Below, piece after piece: positions 1 to 43,434 of a stretch of 43,434 bases of DNA. Position 1 is the stretch's first letter. The number at the start of each line of letters is the position of its first letter. A model generated the notes under the pieces. The model saw only the letters and a program-made list of their open reading frames with translations. It did no database searches and was not told the DNA's origin. The stretch comes from Tepidisphaeraceae bacterium (GTDB taxonomy: Bacteria; Planctomycetota; Phycisphaerae; Tepidisphaerales; Tepidisphaeraceae), in the NCBI GenBank assembly GCA_041482675.1, contig JBGPEF010000001.1, positions 1 through 43,434 on the forward strand. The letters are read 5' to 3'. The translations under genes were made by a program, and so were the position numbers.

Positions 1-638
1 AGGCCGTTGCTGGCGGTGGTGCCGCCGCCGGTTCCACCGCCGCCGGTCCCGCCGCCGCCGCCGGCCGTGGGGGCGTATGGGGTGACGCGGAGCCAGTTGA
101 AGCTGCCGAGGGAGGCTGCGCCGACGGCGTTGAGCACGAGGCGGAGGGTGTGGGTTCCGGCGGTGAGGGGGATGGGGCCGGTTTTCAGTGTCCAGTAAGT
201 TTGGAAGCTGCCGGTGTTGGGGATGGGGATTCCGCCGCTGACGTTGCGGCCCTCCCATTCGTAGTGCAGGCTGCCGCCGGATTTGGGGGAGGCGACGCGG
301 GTTTCGATGAAGTAGTTGGTGGTGGTGGGGACAGTGACGGTGTAGGCGAGCCACTCGCCGGGGGCGGTGTCGGCGACGGCAAAGCCAGCGCCGGCATCGG
401 CGGTGGCTTGGATATCGACGGCTTCGGTGGTGCGCAGCGCGCCGCCGAGATTGGCGGCGGTGGTGTCGTGATAACCGACGCCTTCGCCGCCGAGATCGAA
501 ATGCTCGGCTTCGATTTTCTGGCCGACGAGAAAGGGAGTGCCGAGATAGGCGCTGAGCAGCCGTCGGTTTTCGAGATGTTCGATTGCGAATGAGATGGGT
601 TGTCTGGACGCGTGCTGGCGGGAGCGTTGAAAGTTCAT
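1..638 (-). CDS. Secreted carbohydrate-binding (CBM6/CBM35-like) protein, partial; the C-terminus lies beyond the window start
   Basis: This ORF is absent from the track because it has no stop codon inside the window. ATG on the minus strand at 638..636. My translation: MNFQRSRQHASRQPISFAIEHLENRRLLSAYLGTPFLVGQKIEAEHFDLGGEGVGYHDTT...GEWLAYTVTVPTTTNYFIETRVASPKSGGSLHYEWEGRNVSG...GSFNWLRVTP, followed by a Gly/Thr-rich linker. The IEAExFD...GEW..Y.V......Y....RVA pattern is typical of CBM6-type modules. The plus-strand ORFs 7..198 and 150..593 are shadows. Confidence 0.7.
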   Translation of the reverse strand, partial: MNFQRSRQHASRQPISFAIEHLENRRLLSAYLGTPFLVGQKIEAEHFDLGGEGVGYHDTTAANLGGALRTTEAVDIQATADAGAGFAVADTAPGEWLAYTVTVPTTTNYFIETRVASPKSGGSLHYEWEGRNVSGGIPIPNTGSFQTYWTLKTGPIPLTAGTHTLRLVLNAVGAASLGSFNWLRVTPYAPTAGGGGGTGGGGTGGGTTASNG

Positions 639-955
639 ACCGACCTTTCGTTGTGAACCTCACAGAAAGTACAGACGGGCGGCGGTGAAGGCTGCGCAAG
701 AAATCCGGCCGGTGCGGAGCCGGGCGGGCTCAACGCGTCTGGCGCGAGCGTGCGTGGGATTGATGAGATTGTTGCAGAAAAGCAGGGCGGGCCTCATCCC
801 CCGTGTGAGGCCCGCCGAAAGAACTCCAAAGCAGTGCGGTGGGGTGGTCATGGGGTCAGTAGAAAATCTGGTCGATGGTTAACAAAATGCTTTCATTTAA
901 CTCAGAAATATGCTCAGCACTGGCCAGATGGACCAGCGCGAAAATTGATAATGAG

Positions 956-984
956 CCGGCGGTTGAAAACGCTTCAACCGCCGG
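956..984. other. Perfect 12-bp GC-rich stem-loop (CCGGCGGTTGAA / TTCAACCGCCGG, 5-nt loop) in a long non-coding stretch
   Basis: Read directly: left arm 956..967, loop aacgc, right arm 973..984. Confidence 0.6.
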
Positions 985-1060
985 TTCGGCAAGGTGGGGT
1001 CTGAATGTTGAGTGCCGCTGGGTCATGATGGGGAACGACTCCGTAGATCCACTGGCCCCC

Positions 1061-1100
1061 TGGGCGTGCTGGTGTTGGACTCGTAGCGCCAGCACGCCCA
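1061..1100. other. 12-bp stem-loop (TGGGCGTGCTGG ... CCAGCACGCCCA, 16-nt loop) in the same non-coding stretch
   Basis: Read directly: arms 1061..1072 and 1089..1100. Confidence 0.55.
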
Positions 1101-1517
1101 GAAACAGGGGTGAGGTGTGTCTAATCAGTCGGGGGACTTGCGAATGGGAGCGGCGGGAGAAACGTGGGACTCGGGGATGCAGAAGTATGGTTGGATGGTG
1201 TTCATAGACTCGGGTTGCGACCCTGCGTCGAGCAGCCTGGCTGATTAGGCCTTTACCCCGGCTGGTGACATCTCGATTTACGGGTCTGGTCCTGTCTTTC
1301 GTCTTGCCGAAGGAGAAGAACAGCAAATTTTGCACCGTGAGTGCCCGGTCGGCCGTTCTGGTGGTCTGGATTTAATTTGGGAAATCTTTGGAGGGCGTCC
1401 AAGGATTCTCGGCAGCACTTGCGTCTGCCCGTCGTAGTTTTTCGGGCGTAAATGCGGCGACAGAATGATGAGGCGATTGACGGAATGGCCGAGAAAGAAT
1501 GTCCGGTGAGCGGGGGG

Positions 1518-2675
1518 TCAGCCGCCGGTGGCGATGTTGAGATGGATGCGGCCGCTCGTGCCGTTGTAACCGTCAACGGCGATGGCGTAGGTGGTTCCTT
1601 TGGTCGCCTGGAAGGTGACGCGACTGGTGCCGGTGTCGGTGCTGGGGTCGTCATCGTTGCGGGCGATGCGGGTGAGGTCGCTGAGAACATCACCTGTATA
1701 AACGGCCAGGACGGTGTCGAAGGAGCTGCCGGCGGTGGTCATGGTTATCCGGCCGCTGGTGGGGGCGGTCCAGGACCACCAGACGGACGAACCGCCATTG
1801 CCGTTGGCGTGATCTTCGCCGCTCTCGAGGGTGGCGAGCGTGTTGTTGCCGGTGGTGCTGACGGAGGGGCCCTGGAGGGTGATGCGGTTGGCGAAGTTGT
1901 CATTGCGCGGAGGCTTGATTTCGCGCAGGTTGACCATGATGCGGGCGGTGTTGTTCTTTTCGTTGGATTCGCGGATGTGATTGTGGGGATCGGCGACGAC
2001 TTCGAGCCAGTATTTGTTGGGCTTGACGTTGGTGATGTCGATCCACTGATCGGCCAGAGTGGAACTGTACACGTCGGCCCAGCCGACGGAAATTCCCTGT
2101 TTTTTGGAATCGCAGACGAAGTAATTTCCATCGGTGGAGGTGTTTGGGAGAGTTGTTGGCCATTCGTCGACATCGGTGAGGCAGAAGCTGGTTTTTGTGC
2201 CGCCCGCGATGATTTTTCCCACGCCGCCGTTGGGCAAAACGGAGCGGAGGCGATAGGAGGAGAAGTCGTCGAAGTGGGTGTGATGATGCGCGGGATGATA
2301 GGTGAAAGTGCCGGAAAGGCGATCGCTGTACGTGCCATCATCGTTATAGATGCGCTGATAAACATTCTGGCCGGCGGTGGTGTGGCTGCCGCCGCGCAGC
2401 TCGAGGGGGCCCGCGCCGATGTTGGCGATGGCGGTGGTGAGGCGGAGCAGGAGATGGCCGGGCTGCTCGGTGCGATCGAGATTCCAGCCGTAGATGTAGT
2501 CACGGCGGCGGTTGGCCCAGGGAAGGAGGTCGGGGAGATTGGCGTGGGCGGAGGTTGTGGCGGCGGGGGCCGGTTCTGGGTCGGTGGTGAGGGTGGGAGT
2601 GGCGGCGCTGCACAGCAGGCGAGATTCGAGGGGTTCGAAGAGTGGGGGGCGTGTGGGTGAAGGGTCTGGGCGCAT
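1518..2675 (-). CDS. Lysyl oxidase-family (copper amine oxidase, LTQ-type) protein with a C-terminal pre-peptidase (PPC)-like domain
   Basis: His-rich copper site YHPAHHHTHFDDF. The segment KKQGISVGWADVYSSTLADQWIDITNVKPNKYWLEVVADP closely parallels the animal LOX core (GLSPGCYDTY...CQWIDITDVKPGNY). The C-terminal NDNFANRITLQG...GEDHA...SVWWSWTAP..G...FDTVLAVYTG..L..L..IARNDD block is PPC-like. The N-terminus carries LFEPLESRLLCSA. Confidence 0.85.
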   Translation of the reverse strand: MRPDPSPTRPPLFEPLESRLLCSAATPTLTTDPEPAPAATTSAHANLPDLLPWANRRRDYIYGWNLDRTEQPGHLLLRLTTAIANIGAGPLELRGGSHTTAGQNVYQRIYNDDGTYSDRLSGTFTYHPAHHHTHFDDFSSYRLRSVLPNGGVGKIIAGGTKTSFCLTDVDEWPTTLPNTSTDGNYFVCDSKKQGISVGWADVYSSTLADQWIDITNVKPNKYWLEVVADPHNHIRESNEKNNTARIMVNLREIKPPRNDNFANRITLQGPSVSTTGNNTLATLESGEDHANGNGGSSVWWSWTAPTSGRITMTTAGSSFDTVLAVYTGDVLSDLTRIARNDDDPSTDTGTSRVTFQATKGTTYAIAVDGYNGTSGRIHLNIATGG

Positions 2676-2854
2676 CTTTATCCTCGGGTGCGAAACTCAA
2701 TGGTGAAGCGGAGTGGTGTGGAACACATCGGTCGGCCAGGCCGGTGATGCAGTTGCCGTGCCGAAACATCGCGGGCCGCCGGACCCATCTTACAGGAAGA
2801 AGTCGGAATTCAGAAGTGAGAATTTGGAGGTGAGATAGATGACAGAGAATTAAC

Positions 2855-2887
2855 GAAAAAAAAAGGACCAGGCTTCAAGAAGCCTGG
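2855..2887 (-). terminator. Rho-independent terminator (minus strand)
   Basis: CCAGGCTTC-aa-GAAGCCTGG (2868..2887). On the minus strand it is followed by TCC plus a run of nine T (complement of A9 at 2856..2864). It lies about 280 nt downstream of the methyltransferase stop. Confidence 0.75.
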
Positions 2888-3080
2888 GCGTGCAGTGTGT
2901 TTCTGCTGCGGATGACGATCTCTTCATGAAGAGAAGTCATCACGACAAGAGCTGCCGAAGCAGCCGCGTGCATCGCGGGAGCGCGGGGCGATCGCAGGGT
3001 GTTGGGATGCCATCTCGATGGGGAGGGTATGCGACGGAAAGGAAATTCAGCACGTGTGAGGGCGTCGATCGCACAGGGCT

Positions 3081-3157
3081 CGGCGGCTGAAGCCGCCGCT
3101 ACGAAAGATGGCGGACAGGAATGTCCGCCCCACCAGATGGCGGAGAGGAATGTCCGC
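3081..3157. repeat. Cluster of three REP-like palindromes, two in tandem (29-nt period)
   Basis: CGGCGGCT-ga-AGCCGCCG (3081..3098). GGCGGACA-ggaa-TGTCCGCC (3110..3129). GGCGGAGA-ggaa-TGTCCGC (3139..3157, one mismatch). The unit AGATGGCGGA(C/G)AGGAATGTCCGC is repeated at 3106 and 3135. Confidence 0.8.
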
Positions 3158-3167
3158 AGCAATGGCC

Positions 3168-4079
3168 TTAGCGCTTTTGGAGGATGACGGCGGTTTGGTA
3201 GGCCTCAGCGCGGGGTTCGATGGAGAGGATTTGGAAGTATTGGCCCCACTCTTTGCGGATCCAGTTGGTGTTGAAGACGGTGAAGATGCGATCCCAGTCG
3301 CCGTTGCCGAAGATGGTGAGGTCGCCGGTGGGGGCGGTGGAGACATCCTCCGGGGTGAGCCAGTTGGGGCGGTCTTCGGGGACTTCGCGGAAATATTGGA
3401 GGGTGTGTTCGTCGTGGATGGTGAAGATGGCGTGGCCGCCGGGGGCGAGGATGCGGCGGAATTCCATGAGCCAGACATCAATGAGGTGATAGAGGTGAGT
3501 GAAGATGGAAATGCCGTAGATGAAGGAGAAAAAGTTGTCGGGGAAAGGGAGATGGGGGTAGGCGGTGCAGGTGAGGAATTTGAAGGGGGGCGAAAGATTT
3601 TCTTTGCACCAGGCGATGTGGGGGCCGGCCTGGTCGATGCCCCAGAATTCGGTGCGGCGAGCTTCGGGTTCGAAGTGGCGCAGGACGCGGCCGGAGGCGC
3701 AGCCCCATTCGAGGGCGGGGCCGTGGGTGAGATTGATGGAGTGTTGCGTGGCGAGGCGGTGGAGCCAGGCGCTGGTGTATTGGCCGCTGCCGAGGAAATC
3801 GCTGTCATCGTCGGCGTAGTAGGCCATGCGCAGATCGGGGGGAGGGATGGGGAGGGGATCGGTGGGAGTTCGGGCGGGGGCGGTTGAGCGGGTCCAGACG
3901 AGTTTGTGATCGCCGACGGATTGGAATCCAGGGGGCAAGTACAGGGAGTTGAGAATGCCATTGGCCGTGAGAGGCGAGGCGCGGCGGATGAGCTGTTTGA
4001 CCTTGCCTTTGACGGCGGTGGGAACGAATCGTTGCGCGGCGTCGGTGAAATTCATGGGCAAAACTCCAAGGGGGCGCAT
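3168..4079 (-). CDS. Class I SAM-dependent methyltransferase
   Basis: Motif I-like LEWGCASGRVLRHF, then IDQ...(acidic loop) and RILAPGGHAIFTIHD (post-I/II motifs). The start could instead be the internal ATG at 4055 (MNFTDAAQ). Confidence 0.75.
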   Translation of the reverse strand: MRPLGVLPMNFTDAAQRFVPTAVKGKVKQLIRRASPLTANGILNSLYLPPGFQSVGDHKLVWTRSTAPARTPTDPLPIPPPDLRMAYYADDDSDFLGSGQYTSAWLHRLATQHSINLTHGPALEWGCASGRVLRHFEPEARRTEFWGIDQAGPHIAWCKENLSPPFKFLTCTAYPHLPFPDNFFSFIYGISIFTHLYHLIDVWLMEFRRILAPGGHAIFTIHDEHTLQYFREVPEDRPNWLTPEDVSTAPTGDLTIFGNGDWDRIFTVFNTNWIRKEWGQYFQILSIEPRAEAYQTAVILQKR

Positions 4080-4159
4080 GCGGCCGACCAGTCACAACAT
4101 TTAACTGGATTGGAGCGATTTGCTGAAGGTGCAAAGTTTCGCGATTTGTTCGAGGCGCA

Positions 4160-4193
4160 AAGAAACAGGGGCGGACACGGGTTTCCGCCCCTG
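4160..4193 (-). terminator. Rho-independent terminator of the S8 protease gene (minus strand)
   Basis: CAGGGGCGGA-cacgggtt-TCCGCCCCTG (4166..4193). On the minus strand it is followed by TTTCTTTG. Confidence 0.7.
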
Positions 4194-4222
4194 ATGGGGG
4201 TCAATCGAATCGATGAAGAGGA

Positions 4223-5698
4223 TCAGGCAAATTTGAACCAATCGAGGTTGCCGGCGGCGTTGCCGCCGCCGATGGTGAGGTAGACATCATGGACGCCGGT
4301 GGCGCGGGTGATGGAGGTGCCCTGGAGCTTGTAGATTCCAAAGCCTCCAGTGGCGTAGAGCTTGAGGGTGCCGAGGAGCTTGCCTTTGCCGAGGGGGCCG
4401 TCGATGGTGATGAAGATGGCGCGGCCGGTGTAGGCATAGCTGACGCCGATGCTGGCCATGAACTTGGTTGCGCCGGTGGAGCCGAAGTTGACGCCCTTGT
4501 AACCAACCCAGTCGTTGCTATCGAGGGAGCCGATGTTGGCGGAAGATTTGACGACGCCGCCGCTCTGCATGTTGTAGGTTTCGGCCTGGATGGTGTTAAA
4601 GGCCCAGCGCGTGGTGGCTGGTATGGGGGTGGGAGTGGGCGATGGAGCCGGGGGTGGAGAGGCCTGGCCGGAACGGGAGTAGGCGAGGGCGATGGCGGCG
4701 TCGAGGTCGAGGCCTTTGTAGGTTTGTCTGCTGATGGGGTCGTAAACGGGGTGACCGCTGTCGTGAAGGATGGAGACGAGCTGGTTCATGGAGAAGTTGG
4801 GGTTGACCTGTTTGATCAAGACGCCGGCGGCGGTGCCGAAGGGAGCGGAGTAGCTGGTGGCGGTGCCGCCGGGCCAGAAGGTGGTGCCGCGATCGAGAAG
4901 GGGGACCTGGCTGCCGGGGGCGACGAGGTCGAGGCTGGGGCCGCGGCTGGAGATGGAGGCCATGGTCTGATTTTGATTTTCGGCGGCGACGGACATGGCG
5001 TAGGGGCTGCCGGCGGGCATGGAGTAGATGTTGTTGTAGTTGTAGCCGTTGCCGCTGGAGGCGGCGATGAAGACGCGGTTGTTCCAGAGGGTGGCGAGCT
5101 CGTCCTGGATCTGCGAATAGCCGGAGGGGCCGACGTCGAGGGACATGTTGACGGCGTCGATGCCGTAGCGTTTGTAGTTGGCGATGACCCACTGGAGGGC
5201 TTTTTCGACGTTGCCGATGCTCCAGTGGAGGTTGGCATCAACGACCTTGAGCGGGATGACTTTGGCGCCGGCGGCGACGCCCTGATATTCCCTGCCATCG
5301 CCGCTGTAGCCGCGGGTGTTGCCGGTGTTGACGAAGCGATCGGCGACCATGTAGCCGGCGGTCATGGTGCCGTGGCCCTGGTCGTCGGAGGGATTGTTGT
5401 CGTTGCTGACGTAGTCCCAGCCGTGGATGTCGTCGATTTTGCCGTCGTGGTCGTCGTCGATGTGGTTGCCGGCGATTTCGCCGGGGTTGGTCCAGATGCG
5501 GCCGGCGAGCTTGGGATGGTTGAAGTTGATGCCGCTGTCGATATCGACGATGACCTGGCCGTTGCCATTGATGGAAGGATATTTGCTGACCGCGTAGTCC
5601 TGGTCCATGAGCATGGCGGTGTTGCCCCAGGAGAGGAGTTGACGCGGTTCAAGTGTTTCCAGGGAGCAGGAAGCCCCTCGCGAATTCTTCTTTGCCAT
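4223..5698 (-). CDS. Subtilisin-like serine protease (peptidase S8) with a C-terminal CBM6/CBM35-like module
   Basis: Catalytic-triad contexts: VIVDIDSGINFNHP (Asp), DDQGHGTMTAG (His), GGTATSYSAPFGTAAG (Ser). A PPPAPSPTPTP linker follows, then NTIQAETYN...NDWVGYKGVNFG...LDWFKFA, which is CBM6-like. The N-terminus carries SLETLEPRQLLSW. The plus ORF 4289..5707 is a shadow. Confidence 0.88.
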   Translation of the reverse strand: MAKKNSRGASCSLETLEPRQLLSWGNTAMLMDQDYAVSKYPSINGNGQVIVDIDSGINFNHPKLAGRIWTNPGEIAGNHIDDDHDGKIDDIHGWDYVSNDNNPSDDQGHGTMTAGYMVADRFVNTGNTRGYSGDGREYQGVAAGAKVIPLKVVDANLHWSIGNVEKALQWVIANYKRYGIDAVNMSLDVGPSGYSQIQDELATLWNNRVFIAASSGNGYNYNNIYSMPAGSPYAMSVAAENQNQTMASISSRGPSLDLVAPGSQVPLLDRGTTFWPGGTATSYSAPFGTAAGVLIKQVNPNFSMNQLVSILHDSGHPVYDPISRQTYKGLDLDAAIALAYSRSGQASPPPAPSPTPTPIPATTRWAFNTIQAETYNMQSGGVVKSSANIGSLDSNDWVGYKGVNFGSTGATKFMASIGVSYAYTGRAIFITIDGPLGKGKLLGTLKLYATGGFGIYKLQGTSITRATGVHDVYLTIGGGNAAGNLDWFKFA

Positions 5699-6540
5699 CG
5701 TAGCTGAAGCTCCATTCGATAAATCAAATCCGAACCGTGCAGTATGTCCCTGCTCCGCCGAGCGGACGGGGGACGCGGTGAAGATGTTGAGTTGCCCTCA
5801 AAACGGCCTGCCTCAATGCGGGCCGTACATAAAATGATCCGAACGCGTGGTGCGGCACGGGTGTGATCGGCGACCGATTCGAAGGCCGATGACGGTGTGC
5901 CTGCCTCGGATGGAGTCGCTTTTTTGAGATTACAGCGAGACCATTGCACCCGAAATGCGGGCGGAAAATACATCAGTTGTCGGTGGATGCGAAGCTACTC
6001 GGGAAGCGCCTCGTCATCGCACACAGAGTTAGTTGTCCCGCGCGGAAGGATCTCCGCAACTTCTTCGAATCAGCTCATAGCCAAAGAGCAGCCGAAGCCT
6101 CCGACCCTTTGCCTGAAGCGGGCGAGCATTGCGATTGCCGGATGTGCATTGGTGTGCTGAAGCACGCACTTTGCATACCCGATAATTTGCCGCCGCCCGG
6201 AGCTTGAGAAATGTGACGGCTTCTCAGCTCCTATTGTCGCAGACGCCTCAGGAAGGACGCCGAGCGACTCGATCCGAATCAGGGACGATCAATTCGCCAG
6301 TAGCGACTTGAGATTGACCTAAATAAGGGGAGGTGTAGCGCGGGTCAAGGCGGAAAAAACAGAATGAGTAAAAAATTTGTGGCAGGCAGACGCGACCATA
6401 AATGCGCAAAAACGGCCGAATAATCAAGGTTTTGAGCGAACATTCTCGACGGTGATTACAGCGCGGGCATCGGAGTACCGCTGCCCATGCCACCCAATCG
6501 TTGTGGCTAGTTGCACGGTTGAAAGTTAGATTCAGCGCGC

Positions 6541-7443
6541 ATGGCGCTGAGGATTTTGTTTGCGGGAAGCGGAGAGTTTGGAGCGCCGTCGCTGGATGCG
6601 CTGGTGAGCGCGGGGAATGAAATTGTGGGAGTGATTTCGCAGCCGGATCGGCCGGCGGGGCGGGGGCGGGAGATGATGGGGACGCCGATCGCGCGAGTGG
6701 CGGGCGAGCGCGGACTGAAAGTGTTGAAGACGGGGAACATCAACGAAGAAAAACTGGAAGCGGCGGATCTGCTGGTGGTGATTGCGTTTGGGCAGAAGAT
6801 CGCGCCGCAAATTGTGAATCAGCCGCGGTTGGGGTCGGTGAATTTGCATGCTTCGCTGTTGCCGAAGTATCGGGGGGCAGCTCCGATTAATTGGGCGATT
6901 ATGGGTGGGGAGAAGCGGACGGGGAATTCGGTGATTCGGCTGGCGCAGCGAATGGATGCGGGGGCGATATTGGGACAGAGTGAAATTGAGATTGGGGAGT
7001 TGGAGACGGCGGGGGAGTTGCATGATCGGCTGGCCGTGGACGGCGCGGAGTTGTTGGTGAAAGTGGTGGGGGAATTGGAAAAGGGGGTTGTCATTGAGAA
7101 AGTGCAGGATGAGGGGTTGGCGACGTTGGCGCCGAAATTGAATCGGGAGGCGGCGCGGATTGATTGGAAGGCGAATGCGGAGGCGATTGCGCGGAAGATC
7201 AGGGGGCTTTATCCGTGGCCGGGTTGTCGGGTGAAGGTGGGGCGGGAGTTGACGCTGGTGCGAGCTCGTGCGCGCGAGGCGGCGGGGGAGGCGGGAGTAA
7301 TTGGATCAGCGGGATTGGTGGGCGCGGGGAGAGGATCGGTGGAGATCGTGGAAGTTCAGCCGGAGGGGAAGCGGGCGATGTCGTTGGCGGCGTATCGGAA
7401 TGGACACTCGTGGGAGGCGGGGATGAGGGTGGAATCGTTGTGA
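6541..7443 (+). CDS. fmt: Methionyl-tRNA formyltransferase
   Basis: RILFAGSGEFGAPSLDAL...VISQPDRPAGRGRE...VNLHASLLPKYRGAAPINWAIMGGEKRTGNSVIRL..MDAG.IL is the canonical Fmt signature. Length is 300 aa. An rsmB gene follows, matching the conserved fmt-rsmB synteny. No def gene lies upstream. Confidence 0.95.
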   Translation: MALRILFAGSGEFGAPSLDALVSAGNEIVGVISQPDRPAGRGREMMGTPIARVAGERGLKVLKTGNINEEKLEAADLLVVIAFGQKIAPQIVNQPRLGSVNLHASLLPKYRGAAPINWAIMGGEKRTGNSVIRLAQRMDAGAILGQSEIEIGELETAGELHDRLAVDGAELLVKVVGELEKGVVIEKVQDEGLATLAPKLNREAARIDWKANAEAIARKIRGLYPWPGCRVKVGRELTLVRARAREAAGEAGVIGSAGLVGAGRGSVEIVEVQPEGKRAMSLAAYRNGHSWEAGMRVESL

Positions 7444-8699
7444 GCATTGTGCGGGATTTTGCATTGCGCGAGTTGGATGGGCGGCGGTTGCCGGGGTGGC
7501 CGTTGCATACGTTGAAATCGAGGGGGAAGCCCCAGGAGTTGGAGGGGAAGGATCGGGGGTTGTCACATCAGATAGTAATTGGGGTGATTAAGAATCTGCT
7601 GCATTTGCAGTGGCTGATGGAGGAGTTTTCGGGCCGGTCGCGCAAGAGCATGGAGCCGCTGGTGCAGAAGATTCTGGCGGTGGGGATTTATCAGATTCGG
7701 TTTCTGGATCGTGTGCCGGCGTCGGCGGCAGTTCATGAGGCGGTGGAGCAGACGAAACGGTTTGGTCAAAAGAAGGCGGGGGGGTTTGTGAATGCGGTTT
7801 TGAGAAAGACAGCGCGGGGGCCGATGCCGGTGGGGCCGGATCGCTTTGCGGAGCCGCAGGAGTTTGCGCGGGTGATGTTGTCGCATCCGGTGGAGGTATA
7901 TCGGAGGCTGGAGGAGATGGTGGGGGCGGAGCGGGCGCTGTTGATTTGCGAGCACGACAATCGGGAGCCGCCGGTGATCGTGAGGTGGATTGGCGGGGAG
8001 TTGCGCGCGGAGGGGGTGGAGATTCGGCCGCATGAGCGGGAGGGGATGTTTGTGGTGGAGGGCGCGAATGTGGCTGTGTTGGCGGAGTGGGCGCGGCGGG
8101 GGATTGCGCAGGTGCAGGATGCGACGGCGGCGGAGGTGGTGAGCAGGCTGGGGATTGTGAAGGGGGAGGCGGTGTTGGATCGATGTTGTGGAATGGGGAC
8201 CAAGACGATGCAGATGAGAGAAGCGGTGGGGGGAGAGGGGAGCGTGGTGGCGATGGACCCGTCGGAGGAGCGATGTGAGGTGCTGGAGAAAGTAGTGGCG
8301 GAGCGGGGGACGGCGAATGTGAAAGTGGTGCGGGCGGGGATGCTGGAGGAGGGGATGAGGTTCTCCAGAATTCTAGTGGATGCGCCGTGCAGTAACAGCG
8401 GCGTGCTGGCGCGGCGGGCGGAGGCGCGGTATGCGCAGGATGAGCAGACCCTGGCATCGCTGGCGCGGTTGCAGGATCGGATATTGGATGACAGTGCGCC
8501 GGCGCTGATGGGTGGGGGACGGATGGTTTACAGCACGTGCAGCATCTGGGCCCAGGAGAATTCGGAACGGGTCAAAGCGTTCCTGGGACGACATTTGGAT
8601 TATCGGATGGTGGAGGAAAAGCTCACTCTGCCGAGTGTGGATGAGGATCCGGTGAAATATCACGATGGAGGATACCGGGCAGTAGTGGAGAGGCGGTGA
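7440..8699 (+). CDS. rsmB: 16S rRNA (cytosine-C5) methyltransferase, RsmB/NOL1/NOP2/Sun family
   Basis: N-terminal NusB-like region (IGVIKNLLHLQWLM...ILAVGIYQIRFLDRVPASAAVHEAVEQTK). SAM fold: LDRCCGMGTKT. Catalytic Cys motifs: ILVDAPCSNSGVLARR and VYSTCSI. I place the start at GTG 7440, a GTGA overlap with the fmt stop. The track start at 7164 would overlap fmt by about 280 nt and encodes a Gly-rich shadow. Confidence 0.85.
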   Translation: MSIVRDFALRELDGRRLPGWPLHTLKSRGKPQELEGKDRGLSHQIVIGVIKNLLHLQWLMEEFSGRSRKSMEPLVQKILAVGIYQIRFLDRVPASAAVHEAVEQTKRFGQKKAGGFVNAVLRKTARGPMPVGPDRFAEPQEFARVMLSHPVEVYRRLEEMVGAERALLICEHDNREPPVIVRWIGGELRAEGVEIRPHEREGMFVVEGANVAVLAEWARRGIAQVQDATAAEVVSRLGIVKGEAVLDRCCGMGTKTMQMREAVGGEGSVVAMDPSEERCEVLEKVVAERGTANVKVVRAGMLEEGMRFSRILVDAPCSNSGVLARRAEARYAQDEQTLASLARLQDRILDDSAPALMGGGRMVYSTCSIWAQENSERVKAFLGRHLDYRMVEEKLTLPSVDEDPVKYHDGGYRAVVERR

Positions 8700-9037
8700 T
8701 TGTTGGCCGATGAGCATTCCTTATGCAATATGTAGCCATGATGGTGGGCGTTTGGGGAGCCTGGGTGGTCGTGCGAGTCATCGCTTCGGAGCGGGAATCA
8801 CGAATGCGGGGGGTTCATGATGCGATGATGCCGCGGTCGGAAGCGGCAGGCACTCCCAAAGCCGGCAAGTAAATCAGACACCGGCTGGAGGGCGTGGGCA
8901 TGCGAGGATGCCTACCCATGCAACCCAGGGGCACTGGCAGGCAAGCTGCCGGTGACACTATCGGTGTCAACATGGGACGAATGTAGGGGCGTTGGGGGTT
9001 AAGCAGACTACTTTGCGCGTCGATTAGATGAGGGCGG

Positions 9038-10735
9038 TTGCCGCCCATGCGCATGTTGTCTGTCAACGCTTCAACTTCAAGTCCGTACACACTGCGCCCA
9101 TCGCCGTGGCGTCAGTTTTTGGCCGAGATCGGGTTGCAGGGGAAGCTGATTCTGGCGTTCAGCCTGCTGTTGATGATCGGGCTGTCGTGCAGCTCGTGGA
9201 TGTTCGTGAAGAAGAGCCGCGAGACGCTGGAGGACATCCTGGGGGAGCAGGCGCGGCAGATTTCGCAGACCCTGGCGATGGCGGCCGCTTCTCCGTATGC
9301 GAGCAATGACATTGATGAGCTCAAGCGGCTGGGGAAAGAGCTGCTCAAGGGGCGGAACCTGGTGCTGGTGGGATTTTTTGATGCGAATGGACGTTCATTG
9401 GCGGTGGAGTGCCGCGATCCTGAGTTTGCGATGCAGCGGATGGTGGGATCGGAAGCAACTGGGGCGGCCACGCGTGATTTGATGCAGGTGCGGCAGCGAT
9501 TTTATCCGACGCTGGGATCGTTTTTGCAGATCAACGCGCCGGTGTTTGACATGCAGCGCAAAGGCGGGGATGGGCCGAAGTTGCTGGGGTATTTGACGAT
9601 CGGGATTTCGCAGAACTCGGAAGAGGCGCAGCTTCAGCGGGTGAGTTTGCTGGGTGTGGGGGTGGGGTGCGTGATTTTTGTGCTGAGTCTGCCGCTGGCG
9701 TCGGGGCTGGTACACCGGATTTTTTTGCCAATCCGGTCACTGGTGACGGCGACGAACCGGATCGCCAACGGGGATTATGGCGCGCAGGTGGACACGAACC
9801 GGCCGGATGAGATTGGAATGCTGGCGCGCTCGTTCAACGAGATGGTGCTGCGGATTCGGGAGCATCAGCGGCAGCTTCGGGTGGCCAACGAGAGCTTGGC
9901 GGAGGCGAACCGGGGGCTGGAGGAGAAGGTCAAGCAGCGGACGCGCGAATTGGAACATTCGAACGTGCGGCTCTCGGCGGAGATCGCGGAGAAGGAGGAT
10001 TTCCTGCGGGCGGTGTCGCATGACCTGAATGCGCCGCTGCGGAACATCAGCGGAATGGCGGCGATGCTGCTGATCAAGTATCGGGAGCGGTTTGATGAGG
10101 ACATCATTCACCGGCTGGAGCGGATTCGGAAGAACGTGGAGATGGAGACGGATTTGATTGCGGAGCTGCTGGAGCTTTCGCGCATTAAGACGCGGCGGCA
10201 GAAGATGGAGGCGGTGGACATCGGGTCGCTGGTCAATGATCTGCGGGATGTGTTTGAGAACGATCTGAAGCAGAGGCAGATTGCGCTGGTGGTGGAAAGC
10301 GGGCTGCCGGTGCTGATGTGCGAGAAGGCGCGGATGCGGCAGGTGTTTCAGAACCTGATCGACAATGCGATCAAATACATGGGCGAGGGGTCAGCGCGGG
10401 AGATCGGGATCAGCCATCGGGTTTTCGAGGAGGGGGTGGAATTTCAGGTGCGGGATACGGGGATCGGGATCGATCCGGAGGATTTGCCCAAGGTGTTTTA
10501 CATTTTCCGCCGGGGGAAGAACACGGCGGACGTGAAGGGCAAGGGTGTGGGCCTGGCGAGCGTGAAGAGCATTATTGAGACGTACGACGGGCGGATCTGG
10601 GTGCAGAGCGAAGTCGGACAGGGGAGCACATTCCGGGTCACCATGGCCACGAAGTTCGTGCCGGCGCTTGGAGGCAATCGGAAAGCGAGCGAGGGTGAGG
10701 CTGATGAGCTGGCGAAAGAAGCTGTTGCATCGTGA
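9038..10735 (+). CDS. Sensor histidine kinase (2 TM, periplasmic sensor, HAMP, coiled coil, HisKA, HATPase_c)
   Basis: TM segments LILAFSLLLMIGLSCSSWMFV and LLGVGVGCVIFVLSLPLASGLV. HAMP: IANGDYGAQVDTNRPDEIGMLARSFNEMV. H-box: FLRAVSHDLNAPLRNI. N/G boxes: QNLIDNAIKY, RDTGIGI, GKGVGLA. Confidence 0.92.
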   Translation: MPPMRMLSVNASTSSPYTLRPSPWRQFLAEIGLQGKLILAFSLLLMIGLSCSSWMFVKKSRETLEDILGEQARQISQTLAMAAASPYASNDIDELKRLGKELLKGRNLVLVGFFDANGRSLAVECRDPEFAMQRMVGSEATGAATRDLMQVRQRFYPTLGSFLQINAPVFDMQRKGGDGPKLLGYLTIGISQNSEEAQLQRVSLLGVGVGCVIFVLSLPLASGLVHRIFLPIRSLVTATNRIANGDYGAQVDTNRPDEIGMLARSFNEMVLRIREHQRQLRVANESLAEANRGLEEKVKQRTRELEHSNVRLSAEIAEKEDFLRAVSHDLNAPLRNISGMAAMLLIKYRERFDEDIIHRLERIRKNVEMETDLIAELLELSRIKTRRQKMEAVDIGSLVNDLRDVFENDLKQRQIALVVESGLPVLMCEKARMRQVFQNLIDNAIKYMGEGSAREIGISHRVFEEGVEFQVRDTGIGIDPEDLPKVFYIFRRGKNTADVKGKGVGLASVKSIIETYDGRIWVQSEVGQGSTFRVTMATKFVPALGGNRKASEGEADELAKEAVAS

Positions 10736-11253
10736 CGATGGAAGACGTGGAGAGAGGAATAGTTATGTCAAAGATCGAAGTCATCAACATCCTGCTGGTG
10801 GATGACGATGAGGATTGTCGGTTCCTGATCAAGGAAGCGATTGCGGAGTGCAAGATCCTCAACAACGTCTGCGAGGTGCCGGATGGGAAGAGCGCGCTGG
10901 ATTTCGTGTTCAGGCGCGGCCAGTACGCCAATGCGCCGCGGCCGGGCTTGATTTATCTGGACATCGAGATGCCGGGGATGAACGGGCAGGAAGTGCTGCG
11001 GATCATCAAGAGCACGCCGGAGCTGCGGGACATTCCGGTGGTGATGATGACGGGTGTCGCGGATGAGGCGCAGATGGAGCGGGCAGCGCAGAACGGCGCG
11101 AACAGTTACACGCTGAAGCCGGCCAACGCGGAGCAGTTTTTGAGGACGGTTTTGGACAGCACGAACTACTGGATGAAGATTCATCAGTACCCGGACCATC
11201 ATTTGCCGCCGAATCAATGCAGGAGAGAAGCGGGAGCGGCGGGTCGGGGTTAA
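10732..11253 (+). CDS. Response regulator, receiver domain only
   Basis: ILLVDDDEDCRFL...IYLDIEMPGMNG...PVVMMTG...SYTLKP are the receiver D/D/T/K positions. GTG 10732 overlaps the kinase stop (GTGA). Alternative starts are ATG 10738 or ATG 10765 (MSKIEV). Confidence 0.85.
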   Translation: MTMEDVERGIVMSKIEVINILLVDDDEDCRFLIKEAIAECKILNNVCEVPDGKSALDFVFRRGQYANAPRPGLIYLDIEMPGMNGQEVLRIIKSTPELRDIPVVMMTGVADEAQMERAAQNGANSYTLKPANAEQFLRTVLDSTNYWMKIHQYPDHHLPPNQCRREAGAAGRG

Positions 11254-11264
11254 CGGCGTTGTAG

Positions 11265-12293
11265 ATGGCATTTGGGCCCAGAAGTGCGACTGGAGTGAAC
11301 ACGGTGGCGATGCTGAAGCTGCTGATTATCGAGGATGACCCGGACCAGCGTGATCTCATGCGCGAGACGCTGGAGGACCACTTTGGAAAAGGGTGCGTGA
11401 CGGCCGTGGGGACCTACCGGGAGGCGATGGCCCTGGATGCGGGATCGTACGATTTGATTCTCTGCGACTACAACCTGCCGGATGGGAGCGGGATGGATGT
11501 GCTGGAGGAGTACGTCAAGCATTCTTCGACGCCGGTGCTGATGGTGACGGGGGAAAACGTAGGGCCGATCGCGGCGGAGGCGGTGAGGAGGGGAGCGAGC
11601 GACTACGTGGTGAAGCTGGGGGAGTATCTGTTCACGATTCCGCTGGTGGTGGAAAAGAATCTGACGCTGGCGAAGATCAAGAGAGAAAACGAATCGCTGC
11701 GACGGGAACTGGAGCGGGCGCTGGCGGAGGTGCGGGACAAGAATGCGCAGTTGCAGCAGTCGCTGCGGCGGGTGGAGGAACTGGCGGCGACGGACCCGCT
11801 GACGGGGCTATATAACCGGCGGCACTTCAGTCAGTTGCTCGAGCAACTGTTCGCGGAGACGCAGCGATATGACAATGATCTCTCGTGCGTCATGATCGAC
11901 CTGGATGGGTATAAGGTGCTGAACGACACCTACGGACATCAAGTGGGGGATCAGCTTTTGATGCTGGCGGGGAAAGTTGTGCTGGCGAACATGCGGCGGA
12001 TGGACGTGGCAGCGCGGTATGGGGGCGATGAGTTTGTGCTCCTGCTGCCGCACGCGGGGGATGCGGAGGCGACGGGGGTGGCGCAGAGAATTCGGGAAGA
12101 GTTTCGAGTTTCATCGGCAGCGCTGCTGAAGCGGGACAAGGGCGTGACGATGTCGGCGGGGGTGGCTTCGCGATGCACGCAGAAGCCGCCGCATGCGGAT
12201 CAGCTTGTGGCGATGGCCGATGCGGCGCTCTACAAGGCGAAAGAGGCGGGGCGGGATTGCACGAGCGTTTCAGCGCAGATCATCAATGGTTGA
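11265..12293 (+). CDS. Response regulator with a GGDEF output domain (diguanylate cyclase, PleD/WspR-like)
   Basis: Receiver: LLIIEDDPDQR...LILCDYNLPDGSG. Coiled-coil linker. GGDEF domain: DPLTGLYNRRHF...DLDGYKVLNDTYGHQVGD...ARYGGDEFVLLLP. The true start may be ATG 11310 (MLKLLIIEDD). Confidence 0.9.
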   Translation: MAFGPRSATGVNTVAMLKLLIIEDDPDQRDLMRETLEDHFGKGCVTAVGTYREAMALDAGSYDLILCDYNLPDGSGMDVLEEYVKHSSTPVLMVTGENVGPIAAEAVRRGASDYVVKLGEYLFTIPLVVEKNLTLAKIKRENESLRRELERALAEVRDKNAQLQQSLRRVEELAATDPLTGLYNRRHFSQLLEQLFAETQRYDNDLSCVMIDLDGYKVLNDTYGHQVGDQLLMLAGKVVLANMRRMDVAARYGGDEFVLLLPHAGDAEATGVAQRIREEFRVSSAALLKRDKGVTMSAGVASRCTQKPPHADQLVAMADAALYKAKEAGRDCTSVSAQIING

Positions 12294-12300
12294 ACCAGAG

Positions 12301-12326
12301 AAGCCCCGCATATACATGCGGGGTTC
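12301..12326. terminator. Hairpin between the convergent GGDEF and Crp genes (bidirectional terminator candidate)
   Basis: CCCCGCAT-atac-ATGCGGGG (12304..12323) lies in the 41-nt gap between the two stop codons. Confidence 0.6.
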
Positions 12327-12334
12327 CAGGAAGA

Positions 12335-13012
12335 TTATTCCTCTTTCGAATCGCGCAGGGCCTGGGGGTGGAAAGTCAGTTGGTTGCGGCCGGTGCGGAG
12401 GAGGTTGCGGCGGCGGAGCTGGGCGAGGGCGAGGGAGATGGTTTCGCGGGCGACGCCGACTTTCTGGGCCAACTGCTGGTGGGTGATGTGGACCACCACG
12501 CCGTCACCGGAGGGAGAGGCGGCGGGGGAGTCGCTGAGGTGGACGAGGGTGCGGATCAGGCGGTGATTGCAATCGTCAAAAACCAGGCCAGAGGCATCTT
12601 CGCGGAAGGCGGTGAGCTTGGTGGCGAGCTGCTTGATGAGTTCCAGGGCCATGGCCGGCTCGTGAGCGAGGTGAGCGAAGAGGCGCTCGCTGGAAATGAT
12701 GGAGAGGGTGGTGGGAGCGACGGCCTCGGCGGCCTCGCCGTATTCCTCGAGGCGCGCCAGGGCGGCAGCGCCGCACCATCCGTTGACGCCGAGGATCTCA
12801 ACCAGCCGCCGTGAGCCGGTGGGGGCGACTTGATAAGTTCGCACCTGGCCGTGACGGATAAAATAGACGTTTCGGGCTGGATCGCCCGGCTGATAGACGA
12901 CCGCCTTGGCGGGAACCTGAAGCCGATGAGCTTGAAGGGCCGGCTCCCGCAAGAGAGCGTTGAAGGGGGACTCGACCACCGGACGGGGTGAGGCGTATAG
13001 CTGCGTTGGCAT
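12335..13012 (-). CDS. Crp/Fnr-family transcriptional regulator (cNMP-binding domain plus C-terminal HTH)
   Basis: Beta-roll region: VVYQPGDPARNVYFIRHGQVRTYQVAPTGSRRLVEILGVNGWCG. C-terminal HTH: ITHQQLAQKVGVARETISLALAQLRRRNLL. Confidence 0.85.
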   Translation of the reverse strand: MPTQLYASPRPVVESPFNALLREPALQAHRLQVPAKAVVYQPGDPARNVYFIRHGQVRTYQVAPTGSRRLVEILGVNGWCGAAALARLEEYGEAAEAVAPTTLSIISSERLFAHLAHEPAMALELIKQLATKLTAFREDASGLVFDDCNHRLIRTLVHLSDSPAASPSGDGVVVHITHQQLAQKVGVARETISLALAQLRRRNLLRTGRNQLTFHPQALRDSKEE

Positions 13013-13048
13013 TGTGCACTCCTGCGCCGTTAAAACAAATTACAACAA

Positions 13049-13063
13049 CGGACGCGGCGTCCG
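13049..13063. promoter_or_regulatory. Perfect palindrome CGGACGC-g-GCGTCCG about 40 nt upstream of the Crp-family gene start
   Basis: Read directly. Its position fits an operator or a 5'-UTR hairpin. It does not match the classical CRP or FNR half-sites. Confidence 0.3.
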
Positions 13064-13144
13064 CATGCCTGCGTATTACGGATTCGTGAGTTATCAGTTC
13101 GGCAAAAGTGAGTCGCGGTACAAATCAATTATGATGCTGGCGGA

Positions 13145-13178
13145 GGGAAAAAGAAAGCCCCCGGCGTTGGCCGGGGGT
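13145..13178 (-). terminator. Rho-independent terminator of VPLPA-CTERM paralog 1
   Basis: CCCCCGGC-gttg-GCCGGGGG (13158..13177). On the minus strand it is followed by CTTTCTTTTT. Confidence 0.8.
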
Positions 13179-13200
13179 CTGGGTAAGTAAAAAAATATAA

Positions 13201-14016
13201 TCAGGCGGACTGGCGGCGGGAGCGGATTTTGGCCGCGCCGAGGAGGCCCATCAGAGTCAGGCCGGCCCAAACCGAAGCGGGGAGTGGGACGGTCGAGGGC
13301 GGATTTGTGCCCTGACGAACTGCCCACTCTTCAAATCCGGCGTCGCTGGCATCGGGGGTGCCAAATTTTGAATAGAGGTAGACGTAGGGGCCTGCGCCGA
13401 CGAAGAGACTGTTCTTCACGTAGGCGAACATGTCGCCCGAGCCGCTGCCGGAGGCCTGAGAGTAATCCATGCGGACGAGCTGGTCGCCGCTGGGCCCACT
13501 GTCCAGGTCATAAACCAGATTGGTGGTGGCGCTGCCCGGGGTGGAGAACGTCATGGTGGTCCTGTTGAAGCCGGTCAGGACGTTGGTGGTCGAGAGATAG
13601 ACCTGGAACTCGTTCATGGAGAGGAATCGCCCCTGGGCACTATTGGTCTCGTTGATATCGAGAAGGAATTCGCGGTACTGCACACCACCGATGGTGACGA
13701 TGGGGACCTGCGACAGGGTGATGGAGTGGGTCCAGTTCTGGCCGGTGTGGTCCTTGGTATCGAACTCGATGGGGCCGTCGGTGTTGTAGCCTTCTTCGGT
13801 CGGCTTGGCCTGAATCCGCACGAACGGCTGGATGACGCCAGTGCCGGTGGGCTGGATGTCGGTGCTGTAGAACAGGCCGCCGTTGCCGGCGTTCTGTGGA
13901 CTGCTGGTTGCCAGATCCAGCGTGACTTCGGCGTTGGCTCGCGAAGCACTGAAGATCGCCGCGGCCGCGATGGCGGCGGCCAGCGTGGTGGTCCGAGCTA
14001 CTCGTGGGAATCTCAT
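13201..14016 (-). CDS. Secreted protein of unknown function with a VPLPA-CTERM (PEP-CTERM variant) sorting domain; paralog 1 of 3
   Basis: Signal peptide: MRFPRVARTTTLAAAIAAAAIFSASRANA. Conserved core shared with the next two genes: GTGVIQPFVRI...EEGYNTDGP.EFD...FLLDINE...GSGSGDMFAYV...YVYLYSKFG...GFEEWA. C-terminus VPLPASVWAGLTLMGLLGAAKIRSRRQSA has the motif, a TM helix and a basic tail. Confidence 0.85.
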   Translation of the reverse strand: MRFPRVARTTTLAAAIAAAAIFSASRANAEVTLDLATSSPQNAGNGGLFYSTDIQPTGTGVIQPFVRIQAKPTEEGYNTDGPIEFDTKDHTGQNWTHSITLSQVPIVTIGGVQYREFLLDINETNSAQGRFLSMNEFQVYLSTTNVLTGFNRTTMTFSTPGSATTNLVYDLDSGPSGDQLVRMDYSQASGSGSGDMFAYVKNSLFVGAGPYVYLYSKFGTPDASDAGFEEWAVRQGTNPPSTVPLPASVWAGLTLMGLLGAAKIRSRRQSA

Positions 14017-14152
14017 ACTGACTCAATTCTCATCAGGCATGACAACATCGAGAGCGCTGGAGAATGGAAGGAGCGGACCCCTACCAGTAGCGCACTTGTT
14101 TTCAGGGAGTTTTTAACTGCCTGGTGCAGTGATTTTTTCCTGGCGGCGTTGG

Positions 14153-14177
14153 TCTGGATGGCCTTGTAACATCCAGA
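14153..14177 (-). promoter_or_regulatory. Conserved leader hairpin upstream of paralog 1 (TCTGGATG - 9 nt - CATCCAGA)
   Basis: 8-bp perfect stem with loop GCCTTGTAA. It lies 137 nt upstream of the start codon at 14016. Its homolog is at 15263..15288. Confidence 0.55.
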
Positions 14178-14280
14178 TGCGTTTCGATCGCCAGGAGCCC
14201 TCTACGCCCTTAATATGCGCTGGAAACTGTGAAAGTCAAAGTAATTAGAATCGCGGGAGTGGGGTCGGATACTCGGGTGA

Positions 14281-14319
14281 AAAAAAAGAAAAGCCCCCGG
14301 CGGATGCCGAGGGCTTTTT
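14281..14319 (-). terminator. Rho-independent terminator of VPLPA-CTERM paralog 2, homologous to the one at 13145..13178
   Basis: AGCCCCCGGC-ggat-GCCGAGGGCT (14292..14315, one mismatch). It is flanked by an A-run on the left and a T-run on the right. The minus strand reads stem plus TTTTCTTTTTTTT. Confidence 0.8.
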
Positions 14320-14333
14320 GATTCGAGACACGA

Positions 14334-15125
14334 TTAAGCAGACTGACGGCGGGAGCGAATCTTGGCCGCGCCGATCACGCCGAGCAGGGCGAGTCCGCCC
14401 CACACGGAGGCCGGGAGGGGGACGCCGGAGGGGGTGTTGGGGCCGACGACGGCCGCCCATTCCTCGTACCCGTCGTTGTTGTTGTTGGTCACTCCAAAGT
14501 TGGAGTAGAGGTAGACGTACTTGTTGGTCCCGGTGAACTTGGACACGGGGATGAAGGCGTACATGTCACCCGAGCCGCTGCCGTGGTTGAGGTTGTAATC
14601 CAGCAGGATGCCGTTGTCGGAGGTGGCGTCGATGTCGTAGACCGGGGTGGAGTTGGCGCCGAAACCGCTGCCGGGTGTGAAGCCCAGGAGATTGGGGGCG
14701 TTGCCGAGGTAGATCTCAAGCTCGTTGAGATTGAGCAGCGGATCAGAGCCCTGCTGATTGATGTCGAGCAGGAACTGATAGTACGACACGCCGGCCACGG
14801 TCACCGCCTGGAGGTCGGCGACGGGCAGTGAGCGGGTGAACGTGGGGCTGCTATTCTCGTCGAACTGGAGCGGCCGGCCGTCGGTGTTGTAGCCGCGTTC
14901 GGTGTCGGTATTGGTGTTGATGCGGACGAACGAGTGGATCACGCCAGAGCCGGTGGGCTGCTGGATGTTCGTGGTGAAGATGGCACTGTTGATGGTGCCA
15001 CTCTGAGGTACAGCGCCAGTAAGATCCAGAACCGTTTCAGCATTTGTCTTGGAAGCGCCAAGGGCGATTACTGCCACAGCGGCAGCGGCGAGTGCGGTTG
15101 ACCGCACAACTCTTCCCAATCTCAT
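14334..15125 (-). CDS. Secreted protein of unknown function with a VPLPA-CTERM sorting domain; paralog 2 of 3
   Basis: Start placed at ATG 15125 (MRLGRVVRSTALAAAAVAVIALGASKTNA) by alignment with paralog 1. The track start at 15191 adds 22 non-homologous residues. Core: GSGVIHSFVRI...ERGYNTDGRPLQFDENSSPTFTRS...FLLDINQQGSDPLLNLNELEIYLGNAPNLLGF...GSGSGDMYAFIP...YVYLYSNFG...NDGYEEWA. C-terminus: VPLPASVWGGLALLGVIGAAKIRSRRQSA. Confidence 0.85.
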   Translation of the reverse strand: MRLGRVVRSTALAAAAVAVIALGASKTNAETVLDLTGAVPQSGTINSAIFTTNIQQPTGSGVIHSFVRINTNTDTERGYNTDGRPLQFDENSSPTFTRSLPVADLQAVTVAGVSYYQFLLDINQQGSDPLLNLNELEIYLGNAPNLLGFTPGSGFGANSTPVYDIDATSDNGILLDYNLNHGSGSGDMYAFIPVSKFTGTNKYVYLYSNFGVTNNNNDGYEEWAAVVGPNTPSGVPLPASVWGGLALLGVIGAAKIRSRRQSA

Positions 15126-15262
15126 AAATTGCCTCTTTCTTTGAACCAGGCGTCTGAATCTGTCTTGCGCGTTGAAGCGGTGCAAACGCAACCGGACTCA
15201 TTCGCGCATTTTCTCGGGGTTTCTCCGCTGCACTCGCAGCGATTTACTTACCGGCAGCACCG

Positions 15263-15288
15263 GTTGGATGGCCTTGTCTACATCCAAC
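15263..15288 (-). promoter_or_regulatory. Conserved leader hairpin upstream of paralog 2 (GTTGGATG - 10 nt - CATCCAAC)
   Basis: 8-bp perfect stem with loop GCCTTGTCTA. It lies 138 nt upstream of the start codon at 15125. The two outer stem pairs differ from the copy at 14153 in a compensatory way. Confidence 0.55.
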
Positions 15289-15536
15289 GGCGATTCAGTA
15301 ACGCCGGTAGCCCTTACACGCGGTATTGTGGGCCGGAATTGATTGCGGGTCAAGAAAAATTATTTGGACGTGATTTGGGGAAGGGGAAGGGTGGGTTGAT
15401 AGGAGTTAAGTCGTTGTCTGTAAACGAGTAGAATCCTTATGCCTAATTGACGGGTTGAAGTGAAAAAGGCAAAAAATCGTATGAAATGTTGATGAGAGAG
15501 CATAATCCGAGGCGGGCAACCTTATCCAACTTAATA

Positions 15537-16352
15537 TTATCGCCCGTATGCGATGCAAAAACGGCGGGTGGGACGAATTCTGGCGGCAAGAAGGAGGAAC
15601 AGGAGCACAGTGGCGAGAAGGGATGAGGGCTCGGGGACGATGTTATTTGGACCTTCGATGGCGGCCCATTCTTCGAAGCCGTCGTTGTTGGCGTGGGGGA
15701 TGCCGAATTTGGAGTAGAGGTAGACGTTATTGTTGGGGCCGGTGAAGAGGCGCTTGGGGATGAAGGCGTACATATCGCCGGAGCCGCTGCCGGAATTGAG
15801 ATTGTAATTGAGGTCGATGGCATTGTCGGTGCCAAAATCGAGGTCATACACAAAGGTGGAATTGGCGCCGAAACCGGTGCCGCCGCCGGAGCGATTGGGG
15901 CTGTAGCTCAGCAGGTTGGGGGCATTTCCGAGATAAATTTCCACCTCGTTGAGCGTGAGCAGCGGATCGCTGGCCTGTTGATTGATGTCGAGGAGGAACT
16001 TGTAGTAATCCTCGTTGCCGACGGTGACGATCTTCATATCGCTGAGCTTCTGCGATCGTGTGAAGGTGGGGCTGTTGTTCTCGTCGAATTGCAAGGGCCG
16101 GCCGTCGGTGTTGTAGCCTTCGACAATGCTCTGATTGGCAGCGCTGACGCGGACGAAGGAGTGAATAACGCCGGTGCCGGCGGATTGCTGATCGGTGGTG
16201 GAGAAGATGGCGGAGTTGACGATGACGGTTCCACCGCCGGTGAGGTCGTGGATGACCTCGGGGGTCATGACAATGACAGCGCCATGGGCCAGCGCAGCAC
16301 CAAAGAGTGCAAACGCAATGCATACGGTCAGAAACGAATTTCTCCGAGACAT
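15537..16352 (-). CDS. Secreted protein of unknown function with a canonical PEP-CTERM sorting domain; paralog 3 of 3
   Basis: Start placed at ATG 16352 (MSRRNSFLTVCIAFALFGAALAHG), preceded by AGGGAG. The core is near-identical in blocks to paralog 2 (EGYNTDGRPLQFDENNSPTFTRS, FLLDINQQASDPLLTLNEVEIYLGNAPNLL, GSGSGDMYAFIP, VYLYSKFG, NDGFEEWA). C-terminus: VPEPSSLLATVLLFLLLAARIRPTRR. Confidence 0.85.
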   Translation of the reverse strand: MSRRNSFLTVCIAFALFGAALAHGAVIVMTPEVIHDLTGGGTVIVNSAIFSTTDQQSAGTGVIHSFVRVSAANQSIVEGYNTDGRPLQFDENNSPTFTRSQKLSDMKIVTVGNEDYYKFLLDINQQASDPLLTLNEVEIYLGNAPNLLSYSPNRSGGGTGFGANSTFVYDLDFGTDNAIDLNYNLNSGSGSGDMYAFIPKRLFTGPNNNVYLYSKFGIPHANNDGFEEWAAIEGPNNIVPEPSSLLATVLLFLLLAARIRPTRRFCIAYGR

Positions 16353-16673
16353 GCTCCCTCTCTCTTGCAGGCTTCGATTATGTGCGCTGGAGAAGAATGC
16401 TCTCCGAACCACCTTTTGGTTGCATTCTCTCCGTAGTTCCACTTTGGGTCGCCAGTGGAGTTACAGAACAGCCTTGACAATTGGTTATTTTGATGCGGCG
16501 CACTCGGCCGGTCAAGATAAATCGGTTGTGAGGGATATGCGTTTGTTGGGGGCGATTTTTCAGCATAACTCATGCAGGGCATGTCGGTTATGGAAGATGG
16601 AGATGCCGGCGAGGGAGGGGCGGCGTCCGATAATTTCTCGCTTGGTGCGGTCAACAGTCGGTCTACAGATTGC

Positions 16674-18692
16674 CTATTTTGATTCGAGCTGCCAAATTCC
16701 ATCCCAGTTGGAACCGGGGGGAGCGGCCTGAAAATGCTGGCAGCGCGCGGCCAGGATGGAGGCGGGGCCGTCTGTGGGAAACGCGACTGCCAGGGCGCGG
16801 AAGGCAGCGGTGGCGGCGGGCCAGTTGCGATTTTCATAATGCGTCAGTGCTTCGATGTAGCGCTGGCGAAGGTCGAGCAGCGTGGGAGACGCTGTTGCGG
16901 ATTCGGACATCACTTCGAAGAGTTCGACGGGTTCGCCTCTGCCGATGACGCGGACGGTGTCAATTTTGCGGAAGAGAATTGAATCATTGGCGGCCTGGGC
17001 GGTGGCGGCGGTGGCGAGGATATGGGTTTTGTAGATCTTGTTCGCGCCTTCGAGGCGAGAGGCGAGGTTGGCGATGTCGCCGATGACGGTGTAGTCCTGC
17101 TTGGCGGCAGAGCCGATGATGCCGGCGAGGACTTCGCCGGTGGCGATGCCGATGCGCACGCGCAGGGGAGGGACGTTGAGGCGTTGCGCGGCATCGGCCA
17201 TCTGGTTGGTGCGATTCACCAGCGCCAGAGCGGCGCGGCAGGCGAGGGGGGCATGATCTTCCGAGAAGGGAGGGCCCCAGAAGGCGACGACGGCGTCGGC
17301 GATGAATTTATCGACGATGCCGCCGAATTCGCCGACGGTGTCAGCAGCGCGGCCGAGGTATTCATTGAGGAGGGCGACCAGATCCTCGGGCTGGAGGCGC
17401 TCGGACATGGGGGCGAAGTTTTCCAGGTCGCTCATGAGGACAGACTGCACGCGGCGGGAGAGTTGGAGGCGCTTGGGATCGGTCAGGAAATCTTCCACCA
17501 GGCGAGGGCTGACAAATTTGCCGAAGGTGTCTTTGATGAGGTCGCGCTGTTTGAGGCCGGCGGCCATGGCGTTGAAGCTGTGGGCGAGCTGGCCGATTTC
17601 ATCGCGTCGTTTGACCTGGAGAGGCTGATCAAAATTGCCGGCGGCGATGCGCTGGGTGCCGGCGACGACCTGCTCGATGGGGCCGGCGATGAGGCGGGCG
17701 AGGATTCGCGCGACGACCACGGCGATGATGATGATGCCAACGGTGAAGAGGGCGATGTTGCGCTGAAGGCGGCGAAGGCCGGCGAGCTGCTGGTCGAGGG
17801 AATTCACGACGGCGAGGATTCCCTGAACTCCCTGGCTTGGGTTGAAGATCACGGATTCGCCCACGAAGCGCTCGCCGTTGGAGGTGAATTCGATTTCTTC
17901 CCTTCGATCATTGCGCTGATTGTTGCCGCTGGCAGTCACGATGGCCGCAGCGCGATCGGGGATCACGGCGCTTGTATTGCCTGAGGAGGTAGCGCGGGCG
18001 ACGATGTTGCCATCAACCAGGAACCAGGCGCTGATCACGGTCAGGGATTCTTCGCGGCGCGAGGCATCCTCGCGGACAAGGTTGAGGAGTTTGCTGAGCC
18101 ACTGGTCATCGACGCGGTAGCCGACGAAATAGGCGTGGGTGGGATCTTCGTTGAGGTGCATGCGGATGGGCACGCCCATTGCAATGTAGAGGGAGTTGTT
18201 GATCCAGACGTATTTGCGAGTTGGATTCGGGCTCAAGACATCATCCTGCGGCCAGGATTGCGACGCGAGCGCCTTGGCAAGATTGGGATTTCCCTGCGCT
18301 GCTGCGACACGGAGTTCTCCCCGCCCATTGAGCAAGACGTGAAACGCCGGGCTGATGCCACCGTGGGTCAGTTCCTGCTGTATGGTCCGTCCGAAAATCT
18401 CATCCGCGAACTGCCTCCTGGCAAATCGTACGTCCTCGGTGCTGCCGGTCTCCAGTTGATCGAGCTGCGCCAGCACAGTCGATTCTTCCATCACCAGATT
18501 CACCAGCCGCGCGTCGCGCTGATGCCGTTCTTCGACGGATTCGAAATATCCGGAGACGGCCCATTTGATGGTGTGGCGGGCGCGATCGACCTCGCGGGCG
18601 GTGACGTCGCGGCTGACGAGCCAGATAACCGATCCGGACAGACCCACCGTCGCCGCCAATGTCAGCAGGAGGATCTTGGTGCCCAGGCGCAT
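16674..18692 (-). CDS. Membrane-bound class III adenylate/guanylate cyclase with a large periplasmic sensor domain, HAMP and a C-terminal helical (TPR-like) tail
   Basis: TM1: KILLLTLAATVGLSGSVIWLV. A periplasmic region of about 290 aa follows. TM2: IALFTVGIIIIAVVVARILARLI. HAMP: IAAGNFDQPLQVKRRDEIGQLAHSFNAM. Cyclase core: VQSVLMSDLENFAPMSE...GGIVDKFIADAVVAFWG...VRIGIATGEVLAGIIGS..KQDYTVIGDIANLASRLEG. Confidence 0.9.
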   Translation of the reverse strand: MRLGTKILLLTLAATVGLSGSVIWLVSRDVTAREVDRARHTIKWAVSGYFESVEERHQRDARLVNLVMEESTVLAQLDQLETGSTEDVRFARRQFADEIFGRTIQQELTHGGISPAFHVLLNGRGELRVAAAQGNPNLAKALASQSWPQDDVLSPNPTRKYVWINNSLYIAMGVPIRMHLNEDPTHAYFVGYRVDDQWLSKLLNLVREDASRREESLTVISAWFLVDGNIVARATSSGNTSAVIPDRAAAIVTASGNNQRNDRREEIEFTSNGERFVGESVIFNPSQGVQGILAVVNSLDQQLAGLRRLQRNIALFTVGIIIIAVVVARILARLIAGPIEQVVAGTQRIAAGNFDQPLQVKRRDEIGQLAHSFNAMAAGLKQRDLIKDTFGKFVSPRLVEDFLTDPKRLQLSRRVQSVLMSDLENFAPMSERLQPEDLVALLNEYLGRAADTVGEFGGIVDKFIADAVVAFWGPPFSEDHAPLACRAALALVNRTNQMADAAQRLNVPPLRVRIGIATGEVLAGIIGSAAKQDYTVIGDIANLASRLEGANKIYKTHILATAATAQAANDSILFRKIDTVRVIGRGEPVELFEVMSESATASPTLLDLRQRYIEALTHYENRNWPAATAAFRALAVAFPTDGPASILAARCQHFQAAPPGSNWDGIWQLESK

Positions 18693-18701
18693 TTGAATTG
18701 T

Positions 18702-19448
18702 TCAGGGAACTTTCGGGAGGGCGTTGACGCCGACGATCACGGTCGCCTTGGTGGATTTGTTGGGAGCCAGCGTGAGAGATGCCGTCGAGCCGGGCAGTCG
18801 ATAGTGCCAGGATTTGAGGCGGTATTCGCCGGGGGCGAGATCGTTGAAGGTGATGGTGGAGTTGCAGTGGGCGACTTTGTAGAGCGGTGATGGGGTGACG
18901 AAAAGGCGATCGATGGGGCGGTCGAGGGAATCGCTGACCACGCTTTGCGCGCCGGGGCGTTTGAGCAGATATGCGCCCGATTTGCCGCCGCCGATGGTGC
19001 CGATGTCGGCGATGGAGCCATCGTCGAAGCGGAGGTAAAACGTGTCGGTGTTGGTGGAGCGGTTGAGGATGATGAGCTTGTCGCCGATGGTGCCGACACG
19101 CGGGGATGAATCATCAAACTGCTTGGGGTTGGGCGAGGCGAGGGGCAGGTTTTGCGGCGTGGCGGCGGGGGCGGTGCCGGTGACGGGCTCGAGCCAGATG
19201 ATGATGCCGTAGAGGCCGGCGTAGTCGAGGGGGGCGTATTGCCCGGCGGGGTTGGCGGTGGTGGTGAGCTGATCGCCCGGGCCGCCGGCGTAGGATGCGG
19301 CCGCGTTTTCGGGGTGATAGCCCTTTTTCGGCTCAGCGCGCACGGCGATTTCTACGGCGGATTTGCCAGGGGGGATTTTGACGCCGGAGGCGCAGCCGAG
19401 TGTGAGGCTGAGGATCGCGGTTGTGAGAAAAAGTAGAAGACTCTTCAT
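18702..19448 (-). CDS. Lipoprotein of unknown function; its C-terminal beta-sandwich resembles that of the upstream gene
   Basis: Lipobox: MKSLLLFLTTAILSLTLGCASG. The C-terminal ITFNDLAPGEYRLKSWHYRLPG...ATVIV parallels FSISAPPGDYILKTWQRTPRY...AIVRL in 19445..20056. The stop lies 10 nt before the cyclase start. Confidence 0.75.
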   Translation of the reverse strand: MKSLLLFLTTAILSLTLGCASGVKIPPGKSAVEIAVRAEPKKGYHPENAAASYAGGPGDQLTTTANPAGQYAPLDYAGLYGIIIWLEPVTGTAPAATPQNLPLASPNPKQFDDSSPRVGTIGDKLIILNRSTNTDTFYLRFDDGSIADIGTIGGGKSGAYLLKRPGAQSVVSDSLDRPIDRLFVTPSPLYKVAHCNSTITFNDLAPGEYRLKSWHYRLPGSTASLTLAPNKSTKATVIVGVNALPKVP

Positions 19449-20056
19449 TTGCGGCTCATTTGCAGACGAACGATAGCGGTTTTGCCTTCGTTGACGGTGA
19501 TGGGCTGGGATTGCTCGCTGTAGCGAGGGGTGCGCTGCCAGGTTTTGAGGATGTAATCACCGGGCGGCGCGCTGATGGAAAAAGCACCTTCGGGGGAGAC
19601 GGTGGTGAAGAAGGGTGTGGGACAGACGTAAATCACGCCGTCCATGTAGCGGTGGATGGAGCAGAAAAGGCGGACGAGGCCGGGTTTTTCGAAGACGACG
19701 CTTTTTTTGATGGGCGGACGCCAGAGGCCCAGATCGAATTGCTTGGGAGGGGACTGGGAGAAGACGTTGTGCTCGATGGGGCGATTTTCATCGTTGAGGA
19801 AGTCGACGCGCTGGCCGACGGAGATGATCAGGAGGGAGGGGTTGAATTTTGCGCCCTGCTGGGACATGAGAGCGGGCTCGGTGGGGGAGGGGAACTGGAC
19901 GGAGGGGTCGGCGGGCTCGAGATAGACGATCATGGCGGGGATGGGTTTGCCGGGCTCGCCTTTGACGGTCCCGCTGACGGCGGGGCGGGTGGTTTGGGAA
20001 TATGCGGCGGTTGATGCGAAGAGGAGAAGGAGAAGGGGCGAGAGTCTATTGAGCAT
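19445..20056 (-). CDS. Secreted cupredoxin-like (plastocyanin/azurin-type ligand pattern) protein
   Basis: Signal peptide: MLNRLSPLLLLLFASTAAYSQ. Candidate type-1 Cu ligand pattern: VDFLNDENRPIEHNVFS (His) and LFCSIHRYMDGVIYV (Cys-x2-His-x2-Met). Its stop overlaps the next start (ATGA, 19445..19448). Confidence 0.7.
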   Translation of the reverse strand: MLNRLSPLLLLLFASTAAYSQTTRPAVSGTVKGEPGKPIPAMIVYLEPADPSVQFPSPTEPALMSQQGAKFNPSLLIISVGQRVDFLNDENRPIEHNVFSQSPPKQFDLGLWRPPIKKSVVFEKPGLVRLFCSIHRYMDGVIYVCPTPFFTTVSPEGAFSISAPPGDYILKTWQRTPRYSEQSQPITVNEGKTAIVRLQMSRK

Positions 20057-20088
20057 GGGTTAGTAATTTAGCGGATGCCCCGAGGAAG

Positions 20089-23000
20089 TCACGGGCGGGA
20101 GCGGCGCGCGACAGCCAGAGATGCGGCGGCAAGCGCGAGAATCATTGCTGAAGGCTCGGGAATGGCGGTGGTGTGGAGAGTGGAGAGGAGGGCGCTTTGG
20201 TTGGAGAAGGCGCGGTCGATGAGGAAGAAATCGTCGGCGTTGATCGTCCCATCGAGGTTGATGTCGCCGGATTGGTAGGTGGTGGAGTGGGTGGCAAAGC
20301 CGCTGTCCATCAAGGCGTAGTCATCTGCGTCGATGTCCAGGTCGAGATCGAGATCGCCGGTGAGGGTGTAGCGGATGAGGATGCTATTCGTGTCCACGGA
20401 TTGGCCGGCGAAGGTGGTGAAAATCGGCTGATTTTGGCCGTCGTTGTTGAGGATGATGCCGAGGGTGGTCAGGTGCTGGGTGTTGGCGGCGGCGGCGCTG
20501 CTGTTGAGTCCCCGGCCGGTCCATGAGCCGCCTGCGCGGGCGCGGCGGATCAGTTGGGTGATGGAATCGAGAGTGGATTGGGCGTCGATGGCGGTGGGGC
20601 GGACGATCATGTCGGAAGTGCCGAGGTCGAGGTTGCCGGTGAGGTCGATGGCGAGGGATTTGGTGTCGAGGAGGTCGCCGGTGACTGTGGCGTTGGCGCC
20701 GTTGATGGTAAGGCGGGAGAGGTGTTGCGATTGGGTGAAGTTGGCGGTGCCAGCGCCGGAGATGGTGATGCCGAGATTGGCAGATGAGGAGGAGCCGGCG
20801 TCGGTGTTGAAATTGATGATGCCGCCGCTAATGGAGAGGGATGCGGCGGGGCCGTGGGATTGGGGGCCGTTAATGTTGAGTGTGCCGGCGCTGGTTTTGC
20901 TCAGGGACGAGCCGGCGGAATTGTCGAGCAGGGCGGTGACGGTGCGGGTGTTGCCGGTGGCGGGATTGATGAGGAGGTTGTTGTAGGATTGTTTTGTGGC
21001 CGCGCTGGCAGCGACAGCGGTGTATCGGGGGCCAAGCAGCAGCAGATCGCTCTCCTGCACTCGGCCGTCGGCGTCGAGGTCGGCGGCGGGATTGAATTGG
21101 GTGTTGTTGCTGTTGAAGACGGTGGAGAACTGGGTCACGTCATCGGGGGCGTACACGCCGTTGAAATTCAAATCGCCCAGGCCAGCGCCGATGGTTGTCG
21201 CGGTGAAGAAGCCGGGGAAGCGCTGGACGTTGGAGTTGCCGGTCATTTCATAGGTGACGACGGTGGCGACGTGGTTGCCGCTGGTGAGGTTGGAGGCATC
21301 TTTGGTCCAGAGGTCGCGGTCGAGGCGATTGGCCTGGCTGGCTGCGCCGACCATGGCGAGGACCTGGGCATCGGTGAGGGAGGCGGGGAGGTCGAAGAAG
21401 ACGTGGATGTTGTTGGCCGTGAGATCGCTGGAACTGACCTGGAGGCGGCGGTTTTGTTCGAGGCCGGGGGTGATGGCGTTGAAGCTGTCGATGGCGGAGA
21501 TGGGTTTGAGGCGATCGACGTAAATGGATTTTTTGAAATCGGCGAAGATGGCCGGGCCGCTGTTGCGATGGCGGAAGGCGCGGACGGTGAGGTAGTGCAT
21601 GCCTTCGGAGAGATTGGCGGCGTTGATGTCCTGGCGATAGGTGCCGAGGCCGTTGGGGTTGGAGAAGCCCGTGGTTTTTTGGGTGAGGAAGTTTTCAAAT
21701 CCATAGGAAGTGGAGGTGGGGTTTGTGAAATCGGCCTGGCCGTTGCTGTTGGCATCGAAGCCGTCGTCGATGCGCAGCACGGCGTTGTCGCCGTCTGCGT
21801 CGTGGTCGCGGAAGCCATCGGAAAGCGTGACGGCGTTGGTGTTGAGCTGGACCTGGAATGAATTGCCGGTGATGACGTCGATGCTGGCGAGGCGGGCGGT
21901 GCCGTTGGTGGCGGCGGTGGGGGTTTCGCCGGCGATGGTGGTGGCGACGTTGGTGAGGGAGAGCGTGCCTTTGGGCGTGGATGGGCCGTAGATCACGTAG
22001 CCGCGATCGTGCTCCACGCCGTTGGCGTTTTTGTTGCGGGGGATGCGCATGGTGATCTGCTTGCTGGCATTGACCACGAGGGTATCGGGGATTTCGTTGA
22101 ACGGATCGACGGTCGGGGCGGTGGCATTGCCCGTCAGCTCCACAAGATGGGTGCCCGCATCAAAGCCCGTATTGATCGGTCCTCGTTCATCAAATCCTCC
22201 ATCGAGGCGGCTGTTGAGGCCGACGATCGCGGAATTGTTACGCTCGTAAACGTAAATATTGGAGAAGCCGTTGGGGTTGAAGGCGTCGTCCATCCAGCGT
22301 TCCTGATAATTCCCGCGGCCGTAGGAGTTGCGGATGTTGACCAGCGTGGTGATGGCATTTCCGTAGAATCCACCCAGCGCATCGCCGCGGCCGTCTTTGG
22401 GGAAGTCGCGATTGGTGCCGAACTCGTGGGCGTTGTGATAGACGACGACGTTGCCGGGCCGCATGAGGATGAATGCGTGGGCGACGTTGGAGAGATAGGC
22501 CCCGCCATCGTCGTGGCTGAGGGCAAATTCAACGCCCTGGGTGCCGTTGTTGGAGAGGGGGGCGCTGGCGATGTTGTGCCAGTTATTAACGGTTCCGTTG
22601 TTGGTGAGATTGCCGTTGAGGGCGAAAAACAGGGGGAAATCGAGCACATCGCGATTGCCGCCGACGACTCCGGGCTGGGCGGGATCGATGTCTTTGCGGA
22701 TCAGCGACTGCAAGAGGGATTTGTCGCCGGTGTAGGCTTCGAGGAAAGAAAAGACCTGCCGCTGGGAGCCGTCGAGATTGTTGCGGAAGGAGGAGCGATA
22801 GACAGCGCGGTCGAGATAGTTGAGGGCGAACGGGTAGACGTGCTTGGCCGCATCGACGCGGAAACCATCGACGCCGACGTTTTGCACCATCCACTGGGCG
22901 TAACGCATCAGGTAGCCCATGGCGTTTTCTTCGACCGGATCGCCGGCCATGGGGGTGGCATTGTTGAAGGGATAGATCTGGAGGTTGCTCTCGCCGGTTT

Positions 23001-23691
23001 TGGGATCGAAGACGCTGATGGGCGTGAGACTGCGATCGGGGTAGAAGCGGCGATTGTTCTCGTCGGGGATATCCGCGACGGTGCCGGCGGGGATGTTGTT
23101 GGCAAACCCCGGCACTGGACTGCGGATGTACTGATTGTTGGTGCGCTGGTCGATGTCGATCAGGCCGGCGAGACGGAATTGATACTCGTAGTCGGGGCCC
23201 TGCGGCGGGAAGGCGGTGTGATAGTCGCCATCGACGGGTCCGCCAGGAATGGTCGTGACGAAGCCGGGATAGTCGCCCTGGGCCACGAATCCAGGCGTTC
23301 CGGAATTGCGAAATCCGCTGTGGTTGATGATGTAGTCGATGTAAACGCTGCCGCCGGTGCGCTGGAGGGATTTGACGGTGGCTTTGAGGCCGCGCTCGGT
23401 GCCATATAGGGTGGGATTGCCAGGTTTGCCAAGATCGAAGCGGTCGTAGACGTCGTAGCCGACGGAAAAGTTGCCGGAATCGGCCCGGCCGGGCGGGGGG
23501 AGGTAGGCAGCGCCATAACCGGCGAGGAAGAGGTCGGGGGTGCGCTTTTCGATGGTGTTGTAGGTGGCTTCGAACCACTGGAGGATGGCGGGGGCCGAGA
23601 CATCATCAGCGCGGGCCGGGACGGAAACCGCCAAGGCCGCCAAAAGCAGGCAAAGCGTTGCGATTGGGCTGAAATGACGACGCGTAGCCAC
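20089..23691 (-). CDS. GH13 alpha-amylase-family glycoside hydrolase, large multidomain surface protein with dockerin-like repeats and a PEP-CTERM anchor
   Basis: Signal peptide: MATRRHFSPIATLCLLLAALAVSVPARA. GH13 regions: I DYIINHSG; II GFRVDAAKHV; III FSFLEAYTGD; IV FALSHDDG. Downstream: beta-strand repeats (GTLNINGPQ, ISGGIINFN, ISGAGTANF). Ca-binding dockerin-like repeats: DLDADGRVQESDLLLL, DLDLDIDADDYALMD, GDINLDGTINADDFFLIDRA. C-terminus: IPEPSAMILALAAASLAVARRSRP. Confidence 0.9.
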   Translation of the reverse strand: MATRRHFSPIATLCLLLAALAVSVPARADDVSAPAILQWFEATYNTIEKRTPDLFLAGYGAAYLPPPGRADSGNFSVGYDVYDRFDLGKPGNPTLYGTERGLKATVKSLQRTGGSVYIDYIINHSGFRNSGTPGFVAQGDYPGFVTTIPGGPVDGDYHTAFPPQGPDYEYQFRLAGLIDIDQRTNNQYIRSPVPGFANNIPAGTVADIPDENNRRFYPDRSLTPISVFDPKTGESNLQIYPFNNATPMAGDPVEENAMGYLMRYAQWMVQNVGVDGFRVDAAKHVYPFALNYLDRAVYRSSFRNNLDGSQRQVFSFLEAYTGDKSLLQSLIRKDIDPAQPGVVGGNRDVLDFPLFFALNGNLTNNGTVNNWHNIASAPLSNNGTQGVEFALSHDDGGAYLSNVAHAFILMRPGNVVVYHNAHEFGTNRDFPKDGRGDALGGFYGNAITTLVNIRNSYGRGNYQERWMDDAFNPNGFSNIYVYERNNSAIVGLNSRLDGGFDERGPINTGFDAGTHLVELTGNATAPTVDPFNEIPDTLVVNASKQITMRIPRNKNANGVEHDRGYVIYGPSTPKGTLSLTNVATTIAGETPTAATNGTARLASIDVITGNSFQVQLNTNAVTLSDGFRDHDADGDNAVLRIDDGFDANSNGQADFTNPTSTSYGFENFLTQKTTGFSNPNGLGTYRQDINAANLSEGMHYLTVRAFRHRNSGPAIFADFKKSIYVDRLKPISAIDSFNAITPGLEQNRRLQVSSSDLTANNIHVFFDLPASLTDAQVLAMVGAASQANRLDRDLWTKDASNLTSGNHVATVVTYEMTGNSNVQRFPGFFTATTIGAGLGDLNFNGVYAPDDVTQFSTVFNSNNTQFNPAADLDADGRVQESDLLLLGPRYTAVAASAATKQSYNNLLINPATGNTRTVTALLDNSAGSSLSKTSAGTLNINGPQSHGPAASLSISGGIINFNTDAGSSSSANLGITISGAGTANFTQSQHLSRLTINGANATVTGDLLDTKSLAIDLTGNLDLGTSDMIVRPTAIDAQSTLDSITQLIRRARAGGSWTGRGLNSSAAAANTQHLTTLGIILNNDGQNQPIFTTFAGQSVDTNSILIRYTLTGDLDLDLDIDADDYALMDSGFATHSTTYQSGDINLDGTINADDFFLIDRAFSNQSALLSTLHTTAIPEPSAMILALAAASLAVARRSRP

Positions 23692-23839
23692 TCTCTACCC
23701 TCTGGGCTGAAACCCGGCACACTATACCGCAAAGAAAGAGCGGCGGCGGAGTTTTTGCGATCAGGGAAAATAGGATGTTAGGAACATCGGGTGGCCGGAG
23801 GTTTCCAATATGTTTAAGCTGCCACAACAAGGAGTGCGC

Positions 23840-26023
23840 ATGATTCAGCGAGCTTTAATTCTGTTGACGTTGCTGTTTGCCTCCGTTGCCGTTGCCCAGC
23901 CGATGGCGGATCGCGTGCCGTCGGATGCGGTGGTTTACATCGGGTGGCAGGGGAGCGATTCGGTGGGGTCGGGGTATGAGAAATCGCATCTGAAGGGGGT
24001 GATTGATTCGTCGAATATCCCGCAGGTCTTCAGCGAGTTTCTGCCGCGGTTGATCGAGCGGCTGGGGAAGGATGATGCGCAGGCGGCGGCGGTTTTTCGG
24101 TCCATCCACGGGATCGGGCGGATTTTCTGGCCGAGGCCAGCGGCGATTTATTTTGGGGGGATCGATATGAACGCTCCCGCGCCGATGCCACGGCTGGCGA
24201 TGATTTGCGATGCGGGGGCGGAGGCGGCGGCGACGCTCGATTCGCTCAATCCGATTGTCGAAAATCTCAACCGGGCCGGTGTGCCGCTGGTTGCGGCGGT
24301 TCATGGCAGGCGGTTTGTGACGATTTCGGTTGGGGGCGATATTTCCGCGGCGTTTGCGGGATTGCTGGGTGATCCGGCCGACAAATCGGTCCCGCCGCTT
24401 TCGTCACGCAAGGATTTTTCCGATGCGATGGGGCAGGTGCAGAAGCAGCCGGTGTTGGCGTTATTTGTCGATGCCGGATCGGTTCTGAAATTGTTCGATC
24501 AGATAGCCGCAGGCGACGGAGAGCAGCACGCCAAAGAATGGGCCAACGTGCGCGACGCCATCGGGCTGGCCGGGCTGAAGGTCATTGTCTGCACAGGCGG
24601 TTTTGAGGGCCCGGATTGGTCAACCCAGGCTTTCATATCCGCTCCCGCGCCGCGCGCGGGAATGCTGGCGATGCTCGACAGCAGGCCGCTGAGCGATGAC
24701 ATCTTCAAGGCGATCCCCAAAAGCGCCAGTTATGTGGCCGCGTTCCGATTCGATGTGGCCAAAGCCTTTGAAGCTTTCCGCACGGTGCTTGGCGATCTCG
24801 ATCCCGCGGTGCAGCAGATGTTCGATCAGGGAACCGCCGCCATCAGCGCCATGACCGCGGTCAATTTCAAGACGCAGTTTCTGGAGAGCATCGGCGATCA
24901 ATGGGCGATCTATGGCGATGCCAATGTCGGCGGCAACGGCATGCTGGGCTTTGTGCTGATGAATCGGCCCAGCGATGCGAAAAAATTGGAGGAGTCACTC
25001 GATAAAATCGACATGGCCGCCGGGAACATCATTTCCGGCCAGACGCGCAATGACGGCATGACGGTCATGATGCGGGAGACAAAAATTGACGGGATGAAGG
25101 TTCGCTATTGGGCGATTCCATTATTCTCGCCGTCATGGACGATCAAGGATGGAAATATTTACGCAGCGCTTCAGCCGCAGATCGCGGCGTCGGCGGCCGC
25201 CGCGGGAGGAAAGGGGACATCGATTCTGGACAATCCTGCCTTCGCCGCCGCCAGAAAGCGCCTGGGCAAAGACGGCGGCGCGGGCGCCGGCAGCATGAGC
25301 TACGTTGATCTTCAGGAAACCATCACTTCCTCTTACGCCACGACCCTGGCGCTGACGCGCATGGGGCTGGGCTTTGCCGATATATTCGGCGTGGAAGCGC
25401 CCCCGATCGTGATCCCGCCGCTGGACAAGCTTCACGCGCACCTGGGGACGGCGGCGGCCGCCGCCTGGACCGACGATGCCGGCTGGCATTCCAGGAGCAT
25501 CAGCCCGTTTCCCGGCAGCGAGATTTTCGCAACCGAGGCCAACATGATCCTGGCCCAGCAGGCGCTGGCGCTGAGCATCATGTTGCCGGCGATGAATCAG
25601 GGGAGAGAAAGAGCCAATCGCGTCAAGTGTGCATCGAACATGCGGCAGATGGGGCAGGGTGTGCTGCTTTATGCGAATGATCACAAGGGAAAATATCCTG
25701 AGATGCTGGGGGATTTGGTTGAGGCGGACCTTAATTGGCAGGTTTTTGTTTGCCCGGACGTGAACACGCAGCCGCCACCTCCGGATGTGCAGCGGGACCC
25801 CAAGAAACGGGCGGCGTGGATCAATCAGAATGCGAGTTACGTTTATCTGGGCGGCAACATGAACGGCAATTTGCCGGCCGACAGAATTCTGATGTACGAG
25901 AAGGAGAACCATGGTCCACAGGGTCTGAATGTCCTGTTCAACGATGGACACGTGGAATGGATGGATTTTGTGAACTTCAATCGGGATCTTCAGCAGCAGG
26001 TGCCGCCACCGGCGAAGAAGTAA
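23840..26023 (+). CDS. Secreted protein of unknown function fused to a C-terminal pseudopilin/DUF1559-like module
   Basis: Start placed at ATG 23840, preceded by AAGGAG (23829..23834). Signal peptide: MIQRALILLTLLFASVAVAQP. About 560 aa have no motif I recognise. From about 25538: ILAQQALALSIMLPAMNQGRERANRVKCASNMRQMGQGVLLYANDHKGKYP ... NHGPQGLNVLFNDGHVEWM. That pattern matches planctomycete type II-secretion pseudopilin-like (H-X9-DG type) proteins. Confidence 0.8.
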   Translation: MIQRALILLTLLFASVAVAQPMADRVPSDAVVYIGWQGSDSVGSGYEKSHLKGVIDSSNIPQVFSEFLPRLIERLGKDDAQAAAVFRSIHGIGRIFWPRPAAIYFGGIDMNAPAPMPRLAMICDAGAEAAATLDSLNPIVENLNRAGVPLVAAVHGRRFVTISVGGDISAAFAGLLGDPADKSVPPLSSRKDFSDAMGQVQKQPVLALFVDAGSVLKLFDQIAAGDGEQHAKEWANVRDAIGLAGLKVIVCTGGFEGPDWSTQAFISAPAPRAGMLAMLDSRPLSDDIFKAIPKSASYVAAFRFDVAKAFEAFRTVLGDLDPAVQQMFDQGTAAISAMTAVNFKTQFLESIGDQWAIYGDANVGGNGMLGFVLMNRPSDAKKLEESLDKIDMAAGNIISGQTRNDGMTVMMRETKIDGMKVRYWAIPLFSPSWTIKDGNIYAALQPQIAASAAAAGGKGTSILDNPAFAAARKRLGKDGGAGAGSMSYVDLQETITSSYATTLALTRMGLGFADIFGVEAPPIVIPPLDKLHAHLGTAAAAAWTDDAGWHSRSISPFPGSEIFATEANMILAQQALALSIMLPAMNQGRERANRVKCASNMRQMGQGVLLYANDHKGKYPEMLGDLVEADLNWQVFVCPDVNTQPPPPDVQRDPKKRAAWINQNASYVYLGGNMNGNLPADRILMYEKENHGPQGLNVLFNDGHVEWMDFVNFNRDLQQQVPPPAKK

Positions 26024-26045
26024 GGAGCCGCGGCCGAGGCGCGGT

Positions 26046-27419
26046 TTACTTGATCCAGACCGTCTTGATGTTCACAAATTCGCGGATGCCGACTTCGGCC
26101 AGTTCCCGGCCGTAGCCACTGTTTTTGATGCCGCCGAAGGGGAGGCGCGAGTCGGATTTGACAGCGCCGTTGATGAAGACGGAGCCGGATTCGATCTGGG
26201 CGGCGAGGCGCTCGGCCAACGCGATATCCTTCGTCCAGATGGTGGCGCCCAGGCCGAAGCGGGAGCGATTGGCCAATTCCACCGCTTCGTCCATGTTTTT
26301 CACGCGGGTGACGGCGGCGACGGGGCCGAAGGTTTCTTCATCAAAGGCGATCATGCCGGGGCGGACGTCGGCCAGGACGGTGGGGGGATAGAAGAAGCCG
26401 CGCATCGGGGGCTTTTTGCCGCCGCAGAGCAGGCGCGCGCCGGCGGCGAGGGTTTTTTTGACCTGATTATCCAGGCTATCGCGGAGATCGGCTCGGGCGA
26501 GTGGGCCGATTTCGGTGTTGCGGTCGAGGGGATCGCCGAGTTTGAGTGAGGACATGCGGTCGGCGAAGGCGCGCTCGAAGCGGTCGGCGATGGATTCGTG
26601 GACGAGGAAGCGCTTGGCGGCGATGCAGCTTTGGCCGGCGTTGATGCAGCGTGCGGCGGCGGCCGCGCTGGCGGTGGCGGGGATATCGACGTCGGGGCAG
26701 ACGATGAAGGGGTCGGAGCCGCCCAATTCCAGCACCGATTTTTTGAGCACTCTTCCCGCAGCGCTTCCCACGGCCTTGCCGGCGCGTTCGCTGCCGGTGA
26801 GCGTCACCGCGCGGATGCGCGGATGAGCGATCAGGGCCTCGGCGGCCTGGTTGTCCAGCAATAGATTGGTGAAAACGCCGGGGGGAAAGCCGGCCTCGCG
26901 GAAAATGCGCTCGATGGCCAGCCCGCAGCCGGGGACGTTCCAGGCATGTTTGAGCACGGCGACATTTCCCGCCATCAGCGAGGGCGCGGCGAAGCGGAAA
27001 ACCTGCCAGAAGGGAAAATTCCAGGGCATGATGGCCAGGATTGGGCCGAGGGGGTCGAAGCGGACGTAGCTGCGAGTGGCGTCGGTGGGGACTTCTTCGA
27101 TGGCCAGGAGGCGGTGGGCGTGATTGGCGAAATAGTCGCAGGCGGAGGCGCATTTTTCGATTTCGGCCTCAGCGCCGGCGATGGTTTTGCCCATTTCGCG
27201 GGTCATCAGGGTGGAGAGATCGGGCTTTTGCTCAAGGAGCAATTCGCCGACCCGGCGCAGCAGATCGCCGCGCTCTTCGAAGGATTTGGTCCGCCATTGG
27301 GTGAACGCACGCTCGGCTTGCTCGAGCAGTTGCTCGACTTGGGCTGGCGAGTGATCGGGATATTCGGCGATGACTTGTTCGGTGGTGGGATTGATCGATT
27401 TCATGACAGGCTCCGCCAC
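26046..27419 (-). CDS. NAD(P)+-dependent aldehyde dehydrogenase, most like succinate-semialdehyde dehydrogenase
   Basis: N-terminus: SINPTTEQVIAEYPDHSPAQVEQLLEQAERAFTQWR. FPFWQVFRFAAPSLMAGNVAVLKHA. Catalytic Glu: LELGGSDPFIV. Catalytic Cys: NAGQSCIAAKRF. C-terminal GGIKNSGYGRE. Length is 457 aa. Confidence 0.88.
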   Translation of the reverse strand: MAEPVMKSINPTTEQVIAEYPDHSPAQVEQLLEQAERAFTQWRTKSFEERGDLLRRVGELLLEQKPDLSTLMTREMGKTIAGAEAEIEKCASACDYFANHAHRLLAIEEVPTDATRSYVRFDPLGPILAIMPWNFPFWQVFRFAAPSLMAGNVAVLKHAWNVPGCGLAIERIFREAGFPPGVFTNLLLDNQAAEALIAHPRIRAVTLTGSERAGKAVGSAAGRVLKKSVLELGGSDPFIVCPDVDIPATASAAAAARCINAGQSCIAAKRFLVHESIADRFERAFADRMSSLKLGDPLDRNTEIGPLARADLRDSLDNQVKKTLAAGARLLCGGKKPPMRGFFYPPTVLADVRPGMIAFDEETFGPVAAVTRVKNMDEAVELANRSRFGLGATIWTKDIALAERLAAQIESGSVFINGAVKSDSRLPFGGIKNSGYGRELAEVGIREFVNIKTVWIK

Positions 27420-27429
27420 TCATCTTATG

Positions 27430-27452
27430 AAAAAGGTCCGCTGAAGCGGACC
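27430..27452 (-). terminator. Rho-independent terminator of the Spy/CpxP-like gene
   Basis: GGTCCGCT-ga-AGCGGACC (27435..27452). On the minus strand it is followed by TTTTTC. Confidence 0.7.
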
Positions 27453-27489
27453 CTACAGAATCTCAATTTGTACGCAGCGAGGCGAGCAG

Positions 27490-28047
27490 TTATTGCCTGG
27501 CCTGCTCCTCCTCGGCCCGGCGCTGGGCGAGTCGCTCGTCCAGGCGTTTGCGCTGCTCCTCGTTGAGAAGCGCGACGAGCTTCTTGACGGCATCCTCGGG
27601 CTTGGGGCCGGACTGCATGAGGGTTCGCCGTTTTTGGAGGGTGTCGCGGAACTTCTCCTGGTCACCGGCGTCGCGGGCGGCCTGGGATTGCTCTGTCAGC
27701 TTCTGAAGATCGTCGGCATGCTCCCCGCGCCACTTGTCCGTCGCCAGCTTTTGATCGAAGCGAAGGGACTGAATGCTCTCCTTCTGCTCGTTGGTAATCG
27801 TGAAGTCGGGCGTCAGCGCCAGGTCGCCCAGTGCGGCGAGGGCTTCGACGAAGGCATCGCGCTGGGCGAACTGCCCCTGGCCGAAACGCCCGAAGGGACG
27901 CTGTGGCTGTTGCGGGCGGGGCGCGGGTTGCTGGGGCGCGGGCTGTTGCTGGGGCGGGGGATTGTCGGCCGGCTTGGGAGGATCGGCCGCGAACGCCAGC
28001 GGCGAGAGGAGCAGGATCGAGGCCACGAGAAGATGATTCATTTGCAT
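27490..28047 (-). CDS. Secreted helical protein, Spy/CpxP-like (LTxxQ-type motifs)
   Basis: Start placed at ATG 28047, with GGAGG 5 nt upstream. The track start at 28059 contains that SD within its own codons. Signal peptide: MQMNHLLVASILLLSPLAFA. A Pro/Gln-rich linker follows, then helical repeats with ITNEQKESI and LNEEQRKRL. Confidence 0.65.
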   Translation of the reverse strand: MQMNHLLVASILLLSPLAFAADPPKPADNPPPQQQPAPQQPAPRPQQPQRPFGRFGQGQFAQRDAFVEALAALGDLALTPDFTITNEQKESIQSLRFDQKLATDKWRGEHADDLQKLTEQSQAARDAGDQEKFRDTLQKRRTLMQSGPKPEDAVKKLVALLNEEQRKRLDERLAQRRAEEEQARQ

Positions 28048-28060
28048 GAGAACCTCCATC

Positions 28061-28109
28061 GTAGTGCAGGCTTTTAGCCTGCAAATGCAGGCTGGAAAGC
28101 CTGCACTAC
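28061..28109. repeat. Compound palindrome: two tandem hairpins of the same 8-mer enclosed by an outer GTAG/CTAC pair
   Basis: GTAG-TGCAGGCT-ttt-AGCCTGCA-aa-TGCAGGCT-ggaa-AGCCTGCA-CTAC. It sits in the divergent intergenic region between the Spy-like gene and the mqn radical SAM gene. Confidence 0.8.
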
Positions 28110-28215
28110 AAGGCGTAAAACGGCGGTGAAGCGGACATTATTGCGAATTTGCCATGGCTTTCAAATCGACTGAAAGCGTTGCGTGCTTGTGAATCGACCC
28201 TAGACTTAGAGAAAC

Positions 28216-29643
28216 GTGGCAAAGCTTTCCTTCCATATCGACGATGTGATCAGCGGCCGCCGCAGGATGACCGACGAGCAGGCGCTGGAGCTTTATCATT
28301 CGGCCTCCATGCACGACCTGGGACAATGGGCGCATGCGCGCTCGCTGGTGATGCATCCGGAGGACTATCGCACCTACGTCATCGACCGCAACATCAACTA
28401 TACCAACATCTGCACGGCCAAATGCACCTTCTGCGCGTTTCGGCGGGATCATGAGGATGAGGATAGCTATACGCTGAGCTATGAGACGATCGGCCAGAAG
28501 ATTCGCGAGCTGGTGGCGATCGGGGGGACGCAGATTCTGATGCAGGGGGGAATGAACGATCGCCTGCCGCTGGAGTGGTATGAGGGGTTACTGAAGTTCA
28601 TCAAGACCGAGTTTCCAAGGGTTCACATCCATGCTTTCTCGCCGCCGGAATTCATTGAGTTCGAACGGTTCTTCAAGGTGGATGTGCGGGAGGTAATTCG
28701 GCGGCTGCGGGCGGCCGGGCTGGACACGATTCCTGGTGGTGGCGGGGAGATTTTCGCCCCACGCGTGCGACGGCGGATTGGGATAGGCAAATGTACGGGG
28801 GATAACTGGATGAGGGTGATGCGGGTGGCGCACGAAGAGGGAATGAACACCTCCGCCACAATGCTGATTGGGCATATCGAGTTTGTTCGGGAGCGGATTG
28901 AGCACATGAGTGCGCTGAGGGATATGCAGGATTATGCCCTTGGGTTAGGGACGAGGGACGAGGGACGAGGGACGAGGGAAGAGGAGATCCGGCGGCGATG
29001 GTCGGGGGTGTTTGAGCAATCGAGGATCGAGGATCGAGGATCGAAGATCGAGAGGGCGGGTTCTTACACGGCGTTTATTCACTGGCCGTTCCAGCGCGAA
29101 AACACTCCTCTCGGTCGGGCCGAGGAATGGGAGCCGGCGATCCATGGCCCGTTTGATGACTCGACCAATGACGACATCCTCCGTGGGCGGGTGGTGCGGA
29201 TGGCGGGGGCGGAGGAGTATTTGAAGATGTTGGCCATTGCCCGGTTGTTCCTGGACAACATCCCATCGCTTCAGAGCAGTTGGGTGACCATGGGGCCGAA
29301 GATTGGGCAGCTTGCCCTGTTTTTCGGGGCGAACGACATGGGGTCGGTGATGATGGAGGAGAATGTCGTCAGCGCGGCCGGGACGACCTATCGGCTCAGC
29401 GAGCGCGAAATTTGCCGGCTGATCCGGGATGGCGGTTGGGTGCCGGCGCAGCGTGATCAGTATTACCGGGTGCTGCGTCGCCAGGACGGCCCAGATTCTC
29501 CAGACCTTCGGCCGCTGGCGGAGCCTCCGGTTCGGGCGGTGAAGAAGATCGATGAGCGGTTTGTAGGGGCCGCGCCGGGGTTGGATGATGGGCGAGACCG
29601 GAGCGTGGGGGTGCAGTTGCCAATTCTCAGTTCTGATCGTTAA
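28216..29643 (+). CDS. Radical SAM enzyme of the futalosine menaquinone pathway (MqnC/MqnE family) with an internal low-complexity insertion and a C-terminal extension
   Basis: VIDRNINYTNICTAKCTFCAFRR is the CxxxCxxC cluster in the MqnC/MqnE/CofH-type context. Also GGTQILMQGGMN, VHIHAFSPPE, LDTIPGGGGEIF, TSATMLIGHIE and TAFIHWPFQRENTPL. I cannot discriminate MqnC from MqnE by eye; the DRNINYTN context leans towards MqnC. GTG start at 28216. Confidence 0.85.
   Translation: MAKLSFHIDDVISGRRRMTDEQALELYHSASMHDLGQWAHARSLVMHPEDYRTYVIDRNINYTNICTAKCTFCAFRRDHEDEDSYTLSYETIGQKIRELVAIGGTQILMQGGMNDRLPLEWYEGLLKFIKTEFPRVHIHAFSPPEFIEFERFFKVDVREVIRRLRAAGLDTIPGGGGEIFAPRVRRRIGIGKCTGDNWMRVMRVAHEEGMNTSATMLIGHIEFVRERIEHMSALRDMQDYALGLGTRDEGRGTREEEIRRRWSGVFEQSRIEDRGSKIERAGSYTAFIHWPFQRENTPLGRAEEWEPAIHGPFDDSTNDDILRGRVVRMAGAEEYLKMLAIARLFLDNIPSLQSSWVTMGPKIGQLALFFGANDMGSVMMEENVVSAAGTTYRLSEREICRLIRDGGWVPAQRDQYYRVLRRQDGPDSPDLRPLAEPPVRAVKKIDERFVGAAPGLDDGRDRSVGVQLPILSSDR
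28948..28979 (+). repeat. Heptanucleotide tandem repeat (GGGACGA) x4.6 inside the mqn radical SAM CDS
   Basis: Perfect units at 28948, 28955, 28962 and 28969, plus a partial unit 28976..28979. Encodes ...GTRDEGRGTRE... Confidence 0.9.
29021..29048 (+). repeat. Heptanucleotide tandem repeat (CGAGGAT) x3 plus one imperfect unit inside the mqn radical SAM CDS
   Basis: Units at 29021, 29028 and 29035 are perfect. The unit at 29042 (CGAAGAT) has one mismatch. Encodes ...SRIEDRGSKIE... Confidence 0.9.
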
Positions 29644-29838
29644 TCATTGCTTTATAATCAGATAGGTCGAAACAGGAACGGCTGAGGCCGTTCATCTGAC
29701 GCTAAGAATCTTTTTACCTTTTAACCTATTTTGGGTCTTCCCCGGCCATGCCGGGTGCGCGGTACCATCTCGGTTTGACGAGGAAGCCGGGCCTGGGTCG
29801 GAGCCGGCTGGAAGGAAGGAAGAATGTGAGGCGCGGCC

Positions 29839-30264
29839 ATGTCGACCATACTAATTGTTGAAGACGACTCGGATACGCGTGAGGTGATGGCGCGCTATCT
29901 GACATTGGCCGGTTACGAGCATGTCTCGGTCAGCAATGGGTGGGAAGCGCTGCTGGCGGTGGATCAGAACAAGATCGATCTGATCCTGTTGGATGTGATG
30001 ATGCCGGGGATGGATGGGGTGACGTTTCTGAATATCCTTCGGAACGCCCAAACCAAGAGAAACACACCGGTTGTAATCGTGACCGCGATGTCCAGGCAGG
30101 AGCTGAGCAGCCGATTCCACGATTTGCCGGTACAGGCAGTCCTGCCCAAGACACAAGAGCTTTTCGATGAGCTGATGCAGACGGTGCATAAGATCCTGGA
30201 AAAACCGGAGCCAGGGGAGGGTCCATCTGAATCGGCGGAATCCGAGGTCATACGCGGGAACTAA
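29839..30264 (+). CDS. Single-domain response regulator (CheY-like)
   Basis: ILIVEDDSDTREV...DLILLDVMMPGMDG...PVVIVTA...VLPKT are the receiver signature positions. Length is 141 aa. Confidence 0.9.
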   Translation: MSTILIVEDDSDTREVMARYLTLAGYEHVSVSNGWEALLAVDQNKIDLILLDVMMPGMDGVTFLNILRNAQTKRNTPVVIVTAMSRQELSSRFHDLPVQAVLPKTQELFDELMQTVHKILEKPEPGEGPSESAESEVIRGN

Positions 30265-30440
30265 ACTCTCGGCAAATTCATGTCGTCCGAGTTGATCGGA
30301 CTGAGATGGATTGCGGTTTGGGGAGCGCGGGTTTGGCGCGGGGGTTCTTTTTGCGCACTCGATTTGGGGACGATGGCTGAATCAGCTTTTATTGTTGGGA
30401 TGAGCGTGGGGGGTTAGCATGACGGCGTCCTATCCGCCGC

Positions 30441-31265
30441 ATGAACTTTCCGGTCGAGTTCAACCTCCTGGGGCATCGCGTGCCAGCGCACGGGGTGATG
30501 GAGCTTCTGGCATATGTGGTGGGGGTGCAGTTTTACTTCTGGCTGAGGAGGCGGGGGAGGCTGGGGGCGGGAGCTGCGCTGCCGGTGGATCAGAATCTTT
30601 GGCTGATCGTGGGATGTGTGATGGGGGCGATGGTGGGATCCAAGGTTTTGGCCTGGGCCGAGTCGCCGTTGGATTATTGGGCAAGGCGGAGTACGCCGCT
30701 GGTGCTGCTGAGTGGCAAGACGATTGTGGGCGGGCTGCTGGGGGGATGGATTGGCGTGGAATTGGTGAAGAAGAGGCTGGGGGTGAGGCAGGCGACGGGG
30801 GATTTGTTTGTGTTTCCGCTGGTGGTGGGAATTTCGATAGGGCGGGTGGGGTGTTTGCTGACCGGATTGGCGGATCACACGCATGGGGTGCATACATCGC
30901 TGCCGTGGGGAGTAAATTTCGGCGATGGGCCGAGACATCCGACACAGCTTTACGAAATTGCGTTTGTGTTGCTGCTGGGGGGCGCGCTGATTTGGAAGAG
31001 CAAGGGGGAGTACTGGAATGGGGAGTTGTTTGTGTGGTTTATGACGGGGTATCTGGGGTTTCGGTTTGTGGTGGAGTTTATAAAACCGAGGCATGTTTAT
31101 TTTGGGGCGTTGAGCGCGATTCAAATGGCCTGCCTGGTTGGTTTGATTGAATGCATGAGGCGATTGGCGCGCGGGCGGGTTCACAGCGCGCACGGGCATT
31201 CCCGGCGCGCCGGGGCTGCCCATGCCACCCATTCCACTCATGCTACTCAAGGGGTGAGCGAATGA
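30441..31265 (+). CDS. Prolipoprotein diacylglyceryl transferase (Lgt) family paralog, non-canonical subfamily
   Basis: Polytopic membrane protein with the Lgt C-terminal signature GRVGCLLTG....HG..TSLPWGVNFGDGPRHPTQLYE. The canonical GNF.NgE and GG..HGG blocks are replaced by GCLLTGLADHTHG and GKTIVGGLLGG. Confidence 0.75.
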   Translation: MNFPVEFNLLGHRVPAHGVMELLAYVVGVQFYFWLRRRGRLGAGAALPVDQNLWLIVGCVMGAMVGSKVLAWAESPLDYWARRSTPLVLLSGKTIVGGLLGGWIGVELVKKRLGVRQATGDLFVFPLVVGISIGRVGCLLTGLADHTHGVHTSLPWGVNFGDGPRHPTQLYEIAFVLLLGGALIWKSKGEYWNGELFVWFMTGYLGFRFVVEFIKPRHVYFGALSAIQMACLVGLIECMRRLARGRVHSAHGHSRRAGAAHATHSTHATQGVSE

Positions 31266-31924
31266 CTGAGACGATGGAGAATATTGAGAGGCCCGATGAA
31301 AGCGCGGGCTGGGAGGCAGCGCGGCGGATCGAGTCGTGGGCGGGGGAAATTCGCGTCAATCGCCTGCGATTGGCGGCGATCATCATTTTTTATGTTCGGC
31401 ACCTGATCGATGTCTACGTCAACCCGTTGAACCGGCAATTCACCGGCAGATATCACCTGCTGGTGACGGTGATCGTGCTGGCGTGGACGGCACAGGTGCT
31501 GTGGCTGCATTGGGCGCTGTCGCAGCGGAGGATGGGGGAGAAGCTCAAATACATCGCTGTGATCTGGGATTTGGTGATGGTGACGATGCTGGGAATCGTG
31601 GCGAAAACGCCGCAGACGCCTTTGATGCTGCTCTATTTCATTGTGATCGCTTCCGCGCCGCTGCGGTTGTCGCTGAGATTGGTCTGGGTGGCGACGCTGG
31701 GGGCGATGGCGGGGTATGCGATCGTTCTGGCGTATTACGCGTGGTGGGTGATTGGATTTGACAAATATTACGCGACGCCGGAATTGCGGATTCCACGCAG
31801 CGTCGAGGCCATCTGGATTTTGGCGATAGGAGTGGCCGGGCTGCTGGCGGGGCAGGTGGTTCGGCAGATGCGGCGGCTGAGCGGCGGGTATCCGGTGGCG
31901 ATGGGACAGCAAGGCAAGGAGTGA
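31262..31924 (+). CDS. Polytopic membrane protein of unknown function (about 6 TM)
   Basis: Start ATG 31262 overlaps the lgt-like stop (ATGA). Hydrophobic segments: LAAIIIFYV, LLVTVIVLAWTAQVLWL, IAVIWDLVMVTMLGIV, LMLLYFIVIASA, VWVATLGAMAGYAIVLAYYAWWVI, AIWILAIGVAGLLAG. The track start at 31151 would overlap lgt by about 110 nt. Confidence 0.65.
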   Translation: MTETMENIERPDESAGWEAARRIESWAGEIRVNRLRLAAIIIFYVRHLIDVYVNPLNRQFTGRYHLLVTVIVLAWTAQVLWLHWALSQRRMGEKLKYIAVIWDLVMVTMLGIVAKTPQTPLMLLYFIVIASAPLRLSLRLVWVATLGAMAGYAIVLAYYAWWVIGFDKYYATPELRIPRSVEAIWILAIGVAGLLAGQVVRQMRRLSGGYPVAMGQQGKE

Positions 31925-31927
31925 GCT

Positions 31928-32635
31928 TTGGCCGACACGCTGGTTTGCCCACATTGTCGTGAGCGGCTCTGGGTGGCCCGGATGCAGATCGCGCTGCTGA
32001 CCTGTCCGCGCTGTTTGCGGGTGATCATCAATCCCAATGCGGCGACGCGGCCGGCGGTTGAGCCGCGGCAGGTGATTCCAGTGGAAGAGGAGGTTCATTT
32101 CGACCTCCGCGATACGGTGGGGGGGCTGACGATTTTGGCGCTGACGCTTTTTCTGGGCGCGGTGGTGGCCGCGAGGTATTCGCAGATGTTTGGCCTTAGC
32201 GCGGTGCTGTTCATCGCTGCGATGATGACCGTGGGCGGCGTGATCTGGGCAGCGCGGCGGCCGAAGGATGATCAGCAGTGGGAGGGCTCCCTGCCGCCGC
32301 CTCCGCTGCGCGGCGGAGTGGTGCTGGAGTATCAGCAGGTTCGGCCCAAGGTATCCGTGCTGGCGTTCATCGGCGGATTTCTGGCGGCCATCGTCATCGG
32401 GATCGTTTGTTTTTATGCCATGGTGGCCACAGGGGATCGCAGCTCGGTGAATACTCGGCGGCTGGTTTTCGCCGGGATGCTGGTGCTGCTCATGGGTATG
32501 GTTTACGCGGCCACGCGGCTGGGAAGAATCCCCGGCTGGGCGGGATTTGGCCGAGGGGTGGCGGTGGGGTTGGCGATGTCGATGATGGCGCTGGGGCCGT
32601 GCGGGGCGTGTTATATGTTGACGTTGTTTGGATAA
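31928..32635 (+). CDS. Zinc-ribbon (CPHC...CPRC) membrane protein of unknown function (about 4 TM)
   Basis: TTG start 3 nt after the previous stop. N-terminus: LVCPHCRERLWVARMQIALLTCPRCLRVI. TM segments: LTILALTLFLGAVVA, AVLFIAAMMTVGGVIW, VLAFIGGFLAAIVIGIVCFYAMV, LVFAGMLVLLMGMVYA. A C-terminal GPCGAC is present. Confidence 0.6.
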   Translation: MADTLVCPHCRERLWVARMQIALLTCPRCLRVIINPNAATRPAVEPRQVIPVEEEVHFDLRDTVGGLTILALTLFLGAVVAARYSQMFGLSAVLFIAAMMTVGGVIWAARRPKDDQQWEGSLPPPPLRGGVVLEYQQVRPKVSVLAFIGGFLAAIVIGIVCFYAMVATGDRSSVNTRRLVFAGMLVLLMGMVYAATRLGRIPGWAGFGRGVAVGLAMSMMALGPCGACYMLTLFG

Positions 32636-32656
32636 GTTTCTTCGGGAGGGCCTGGA

Positions 32657-34093
32657 ATGCGCGAGCGCGATTATCTTTTTTATGAACTGACCAGCAGCCT
32701 CTGCGCGACTTGTCTGCGGAAGGTGGAGGCGAAGGTGGTGATTCAGGGGGAGGATGTGTTCATGCTCAAGCGCTGCCCGGAGCATGGGTTTGCCAAGGTG
32801 CTGATTTCGACGGATGCGGAATATTACAAACTCTCGCGGCAGACGCTCAAGCCGGGGCAGATGCCGCTGAAGTTCAACACGCCGATCAAGTGGGGATGTC
32901 CGTATGACTGCGGATTGTGCCCGGATCACGAGCAGCATTCGTGTCTGACGCTGGTAGAGATCACCGACCAGTGCAATCTCACCTGCCCGATTTGTTATAG
33001 CGAATCGTCGCCGAAGCGATTGACGCACCGCAGCCTCGAGCAGGTCGAGTTCATGCTCGATTGCGTGGTGCGCAATGAGGGCGAGCCGGATGTGGTGCAG
33101 ATTTCCGGCGGCGAGCCGACGATTCATCCCCGGTTCTGGGAGATCATGGATGCAGCGCGGCGGCGGCCGATCAAGCATCTGATGCTGAACACCAATGGCC
33201 TGCGGATCGCGCACGAGGCGGAGTTTGCAAGTCGTCTCAAGGAATACATGCCTGGGTTTGAGGTTTATTTGCAGTTTGATTCGCTGCGGGAGCGGCCGTT
33301 GCGGGAATTGCGCGGAGCGGATCTGCGCGATGTGAGATTGCGGGCGCTGGAGCGGCTCAATGAGCACAATATTTCCACGACGCTGGTGGTGACGTTGAAG
33401 AAGGGGCTCAACGATTCGGAGATTGGGGAGATTATTGATTTTGCATTGAAGCAGAGGTGCGTGCGCGGCGTGACGTTTCAGCCGATTCAGTCGGCCGGGC
33501 GATTGGAGGATTTTGACCCAGCGCGGGATCGGTTGACGCTGGGCGAAGTTCGGCAGCAGATTTTGAAACAGTCGCCGATTTTCAAATCCAGTGATGTGAT
33601 TCCCGTGCCGTGCCATCCGGATTGCCTGGCCATGGCGTATGCGCTGAAGATGGATGGGTGCGTCACACCGCTGACGGGGCTGATCGATCCGCAGGTGCTG
33701 CTGCATGGCGAGGGGAATACGATCGTCTATGAGCGGAATGCGGCCGTCCGCGGGGAGTTGTTCAAATTATTTTCGACCGGGGCAAGCCCGCAATCGGCGG
33801 CGGGGAGTTTGAAGCAGTTGCTCTGCTGTTTGCCGACGGTGACGGGGAGCGGATCGCTGACGTACGACAATATTTTCCGGATCATCATCATGCAGTTCCT
33901 GGATGCGCACAATTTTGACGTGCGGAGCGTGAAGAAGACGTGCGTGCACATCGTCCATTCGGACGGAAGGATCATTCCGTTTGATACGTTCAATATGTTT
34001 TATCGGGATGAGAAGGAGAGGAGGTTGGAGGGGTTGAGGGAGGAGACGATGACGCAGATGCGGGTGAGGGGGAGGGAGATGGTGGGGCAGTGA
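32657..34093 (+). CDS. Radical SAM enzyme with an N-terminal Zn-ribbon, COG1964 / MJ0619 (tetraether lipid synthase Tes, GDGT-MAS)-like architecture
   Basis: GGGAGGG SD upstream. N-terminal Zn-ribbon: LTSSLCATCLRKVEAKVVIQGEDVFMLKRCPEHGF. Additional Cys cluster: WGCPYDCGLCPDHEQHSC. Radical SAM cluster: ITDQCNLTCPICY. SGGEPTIHP; LNTNGLRIA; C-terminal VPCHPDCLAMAY and CVHIVHSDGRIIPFDTFNMFYRD. Confidence 0.8.
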   Translation: MRERDYLFYELTSSLCATCLRKVEAKVVIQGEDVFMLKRCPEHGFAKVLISTDAEYYKLSRQTLKPGQMPLKFNTPIKWGCPYDCGLCPDHEQHSCLTLVEITDQCNLTCPICYSESSPKRLTHRSLEQVEFMLDCVVRNEGEPDVVQISGGEPTIHPRFWEIMDAARRRPIKHLMLNTNGLRIAHEAEFASRLKEYMPGFEVYLQFDSLRERPLRELRGADLRDVRLRALERLNEHNISTTLVVTLKKGLNDSEIGEIIDFALKQRCVRGVTFQPIQSAGRLEDFDPARDRLTLGEVRQQILKQSPIFKSSDVIPVPCHPDCLAMAYALKMDGCVTPLTGLIDPQVLLHGEGNTIVYERNAAVRGELFKLFSTGASPQSAAGSLKQLLCCLPTVTGSGSLTYDNIFRIIIMQFLDAHNFDVRSVKKTCVHIVHSDGRIIPFDTFNMFYRDEKERRLEGLREETMTQMRVRGREMVGQ

Positions 34094-34601
34094 TCTTCTG
34101 CTGCCCGGGCAGGTGGTGAGTCTGGGGTATTACAGGAAAACCGCGTCGAGTGTTGGGATATTCAGGGCCCGATTCACCGGCCGACTCATTTAATGCTTGC
34201 GCGAATGCCTCTACTTCTGGCGTGAGGGCTGCATAAAGCATGAATGCTCGTTCACCAGCGTTTGTAATAACGATGAGCCATGGCACTTTTCGTGTGCGTG
34301 CTGCTCCGAACATCAAATAGAACCCAACCAGAGTGATGGAAAGGGTTAGAAGCGGATTGTAATAAAGGCCCATCAGCGTCAGGCCAATAGGTACGGCAAC
34401 CAGCAGTCCCCCGAGGATGAGTCCGACGATTGGATGTTTGAATGACGGACGAAGCTCAATGCGGATCGAGCGAATGTCGGCCCTTGGAACGCTGCCAACA
34501 ACGTCACGACCTTCCAAAACCACAATCAGCCGCTCGCTATACGCGAGCGCGCCGAGTAGCACGTATCGCTCATGAGGATCGACCGCAGCGGTGAATTTCA
34601 T
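33990..34601 (-). CDS. Small 2-TM membrane protein of unknown function (beta-rich / TM hairpin / beta-rich), atypical composition
   Basis: Start placed at ATG 34601 (MKFTAAVDPHERYVLLGALAYSERLIVVLEGRD...). TM hairpin: HPIVGLILGGLLVAVPIGLTLMGLYYNPLLTLSITLVGFYLMFGAA. The Pro/Ser-rich C-terminal tail is encoded antisense to the last 104 nt of the radical SAM gene. The body is visibly more AT-rich than its neighbours. Confidence 0.55.
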   Translation of the reverse strand: MKFTAAVDPHERYVLLGALAYSERLIVVLEGRDVVGSVPRADIRSIRIELRPSFKHPIVGLILGGLLVAVPIGLTLMGLYYNPLLTLSITLVGFYLMFGAARTRKVPWLIVITNAGERAFMLYAALTPEVEAFAQALNESAGESGPEYPNTRRGFPVIPQTHHLPGQQKITAPPSPSPSPASASSSPPSTPPTSSPSHPDKTY

Positions 34602-34678
34602 CTCGCACCAGGCATCCAATCGCCATTGCGATTTTTCAGGTCCGAATGATATACCTATTTCGTGGAGGCATGAAGGTA

Positions 34679-35614
34679 ATGGCTGACATCCGCATTGGTA
34701 TTTCCGGCTGGCGCTACACCCCGTGGCAGGGAACATTCTATCCCAAAGACCTGGCCCAAAAACGCGAGCTGGAATATGCCAGCCGCAAGCTCAACTCGAT
34801 TGAAATCAACGGCTCGTTTTATTCGCTCCAGAGGCCGAAGAATTATCTGGAGTGGTATGAGCAGACTCCGAAGGATTTTATTTTTGCGCTGAAGGGCAGC
34901 CGGTTCATCACGCACATGAAGCGGCTGAATGATGTGAAGCTGCCGCTGGCGAATTTTCTGGCGTCGGGGGTGCTGGCGCTGCGGGACAAATTGGGGCCGA
35001 TTTTGTGGCAGTTTCCGCCGAATTTTGGATTTGATGAGGAGAAGTTTGCGAGGTTTTTTGAAATGCTGCCGAAGGATCGGGAAGAGGCGGTGAAATTGGG
35101 AAAGCACCACGATGCGCGGGTGAAGGGGAGATCGTGGCTGGAGGTTGATAAGAATCGCAAGTTGCGGCATGCCGTGGAGGTTCGACATGAGAGTTTCAGA
35201 ACACCGCAATTCGTGAAGCTGCTTCGCAAGCACAATTTCGCTCTCGTCTTCGCGGATACGGCCGGCAAATGGCCGTACATGGAGGATGTGACTTCCGATT
35301 ACATCTACGCGCGGCTGCATGGTGACGAGGAGCTCTATGCCAGCGGCTATACCGATGACGCGTTGGATTGGTGGGCGGCGAGACTTTGCAAGTGGAAGAG
35401 TGGCGGAGAGCCGGAGGATCGAAAAACGGTGTTGGCGGCGCGGCCGAAAAAGCGCAAGAGCCGCGATGTGTTCGTCTATTTCGACAATGACGTGAAAGTA
35501 CGGGCGCCCTATGACGCGATGAGGCTGATGGCGCGGATGTCCGGCAAATCGCCGCCGAAGGCGCAGGTGCACAAGGTGGCCGAGGCGGCGCGGACGAGCT
35601 GGCCGAAACTGTAG
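34679..35614 (+). CDS. DUF72 (UPF0759/YecE-like) family protein
   Basis: MADIRIGISGWRYTPWQGTFYPKDL...LEYASRKLNSIEINGSFYSLQRP..Y..W...TP.DFIFALKGSRFITH is the DUF72 signature. GGAGG lies 10 nt upstream of ATG 34679. In-frame alternative starts are at 34646 and 34670. Confidence 0.85.
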   Translation: MADIRIGISGWRYTPWQGTFYPKDLAQKRELEYASRKLNSIEINGSFYSLQRPKNYLEWYEQTPKDFIFALKGSRFITHMKRLNDVKLPLANFLASGVLALRDKLGPILWQFPPNFGFDEEKFARFFEMLPKDREEAVKLGKHHDARVKGRSWLEVDKNRKLRHAVEVRHESFRTPQFVKLLRKHNFALVFADTAGKWPYMEDVTSDYIYARLHGDEELYASGYTDDALDWWAARLCKWKSGGEPEDRKTVLAARPKKRKSRDVFVYFDNDVKVRAPYDAMRLMARMSGKSPPKAQVHKVAEAARTSWPKL

Positions 35615-35652
35615 GTCCGGCTTTGCCGGACGTCCGGCACAGCCGGACCTAC
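35611..35652. terminator. Nested inverted repeat between convergent genes, with both stop codons inside the arms
   Basis: Outer arms GTAGGTCCGGCT (35611..35622) and AGCCGGACCTAC (35641..35652), 12 bp, perfect. Inner perfect palindrome GCCGGACGTCCGGC (35625..35638). The TAG of DUF72 (35612..35614) and the TAG of GH2 (complement of 35649..35651) occupy equivalent arm positions. Confidence 0.7.
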
Positions 35653-37874
35653 TTCTCCTTCAGCAAATCGATCAACCCCACGTCGATATATTGCCCGCCC
35701 GTGGTTTGTTTGCAGTGGATGGCGATCGTGTTAGGCCCGGATCGAAGAGCGGCCTTGCCCTTATCGCTCAAGGGGATGGTGACGTAGTCGCTGGTGAAGC
35801 CGGGAGCGGTGGCGACGAGTTGGCCGTTGATATAGACCTCCGCATCCTCATCGTGATGGATGAGCAGGTGCGGCTCGTTGAAGGCGGTCACGCGCAAATC
35901 GAAAGTTTTGCGAATCCAGATTTCGGGCGTTTTCCATTCCGTCCCAATGACCGCGCCGGGCGTTCCCTCGGTGCCGAAGCCCGCGGCCCCGGTGGTCCAC
36001 CAGGTGTCGTTGAAGTCGGTGCTGGTCCAGTTATCGGCCGGTTTTTCCGTCACATACCGCCAGTCAATCGGCATATCGCGCGCCACGGGGATCAGCGTGA
36101 TCAGGCGCGGCGCGGGAAGCGAAAGCTTCTTATGCGCGGCCATGATCTTCTCCTCGTTGGGCTTGATCATGGCGCGGTCATAGGTCATCAGGCCGTTCAC
36201 TTCCATCTCGACGTCGGTTGTCTGCGTGTAAACGGCGGCGGAGAGGCCCGAGGCGGCCAGGAGGCGCAGGTTTTGGGTCAGGAAAACATAAGCCTCGGTG
36301 AGCGAGTCGCGATCCTGGAAGGTGCGATAGCCCCAGTTGCCTTTTTCCTTCCAGAGATGGCCGGAAATTGGCAGACCGAGCCCGCCATATTCGCCCAGGA
36401 CGGCGGCGCGATTTTCCTCGGGCTTGGGTGCGCCCGGGCCGGGATACAGATGGATGTCATGCACATCGCCGGCCGGAAAATCGTTCCACCCGCTGGCGCA
36501 ATTGGCCAGACGCGTGGGATCGAGTTGTTTGACGAGATTGGTGATGCGTGAGGTCTGGTACTGCCCCCAGCCTTCGTTGAAAGGCACCCACATGACGATG
36601 CAGGGATGGTTGTAATGGGTATCGATCATCGCCCGCAGCTCGCGTTCGTAGTTGTCGGCCGATTCTTTGCTGCGGGTGATTTCTCCCTTGCCGGGAGCGA
36701 CGTGTTTGTCGCCGCTGGGCATGTCCTGCCAGACCAGCAGGCCAAGTTTGTCGCACCAGTAATACCAGCGATCCGGCTCGACCTTCACGTGCTTGCGGGC
36801 CATGTTGAAGCCGAGCTTTTTGGTGATTTCGATGTCGTACTTCAGTGCTTCGTCGGTGGGTGCGGTGTAAAGCCCATCCGGCCAGAAGCCCTGATCCAGC
36901 GGGCCATGTTGGAAGACGAACTGGTTGTTGAGCATGATTCGGGTGATGCCTTGGGCATCCTTGCCGAGGGCGATCTTGCGCATGCCGAAATAGGAAGTGA
37001 CTTCATCCTTGCCAGCGCGGACGCGCAGGGTGTAGAGGTGCGGGGAATCGGGAGACCAGAGCCTGGCATTGTCAATTTTGAGAGTGATCTTGCCCGTGGG
37101 GCCGGTGGCGGTGGCGACTTCCTGATCGCCATCCATGGCGGCCAGTTGGATTTCATTGGTGCCCACGCCGTCAACGATCACGGCAACTTCGCCTTTATCG
37201 ATGTCGGGAGTGATTTTGAGTGAGCGGATGTAATTCTGAGGAACGGCCTCGATCCAGACGGTCTGCCAGATTCCGGTGGTCGGTGTATACCAGATGCCGT
37301 TGGGGCGGGCGTGTTGTTTGCCCATGGGCTGATAGCCATCGGTGGTGGGGTCCCAGACGGAGACGGAGAGGGTGTTCTGGCCTTCGACGAGCTTATCGGT
37401 GATGTCGAAGGAGAACGGGTCATAGCCGCCGGTGTGGGTGCTGACCAGTTTTTTGTTCACGAAGACGGTGGCGTTCCAATCGACAGCGCCAAAGTGCAGG
37501 AGGATGCGCTGGCCCTTCCAGGTTTCGGGGAGGCGGAAAGAGCGCTGGTACCAGAGGCGATTTTGCGCGCCGACCGGTTTCATCACGCCCGAGAGCGCGG
37601 ATTCGATGGGAAAGGGGACGAGGATTTTGCCCTGGTATTTTTCGGGCTGTGTGTTGGTGTCCTTGGGCGCGATCGCGTAGTCCCACAGGCCGTTGAGGTT
37701 GACCCACTCCGGCCGCTCCATCTGCGGCCGCGGGTATTCGCGATGGGCATTGTCAGGCGAGACGTCTTTGGCCCACCTTGTCATCAGGGGGGCGGTTTGA
37801 GGTTGCCACTGCGCGTGAGCAAAACCAGTGGCCAAAACAAGAACGATACTGCTGAAAATGAAGGGGGATTTCAT
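35649..37874 (-). CDS. Glycoside hydrolase family 2 (beta-galactosidase/beta-glucuronidase-like) with a C-terminal beta-sandwich module
   Basis: Start placed at ATG 37874 (MKSPFIFSSIVLVLATGFAHAQ, signal peptide). GH2 sugar-binding domain: WYQRSFRLPETWKGQRILLHFGAVDWNATVFVNKKLVSTHTGGYDPFSFDITD. TIM barrel: GFNMARKHVKVEPDRWYYWCDKLGLLVWQDMP and NHPCIVMWVPFNEGWG. Confidence 0.88.
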   Translation of the reverse strand: MKSPFIFSSIVLVLATGFAHAQWQPQTAPLMTRWAKDVSPDNAHREYPRPQMERPEWVNLNGLWDYAIAPKDTNTQPEKYQGKILVPFPIESALSGVMKPVGAQNRLWYQRSFRLPETWKGQRILLHFGAVDWNATVFVNKKLVSTHTGGYDPFSFDITDKLVEGQNTLSVSVWDPTTDGYQPMGKQHARPNGIWYTPTTGIWQTVWIEAVPQNYIRSLKITPDIDKGEVAVIVDGVGTNEIQLAAMDGDQEVATATGPTGKITLKIDNARLWSPDSPHLYTLRVRAGKDEVTSYFGMRKIALGKDAQGITRIMLNNQFVFQHGPLDQGFWPDGLYTAPTDEALKYDIEITKKLGFNMARKHVKVEPDRWYYWCDKLGLLVWQDMPSGDKHVAPGKGEITRSKESADNYERELRAMIDTHYNHPCIVMWVPFNEGWGQYQTSRITNLVKQLDPTRLANCASGWNDFPAGDVHDIHLYPGPGAPKPEENRAAVLGEYGGLGLPISGHLWKEKGNWGYRTFQDRDSLTEAYVFLTQNLRLLAASGLSAAVYTQTTDVEMEVNGLMTYDRAMIKPNEEKIMAAHKKLSLPAPRLITLIPVARDMPIDWRYVTEKPADNWTSTDFNDTWWTTGAAGFGTEGTPGAVIGTEWKTPEIWIRKTFDLRVTAFNEPHLLIHHDEDAEVYINGQLVATAPGFTSDYVTIPLSDKGKAALRSGPNTIAIHCKQTTGGQYIDVGLIDLLKEK

Positions 37875-37985
37875 GCTGCTTCCTTGTAAATCCCGATCCC
37901 CACCCACCACTGGCATGGCGCGCAAACCCGGAAGATGGTGGGCGATGCCCACCTTTGGCCATATCGACCAAATCCCTATGCGACA

Positions 37986-38903
37986 TTATGCCGCTGCCGT
38001 GGCTTCCAGGCCCAATACGCGGGCCGTGGTTTCGCCAAGGGTGGCGGGGCTGTCGGTTACGGTGACCCCGGCTTCCTTCATGGCGGCGATTTTGGATTCC
38101 GCCGAGCCTTCGCCGCCGGAAATTATCGCGCCCGCATGGCCCATGCGCCGGCCGGGGGGCGCTGTCCTTCCCGCGATAAAGCCGACGACCGGCTTCTTTA
38201 CATACTGCTTGATAAAGGTGGCCGCCGCTTCTTCATCGCTGCCGCCGATTTCACCGATCATGATGATCGCATCGGTATCGCTGTCGCGGTTGAAGAGATC
38301 GAGGACGTCAATAAAGTTCACACCCTTGATCGGATCGCCGCCGATGCCCACGCAGGTGGTCTGGCCAATTCCCCGCGTCGTGCATTGCCAGACGGCTTCG
38401 TAAGTGAGCGTGCCGGAGCGGGAAATGATGCCGACTTTCTTGCCGGTTTTGCTCTCGCGGGCCGGCGTATGGATGTAGCCGGGCATGATGCCGATTTTGC
38501 ACTCGCCGGGCGTGATAATTCCGGGGCAATTGGGGCCGATGAGCACGCTCTTGGGTTTGTCGCGTAAGAATGCTTTGACCTTCACCATATCCAGGACCGG
38601 AACGCCTTCGGTGATTGCGACGATCACTTTGATCCCCGCATGGGCCGCCTCCATGATGGCATCACCCGCAAACGGCGCGGGGACGAAAATCATGCTGGCA
38701 ACCGCACCCGTCTCATTCACGGCCTGTTGAACCGTGTCGAAAATCGGCAGCCCGTTGGCGTCTTTCTGGCCGCCTTTTCCCGGCGTGACGCCGCCGACCA
38801 TTTTGGTGCCGTATTCCAGGCAGCTTTTGGTGTGAAATGCTCCCGCCGAGCCGGTGATGCCCTGGGTGATAACTTTGGTGCGTTTGTTGACGAGGATGCT
38901 CAT
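37986..38903 (-). CDS. sucD: Succinyl-CoA ligase (ADP/GDP-forming) alpha subunit
   Basis: Start placed at ATG 38903 ([45 protein letters not shown]). [11 protein letters not shown]; phosphohistidine loop [11 protein letters not shown]. The track start at 39263 would add 120 non-homologous residues overlapping the LacI gene. Confidence 0.93.
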
Positions 38904-38966
38904 GGGAGGGGGAAGGGTATAGCGGGCAAAGAACACTGGCAAGAACCATAACCAGGCCAGTACAAT

Positions 38967-39971
38967 GTGGCCCGCCACTTCTGGAGTTTGCACTTGCCAG
39001 CCACACTGATCGACATCGCGCGGGAAACGCGCACGAGCATCAGCACGGTCAGCCGCGTATTGGCCGGGGGCGCGGTCTCGGCGCGCATCAGCGATGGCAC
39101 GCGCGAGCGGGTGATGGAGGCGGCCAGGCGGATGGGATATCGGCCCAACCTCGTAGCTCGCTCGCTGCGAACGCGAAAGTCGAATACGGTGGCCCTCCTT
39201 TTCTCCGACATCGCCAATCCGTGGTTTGGTCAGATCGCCAGTCTGATCGAGCAGAGCCTGCATCGGCAGGGCTATTCAACCATGCTCTGCAACAGCGGCG
39301 AGGACCCGCAGCGTGAGCTGGAATATCTGAGACTGCTGCCGTCGAAGGGGATTGACGGACTGATCCTGGTGCCGCTGGTGCGGAGTAAAAAGACGCTGGT
39401 GGACATCCTGCCGGCGGATTTGCCGATGGTGATTCTGGATCGGCCGATCGCGGGGATTTCTTCCAGCGTGTCGAGCGACCAGGATCAGGCGGCGAGGATT
39501 CTGTGCGATGCGCTGGAGCGTGTCGGCGTGAAGAAAGTGGCGCTGATCTGTGGGCCGCATCATGTGGTGACGCATCGCCGGCGGGCGGAGATTGTTTCGC
39601 AGCGGTTTGAGGTGCTGGAACGGCATGAGGGGCCGGCCCAGCGCGAGACGGGGCGGCAGGGGTTCATTCATTTTCTGGGGGTCCAGCCGGATGCGATCAT
39701 CTGCACCAATAATTTCCTCGGCCAGGGGGTGATTGACGCGATTGATGAGATCGAAAATCCGCCGATCGTGGGCGTGTTTGATGAGATTCCCATGATGCAC
39801 CTGCTGCCGATCCCGATCATCGCCAGCGTGCAGGATGTGGATGCGCTGGCCGACGGGTGCGTGCGGCAGCTATTGCCGCAGCTTCAGGGGGAGAAGCAAA
39901 AACTGGAGCCGATCGTGCTGCCGGCGCGGGCGGTGGCGAATCGGGAGTTTCAGATAAGGGTGGCGGGTTAA
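38967..39971 (+). CDS. LacI-family transcriptional regulator
   Basis: HTH: [23 protein letters not shown]...[28 protein letters not shown]. This is followed by a periplasmic-binding-protein-like sugar-binding fold ([13 protein letters not shown]...GIDGLILVP). The GTG start at 38967 is uncertain; a TTG a few codons downstream is possible. Confidence 0.85.
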
Positions 39972-41617
39972 TCGATCCGGCGGATGATCATCACCTCGAC
40001 AACCGAGCCGCGCTTGGCATAGGCGATGCCGCGAAATGTGGAAAAGGACTCGTAGCGAGCCCGAACGTCCGGGGGGAGTTTAAGCCACAGATCACTTGTC
40101 AGGACGACCCATTTGGCCCACTCATTGCGCGGCGTGAGGGTGAAATAGTTGTTTTCCTTCTCGCGAATCGTGCCGCCCTGGTAATAGGCCAGGGAATCTT
40201 CGCGATAGTCGAGATTGATGACATCGCCGCGGCGGGTTGCGCCGTTTTCCAGCAGGACAGAGGCAATTCGCTCGGGCAGCCAGAGGAATTGGGCTCTAGG
40301 GAGATACAGTGTGTAGAAGATGGCGATGACCGCCATCATCCCGGCTCCCATTGCTGCCGCGGCGGCGGCGATGCGGCCGCGGGCGAAAAAGATGAAGACG
40401 GAGGCGGCGTAAAGAATTCCCGCGATGGTGAGGATCGTCATCGCGGTGGTCGGGAGTGAATCAAAGTGGCCAAGCGCCAGCCACGGTATCGCGCCAACCG
40501 CCGCGGCGATGATGGCCCAGATGGCAACCAGCGCGATAAATGCCGGGCGGCGGAGGTCGCCAATCTGACCACGAATGGCGCGAACCAGCATGTCCGCCGT
40601 GATGAACGCCAGCGGAGGGAAAGCGGGCAGGATGTAGTGGGCCAGCTTGGTTTTGACGATCTCCATCAAAATCCATGGCCCAATCACGGCCGCCAGCGCG
40701 AAGCGCAGCGGCGCGAGTCGGCGATTGCGCCAGGCCCACGGCAGGGCGGCCGGAAGCAGGATGCACCAGGGGAAAAATGTCGCCCAGACGGTGACCAGAT
40801 AATAACCCGGCGGGCCGGCGTGGCCTTCGAGCGGCTTCATGCTGCGGGCGACGACATCATGCCAGAAGGTTCTTCTCAAGAACGTCGGCTCGCGATGCTG
40901 GAGCTGTATCAGCCATGGCGCTACCACCGCGCCGGCGATGAGAATTCCGAACAGAGGCCGCGTGTGAGCCCACCATCGAATTGCATTGAGCCATGCCCGG
41001 CCGCTGCGCCATTCACGGCCGACATCAAGCGCGGCGAGCATAATCATTGTTGTCAATTGAATGCCCAGCACCACCGGACCCTTGGTCAGCAGCGCCAGCC
41101 CGATCGAGAGCCAGAGAATCAGCGTAACCCTCCATGAGCGATTGCCCTGATAGACCGCAAAGAGCGAAAGCTGCGCAATGGTGATCCACAGGAGCAGGAC
41201 GGAATCGGTGATGCACATCTTGGCGGCCGCGATCACCAGGCCGCTGGTGGAGAGGATGAAAACAGTCCAGAGGGCTCGTCGCCAGCCGATGGATTTGCCG
41301 ATGGCGATGGCGAGGACAGTGAGGGTAATCACCATCGCCACGGCCGAGGGAAGCCGCGCGGCGAAAGGCTCGGTGGAATTCAACAGCCACATCGCCCCCG
41401 CCTGGCACCAATAGATAAAAATGGGTTTGGCGGTCCGCACATCATCCAGCAGCCGCGGAACCACCCAATCCGGCGGTTCCGACTGAAGCATCTGCCTGGA
41501 TGTCTGCGCATAGCGCGGTTCATCCCGATCCCACAGCCCGACGCGATCATTGCCAACCAAATAAAGCGCGGCCGCCGCGATGATCACGAGGATGAGATAT
41601 CGCTGGGGACGGGACAT
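39968..41617 (-). CDS. ArnT/PMT-like (GT39/GT83) lipid-carrier-dependent glycosyltransferase, polytopic membrane protein
   Basis: N-terminal signature: GLWDRDEPRYAQTSRQMLQS..WVVPRLLDDVRTAKPIFIYWCQA. At least 10 predicted TM helices. A soluble C-terminal domain is present. Its stop overlaps the LacI stop (TTAA at 39968..39971). Confidence 0.8.
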   Translation of the reverse strand: MSRPQRYLILVIIAAAALYLVGNDRVGLWDRDEPRYAQTSRQMLQSEPPDWVVPRLLDDVRTAKPIFIYWCQAGAMWLLNSTEPFAARLPSAVAMVITLTVLAIAIGKSIGWRRALWTVFILSTSGLVIAAAKMCITDSVLLLWITIAQLSLFAVYQGNRSWRVTLILWLSIGLALLTKGPVVLGIQLTTMIMLAALDVGREWRSGRAWLNAIRWWAHTRPLFGILIAGAVVAPWLIQLQHREPTFLRRTFWHDVVARSMKPLEGHAGPPGYYLVTVWATFFPWCILLPAALPWAWRNRRLAPLRFALAAVIGPWILMEIVKTKLAHYILPAFPPLAFITADMLVRAIRGQIGDLRRPAFIALVAIWAIIAAAVGAIPWLALGHFDSLPTTAMTILTIAGILYAASVFIFFARGRIAAAAAAMGAGMMAVIAIFYTLYLPRAQFLWLPERIASVLLENGATRRGDVINLDYREDSLAYYQGGTIREKENNYFTLTPRNEWAKWVVLTSDLWLKLPPDVRARYESFSTFRGIAYAKRGSVVEVMIIRRID

Positions 41618-41640
41618 GCGGGATTATGCTGCCCTTGAAT

Positions 41641-41689
41641 GTGGCATAGGCGCCTCGCCCATGGCTCACGGGCGAGGTGCCCGTGCCAC
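41641..41689. repeat. Nested REP-like palindrome downstream of the Gfo/Idh/MocA gene
   Basis: Outer pair GTGGCA / TGCCAC (41641..41646 and 41684..41689). Inner 10-bp stem CGCCTCGCCC / GGGCGAGGTG (41651..41660 and 41670..41679, one G-T wobble). No T-run follows. Confidence 0.65.
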
Positions 41690-41713
41690 AAAGAATGATT
41701 TACCACGGCCATC

Positions 41714-43021
41714 TTAAACTTTCGGCTCCCAACCTTTGCGATATTCCCGTGACCACAGCGCCATCGCGTCCGGATCGTTCTTGATCCGGCGCGTGGCCGG
41801 ATCGAAATTCAGGCCGCGGCCGACGCGGTGGGAAATATTGCCCAGGTGGCACATCAGCGTGCTCTTCACGCCTTCTTCGATCTCGGCGTTGAGCTTTTCA
41901 TCAGAGCGAATGGCGTTGAGGAAATTTTCCTGGTGCGTCGAATCCCCGCCCGCCCCGGTGCCTTTGGCCACTTCCTTGCCGGCCATGTCGTAAATCGCGT
42001 AGCCGCCGCCGGTGATCAGCAGCGAGCCTTTTTCGCCGTAAAAACCGACATCAAAATCGGGATCGTTGGGCGTTTTTCCCATCCAGCTTCGGCCCTGCCA
42101 GACGATGGTTTTGTCGCCAAAATCAAAGCTGACATTGTGCGTGTCGGGCGTTTCCTGGTCGTCGTCGTAGCGATATTTGCCGCCAGCGGAGCTGATCTTC
42201 GAGGGAAAATCAGCGCCCATCCCCCAGCGCTGAAGATCGATGTAGTGAACGCCGTTGTTGCCAAGCTCGCCGGTGCCCCAGTGCCAGAACCAGTGCCAGT
42301 GATAGTGCAGGAAATTGTCGCGATAGCCGCGCTCGGGCGCGGGACCCTGCCAGAAATTGTAATTGAGATAGGCGGGAACGGTCGCCGCCCGACCGCGGCC
42401 AATGGTGGGGCGATTGTTGAAATAGTAGGAGTGCGACAACAGCACGCGGCCGATATCACCGTTCTTGATCCGCCCCATCGCCTCGACGATCCCCGGCCAG
42501 CTCCGTCGCTGCGTTCCCAGCTGCACCTTGCGGTTGTATTTGCGGGCCGCCGCCACCATCATCTCGCCCTCGGCCGGATTGTGGCAGGCGGGTTTTTCGA
42601 CGTAAACGTGCTTGTTGGCCGCGCACGCGTAAATCATCGCCGGGCCGTGCCAGTGGTCGGGCGTGGCGATGACGATCGCGTCCACGGCCGGGTCGTCGAT
42701 AACCCGCCGGAAATCCGCCACTCCCTCGGGCTTGCGCGACTGCTTGGCCGCGACGGCATCGACCGCCTTGCCCATGTGCCGCTCATCCACGTCGCAGACA
42801 TACGCGACCTCGGCGTTTTTTTGCCCCGCAAAACCGACGGCCAGCTCCGAACCGCGGCCGTTGCCGCCGTTGCTGCTGCGCGATGTGCCCATCACGCCGA
42901 TGATCACCTTCTCATTCGCGCCGGCGATGGCCATCGATGAGAGCGCTGTCGATGCGATGGCGGCGGCGGACGTGCTGCGAATGAATTGCCTGCGGGAGAT
43001 CGGGACGCTGCGATTACTCAT
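41714..43021 (-). CDS. Gfo/Idh/MocA-family oxidoreductase with a twin-arginine (TAT) signal
   Basis: TAT signal: SRRQFIRSTSAAAIASTALSSMAIAGA. Rossmann fold: VIIGVMGTSR. AYVCDVDERH; IVIATPDHWHGPAMIYACAANKHVYVEKP. Confidence 0.88.
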   Translation of the reverse strand: MSNRSVPISRRQFIRSTSAAAIASTALSSMAIAGANEKVIIGVMGTSRSSNGGNGRGSELAVGFAGQKNAEVAYVCDVDERHMGKAVDAVAAKQSRKPEGVADFRRVIDDPAVDAIVIATPDHWHGPAMIYACAANKHVYVEKPACHNPAEGEMMVAAARKYNRKVQLGTQRRSWPGIVEAMGRIKNGDIGRVLLSHSYYFNNRPTIGRGRAATVPAYLNYNFWQGPAPERGYRDNFLHYHWHWFWHWGTGELGNNGVHYIDLQRWGMGADFPSKISSAGGKYRYDDDQETPDTHNVSFDFGDKTIVWQGRSWMGKTPNDPDFDVGFYGEKGSLLITGGGYAIYDMAGKEVAKGTGAGGDSTHQENFLNAIRSDEKLNAEIEEGVKSTLMCHLGNISHRVGRGLNFDPATRRIKNDPDAMALWSREYRKGWEPKV

Positions 43022-43155
43022 AACTTTTTACCCTCTGTGCGCAAGGTGAAAGTTAGCAGAATTTGAGTTGAGGATCGAGGGGGTCGTGTCGGACTCGCCG
43101 CCGCCGATGCCCAGAGCTAGACGTCCGCCAAAGCGGACCCTACGCTTTGAGGCCG

Positions 43156-43434
43156 ATGACATGGGTGATCGTGGGCTCTTTAGTGGCGTTGGCCGCTCTG
43201 CTCATGGTGGCGGAGCGGGCGGGCGCGCCGGTGATTTTGGCCCTGGAATTCAAGGGGGACCTGAAACGTGAATCGCGATGGCTCGCACAATACGGCCAGG
43301 GGGCGTGTACGCTGGTCGCGGCCGGTCTGATGCTCCTGCTCGATCCGCGCAGGCTGAAACACAATATGCAGCCGGGGATTGTGCTGCTGATCGTCGTATT
43401 CGGAACCAGCCTGGCTTGCACCTTCCTTAAGCGG
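43156..43434 (+). CDS. Membrane protein, partial (continues beyond the window end); possibly PAP2-like
   Basis: This ORF is absent from the track because it has no stop. My translation from ATG 43156: MTWVIVGSLVALAALLMVAERAGAPVILALEFKGDLKRESRWLAQYGQGACTLVAAGLMLLLDPRRLKHNMQPGIVLLIVVFGTSLACTFLKR. It contains several TM-like segments and ends in a K(x6)RP-type lead-in (FLKR). The minus ORF 43140..43421 is a shadow. Confidence 0.5.
   Translation, partial: MTWVIVGSLVALAALLMVAERAGAPVILALEFKGDLKRESRWLAQYGQGACTLVAAGLMLLLDPRRLKHNMQPGIVLLIVVFGTSLACTFLKR

Follow-up and report, generated by a model that had tools for sequence, protein, structure and literature searches.

The locus and its genes

The window analysed here is a stretch of 43,434 nucleotides from a Tepidisphaeraceae bacterium (GenBank assembly GCA_041482675.1, contig JBGPEF010000001.1, positions 1 to 43,434). 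Four closely packed genes on its plus strand form the locus under study, with the following features:

30441..31265, plus strand: gene 1, putative integral membrane enzyme of diverged Lgt fold (Lgt paralog), 274 aa; Pfam LGT
31262..31924, plus strand: gene 2, polytopic accessory membrane protein of about 6 predicted TM helices, no Cys, 220 aa; hydropathy
31928..32635, plus strand: gene 3, Zn-ribbon (two CxxC pairs) and about 5-TM protein, 235 aa, TTG start
32522..32635, plus strand: C-terminal segment of gene 3 with lipobox-like geometry; read from the sequence
32636..32656, plus strand: 21-nt spacer with a Shine-Dalgarno-like GGGAGGG, preceding the start of the radical SAM (rSAM) gene
32657..34093, plus strand: gene 4, GDGT-MAS/Tes-fold rSAM enzyme, predicted soluble and cytoplasmic, 478 aa; Pfam, NCBIfam, PDB

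The open reading frames, coordinates, junctions and motifs all agree with a preliminary description of this DNA, and independent calls in NCBI assembly GCA_041492675.1 (locus L003) give four identical gene models, starts included, among them the TTG start of gene 3. Genes 1 and 2 overlap in an ATGA (31262-31265), the TGA of gene 2 is followed after 3 nt (gct) by the TTG of gene 3 (31922-31930), and the TAA of gene 3 leads through the spacer to the ATG of gene 4. Verified motifs are GKTIVGGLLGG, GRVGCLLTGLADHTHG and RHPTQLYE in gene 1, and CxxC...CPEHG, GCPYDCGLC, CNLTCPICY, CHPDC and RIIPF in gene 4. A scan of the window for consensus promoters and terminators, together with Rfam, gave nothing further. 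The CheY-like gene noted earlier does end 176 nt upstream of the module, but its conservation next to the module was looked for in relatives and not found.

Gene 2 had been described as an orphan, and indeed no Pfam family scores above cut-off, with only weak similarity to MASE12 and 6TM_PilS. Its homologs, which always sit within the same module, occur only at loci L110 (E 2e-61), L148 (4e-55), L013 (1e-27) and L011 (1e-9). By this sequence distribution gene 2 is probably a lineage-restricted accessory of a few Planctomycetota-type loci, outside the universal core.

A divergent Lgt paralog

Lgt is the enzyme that attaches lipid anchors to bacterial proteins. Gene 1 has a full-length Pfam LGT match (87 bits), which on its own would suit an ordinary housekeeping lgt adjoining an unrelated rSAM gene by accident. 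Against this, it reaches at most 54 bits with the NCBIfam Lgt equivalogs, whose cut-offs are 119-636, and its NCBI product name reads only 'family protein'. It is predicted to have seven TM helices and a cytoplasmic C-terminus, and its AlphaFold model (pLDDT 85.9) has a sole PDB match, E. coli Lgt 5AZB (E 5e-7, TM 0.54).

Residues were mapped through alignment A2 in E. coli numbering (Mao et al., 2016), and conservation was computed over 67 Lgt-paralog sequences from about ten phyla. In gene 1, Tyr26 of E. coli Lgt has become H17 and His103, at which every substitution is inactive in E. coli, has become V96; Asn146 corresponds to an invariant C138, Glu151 is replaced and the periplasmic head domain is deleted. 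With scores far under every Lgt cut-off and with replacements at positions that E. coli Lgt cannot do without, the sequence supports the earlier view of gene 1 as an Lgt paralog other than the housekeeping enzyme. The second phosphatidylglycerol pocket, site II, is retained at the residue level, with R135 (E. coli R143), E172 (E202), Y204 (Y235), R208 (R239), E212 (E243) and K215 (R246). Six residues are conserved in all 67 sequences (R135, C138, T147, R165, H166, Y171) and ten more in over 95% (H17, E21, K93, E107, K110, D121, D162, E172, R208, K215); the conserved positions include the counterparts of E. coli R143, E202, Y235 and R239, where mutation is not tolerated. Judged by these residues the paralog looks like an enzyme, yet with His103, Tyr26 and Glu151 replaced its transferase activity is not assured.

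A radical SAM enzyme of GDGT-MAS/Tes architecture

Gene 4 matches Pfam Zn_ribbon_HMPTM and Radical_SAM. It finds 7TOL in the PDB by sequence (E 8e-67), and its predicted structure has a TM score of 0.77-0.78 to 7TOM/7TOL (GDGT-MAS), the next best being 0.38; the runners-up are the rSAM/SPASM peptide maturases SkfB and SuiB (0.36-0.38). Structure prediction and comparison confirm both the Lgt fold of gene 1 and the GDGT-MAS/Tes fold of gene 4. The ligand sets comprise a rubredoxin-type site (C16-X2-C19-X20-C40-X2-H43), an N-terminal auxiliary cluster (C81/C85/C88, plus His), the radical SAM cluster (C106/C110/C113) and a C-terminal Cys set (C319/C390/C391/C429). Among 81 orthologs, 127 of the 478 positions are at least 97% identical and the Cys of all metal sites are invariant, so that invariant Cys/His sets stand at the positions of the four metal sites of GDGT-MAS. 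Sequence and model together support a full GDGT-MAS/Tes architecture, as previously proposed. Identity with Tes, the archaeal tetraether-lipid synthase, is another matter, as the enzyme scores 275 bits against a curated NCBIfam cut-off of 450 (and 324 against 490 for TrsS) and falls in a separate clade, for which reasons a membrane-spanning lipid product stays at the level of the possible.

The closest characterised homolog acts on free membrane lipids, not proteins: GDGT-MAS binds phospholipids, including bacterial ones, and works on alkyl-tail termini. It is accordingly conceivable, if unlikely, and in line with the idea first put forward for this locus, that the rSAM enzyme is a bacterial tetraether- or diabolic-acid-type synthase joining the acyl-tail termini of bulk phospholipids, the Lgt paralog merely anchoring it and supplying phospholipid, and the small protein discussed below being an accessory subunit. 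The complete architecture, the identical ligand motifs and the phospholipid pocket kept in the Lgt paralog would fit such a synthase, and bacterial Tes homologs are the established candidates for making brGDGTs and iso-diabolic acid. Iso-branched fatty acids, whose termini resemble phytanyl termini, are abundant in many of the host taxa. Besides the sub-threshold Tes score and the separate clade, however, a mere anchor would have no need of an invariant Cys or of some 20 polar residues that never vary, and under stringent criteria Tes homologs were found in just 3 of 14 acidobacteria that produce iso-diabolic acid. To our knowledge, membrane-spanning lipids have not been reported in the many cultured aerobes among the hosts.

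Chemistry on a small molecule or cofactor, with no lipid involved and the Lgt-like protein as a transporter-like partner, is very improbable, though other clades of this rSAM superfamily may work in that way. It draws on the neighbouring rSAM clade TrsS, with its fusions to a methyltransferase, to a MobA-like NTP-transferase plus HD and to DUF5714, and on the former assignment of MJ0619 to methanopterin biosynthesis; but those fusions belong to the other clade, the partner here has a lipid-binding fold with a conserved lipid pocket, and metabolic genes are not co-conserved.

Conservation of the pair across phyla

Neighbourhood scans did not bear out the four-gene block as a unit; what is conserved is the pair of Lgt-like and GDGT-MAS/Tes-fold rSAM genes. 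Viewed from the rSAM gene, 69 of the 74 genome loci with sufficient upstream sequence have an Lgt-like gene upstream in the same orientation, and in 43 of these 69 it overlaps the rSAM gene or sits at most 30 nt away. Nor is the pair planctomycete-specific: the rSAM orthologs, 60-76% identical to that of the window, span about ten phyla. Hosts belong to Planctomycetota, Acidobacteriota, Bacillota, Bacteroidota, Cyanobacteriota (including Obscuribacterales), Pseudomonadota, Gemmatimonadota, Myxococcota, Actinomycetota and Eisenbacteria, and include many cultured aerobes (Paenibacillus, Neobacillus, Chitinophaga, Flavobacteriaceae, heterocystous cyanobacteria). The reverse scan, from the Lgt-like gene, finds the rSAM gene downstream in 56/80 metagenome loci, and in 56 of the 57 that extend 1.5 kb or more downstream; 23 of the 24 loci lacking it have less than 1.5 kb, and in the last (L148) the contig ends after homologs of genes 2 and 3. 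At least 56 protein clusters (NCBI, JGI, ENA, Logan) are single-chain LGT::Zn_ribbon_HMPTM::Radical_SAM fusions.

Adjacency in 69/74 loci together with gene fusions places the association far beyond chance, and the functional coupling of the two genes is supported more strongly than the sequence alone could tell. A housekeeping lgt beside the rSAM gene by accident, to which we give next to no credence, is at present refuted by the scores, the replaced residues, the adjacency in about ten phyla and the fusions. No further neighbour family was conserved beside the pair in the neighbourhood analysis of the genome loci, in which conserved protease, exporter or metabolic genes were not found either.

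Small membrane proteins with a lipobox-like cysteine

Beside the pair lie small membrane proteins, often in tandem, in which a basic segment precedes a hydrophobic helix and a Cys in a lipobox-like setting (the Cys-tail layout). By a strict rule that demands a Cys, so that part of the set was found in that way, at least one such ORF adjoins the pair in 54/80 loci, against 17/3194 background ORFs. A Cys-tail profile adds six loci (L012, L016, L017, L053, L084, L086; E 1e-8 to 0.0035), and overall the layout occurs in small ORFs adjoining the pair in at least 59/80 genome loci, the background rate among small ORFs being 0.5%. It is also seen in 31 of the 34 metagenome loci with an intervening gap. 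Many of these ORFs overlap the rSAM stop by 4 nt at their start. Two tandem copies occur in Flavobacteriaceae and three at L013, L033 and L110. The Cys is preceded by L/F/N (-3), G/S/A (-2) and I/A/T/S (-1) and followed by a tail of 3-14 residues; the protein between the pair at L005 and L006 carries what looks like a canonical lipoprotein signal (LLWLMAGC, IGIMVGC), and at L088 a Cys-tail-type ORF comes after the fusion gene. Some loci, a minority to which the fusion locus L087 belongs, have no obvious small ORF.

Gene 3, also described earlier as an orphan, does have the two CxxC pairs reported at its N-terminus, followed by about five hydrophobic segments by hydropathy instead of four TM helices, and it has no Pfam match above cut-off. 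It is not featureless. At its C-terminus a basic loop (RLGRIPGWAGFGRG) leads through 14 uncharged hydrophobic residues to Cys225 (codon 32600-32602) and a 10-residue tail, GACYMLTLFG; a second candidate is Cys161 (RPKVSV-LAFIGGFLAAIVIGIV-C). Whole-protein homologs are found at L148 (E 1.5e-8) and L110 (3.7e-4), and L013 has three tandem Zn-ribbon and TM proteins with Cys-tails between the rSAM and Lgt-like genes. By position, architecture and pattern alone, gene 3 is a candidate for the Cys-tail class and for the role of substrate or partner to the enzyme pair, since neither of two Cys-tail profile HMMs scores it. That it fits this class makes a dedicated protein a likelier target than bulk lipids; joining of bulk lipids would leave the lipobox-like Cys and the tandem small proteins unexplained.

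The small ORFs, in tandem and hypervariable except for one invariant Cys, also resemble precursor genes, and the rSAM enzyme might mature them as in RiPP pathways, for instance through a Cys thioether or C-C crosslink, the Lgt paralog serving as a membrane docking or recognition subunit or adding a lipid later. The cytoplasmic Zn-ribbons of gene 3, the L013 triplet and a Paenibacillus ORF (L020) could dock on the rSAM enzyme, and SkfB and SuiB are its next-best structural matches. We consider this rather improbable: the sole full-length structural relative is a lipid enzyme, Pfam and structure comparison detected neither a SPASM nor a RiPP-recognition domain, the positive-inside rule puts the invariant Cys in the outer membrane half, away from the cytoplasmic rSAM enzyme, and no conserved protease or exporter gene was found nearby.

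A proposed lipidation or lipid-crosslinking module

The most likely explanation, which we hold at a little under even confidence, is that the module is a machine dedicated to lipidation or lipid crosslinking, with the small membrane proteins as its targets. The window locus would be one lineage's four-gene form of a widespread membrane module in three parts. Its first part would be the Lgt-fold enzyme in the cytoplasmic membrane, with its lipid-binding and catalytic pocket toward the outer leaflet. The second, the GDGT-MAS/Tes-type rSAM enzyme, would be held against the cytoplasmic face of the first; the two genes are translationally coupled in most phyla, and in fusion lineages the rSAM enzyme would be joined via the cytoplasmic C-terminus of the Lgt-like part. 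The third would be at least one small membrane protein whose Cys sits where a helix, coming after a basic cytoplasmic segment, ends on the outer side, a geometry shared with the lipobox of lipoprotein signal peptides. The Lgt paralog would bind a glycerophospholipid in the site-II pocket that it retains, and would transfer the diacylglyceryl unit of this lipid to the Cys of the cognate small protein, or hold it there. By means of 5'-deoxyadenosyl radicals and the auxiliary cluster, the rSAM enzyme would crosslink inert carbons in the alkyl tails of that lipid, by C-C bonds as in Tes or possibly C-S bonds, giving a small membrane protein with a radical-remodelled lipid anchor. Within this scheme, we infer that the substrate is a glycerolipid and that the small protein accepts it, as well as the kind of bond and the sequence of steps.

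Several points count against such a machine. The membrane would separate the two catalytic centres, with the Lgt pocket at the outer leaflet and the rSAM enzyme in the cytoplasm, and one lipid or Cys must somehow be accessible to both. The small proteins are short, hydrophobic and partly picked by a Cys-requiring rule, and could be structural subunits instead of substrates. The handling of free membrane lipids by the closest characterised rSAM homolog also speaks against it.

No description of an Lgt-like/rSAM system was found in the literature or in NCBIfam, in keeping with the earlier statement that none was known. The near-universal pairing in about ten phyla points to an undescribed membrane lipid-modification system, and the module is a widespread bacterial system, not a planctomycete oddity.

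Organisation of the operon

The four consecutive open reading frames of the preliminary description, together with their junctions, were confirmed from the sequence, and are as follows.

30441-31265, + strand: gene 1, Pfam LGT
31262-31924, + strand: gene 2, about six hydrophobic segments by hydropathy
31928-32635, + strand: gene 3, TTG start, two CxxC pairs followed by about five hydrophobic segments by hydropathy
32657-34093, + strand: gene 4, Pfam Zn_ribbon_HMPTM and Radical_SAM

Genes 1 and 2 share an ATGA overlap, genes 2 and 3 meet at a TGA, 3 nt and the TTG, and genes 3 and 4 are joined by a TAA, a 21-nt spacer carrying GGGAGGG, and an ATG. NCBI annotates the same genes, with identical starts, in this organism (GCA_041492675.1). 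Genes 2 and 3 match no Pfam family above its cut-off, with only sub-threshold matches in Pfam and NCBIfam. Consensus promoter and terminator sites between 29600 and 34800 were no more numerous than in shuffled sequences, and Rfam at gathering thresholds gave no match in the whole window.

The CheY-like gene does end 176 nt upstream of gene 1. This gene and an MqnC-type gene were considered as members of the system and rejected, since all other loci have different flanks, and conservation across loci is limited to the two enzyme families. The MqnC-type radical SAM gene (28216-29643, + strand; MqnC is cyclic dehypoxanthinyl futalosine synthase) just reaches the MqnC equivalog cut-off (436.8 bits vs 428.1), and its match is split in two by a charged, low-complexity insert of about 75 residues (...GTRDEGRGTREEEIRRRWSG...IEDRGSKIERAGS...) that separates the radical SAM core from the CofH_C domain. 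A 248-residue open reading frame with hydrophobic segments (33990-34736, - strand) is antisense to the 3' end of gene 4, sharing 104 nt with it; no family was matched, the NCBI annotation of the same organism lacks it, and it may not be a gene. The following neighbours, a DUF72 protein (34646-35614, + strand) and a glycoside hydrolase family 2 protein (35649-37952, - strand), are also found in locus L003, from the same organism, and are absent from the other loci. The bias of G over C on the + strand is unusually strong, with a GC skew of 0.216 for the whole window; it is strongest over 1-34000 (0.2-0.39 in 2-kb bins), falls to about 0.04 at the 3' end, and extends across open reading frames listed on the - strand, where related loci of other genomes have values of -0.04 to 0.10.

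The enzyme pair across bacteria

A search of 1.84 billion representative proteins for the superfamily of gene 4 gave 8043 members, one of which (P0243) is a single protein of 733 residues with LGT, Zn_ribbon_HMPTM and Radical_SAM domains in that order. Searching with P0243 recovered at least 56 distinct clusters of such fusions (656-825 residues) from four data sources, labelled Tepidisphaerales and Verrucomicrobiota. The established topology of Lgt puts the C-terminus in the cytoplasm, and the positive-inside pattern of the paralog points the same way; the fusion therefore places the radical SAM enzyme there too.

A scan for the radical SAM enzyme, limited to one genome per species, gave 80 loci in which it is 60-76% identical to that of the window. 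They come from Bacteroidota (29), Acidobacteriota (18), Bacillota (15), Planctomycetota (5), Cyanobacteriota including Obscuribacterales (5) and Pseudomonadota (2), with one each from Gemmatimonadota, Myxococcota, Actinomycetota and Eisenbacteria, and two from unclassified bins. Where enough upstream DNA was present, the Lgt paralog lies upstream on the same strand in 69 of 74 loci (200-330 bits with the paralog HMM), 43 of them with an overlap or at most 30 nt between the two genes; in the other five it is downstream (two) or absent (three). The reciprocal scan of metagenomes, starting from the Lgt paralog, found the radical SAM gene downstream in 56 of 80 loci. Of the 24 that remain, 23 break off less than 1.5 kb downstream, and the last (L148) carries homologs of genes 2 and 3 before the contig ends. 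The Lgt paralog and the radical SAM enzyme are thus an obligate pair, which can be a single polypeptide. In an all-against-all clustering of the neighbouring open reading frames, no other family occurred in more than ten loci.

The three loci lacking a paralog, from an Isosphaeraceae MAG (L008), Fischerella sp. PCC 9431 (L038) and an Acidobacteriaceae MAG (L040), have the radical SAM gene with 6 kb of upstream sequence; their paralog may be encoded elsewhere. The Fischerella locus still has, downstream of the radical SAM gene, a small open reading frame of the Cys-tail class considered below.

An Lgt fold apart from the housekeeping enzyme

Gene 1 matches PF01790 over its full length (87 bits vs a cut-off of 24.9), and the sole PDB match of its AlphaFold model (pLDDT 85.9) is E. 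coli Lgt (5AZB; E 5e-7, TM 0.54). On the NCBIfam Lgt equivalogs it scores only 32-54 bits against cut-offs of 119-636 (TIGR00544, 31.9 vs 118.9; NF000778, 53.9 vs 334), and the same two models give orthologs from other phyla 28.7-93 bits. At NCBI its relatives are named only 'prolipoprotein diacylglyceryl transferase family protein'.

Residues were mapped by aligning 22 paralogs with E. coli Lgt, whose numbering was checked against the PDB alignment and the motif numbers of Mao et al. 2016, and conservation was measured in 67 paralogs from about ten phyla.

Residues of E. coli Lgt and their counterparts in gene 1
E. coli G142-R143-x-G145: window G134-R135-x-G137
E. coli E202: window E172
E. 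coli Y235: window Y204
E. coli R239: window R208
E. coli E243: window E/D212
E. coli R246: window K215

R135, E172, Y204, R208 and E/D212 are kept in 97-100% of the 67 paralogs, position 212 being always acidic, and the RHPTQLYE of gene 1 corresponds by residue count to E. coli R195...E202. The paralog thus shares with E. coli Lgt (5AZB/5AZC) the 7-TM fold and the residues of the second PG/diacylglycerol pocket, with R246 as Lys. Unlike in Lgt, the residues H103, Y26 and N146, the segment E151...G154 and the head domain have been exchanged or lost. At the position of His103 (HGGL motif) the window has V96 and all 67 paralogs have V, M, L or I; Tyr26 is H17, and Asn146 is C138, a Cys conserved in 100% of them. 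In place of the Glu151...Gly154 segment and the periplasmic head domain the paralogs have LxD/ExTxG...LPWxVxFGDG, and W256 and Y259 are without counterpart. In E. coli Lgt, all tested substitutions at H103, Y26, R143 and E151 were inactive (Mao et al., 2016).

By sequence and by model, then, gene 1 has the Lgt fold and appears not to be the housekeeping enzyme, as the preliminary description had proposed. A housekeeping lgt in a coincidental neighbourhood would account for the full-length LGT match; scores far below the equivalog cut-offs, the replacement of H103, Y26, N146 and E151, and a radical SAM partner that is always present and sometimes fused, as is not the case for Lgt, leave it almost no credence. 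The paralogs have their own set of about 20 invariant polar residues, which speaks for an enzyme whose donor selection and acceptor recognition have changed, and against a degenerate scaffold.

A radical SAM enzyme with the Tes/GDGT-MAS fold

Gene 4 aligns with the archaeal enzyme GDGT-MAS (MJ0619, 7TOL) over residues 11-320 and 399-470 (229 bits, E 8e-67), with about 28-30% identity overall; residues 320-399 have no alignment to GDGT-MAS and are of low confidence in the model. The model as a whole (pLDDT 72.8) matches 7TOM/7TOL in Foldseek (E 5e-36, TM 0.77-0.78, about 490 columns), the next-best structure reaching a TM of 0.38, and has the same succession of rubredoxin, N-terminal cluster domain, radical SAM core and C-terminal cluster domain. 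The GDGT-MAS paper describes a rubredoxin CX2CX20CX2H, an N-terminal cluster held by C73/C77/C80 and a His, and the CX3CX2C of the radical SAM core. The corresponding motifs of gene 4, which shares this four-domain architecture and all three Cys/His ligand motifs with Tes/GDGT-MAS, are invariant in 81 orthologs: C16/C19/C40/H43 (CX2CX20CX2H), C81/C85/C88 (with H91/H94) and C106/C110/C113. A further set, C319, C390, C391 and C429, is likewise invariant in the C-terminal part and differs from that of Tes/GDGT-MAS. The position of the labile Met439 is M412, with Met in 55 of the 81 orthologs, Val in 23 and Leu in 3, in a region that is poorly aligned and of low model confidence. Overall, identity reaches 97% or more at 127 of 478 positions.

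The preliminary description had called gene 4 Tes-like, which holds for the fold and the metal-ligand motifs; it falls below the Tes cut-off and in a separate clade. The NCBIfam Tes model gives 274.7 bits against a cut-off of 450, over model positions 2-319 of 486 only, and relatives in the clade score 176-267 bits. The best curated model is that of TrsS (NF045646), with a full-length alignment that includes the C-terminal domain (324 bits vs a cut-off of 490). In a distance (NJ) tree of the full-length top matches among the representative sequences, the window protein groups with P0241-P0243, and a true TrsS (P0354, 503 bits) is in a different clade. Identification as Tes (275 bits vs 450, separate clade) and as TrsS (324 bits vs 490, P0354 in another clade) was therefore rejected, and because curated cut-offs are missed and the clade is its own, 'Tes-like' is used here as a statement on fold and cofactors, not on function. 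TrsS resembles gene 4 in being a bacterial member of the same superfamily; unlike the clade of gene 4, its clade has no Lgt fusions. Tes/GDGT-MAS differs further in that the hosts of gene 4 are bacteria with ester lipids and that gene 4 has an obligate Lgt-fold partner, none being described for Tes in the literature examined.

Members of the clades around true TrsS (P0381, P0382, P0345) have as fusion partners a class I methyltransferase, a MobA-like NTP transferase with HD, or DUF5714, which hints at quite different, non-lipid substrates inside the superfamily. The pair could by extension carry out small-molecule chemistry unrelated to lipids; the residues of the glycerolipid pocket are retained in its Lgt paralog, and we consider this very unlikely.

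A recurrent class of small proteins with a cysteine tail

Most loci have, at or just after the stop of the radical SAM gene and often with a 4-nt overlap, a small open reading frame on the + strand (about 50-120 residues). Its place is between the two enzyme genes in Tepidisphaerales and Acidobacteriaceae, and upstream in two Paenibacillus loci. The common layout is a basic segment, 14-17 uncharged hydrophobic residues, a Cys, and a tail of 3-14 residues.

Examples of the Cys-tail
Flavobacteriaceae: IISLGICGALM
Chitinophaga: LLIGLSTCG
Bacillales: FLLNAACFG
Cyanobacteria: ALLNGACF
Tepidisphaerales: LIFFGxC

In Acidobacteriaceae the same motif (VSLGLCG) closes an N-terminal helix. Under a strict rule, a Cys-tail open reading frame stands beside the pair in 54 of 80 loci, compared with 17 of 3194 (0.5%) of the small open reading frames elsewhere in the same loci, in a survey made partly by a rule requiring a Cys. 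A profile built from 57 of the small open reading frames recovered six more loci. In 34 metagenome loci the enzyme genes are separated by 200 nt or more, and 31 of these gaps hold a Cys-tail open reading frame, with up to three in tandem. The residues around the Cys (n=61) are L/F/N at -3, G/S/A at -2, I/A/T/S at -1 and G/S/F at +1.

The Lgt active site lies in the outer half of the membrane (Mao et al., 2016). By the positive-inside rule, the Cys of the small proteins would also lie in the outer half, as do the Lgt active site and the lipobox Cys. These likely partner proteins offer a Cys after a basic segment and a hydrophobic helix, as lipobox substrates do; unlike in Lgt substrates, this Cys is mostly 3-14 residues from the C-terminus and is often preceded by I, L or T. 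A classical lipoprotein signal has an N-terminal n-region and h-region, a lipobox [LVI][ASTVI][GAS]C, and then the mature protein. The small proteins depart from this, with a motif mostly 3-14 residues from the C-terminus and I/A/T/S/L at -1, and only those of two loci (L005 and L006) and of Acidobacteriaceae are N-terminal versions. In these two loci, of Tepidisphaerales type, a protein of 167-206 residues between the paralog and the radical SAM gene (L005, 4475-4978; L006, 4356-4976) takes the place of the small Cys-tail protein, with a canonical-looking lipoprotein signal (LLWLMAGC, IGIMVGC) and then a soluble domain.

No curated family covers the small proteins, for which Pfam and NCBIfam gave sub-threshold matches only. 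The commonest weak match, in 5 of 36, is to the NCBIfam 'lipo-invert' C-terminal anchoring domain NF058595, at 11-14 bits against a cut-off of 37 (E 0.0076-0.33); the window protein has no such match. Membership was rejected at scores so far under 37 bits. The weak matches include small proteins of loci L063, L069, L072 and L055, and may reflect either a curated concept related to the system or a coincidence of hydrophobic composition. A literature search for 'lipo-invert' found no paper.

Exosortase/PEP-CTERM and myxosortase/MYXO-CTERM systems are similar in that a dedicated membrane enzyme is encoded beside short targets with a motif, a hydrophobic helix and a basic cluster. They differ in that the order of elements is reversed here (basic, helix, Cys) and in that the enzyme families are unrelated. 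Several individual loci also deserve mention. Two Paenibacillus loci have the Cys-tail protein upstream of the Lgt paralog (L020, 4835-5092; L030, 4907-5170), and that of L020 has an N-terminal, Cys-rich, Zn-ribbon-like segment (CMNHPEREAAHQCARCGKPLCEEC). In a MAG labelled Actinomycetota (L042), two downstream small proteins (...LLNGGCWLL...) are near-identical in motif to those of cyanobacterial loci (L028, L029, L038), which suggests recent transfer or a mis-binned contig. An apparent fusion of radical SAM enzyme and small protein in L086 was rejected as an artefact of a masked run of N.

Genes 2 and 3

Gene 3 combines a Zn-ribbon and several TM segments with the C-terminus ...GRG-VAVGLAMSMMALGP-C-GACYMLTLFG, and has both the position and the layout of the Cys-tail class. 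Its whole-protein homologs are in L148 (E 1.5e-8), where the homolog runs off the contig, and L110 (E 3.7e-4), where it ends in a typical Cys-tail. The planctomycete locus L013 has in order the radical SAM gene, a gene 2 homolog, three tandem Zn-ribbon and TM proteins with Cys-tails, and the Lgt paralog. The L020 protein, from an unrelated phylum, has the same architecture as gene 3 and the L013 triplet. Neither of two Cys-tail profiles, a 57-seed HMM and an 11-seed HMM of Tepidisphaerales type, gives gene 3 a score, and its plausible membership of the class is therefore claimed from position, architecture, pattern and the L148/L110 homology. Gene 3 had been thought to lack recognisable motifs; it does match no family above cut-off, and it has the lipobox-like Cys layout of a recurrent class. 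Homologs of gene 2 were found only in L110, L148, L013 and L011, and this sequence distribution marks it as an apparently lineage-restricted accessory. The four gene types of the block are co-conserved, in variable order, in part of Planctomycetota, and the universal core is the pair with a Cys-bearing small protein.

Possible function of the system

All functional statements are based on sequence, predicted structure and gene context. The most likely reading of the pair and the small protein, to which we give somewhat under an even chance, is that a lipid anchor is remodelled on a small membrane protein. The Lgt paralog would recognise both a phospholipid and the lipobox-like helix of its cognate small protein, the radical SAM enzyme would crosslink alkyl-tail carbons of the lipid involved, and the product would be a small membrane protein bearing a remodelled lipid anchor. 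Consistent with this, the paralog retains the glycerolipid pocket and the Cys/His sets of the radical SAM enzyme match the positions of the GDGT-MAS cofactor sites. The main difficulty is that the two active sites would be on opposite faces of the membrane; as a speculative reconciliation, the radical SAM enzyme might make a membrane-spanning or macrocyclic lipid that the paralog then uses as its donor.

The same fold and cofactor sites would also suit bulk synthesis of membrane-spanning lipids, with the paralog as an anchor. Such a role would leave the lipobox-like Cys of the recurrent small proteins unexplained, and we rate it as distinctly less probable. The membrane lipid or lipoprotein tail modification of the preliminary description is accordingly kept with a preference for its protein-anchored form over its bulk-lipid form. 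The small proteins, so often adjacent to the radical SAM gene, could themselves be the target of a RiPP-like modification; the one full-length structural match of the radical SAM enzyme acts on lipid, and this we regard as rather improbable. For the remodelled lipid anchor, the system would combine known kinds of chemistry, the lipidation of the Lgt type and the radical lipid chemistry of the Tes type.

Significance for bacterial membrane lipids

Lgt is seen as an essential enzyme with a single function and as a target for antibiotics. To our knowledge, structural and in vitro evidence for the joining of two unactivated sp3 carbons of lipid tails exists for one enzyme only, Tes/GDGT-MAS. Bacterial homologs of Tes have been reported, including from Phycisphaerae, and proposed as synthases of brGDGT or iso-diabolic acid; a literature search for experimentally tested bacterial Tes homologs returned nothing relevant. 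The Lgt paralog, the fusion and the small proteins are unmentioned in the papers on bacterial Tes homologs, full-text searches for Lgt with radical SAM gave nothing relevant, and none of the three parts is modelled in NCBIfam release 20. The sole experimentally supported bacterial tail-coupling enzyme is Mss of Thermotoga/Thermoanaerobacter, for which coupling of acyl-tail carbons of bacterial lipids has been proposed; the literature describes it as found in anaerobes and only remotely related to Tes. Like gene 4 it is a radical SAM enzyme; unlike gene 4 it has no reported Lgt partner.

A pair that is obligate, sometimes fused and conserved in about ten phyla (60-76% identity) would represent a novel type of membrane machine. 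It brings with it a ready candidate substrate, and some of its hosts, among them Paenibacillus, Chitinophaga, Flavobacteriaceae and cyanobacteria, are easy to culture. Branched GDGTs serve as palaeoclimate proxies. Published surveys define Tes homologs by BLAST criteria, under which the Lgt-linked clade would presumably count as one (E 8e-67 to MJ0619, about 30% identity), which bears on inferences about brGDGT producers; splitting off this clade could alter which bacteria are inferred to produce them.

A bolder proposal, which we put forward as doubtful, is that this is an unrecognised and widespread lipidation pathway, in which a holoenzyme of paralog and radical SAM enzyme puts a radical-crosslinked anchor on a near-C-terminal, lipobox-like Cys, giving 'inverted lipoproteins'. 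If true, the anchor could be macrocyclic or membrane-spanning, linking cytoplasmic radical chemistry to transfer in the outer leaflet, and many 'bacterial Tes homologs' from which brGDGT producers are now inferred would be parts of a protein-directed system, not tetraether synthases.
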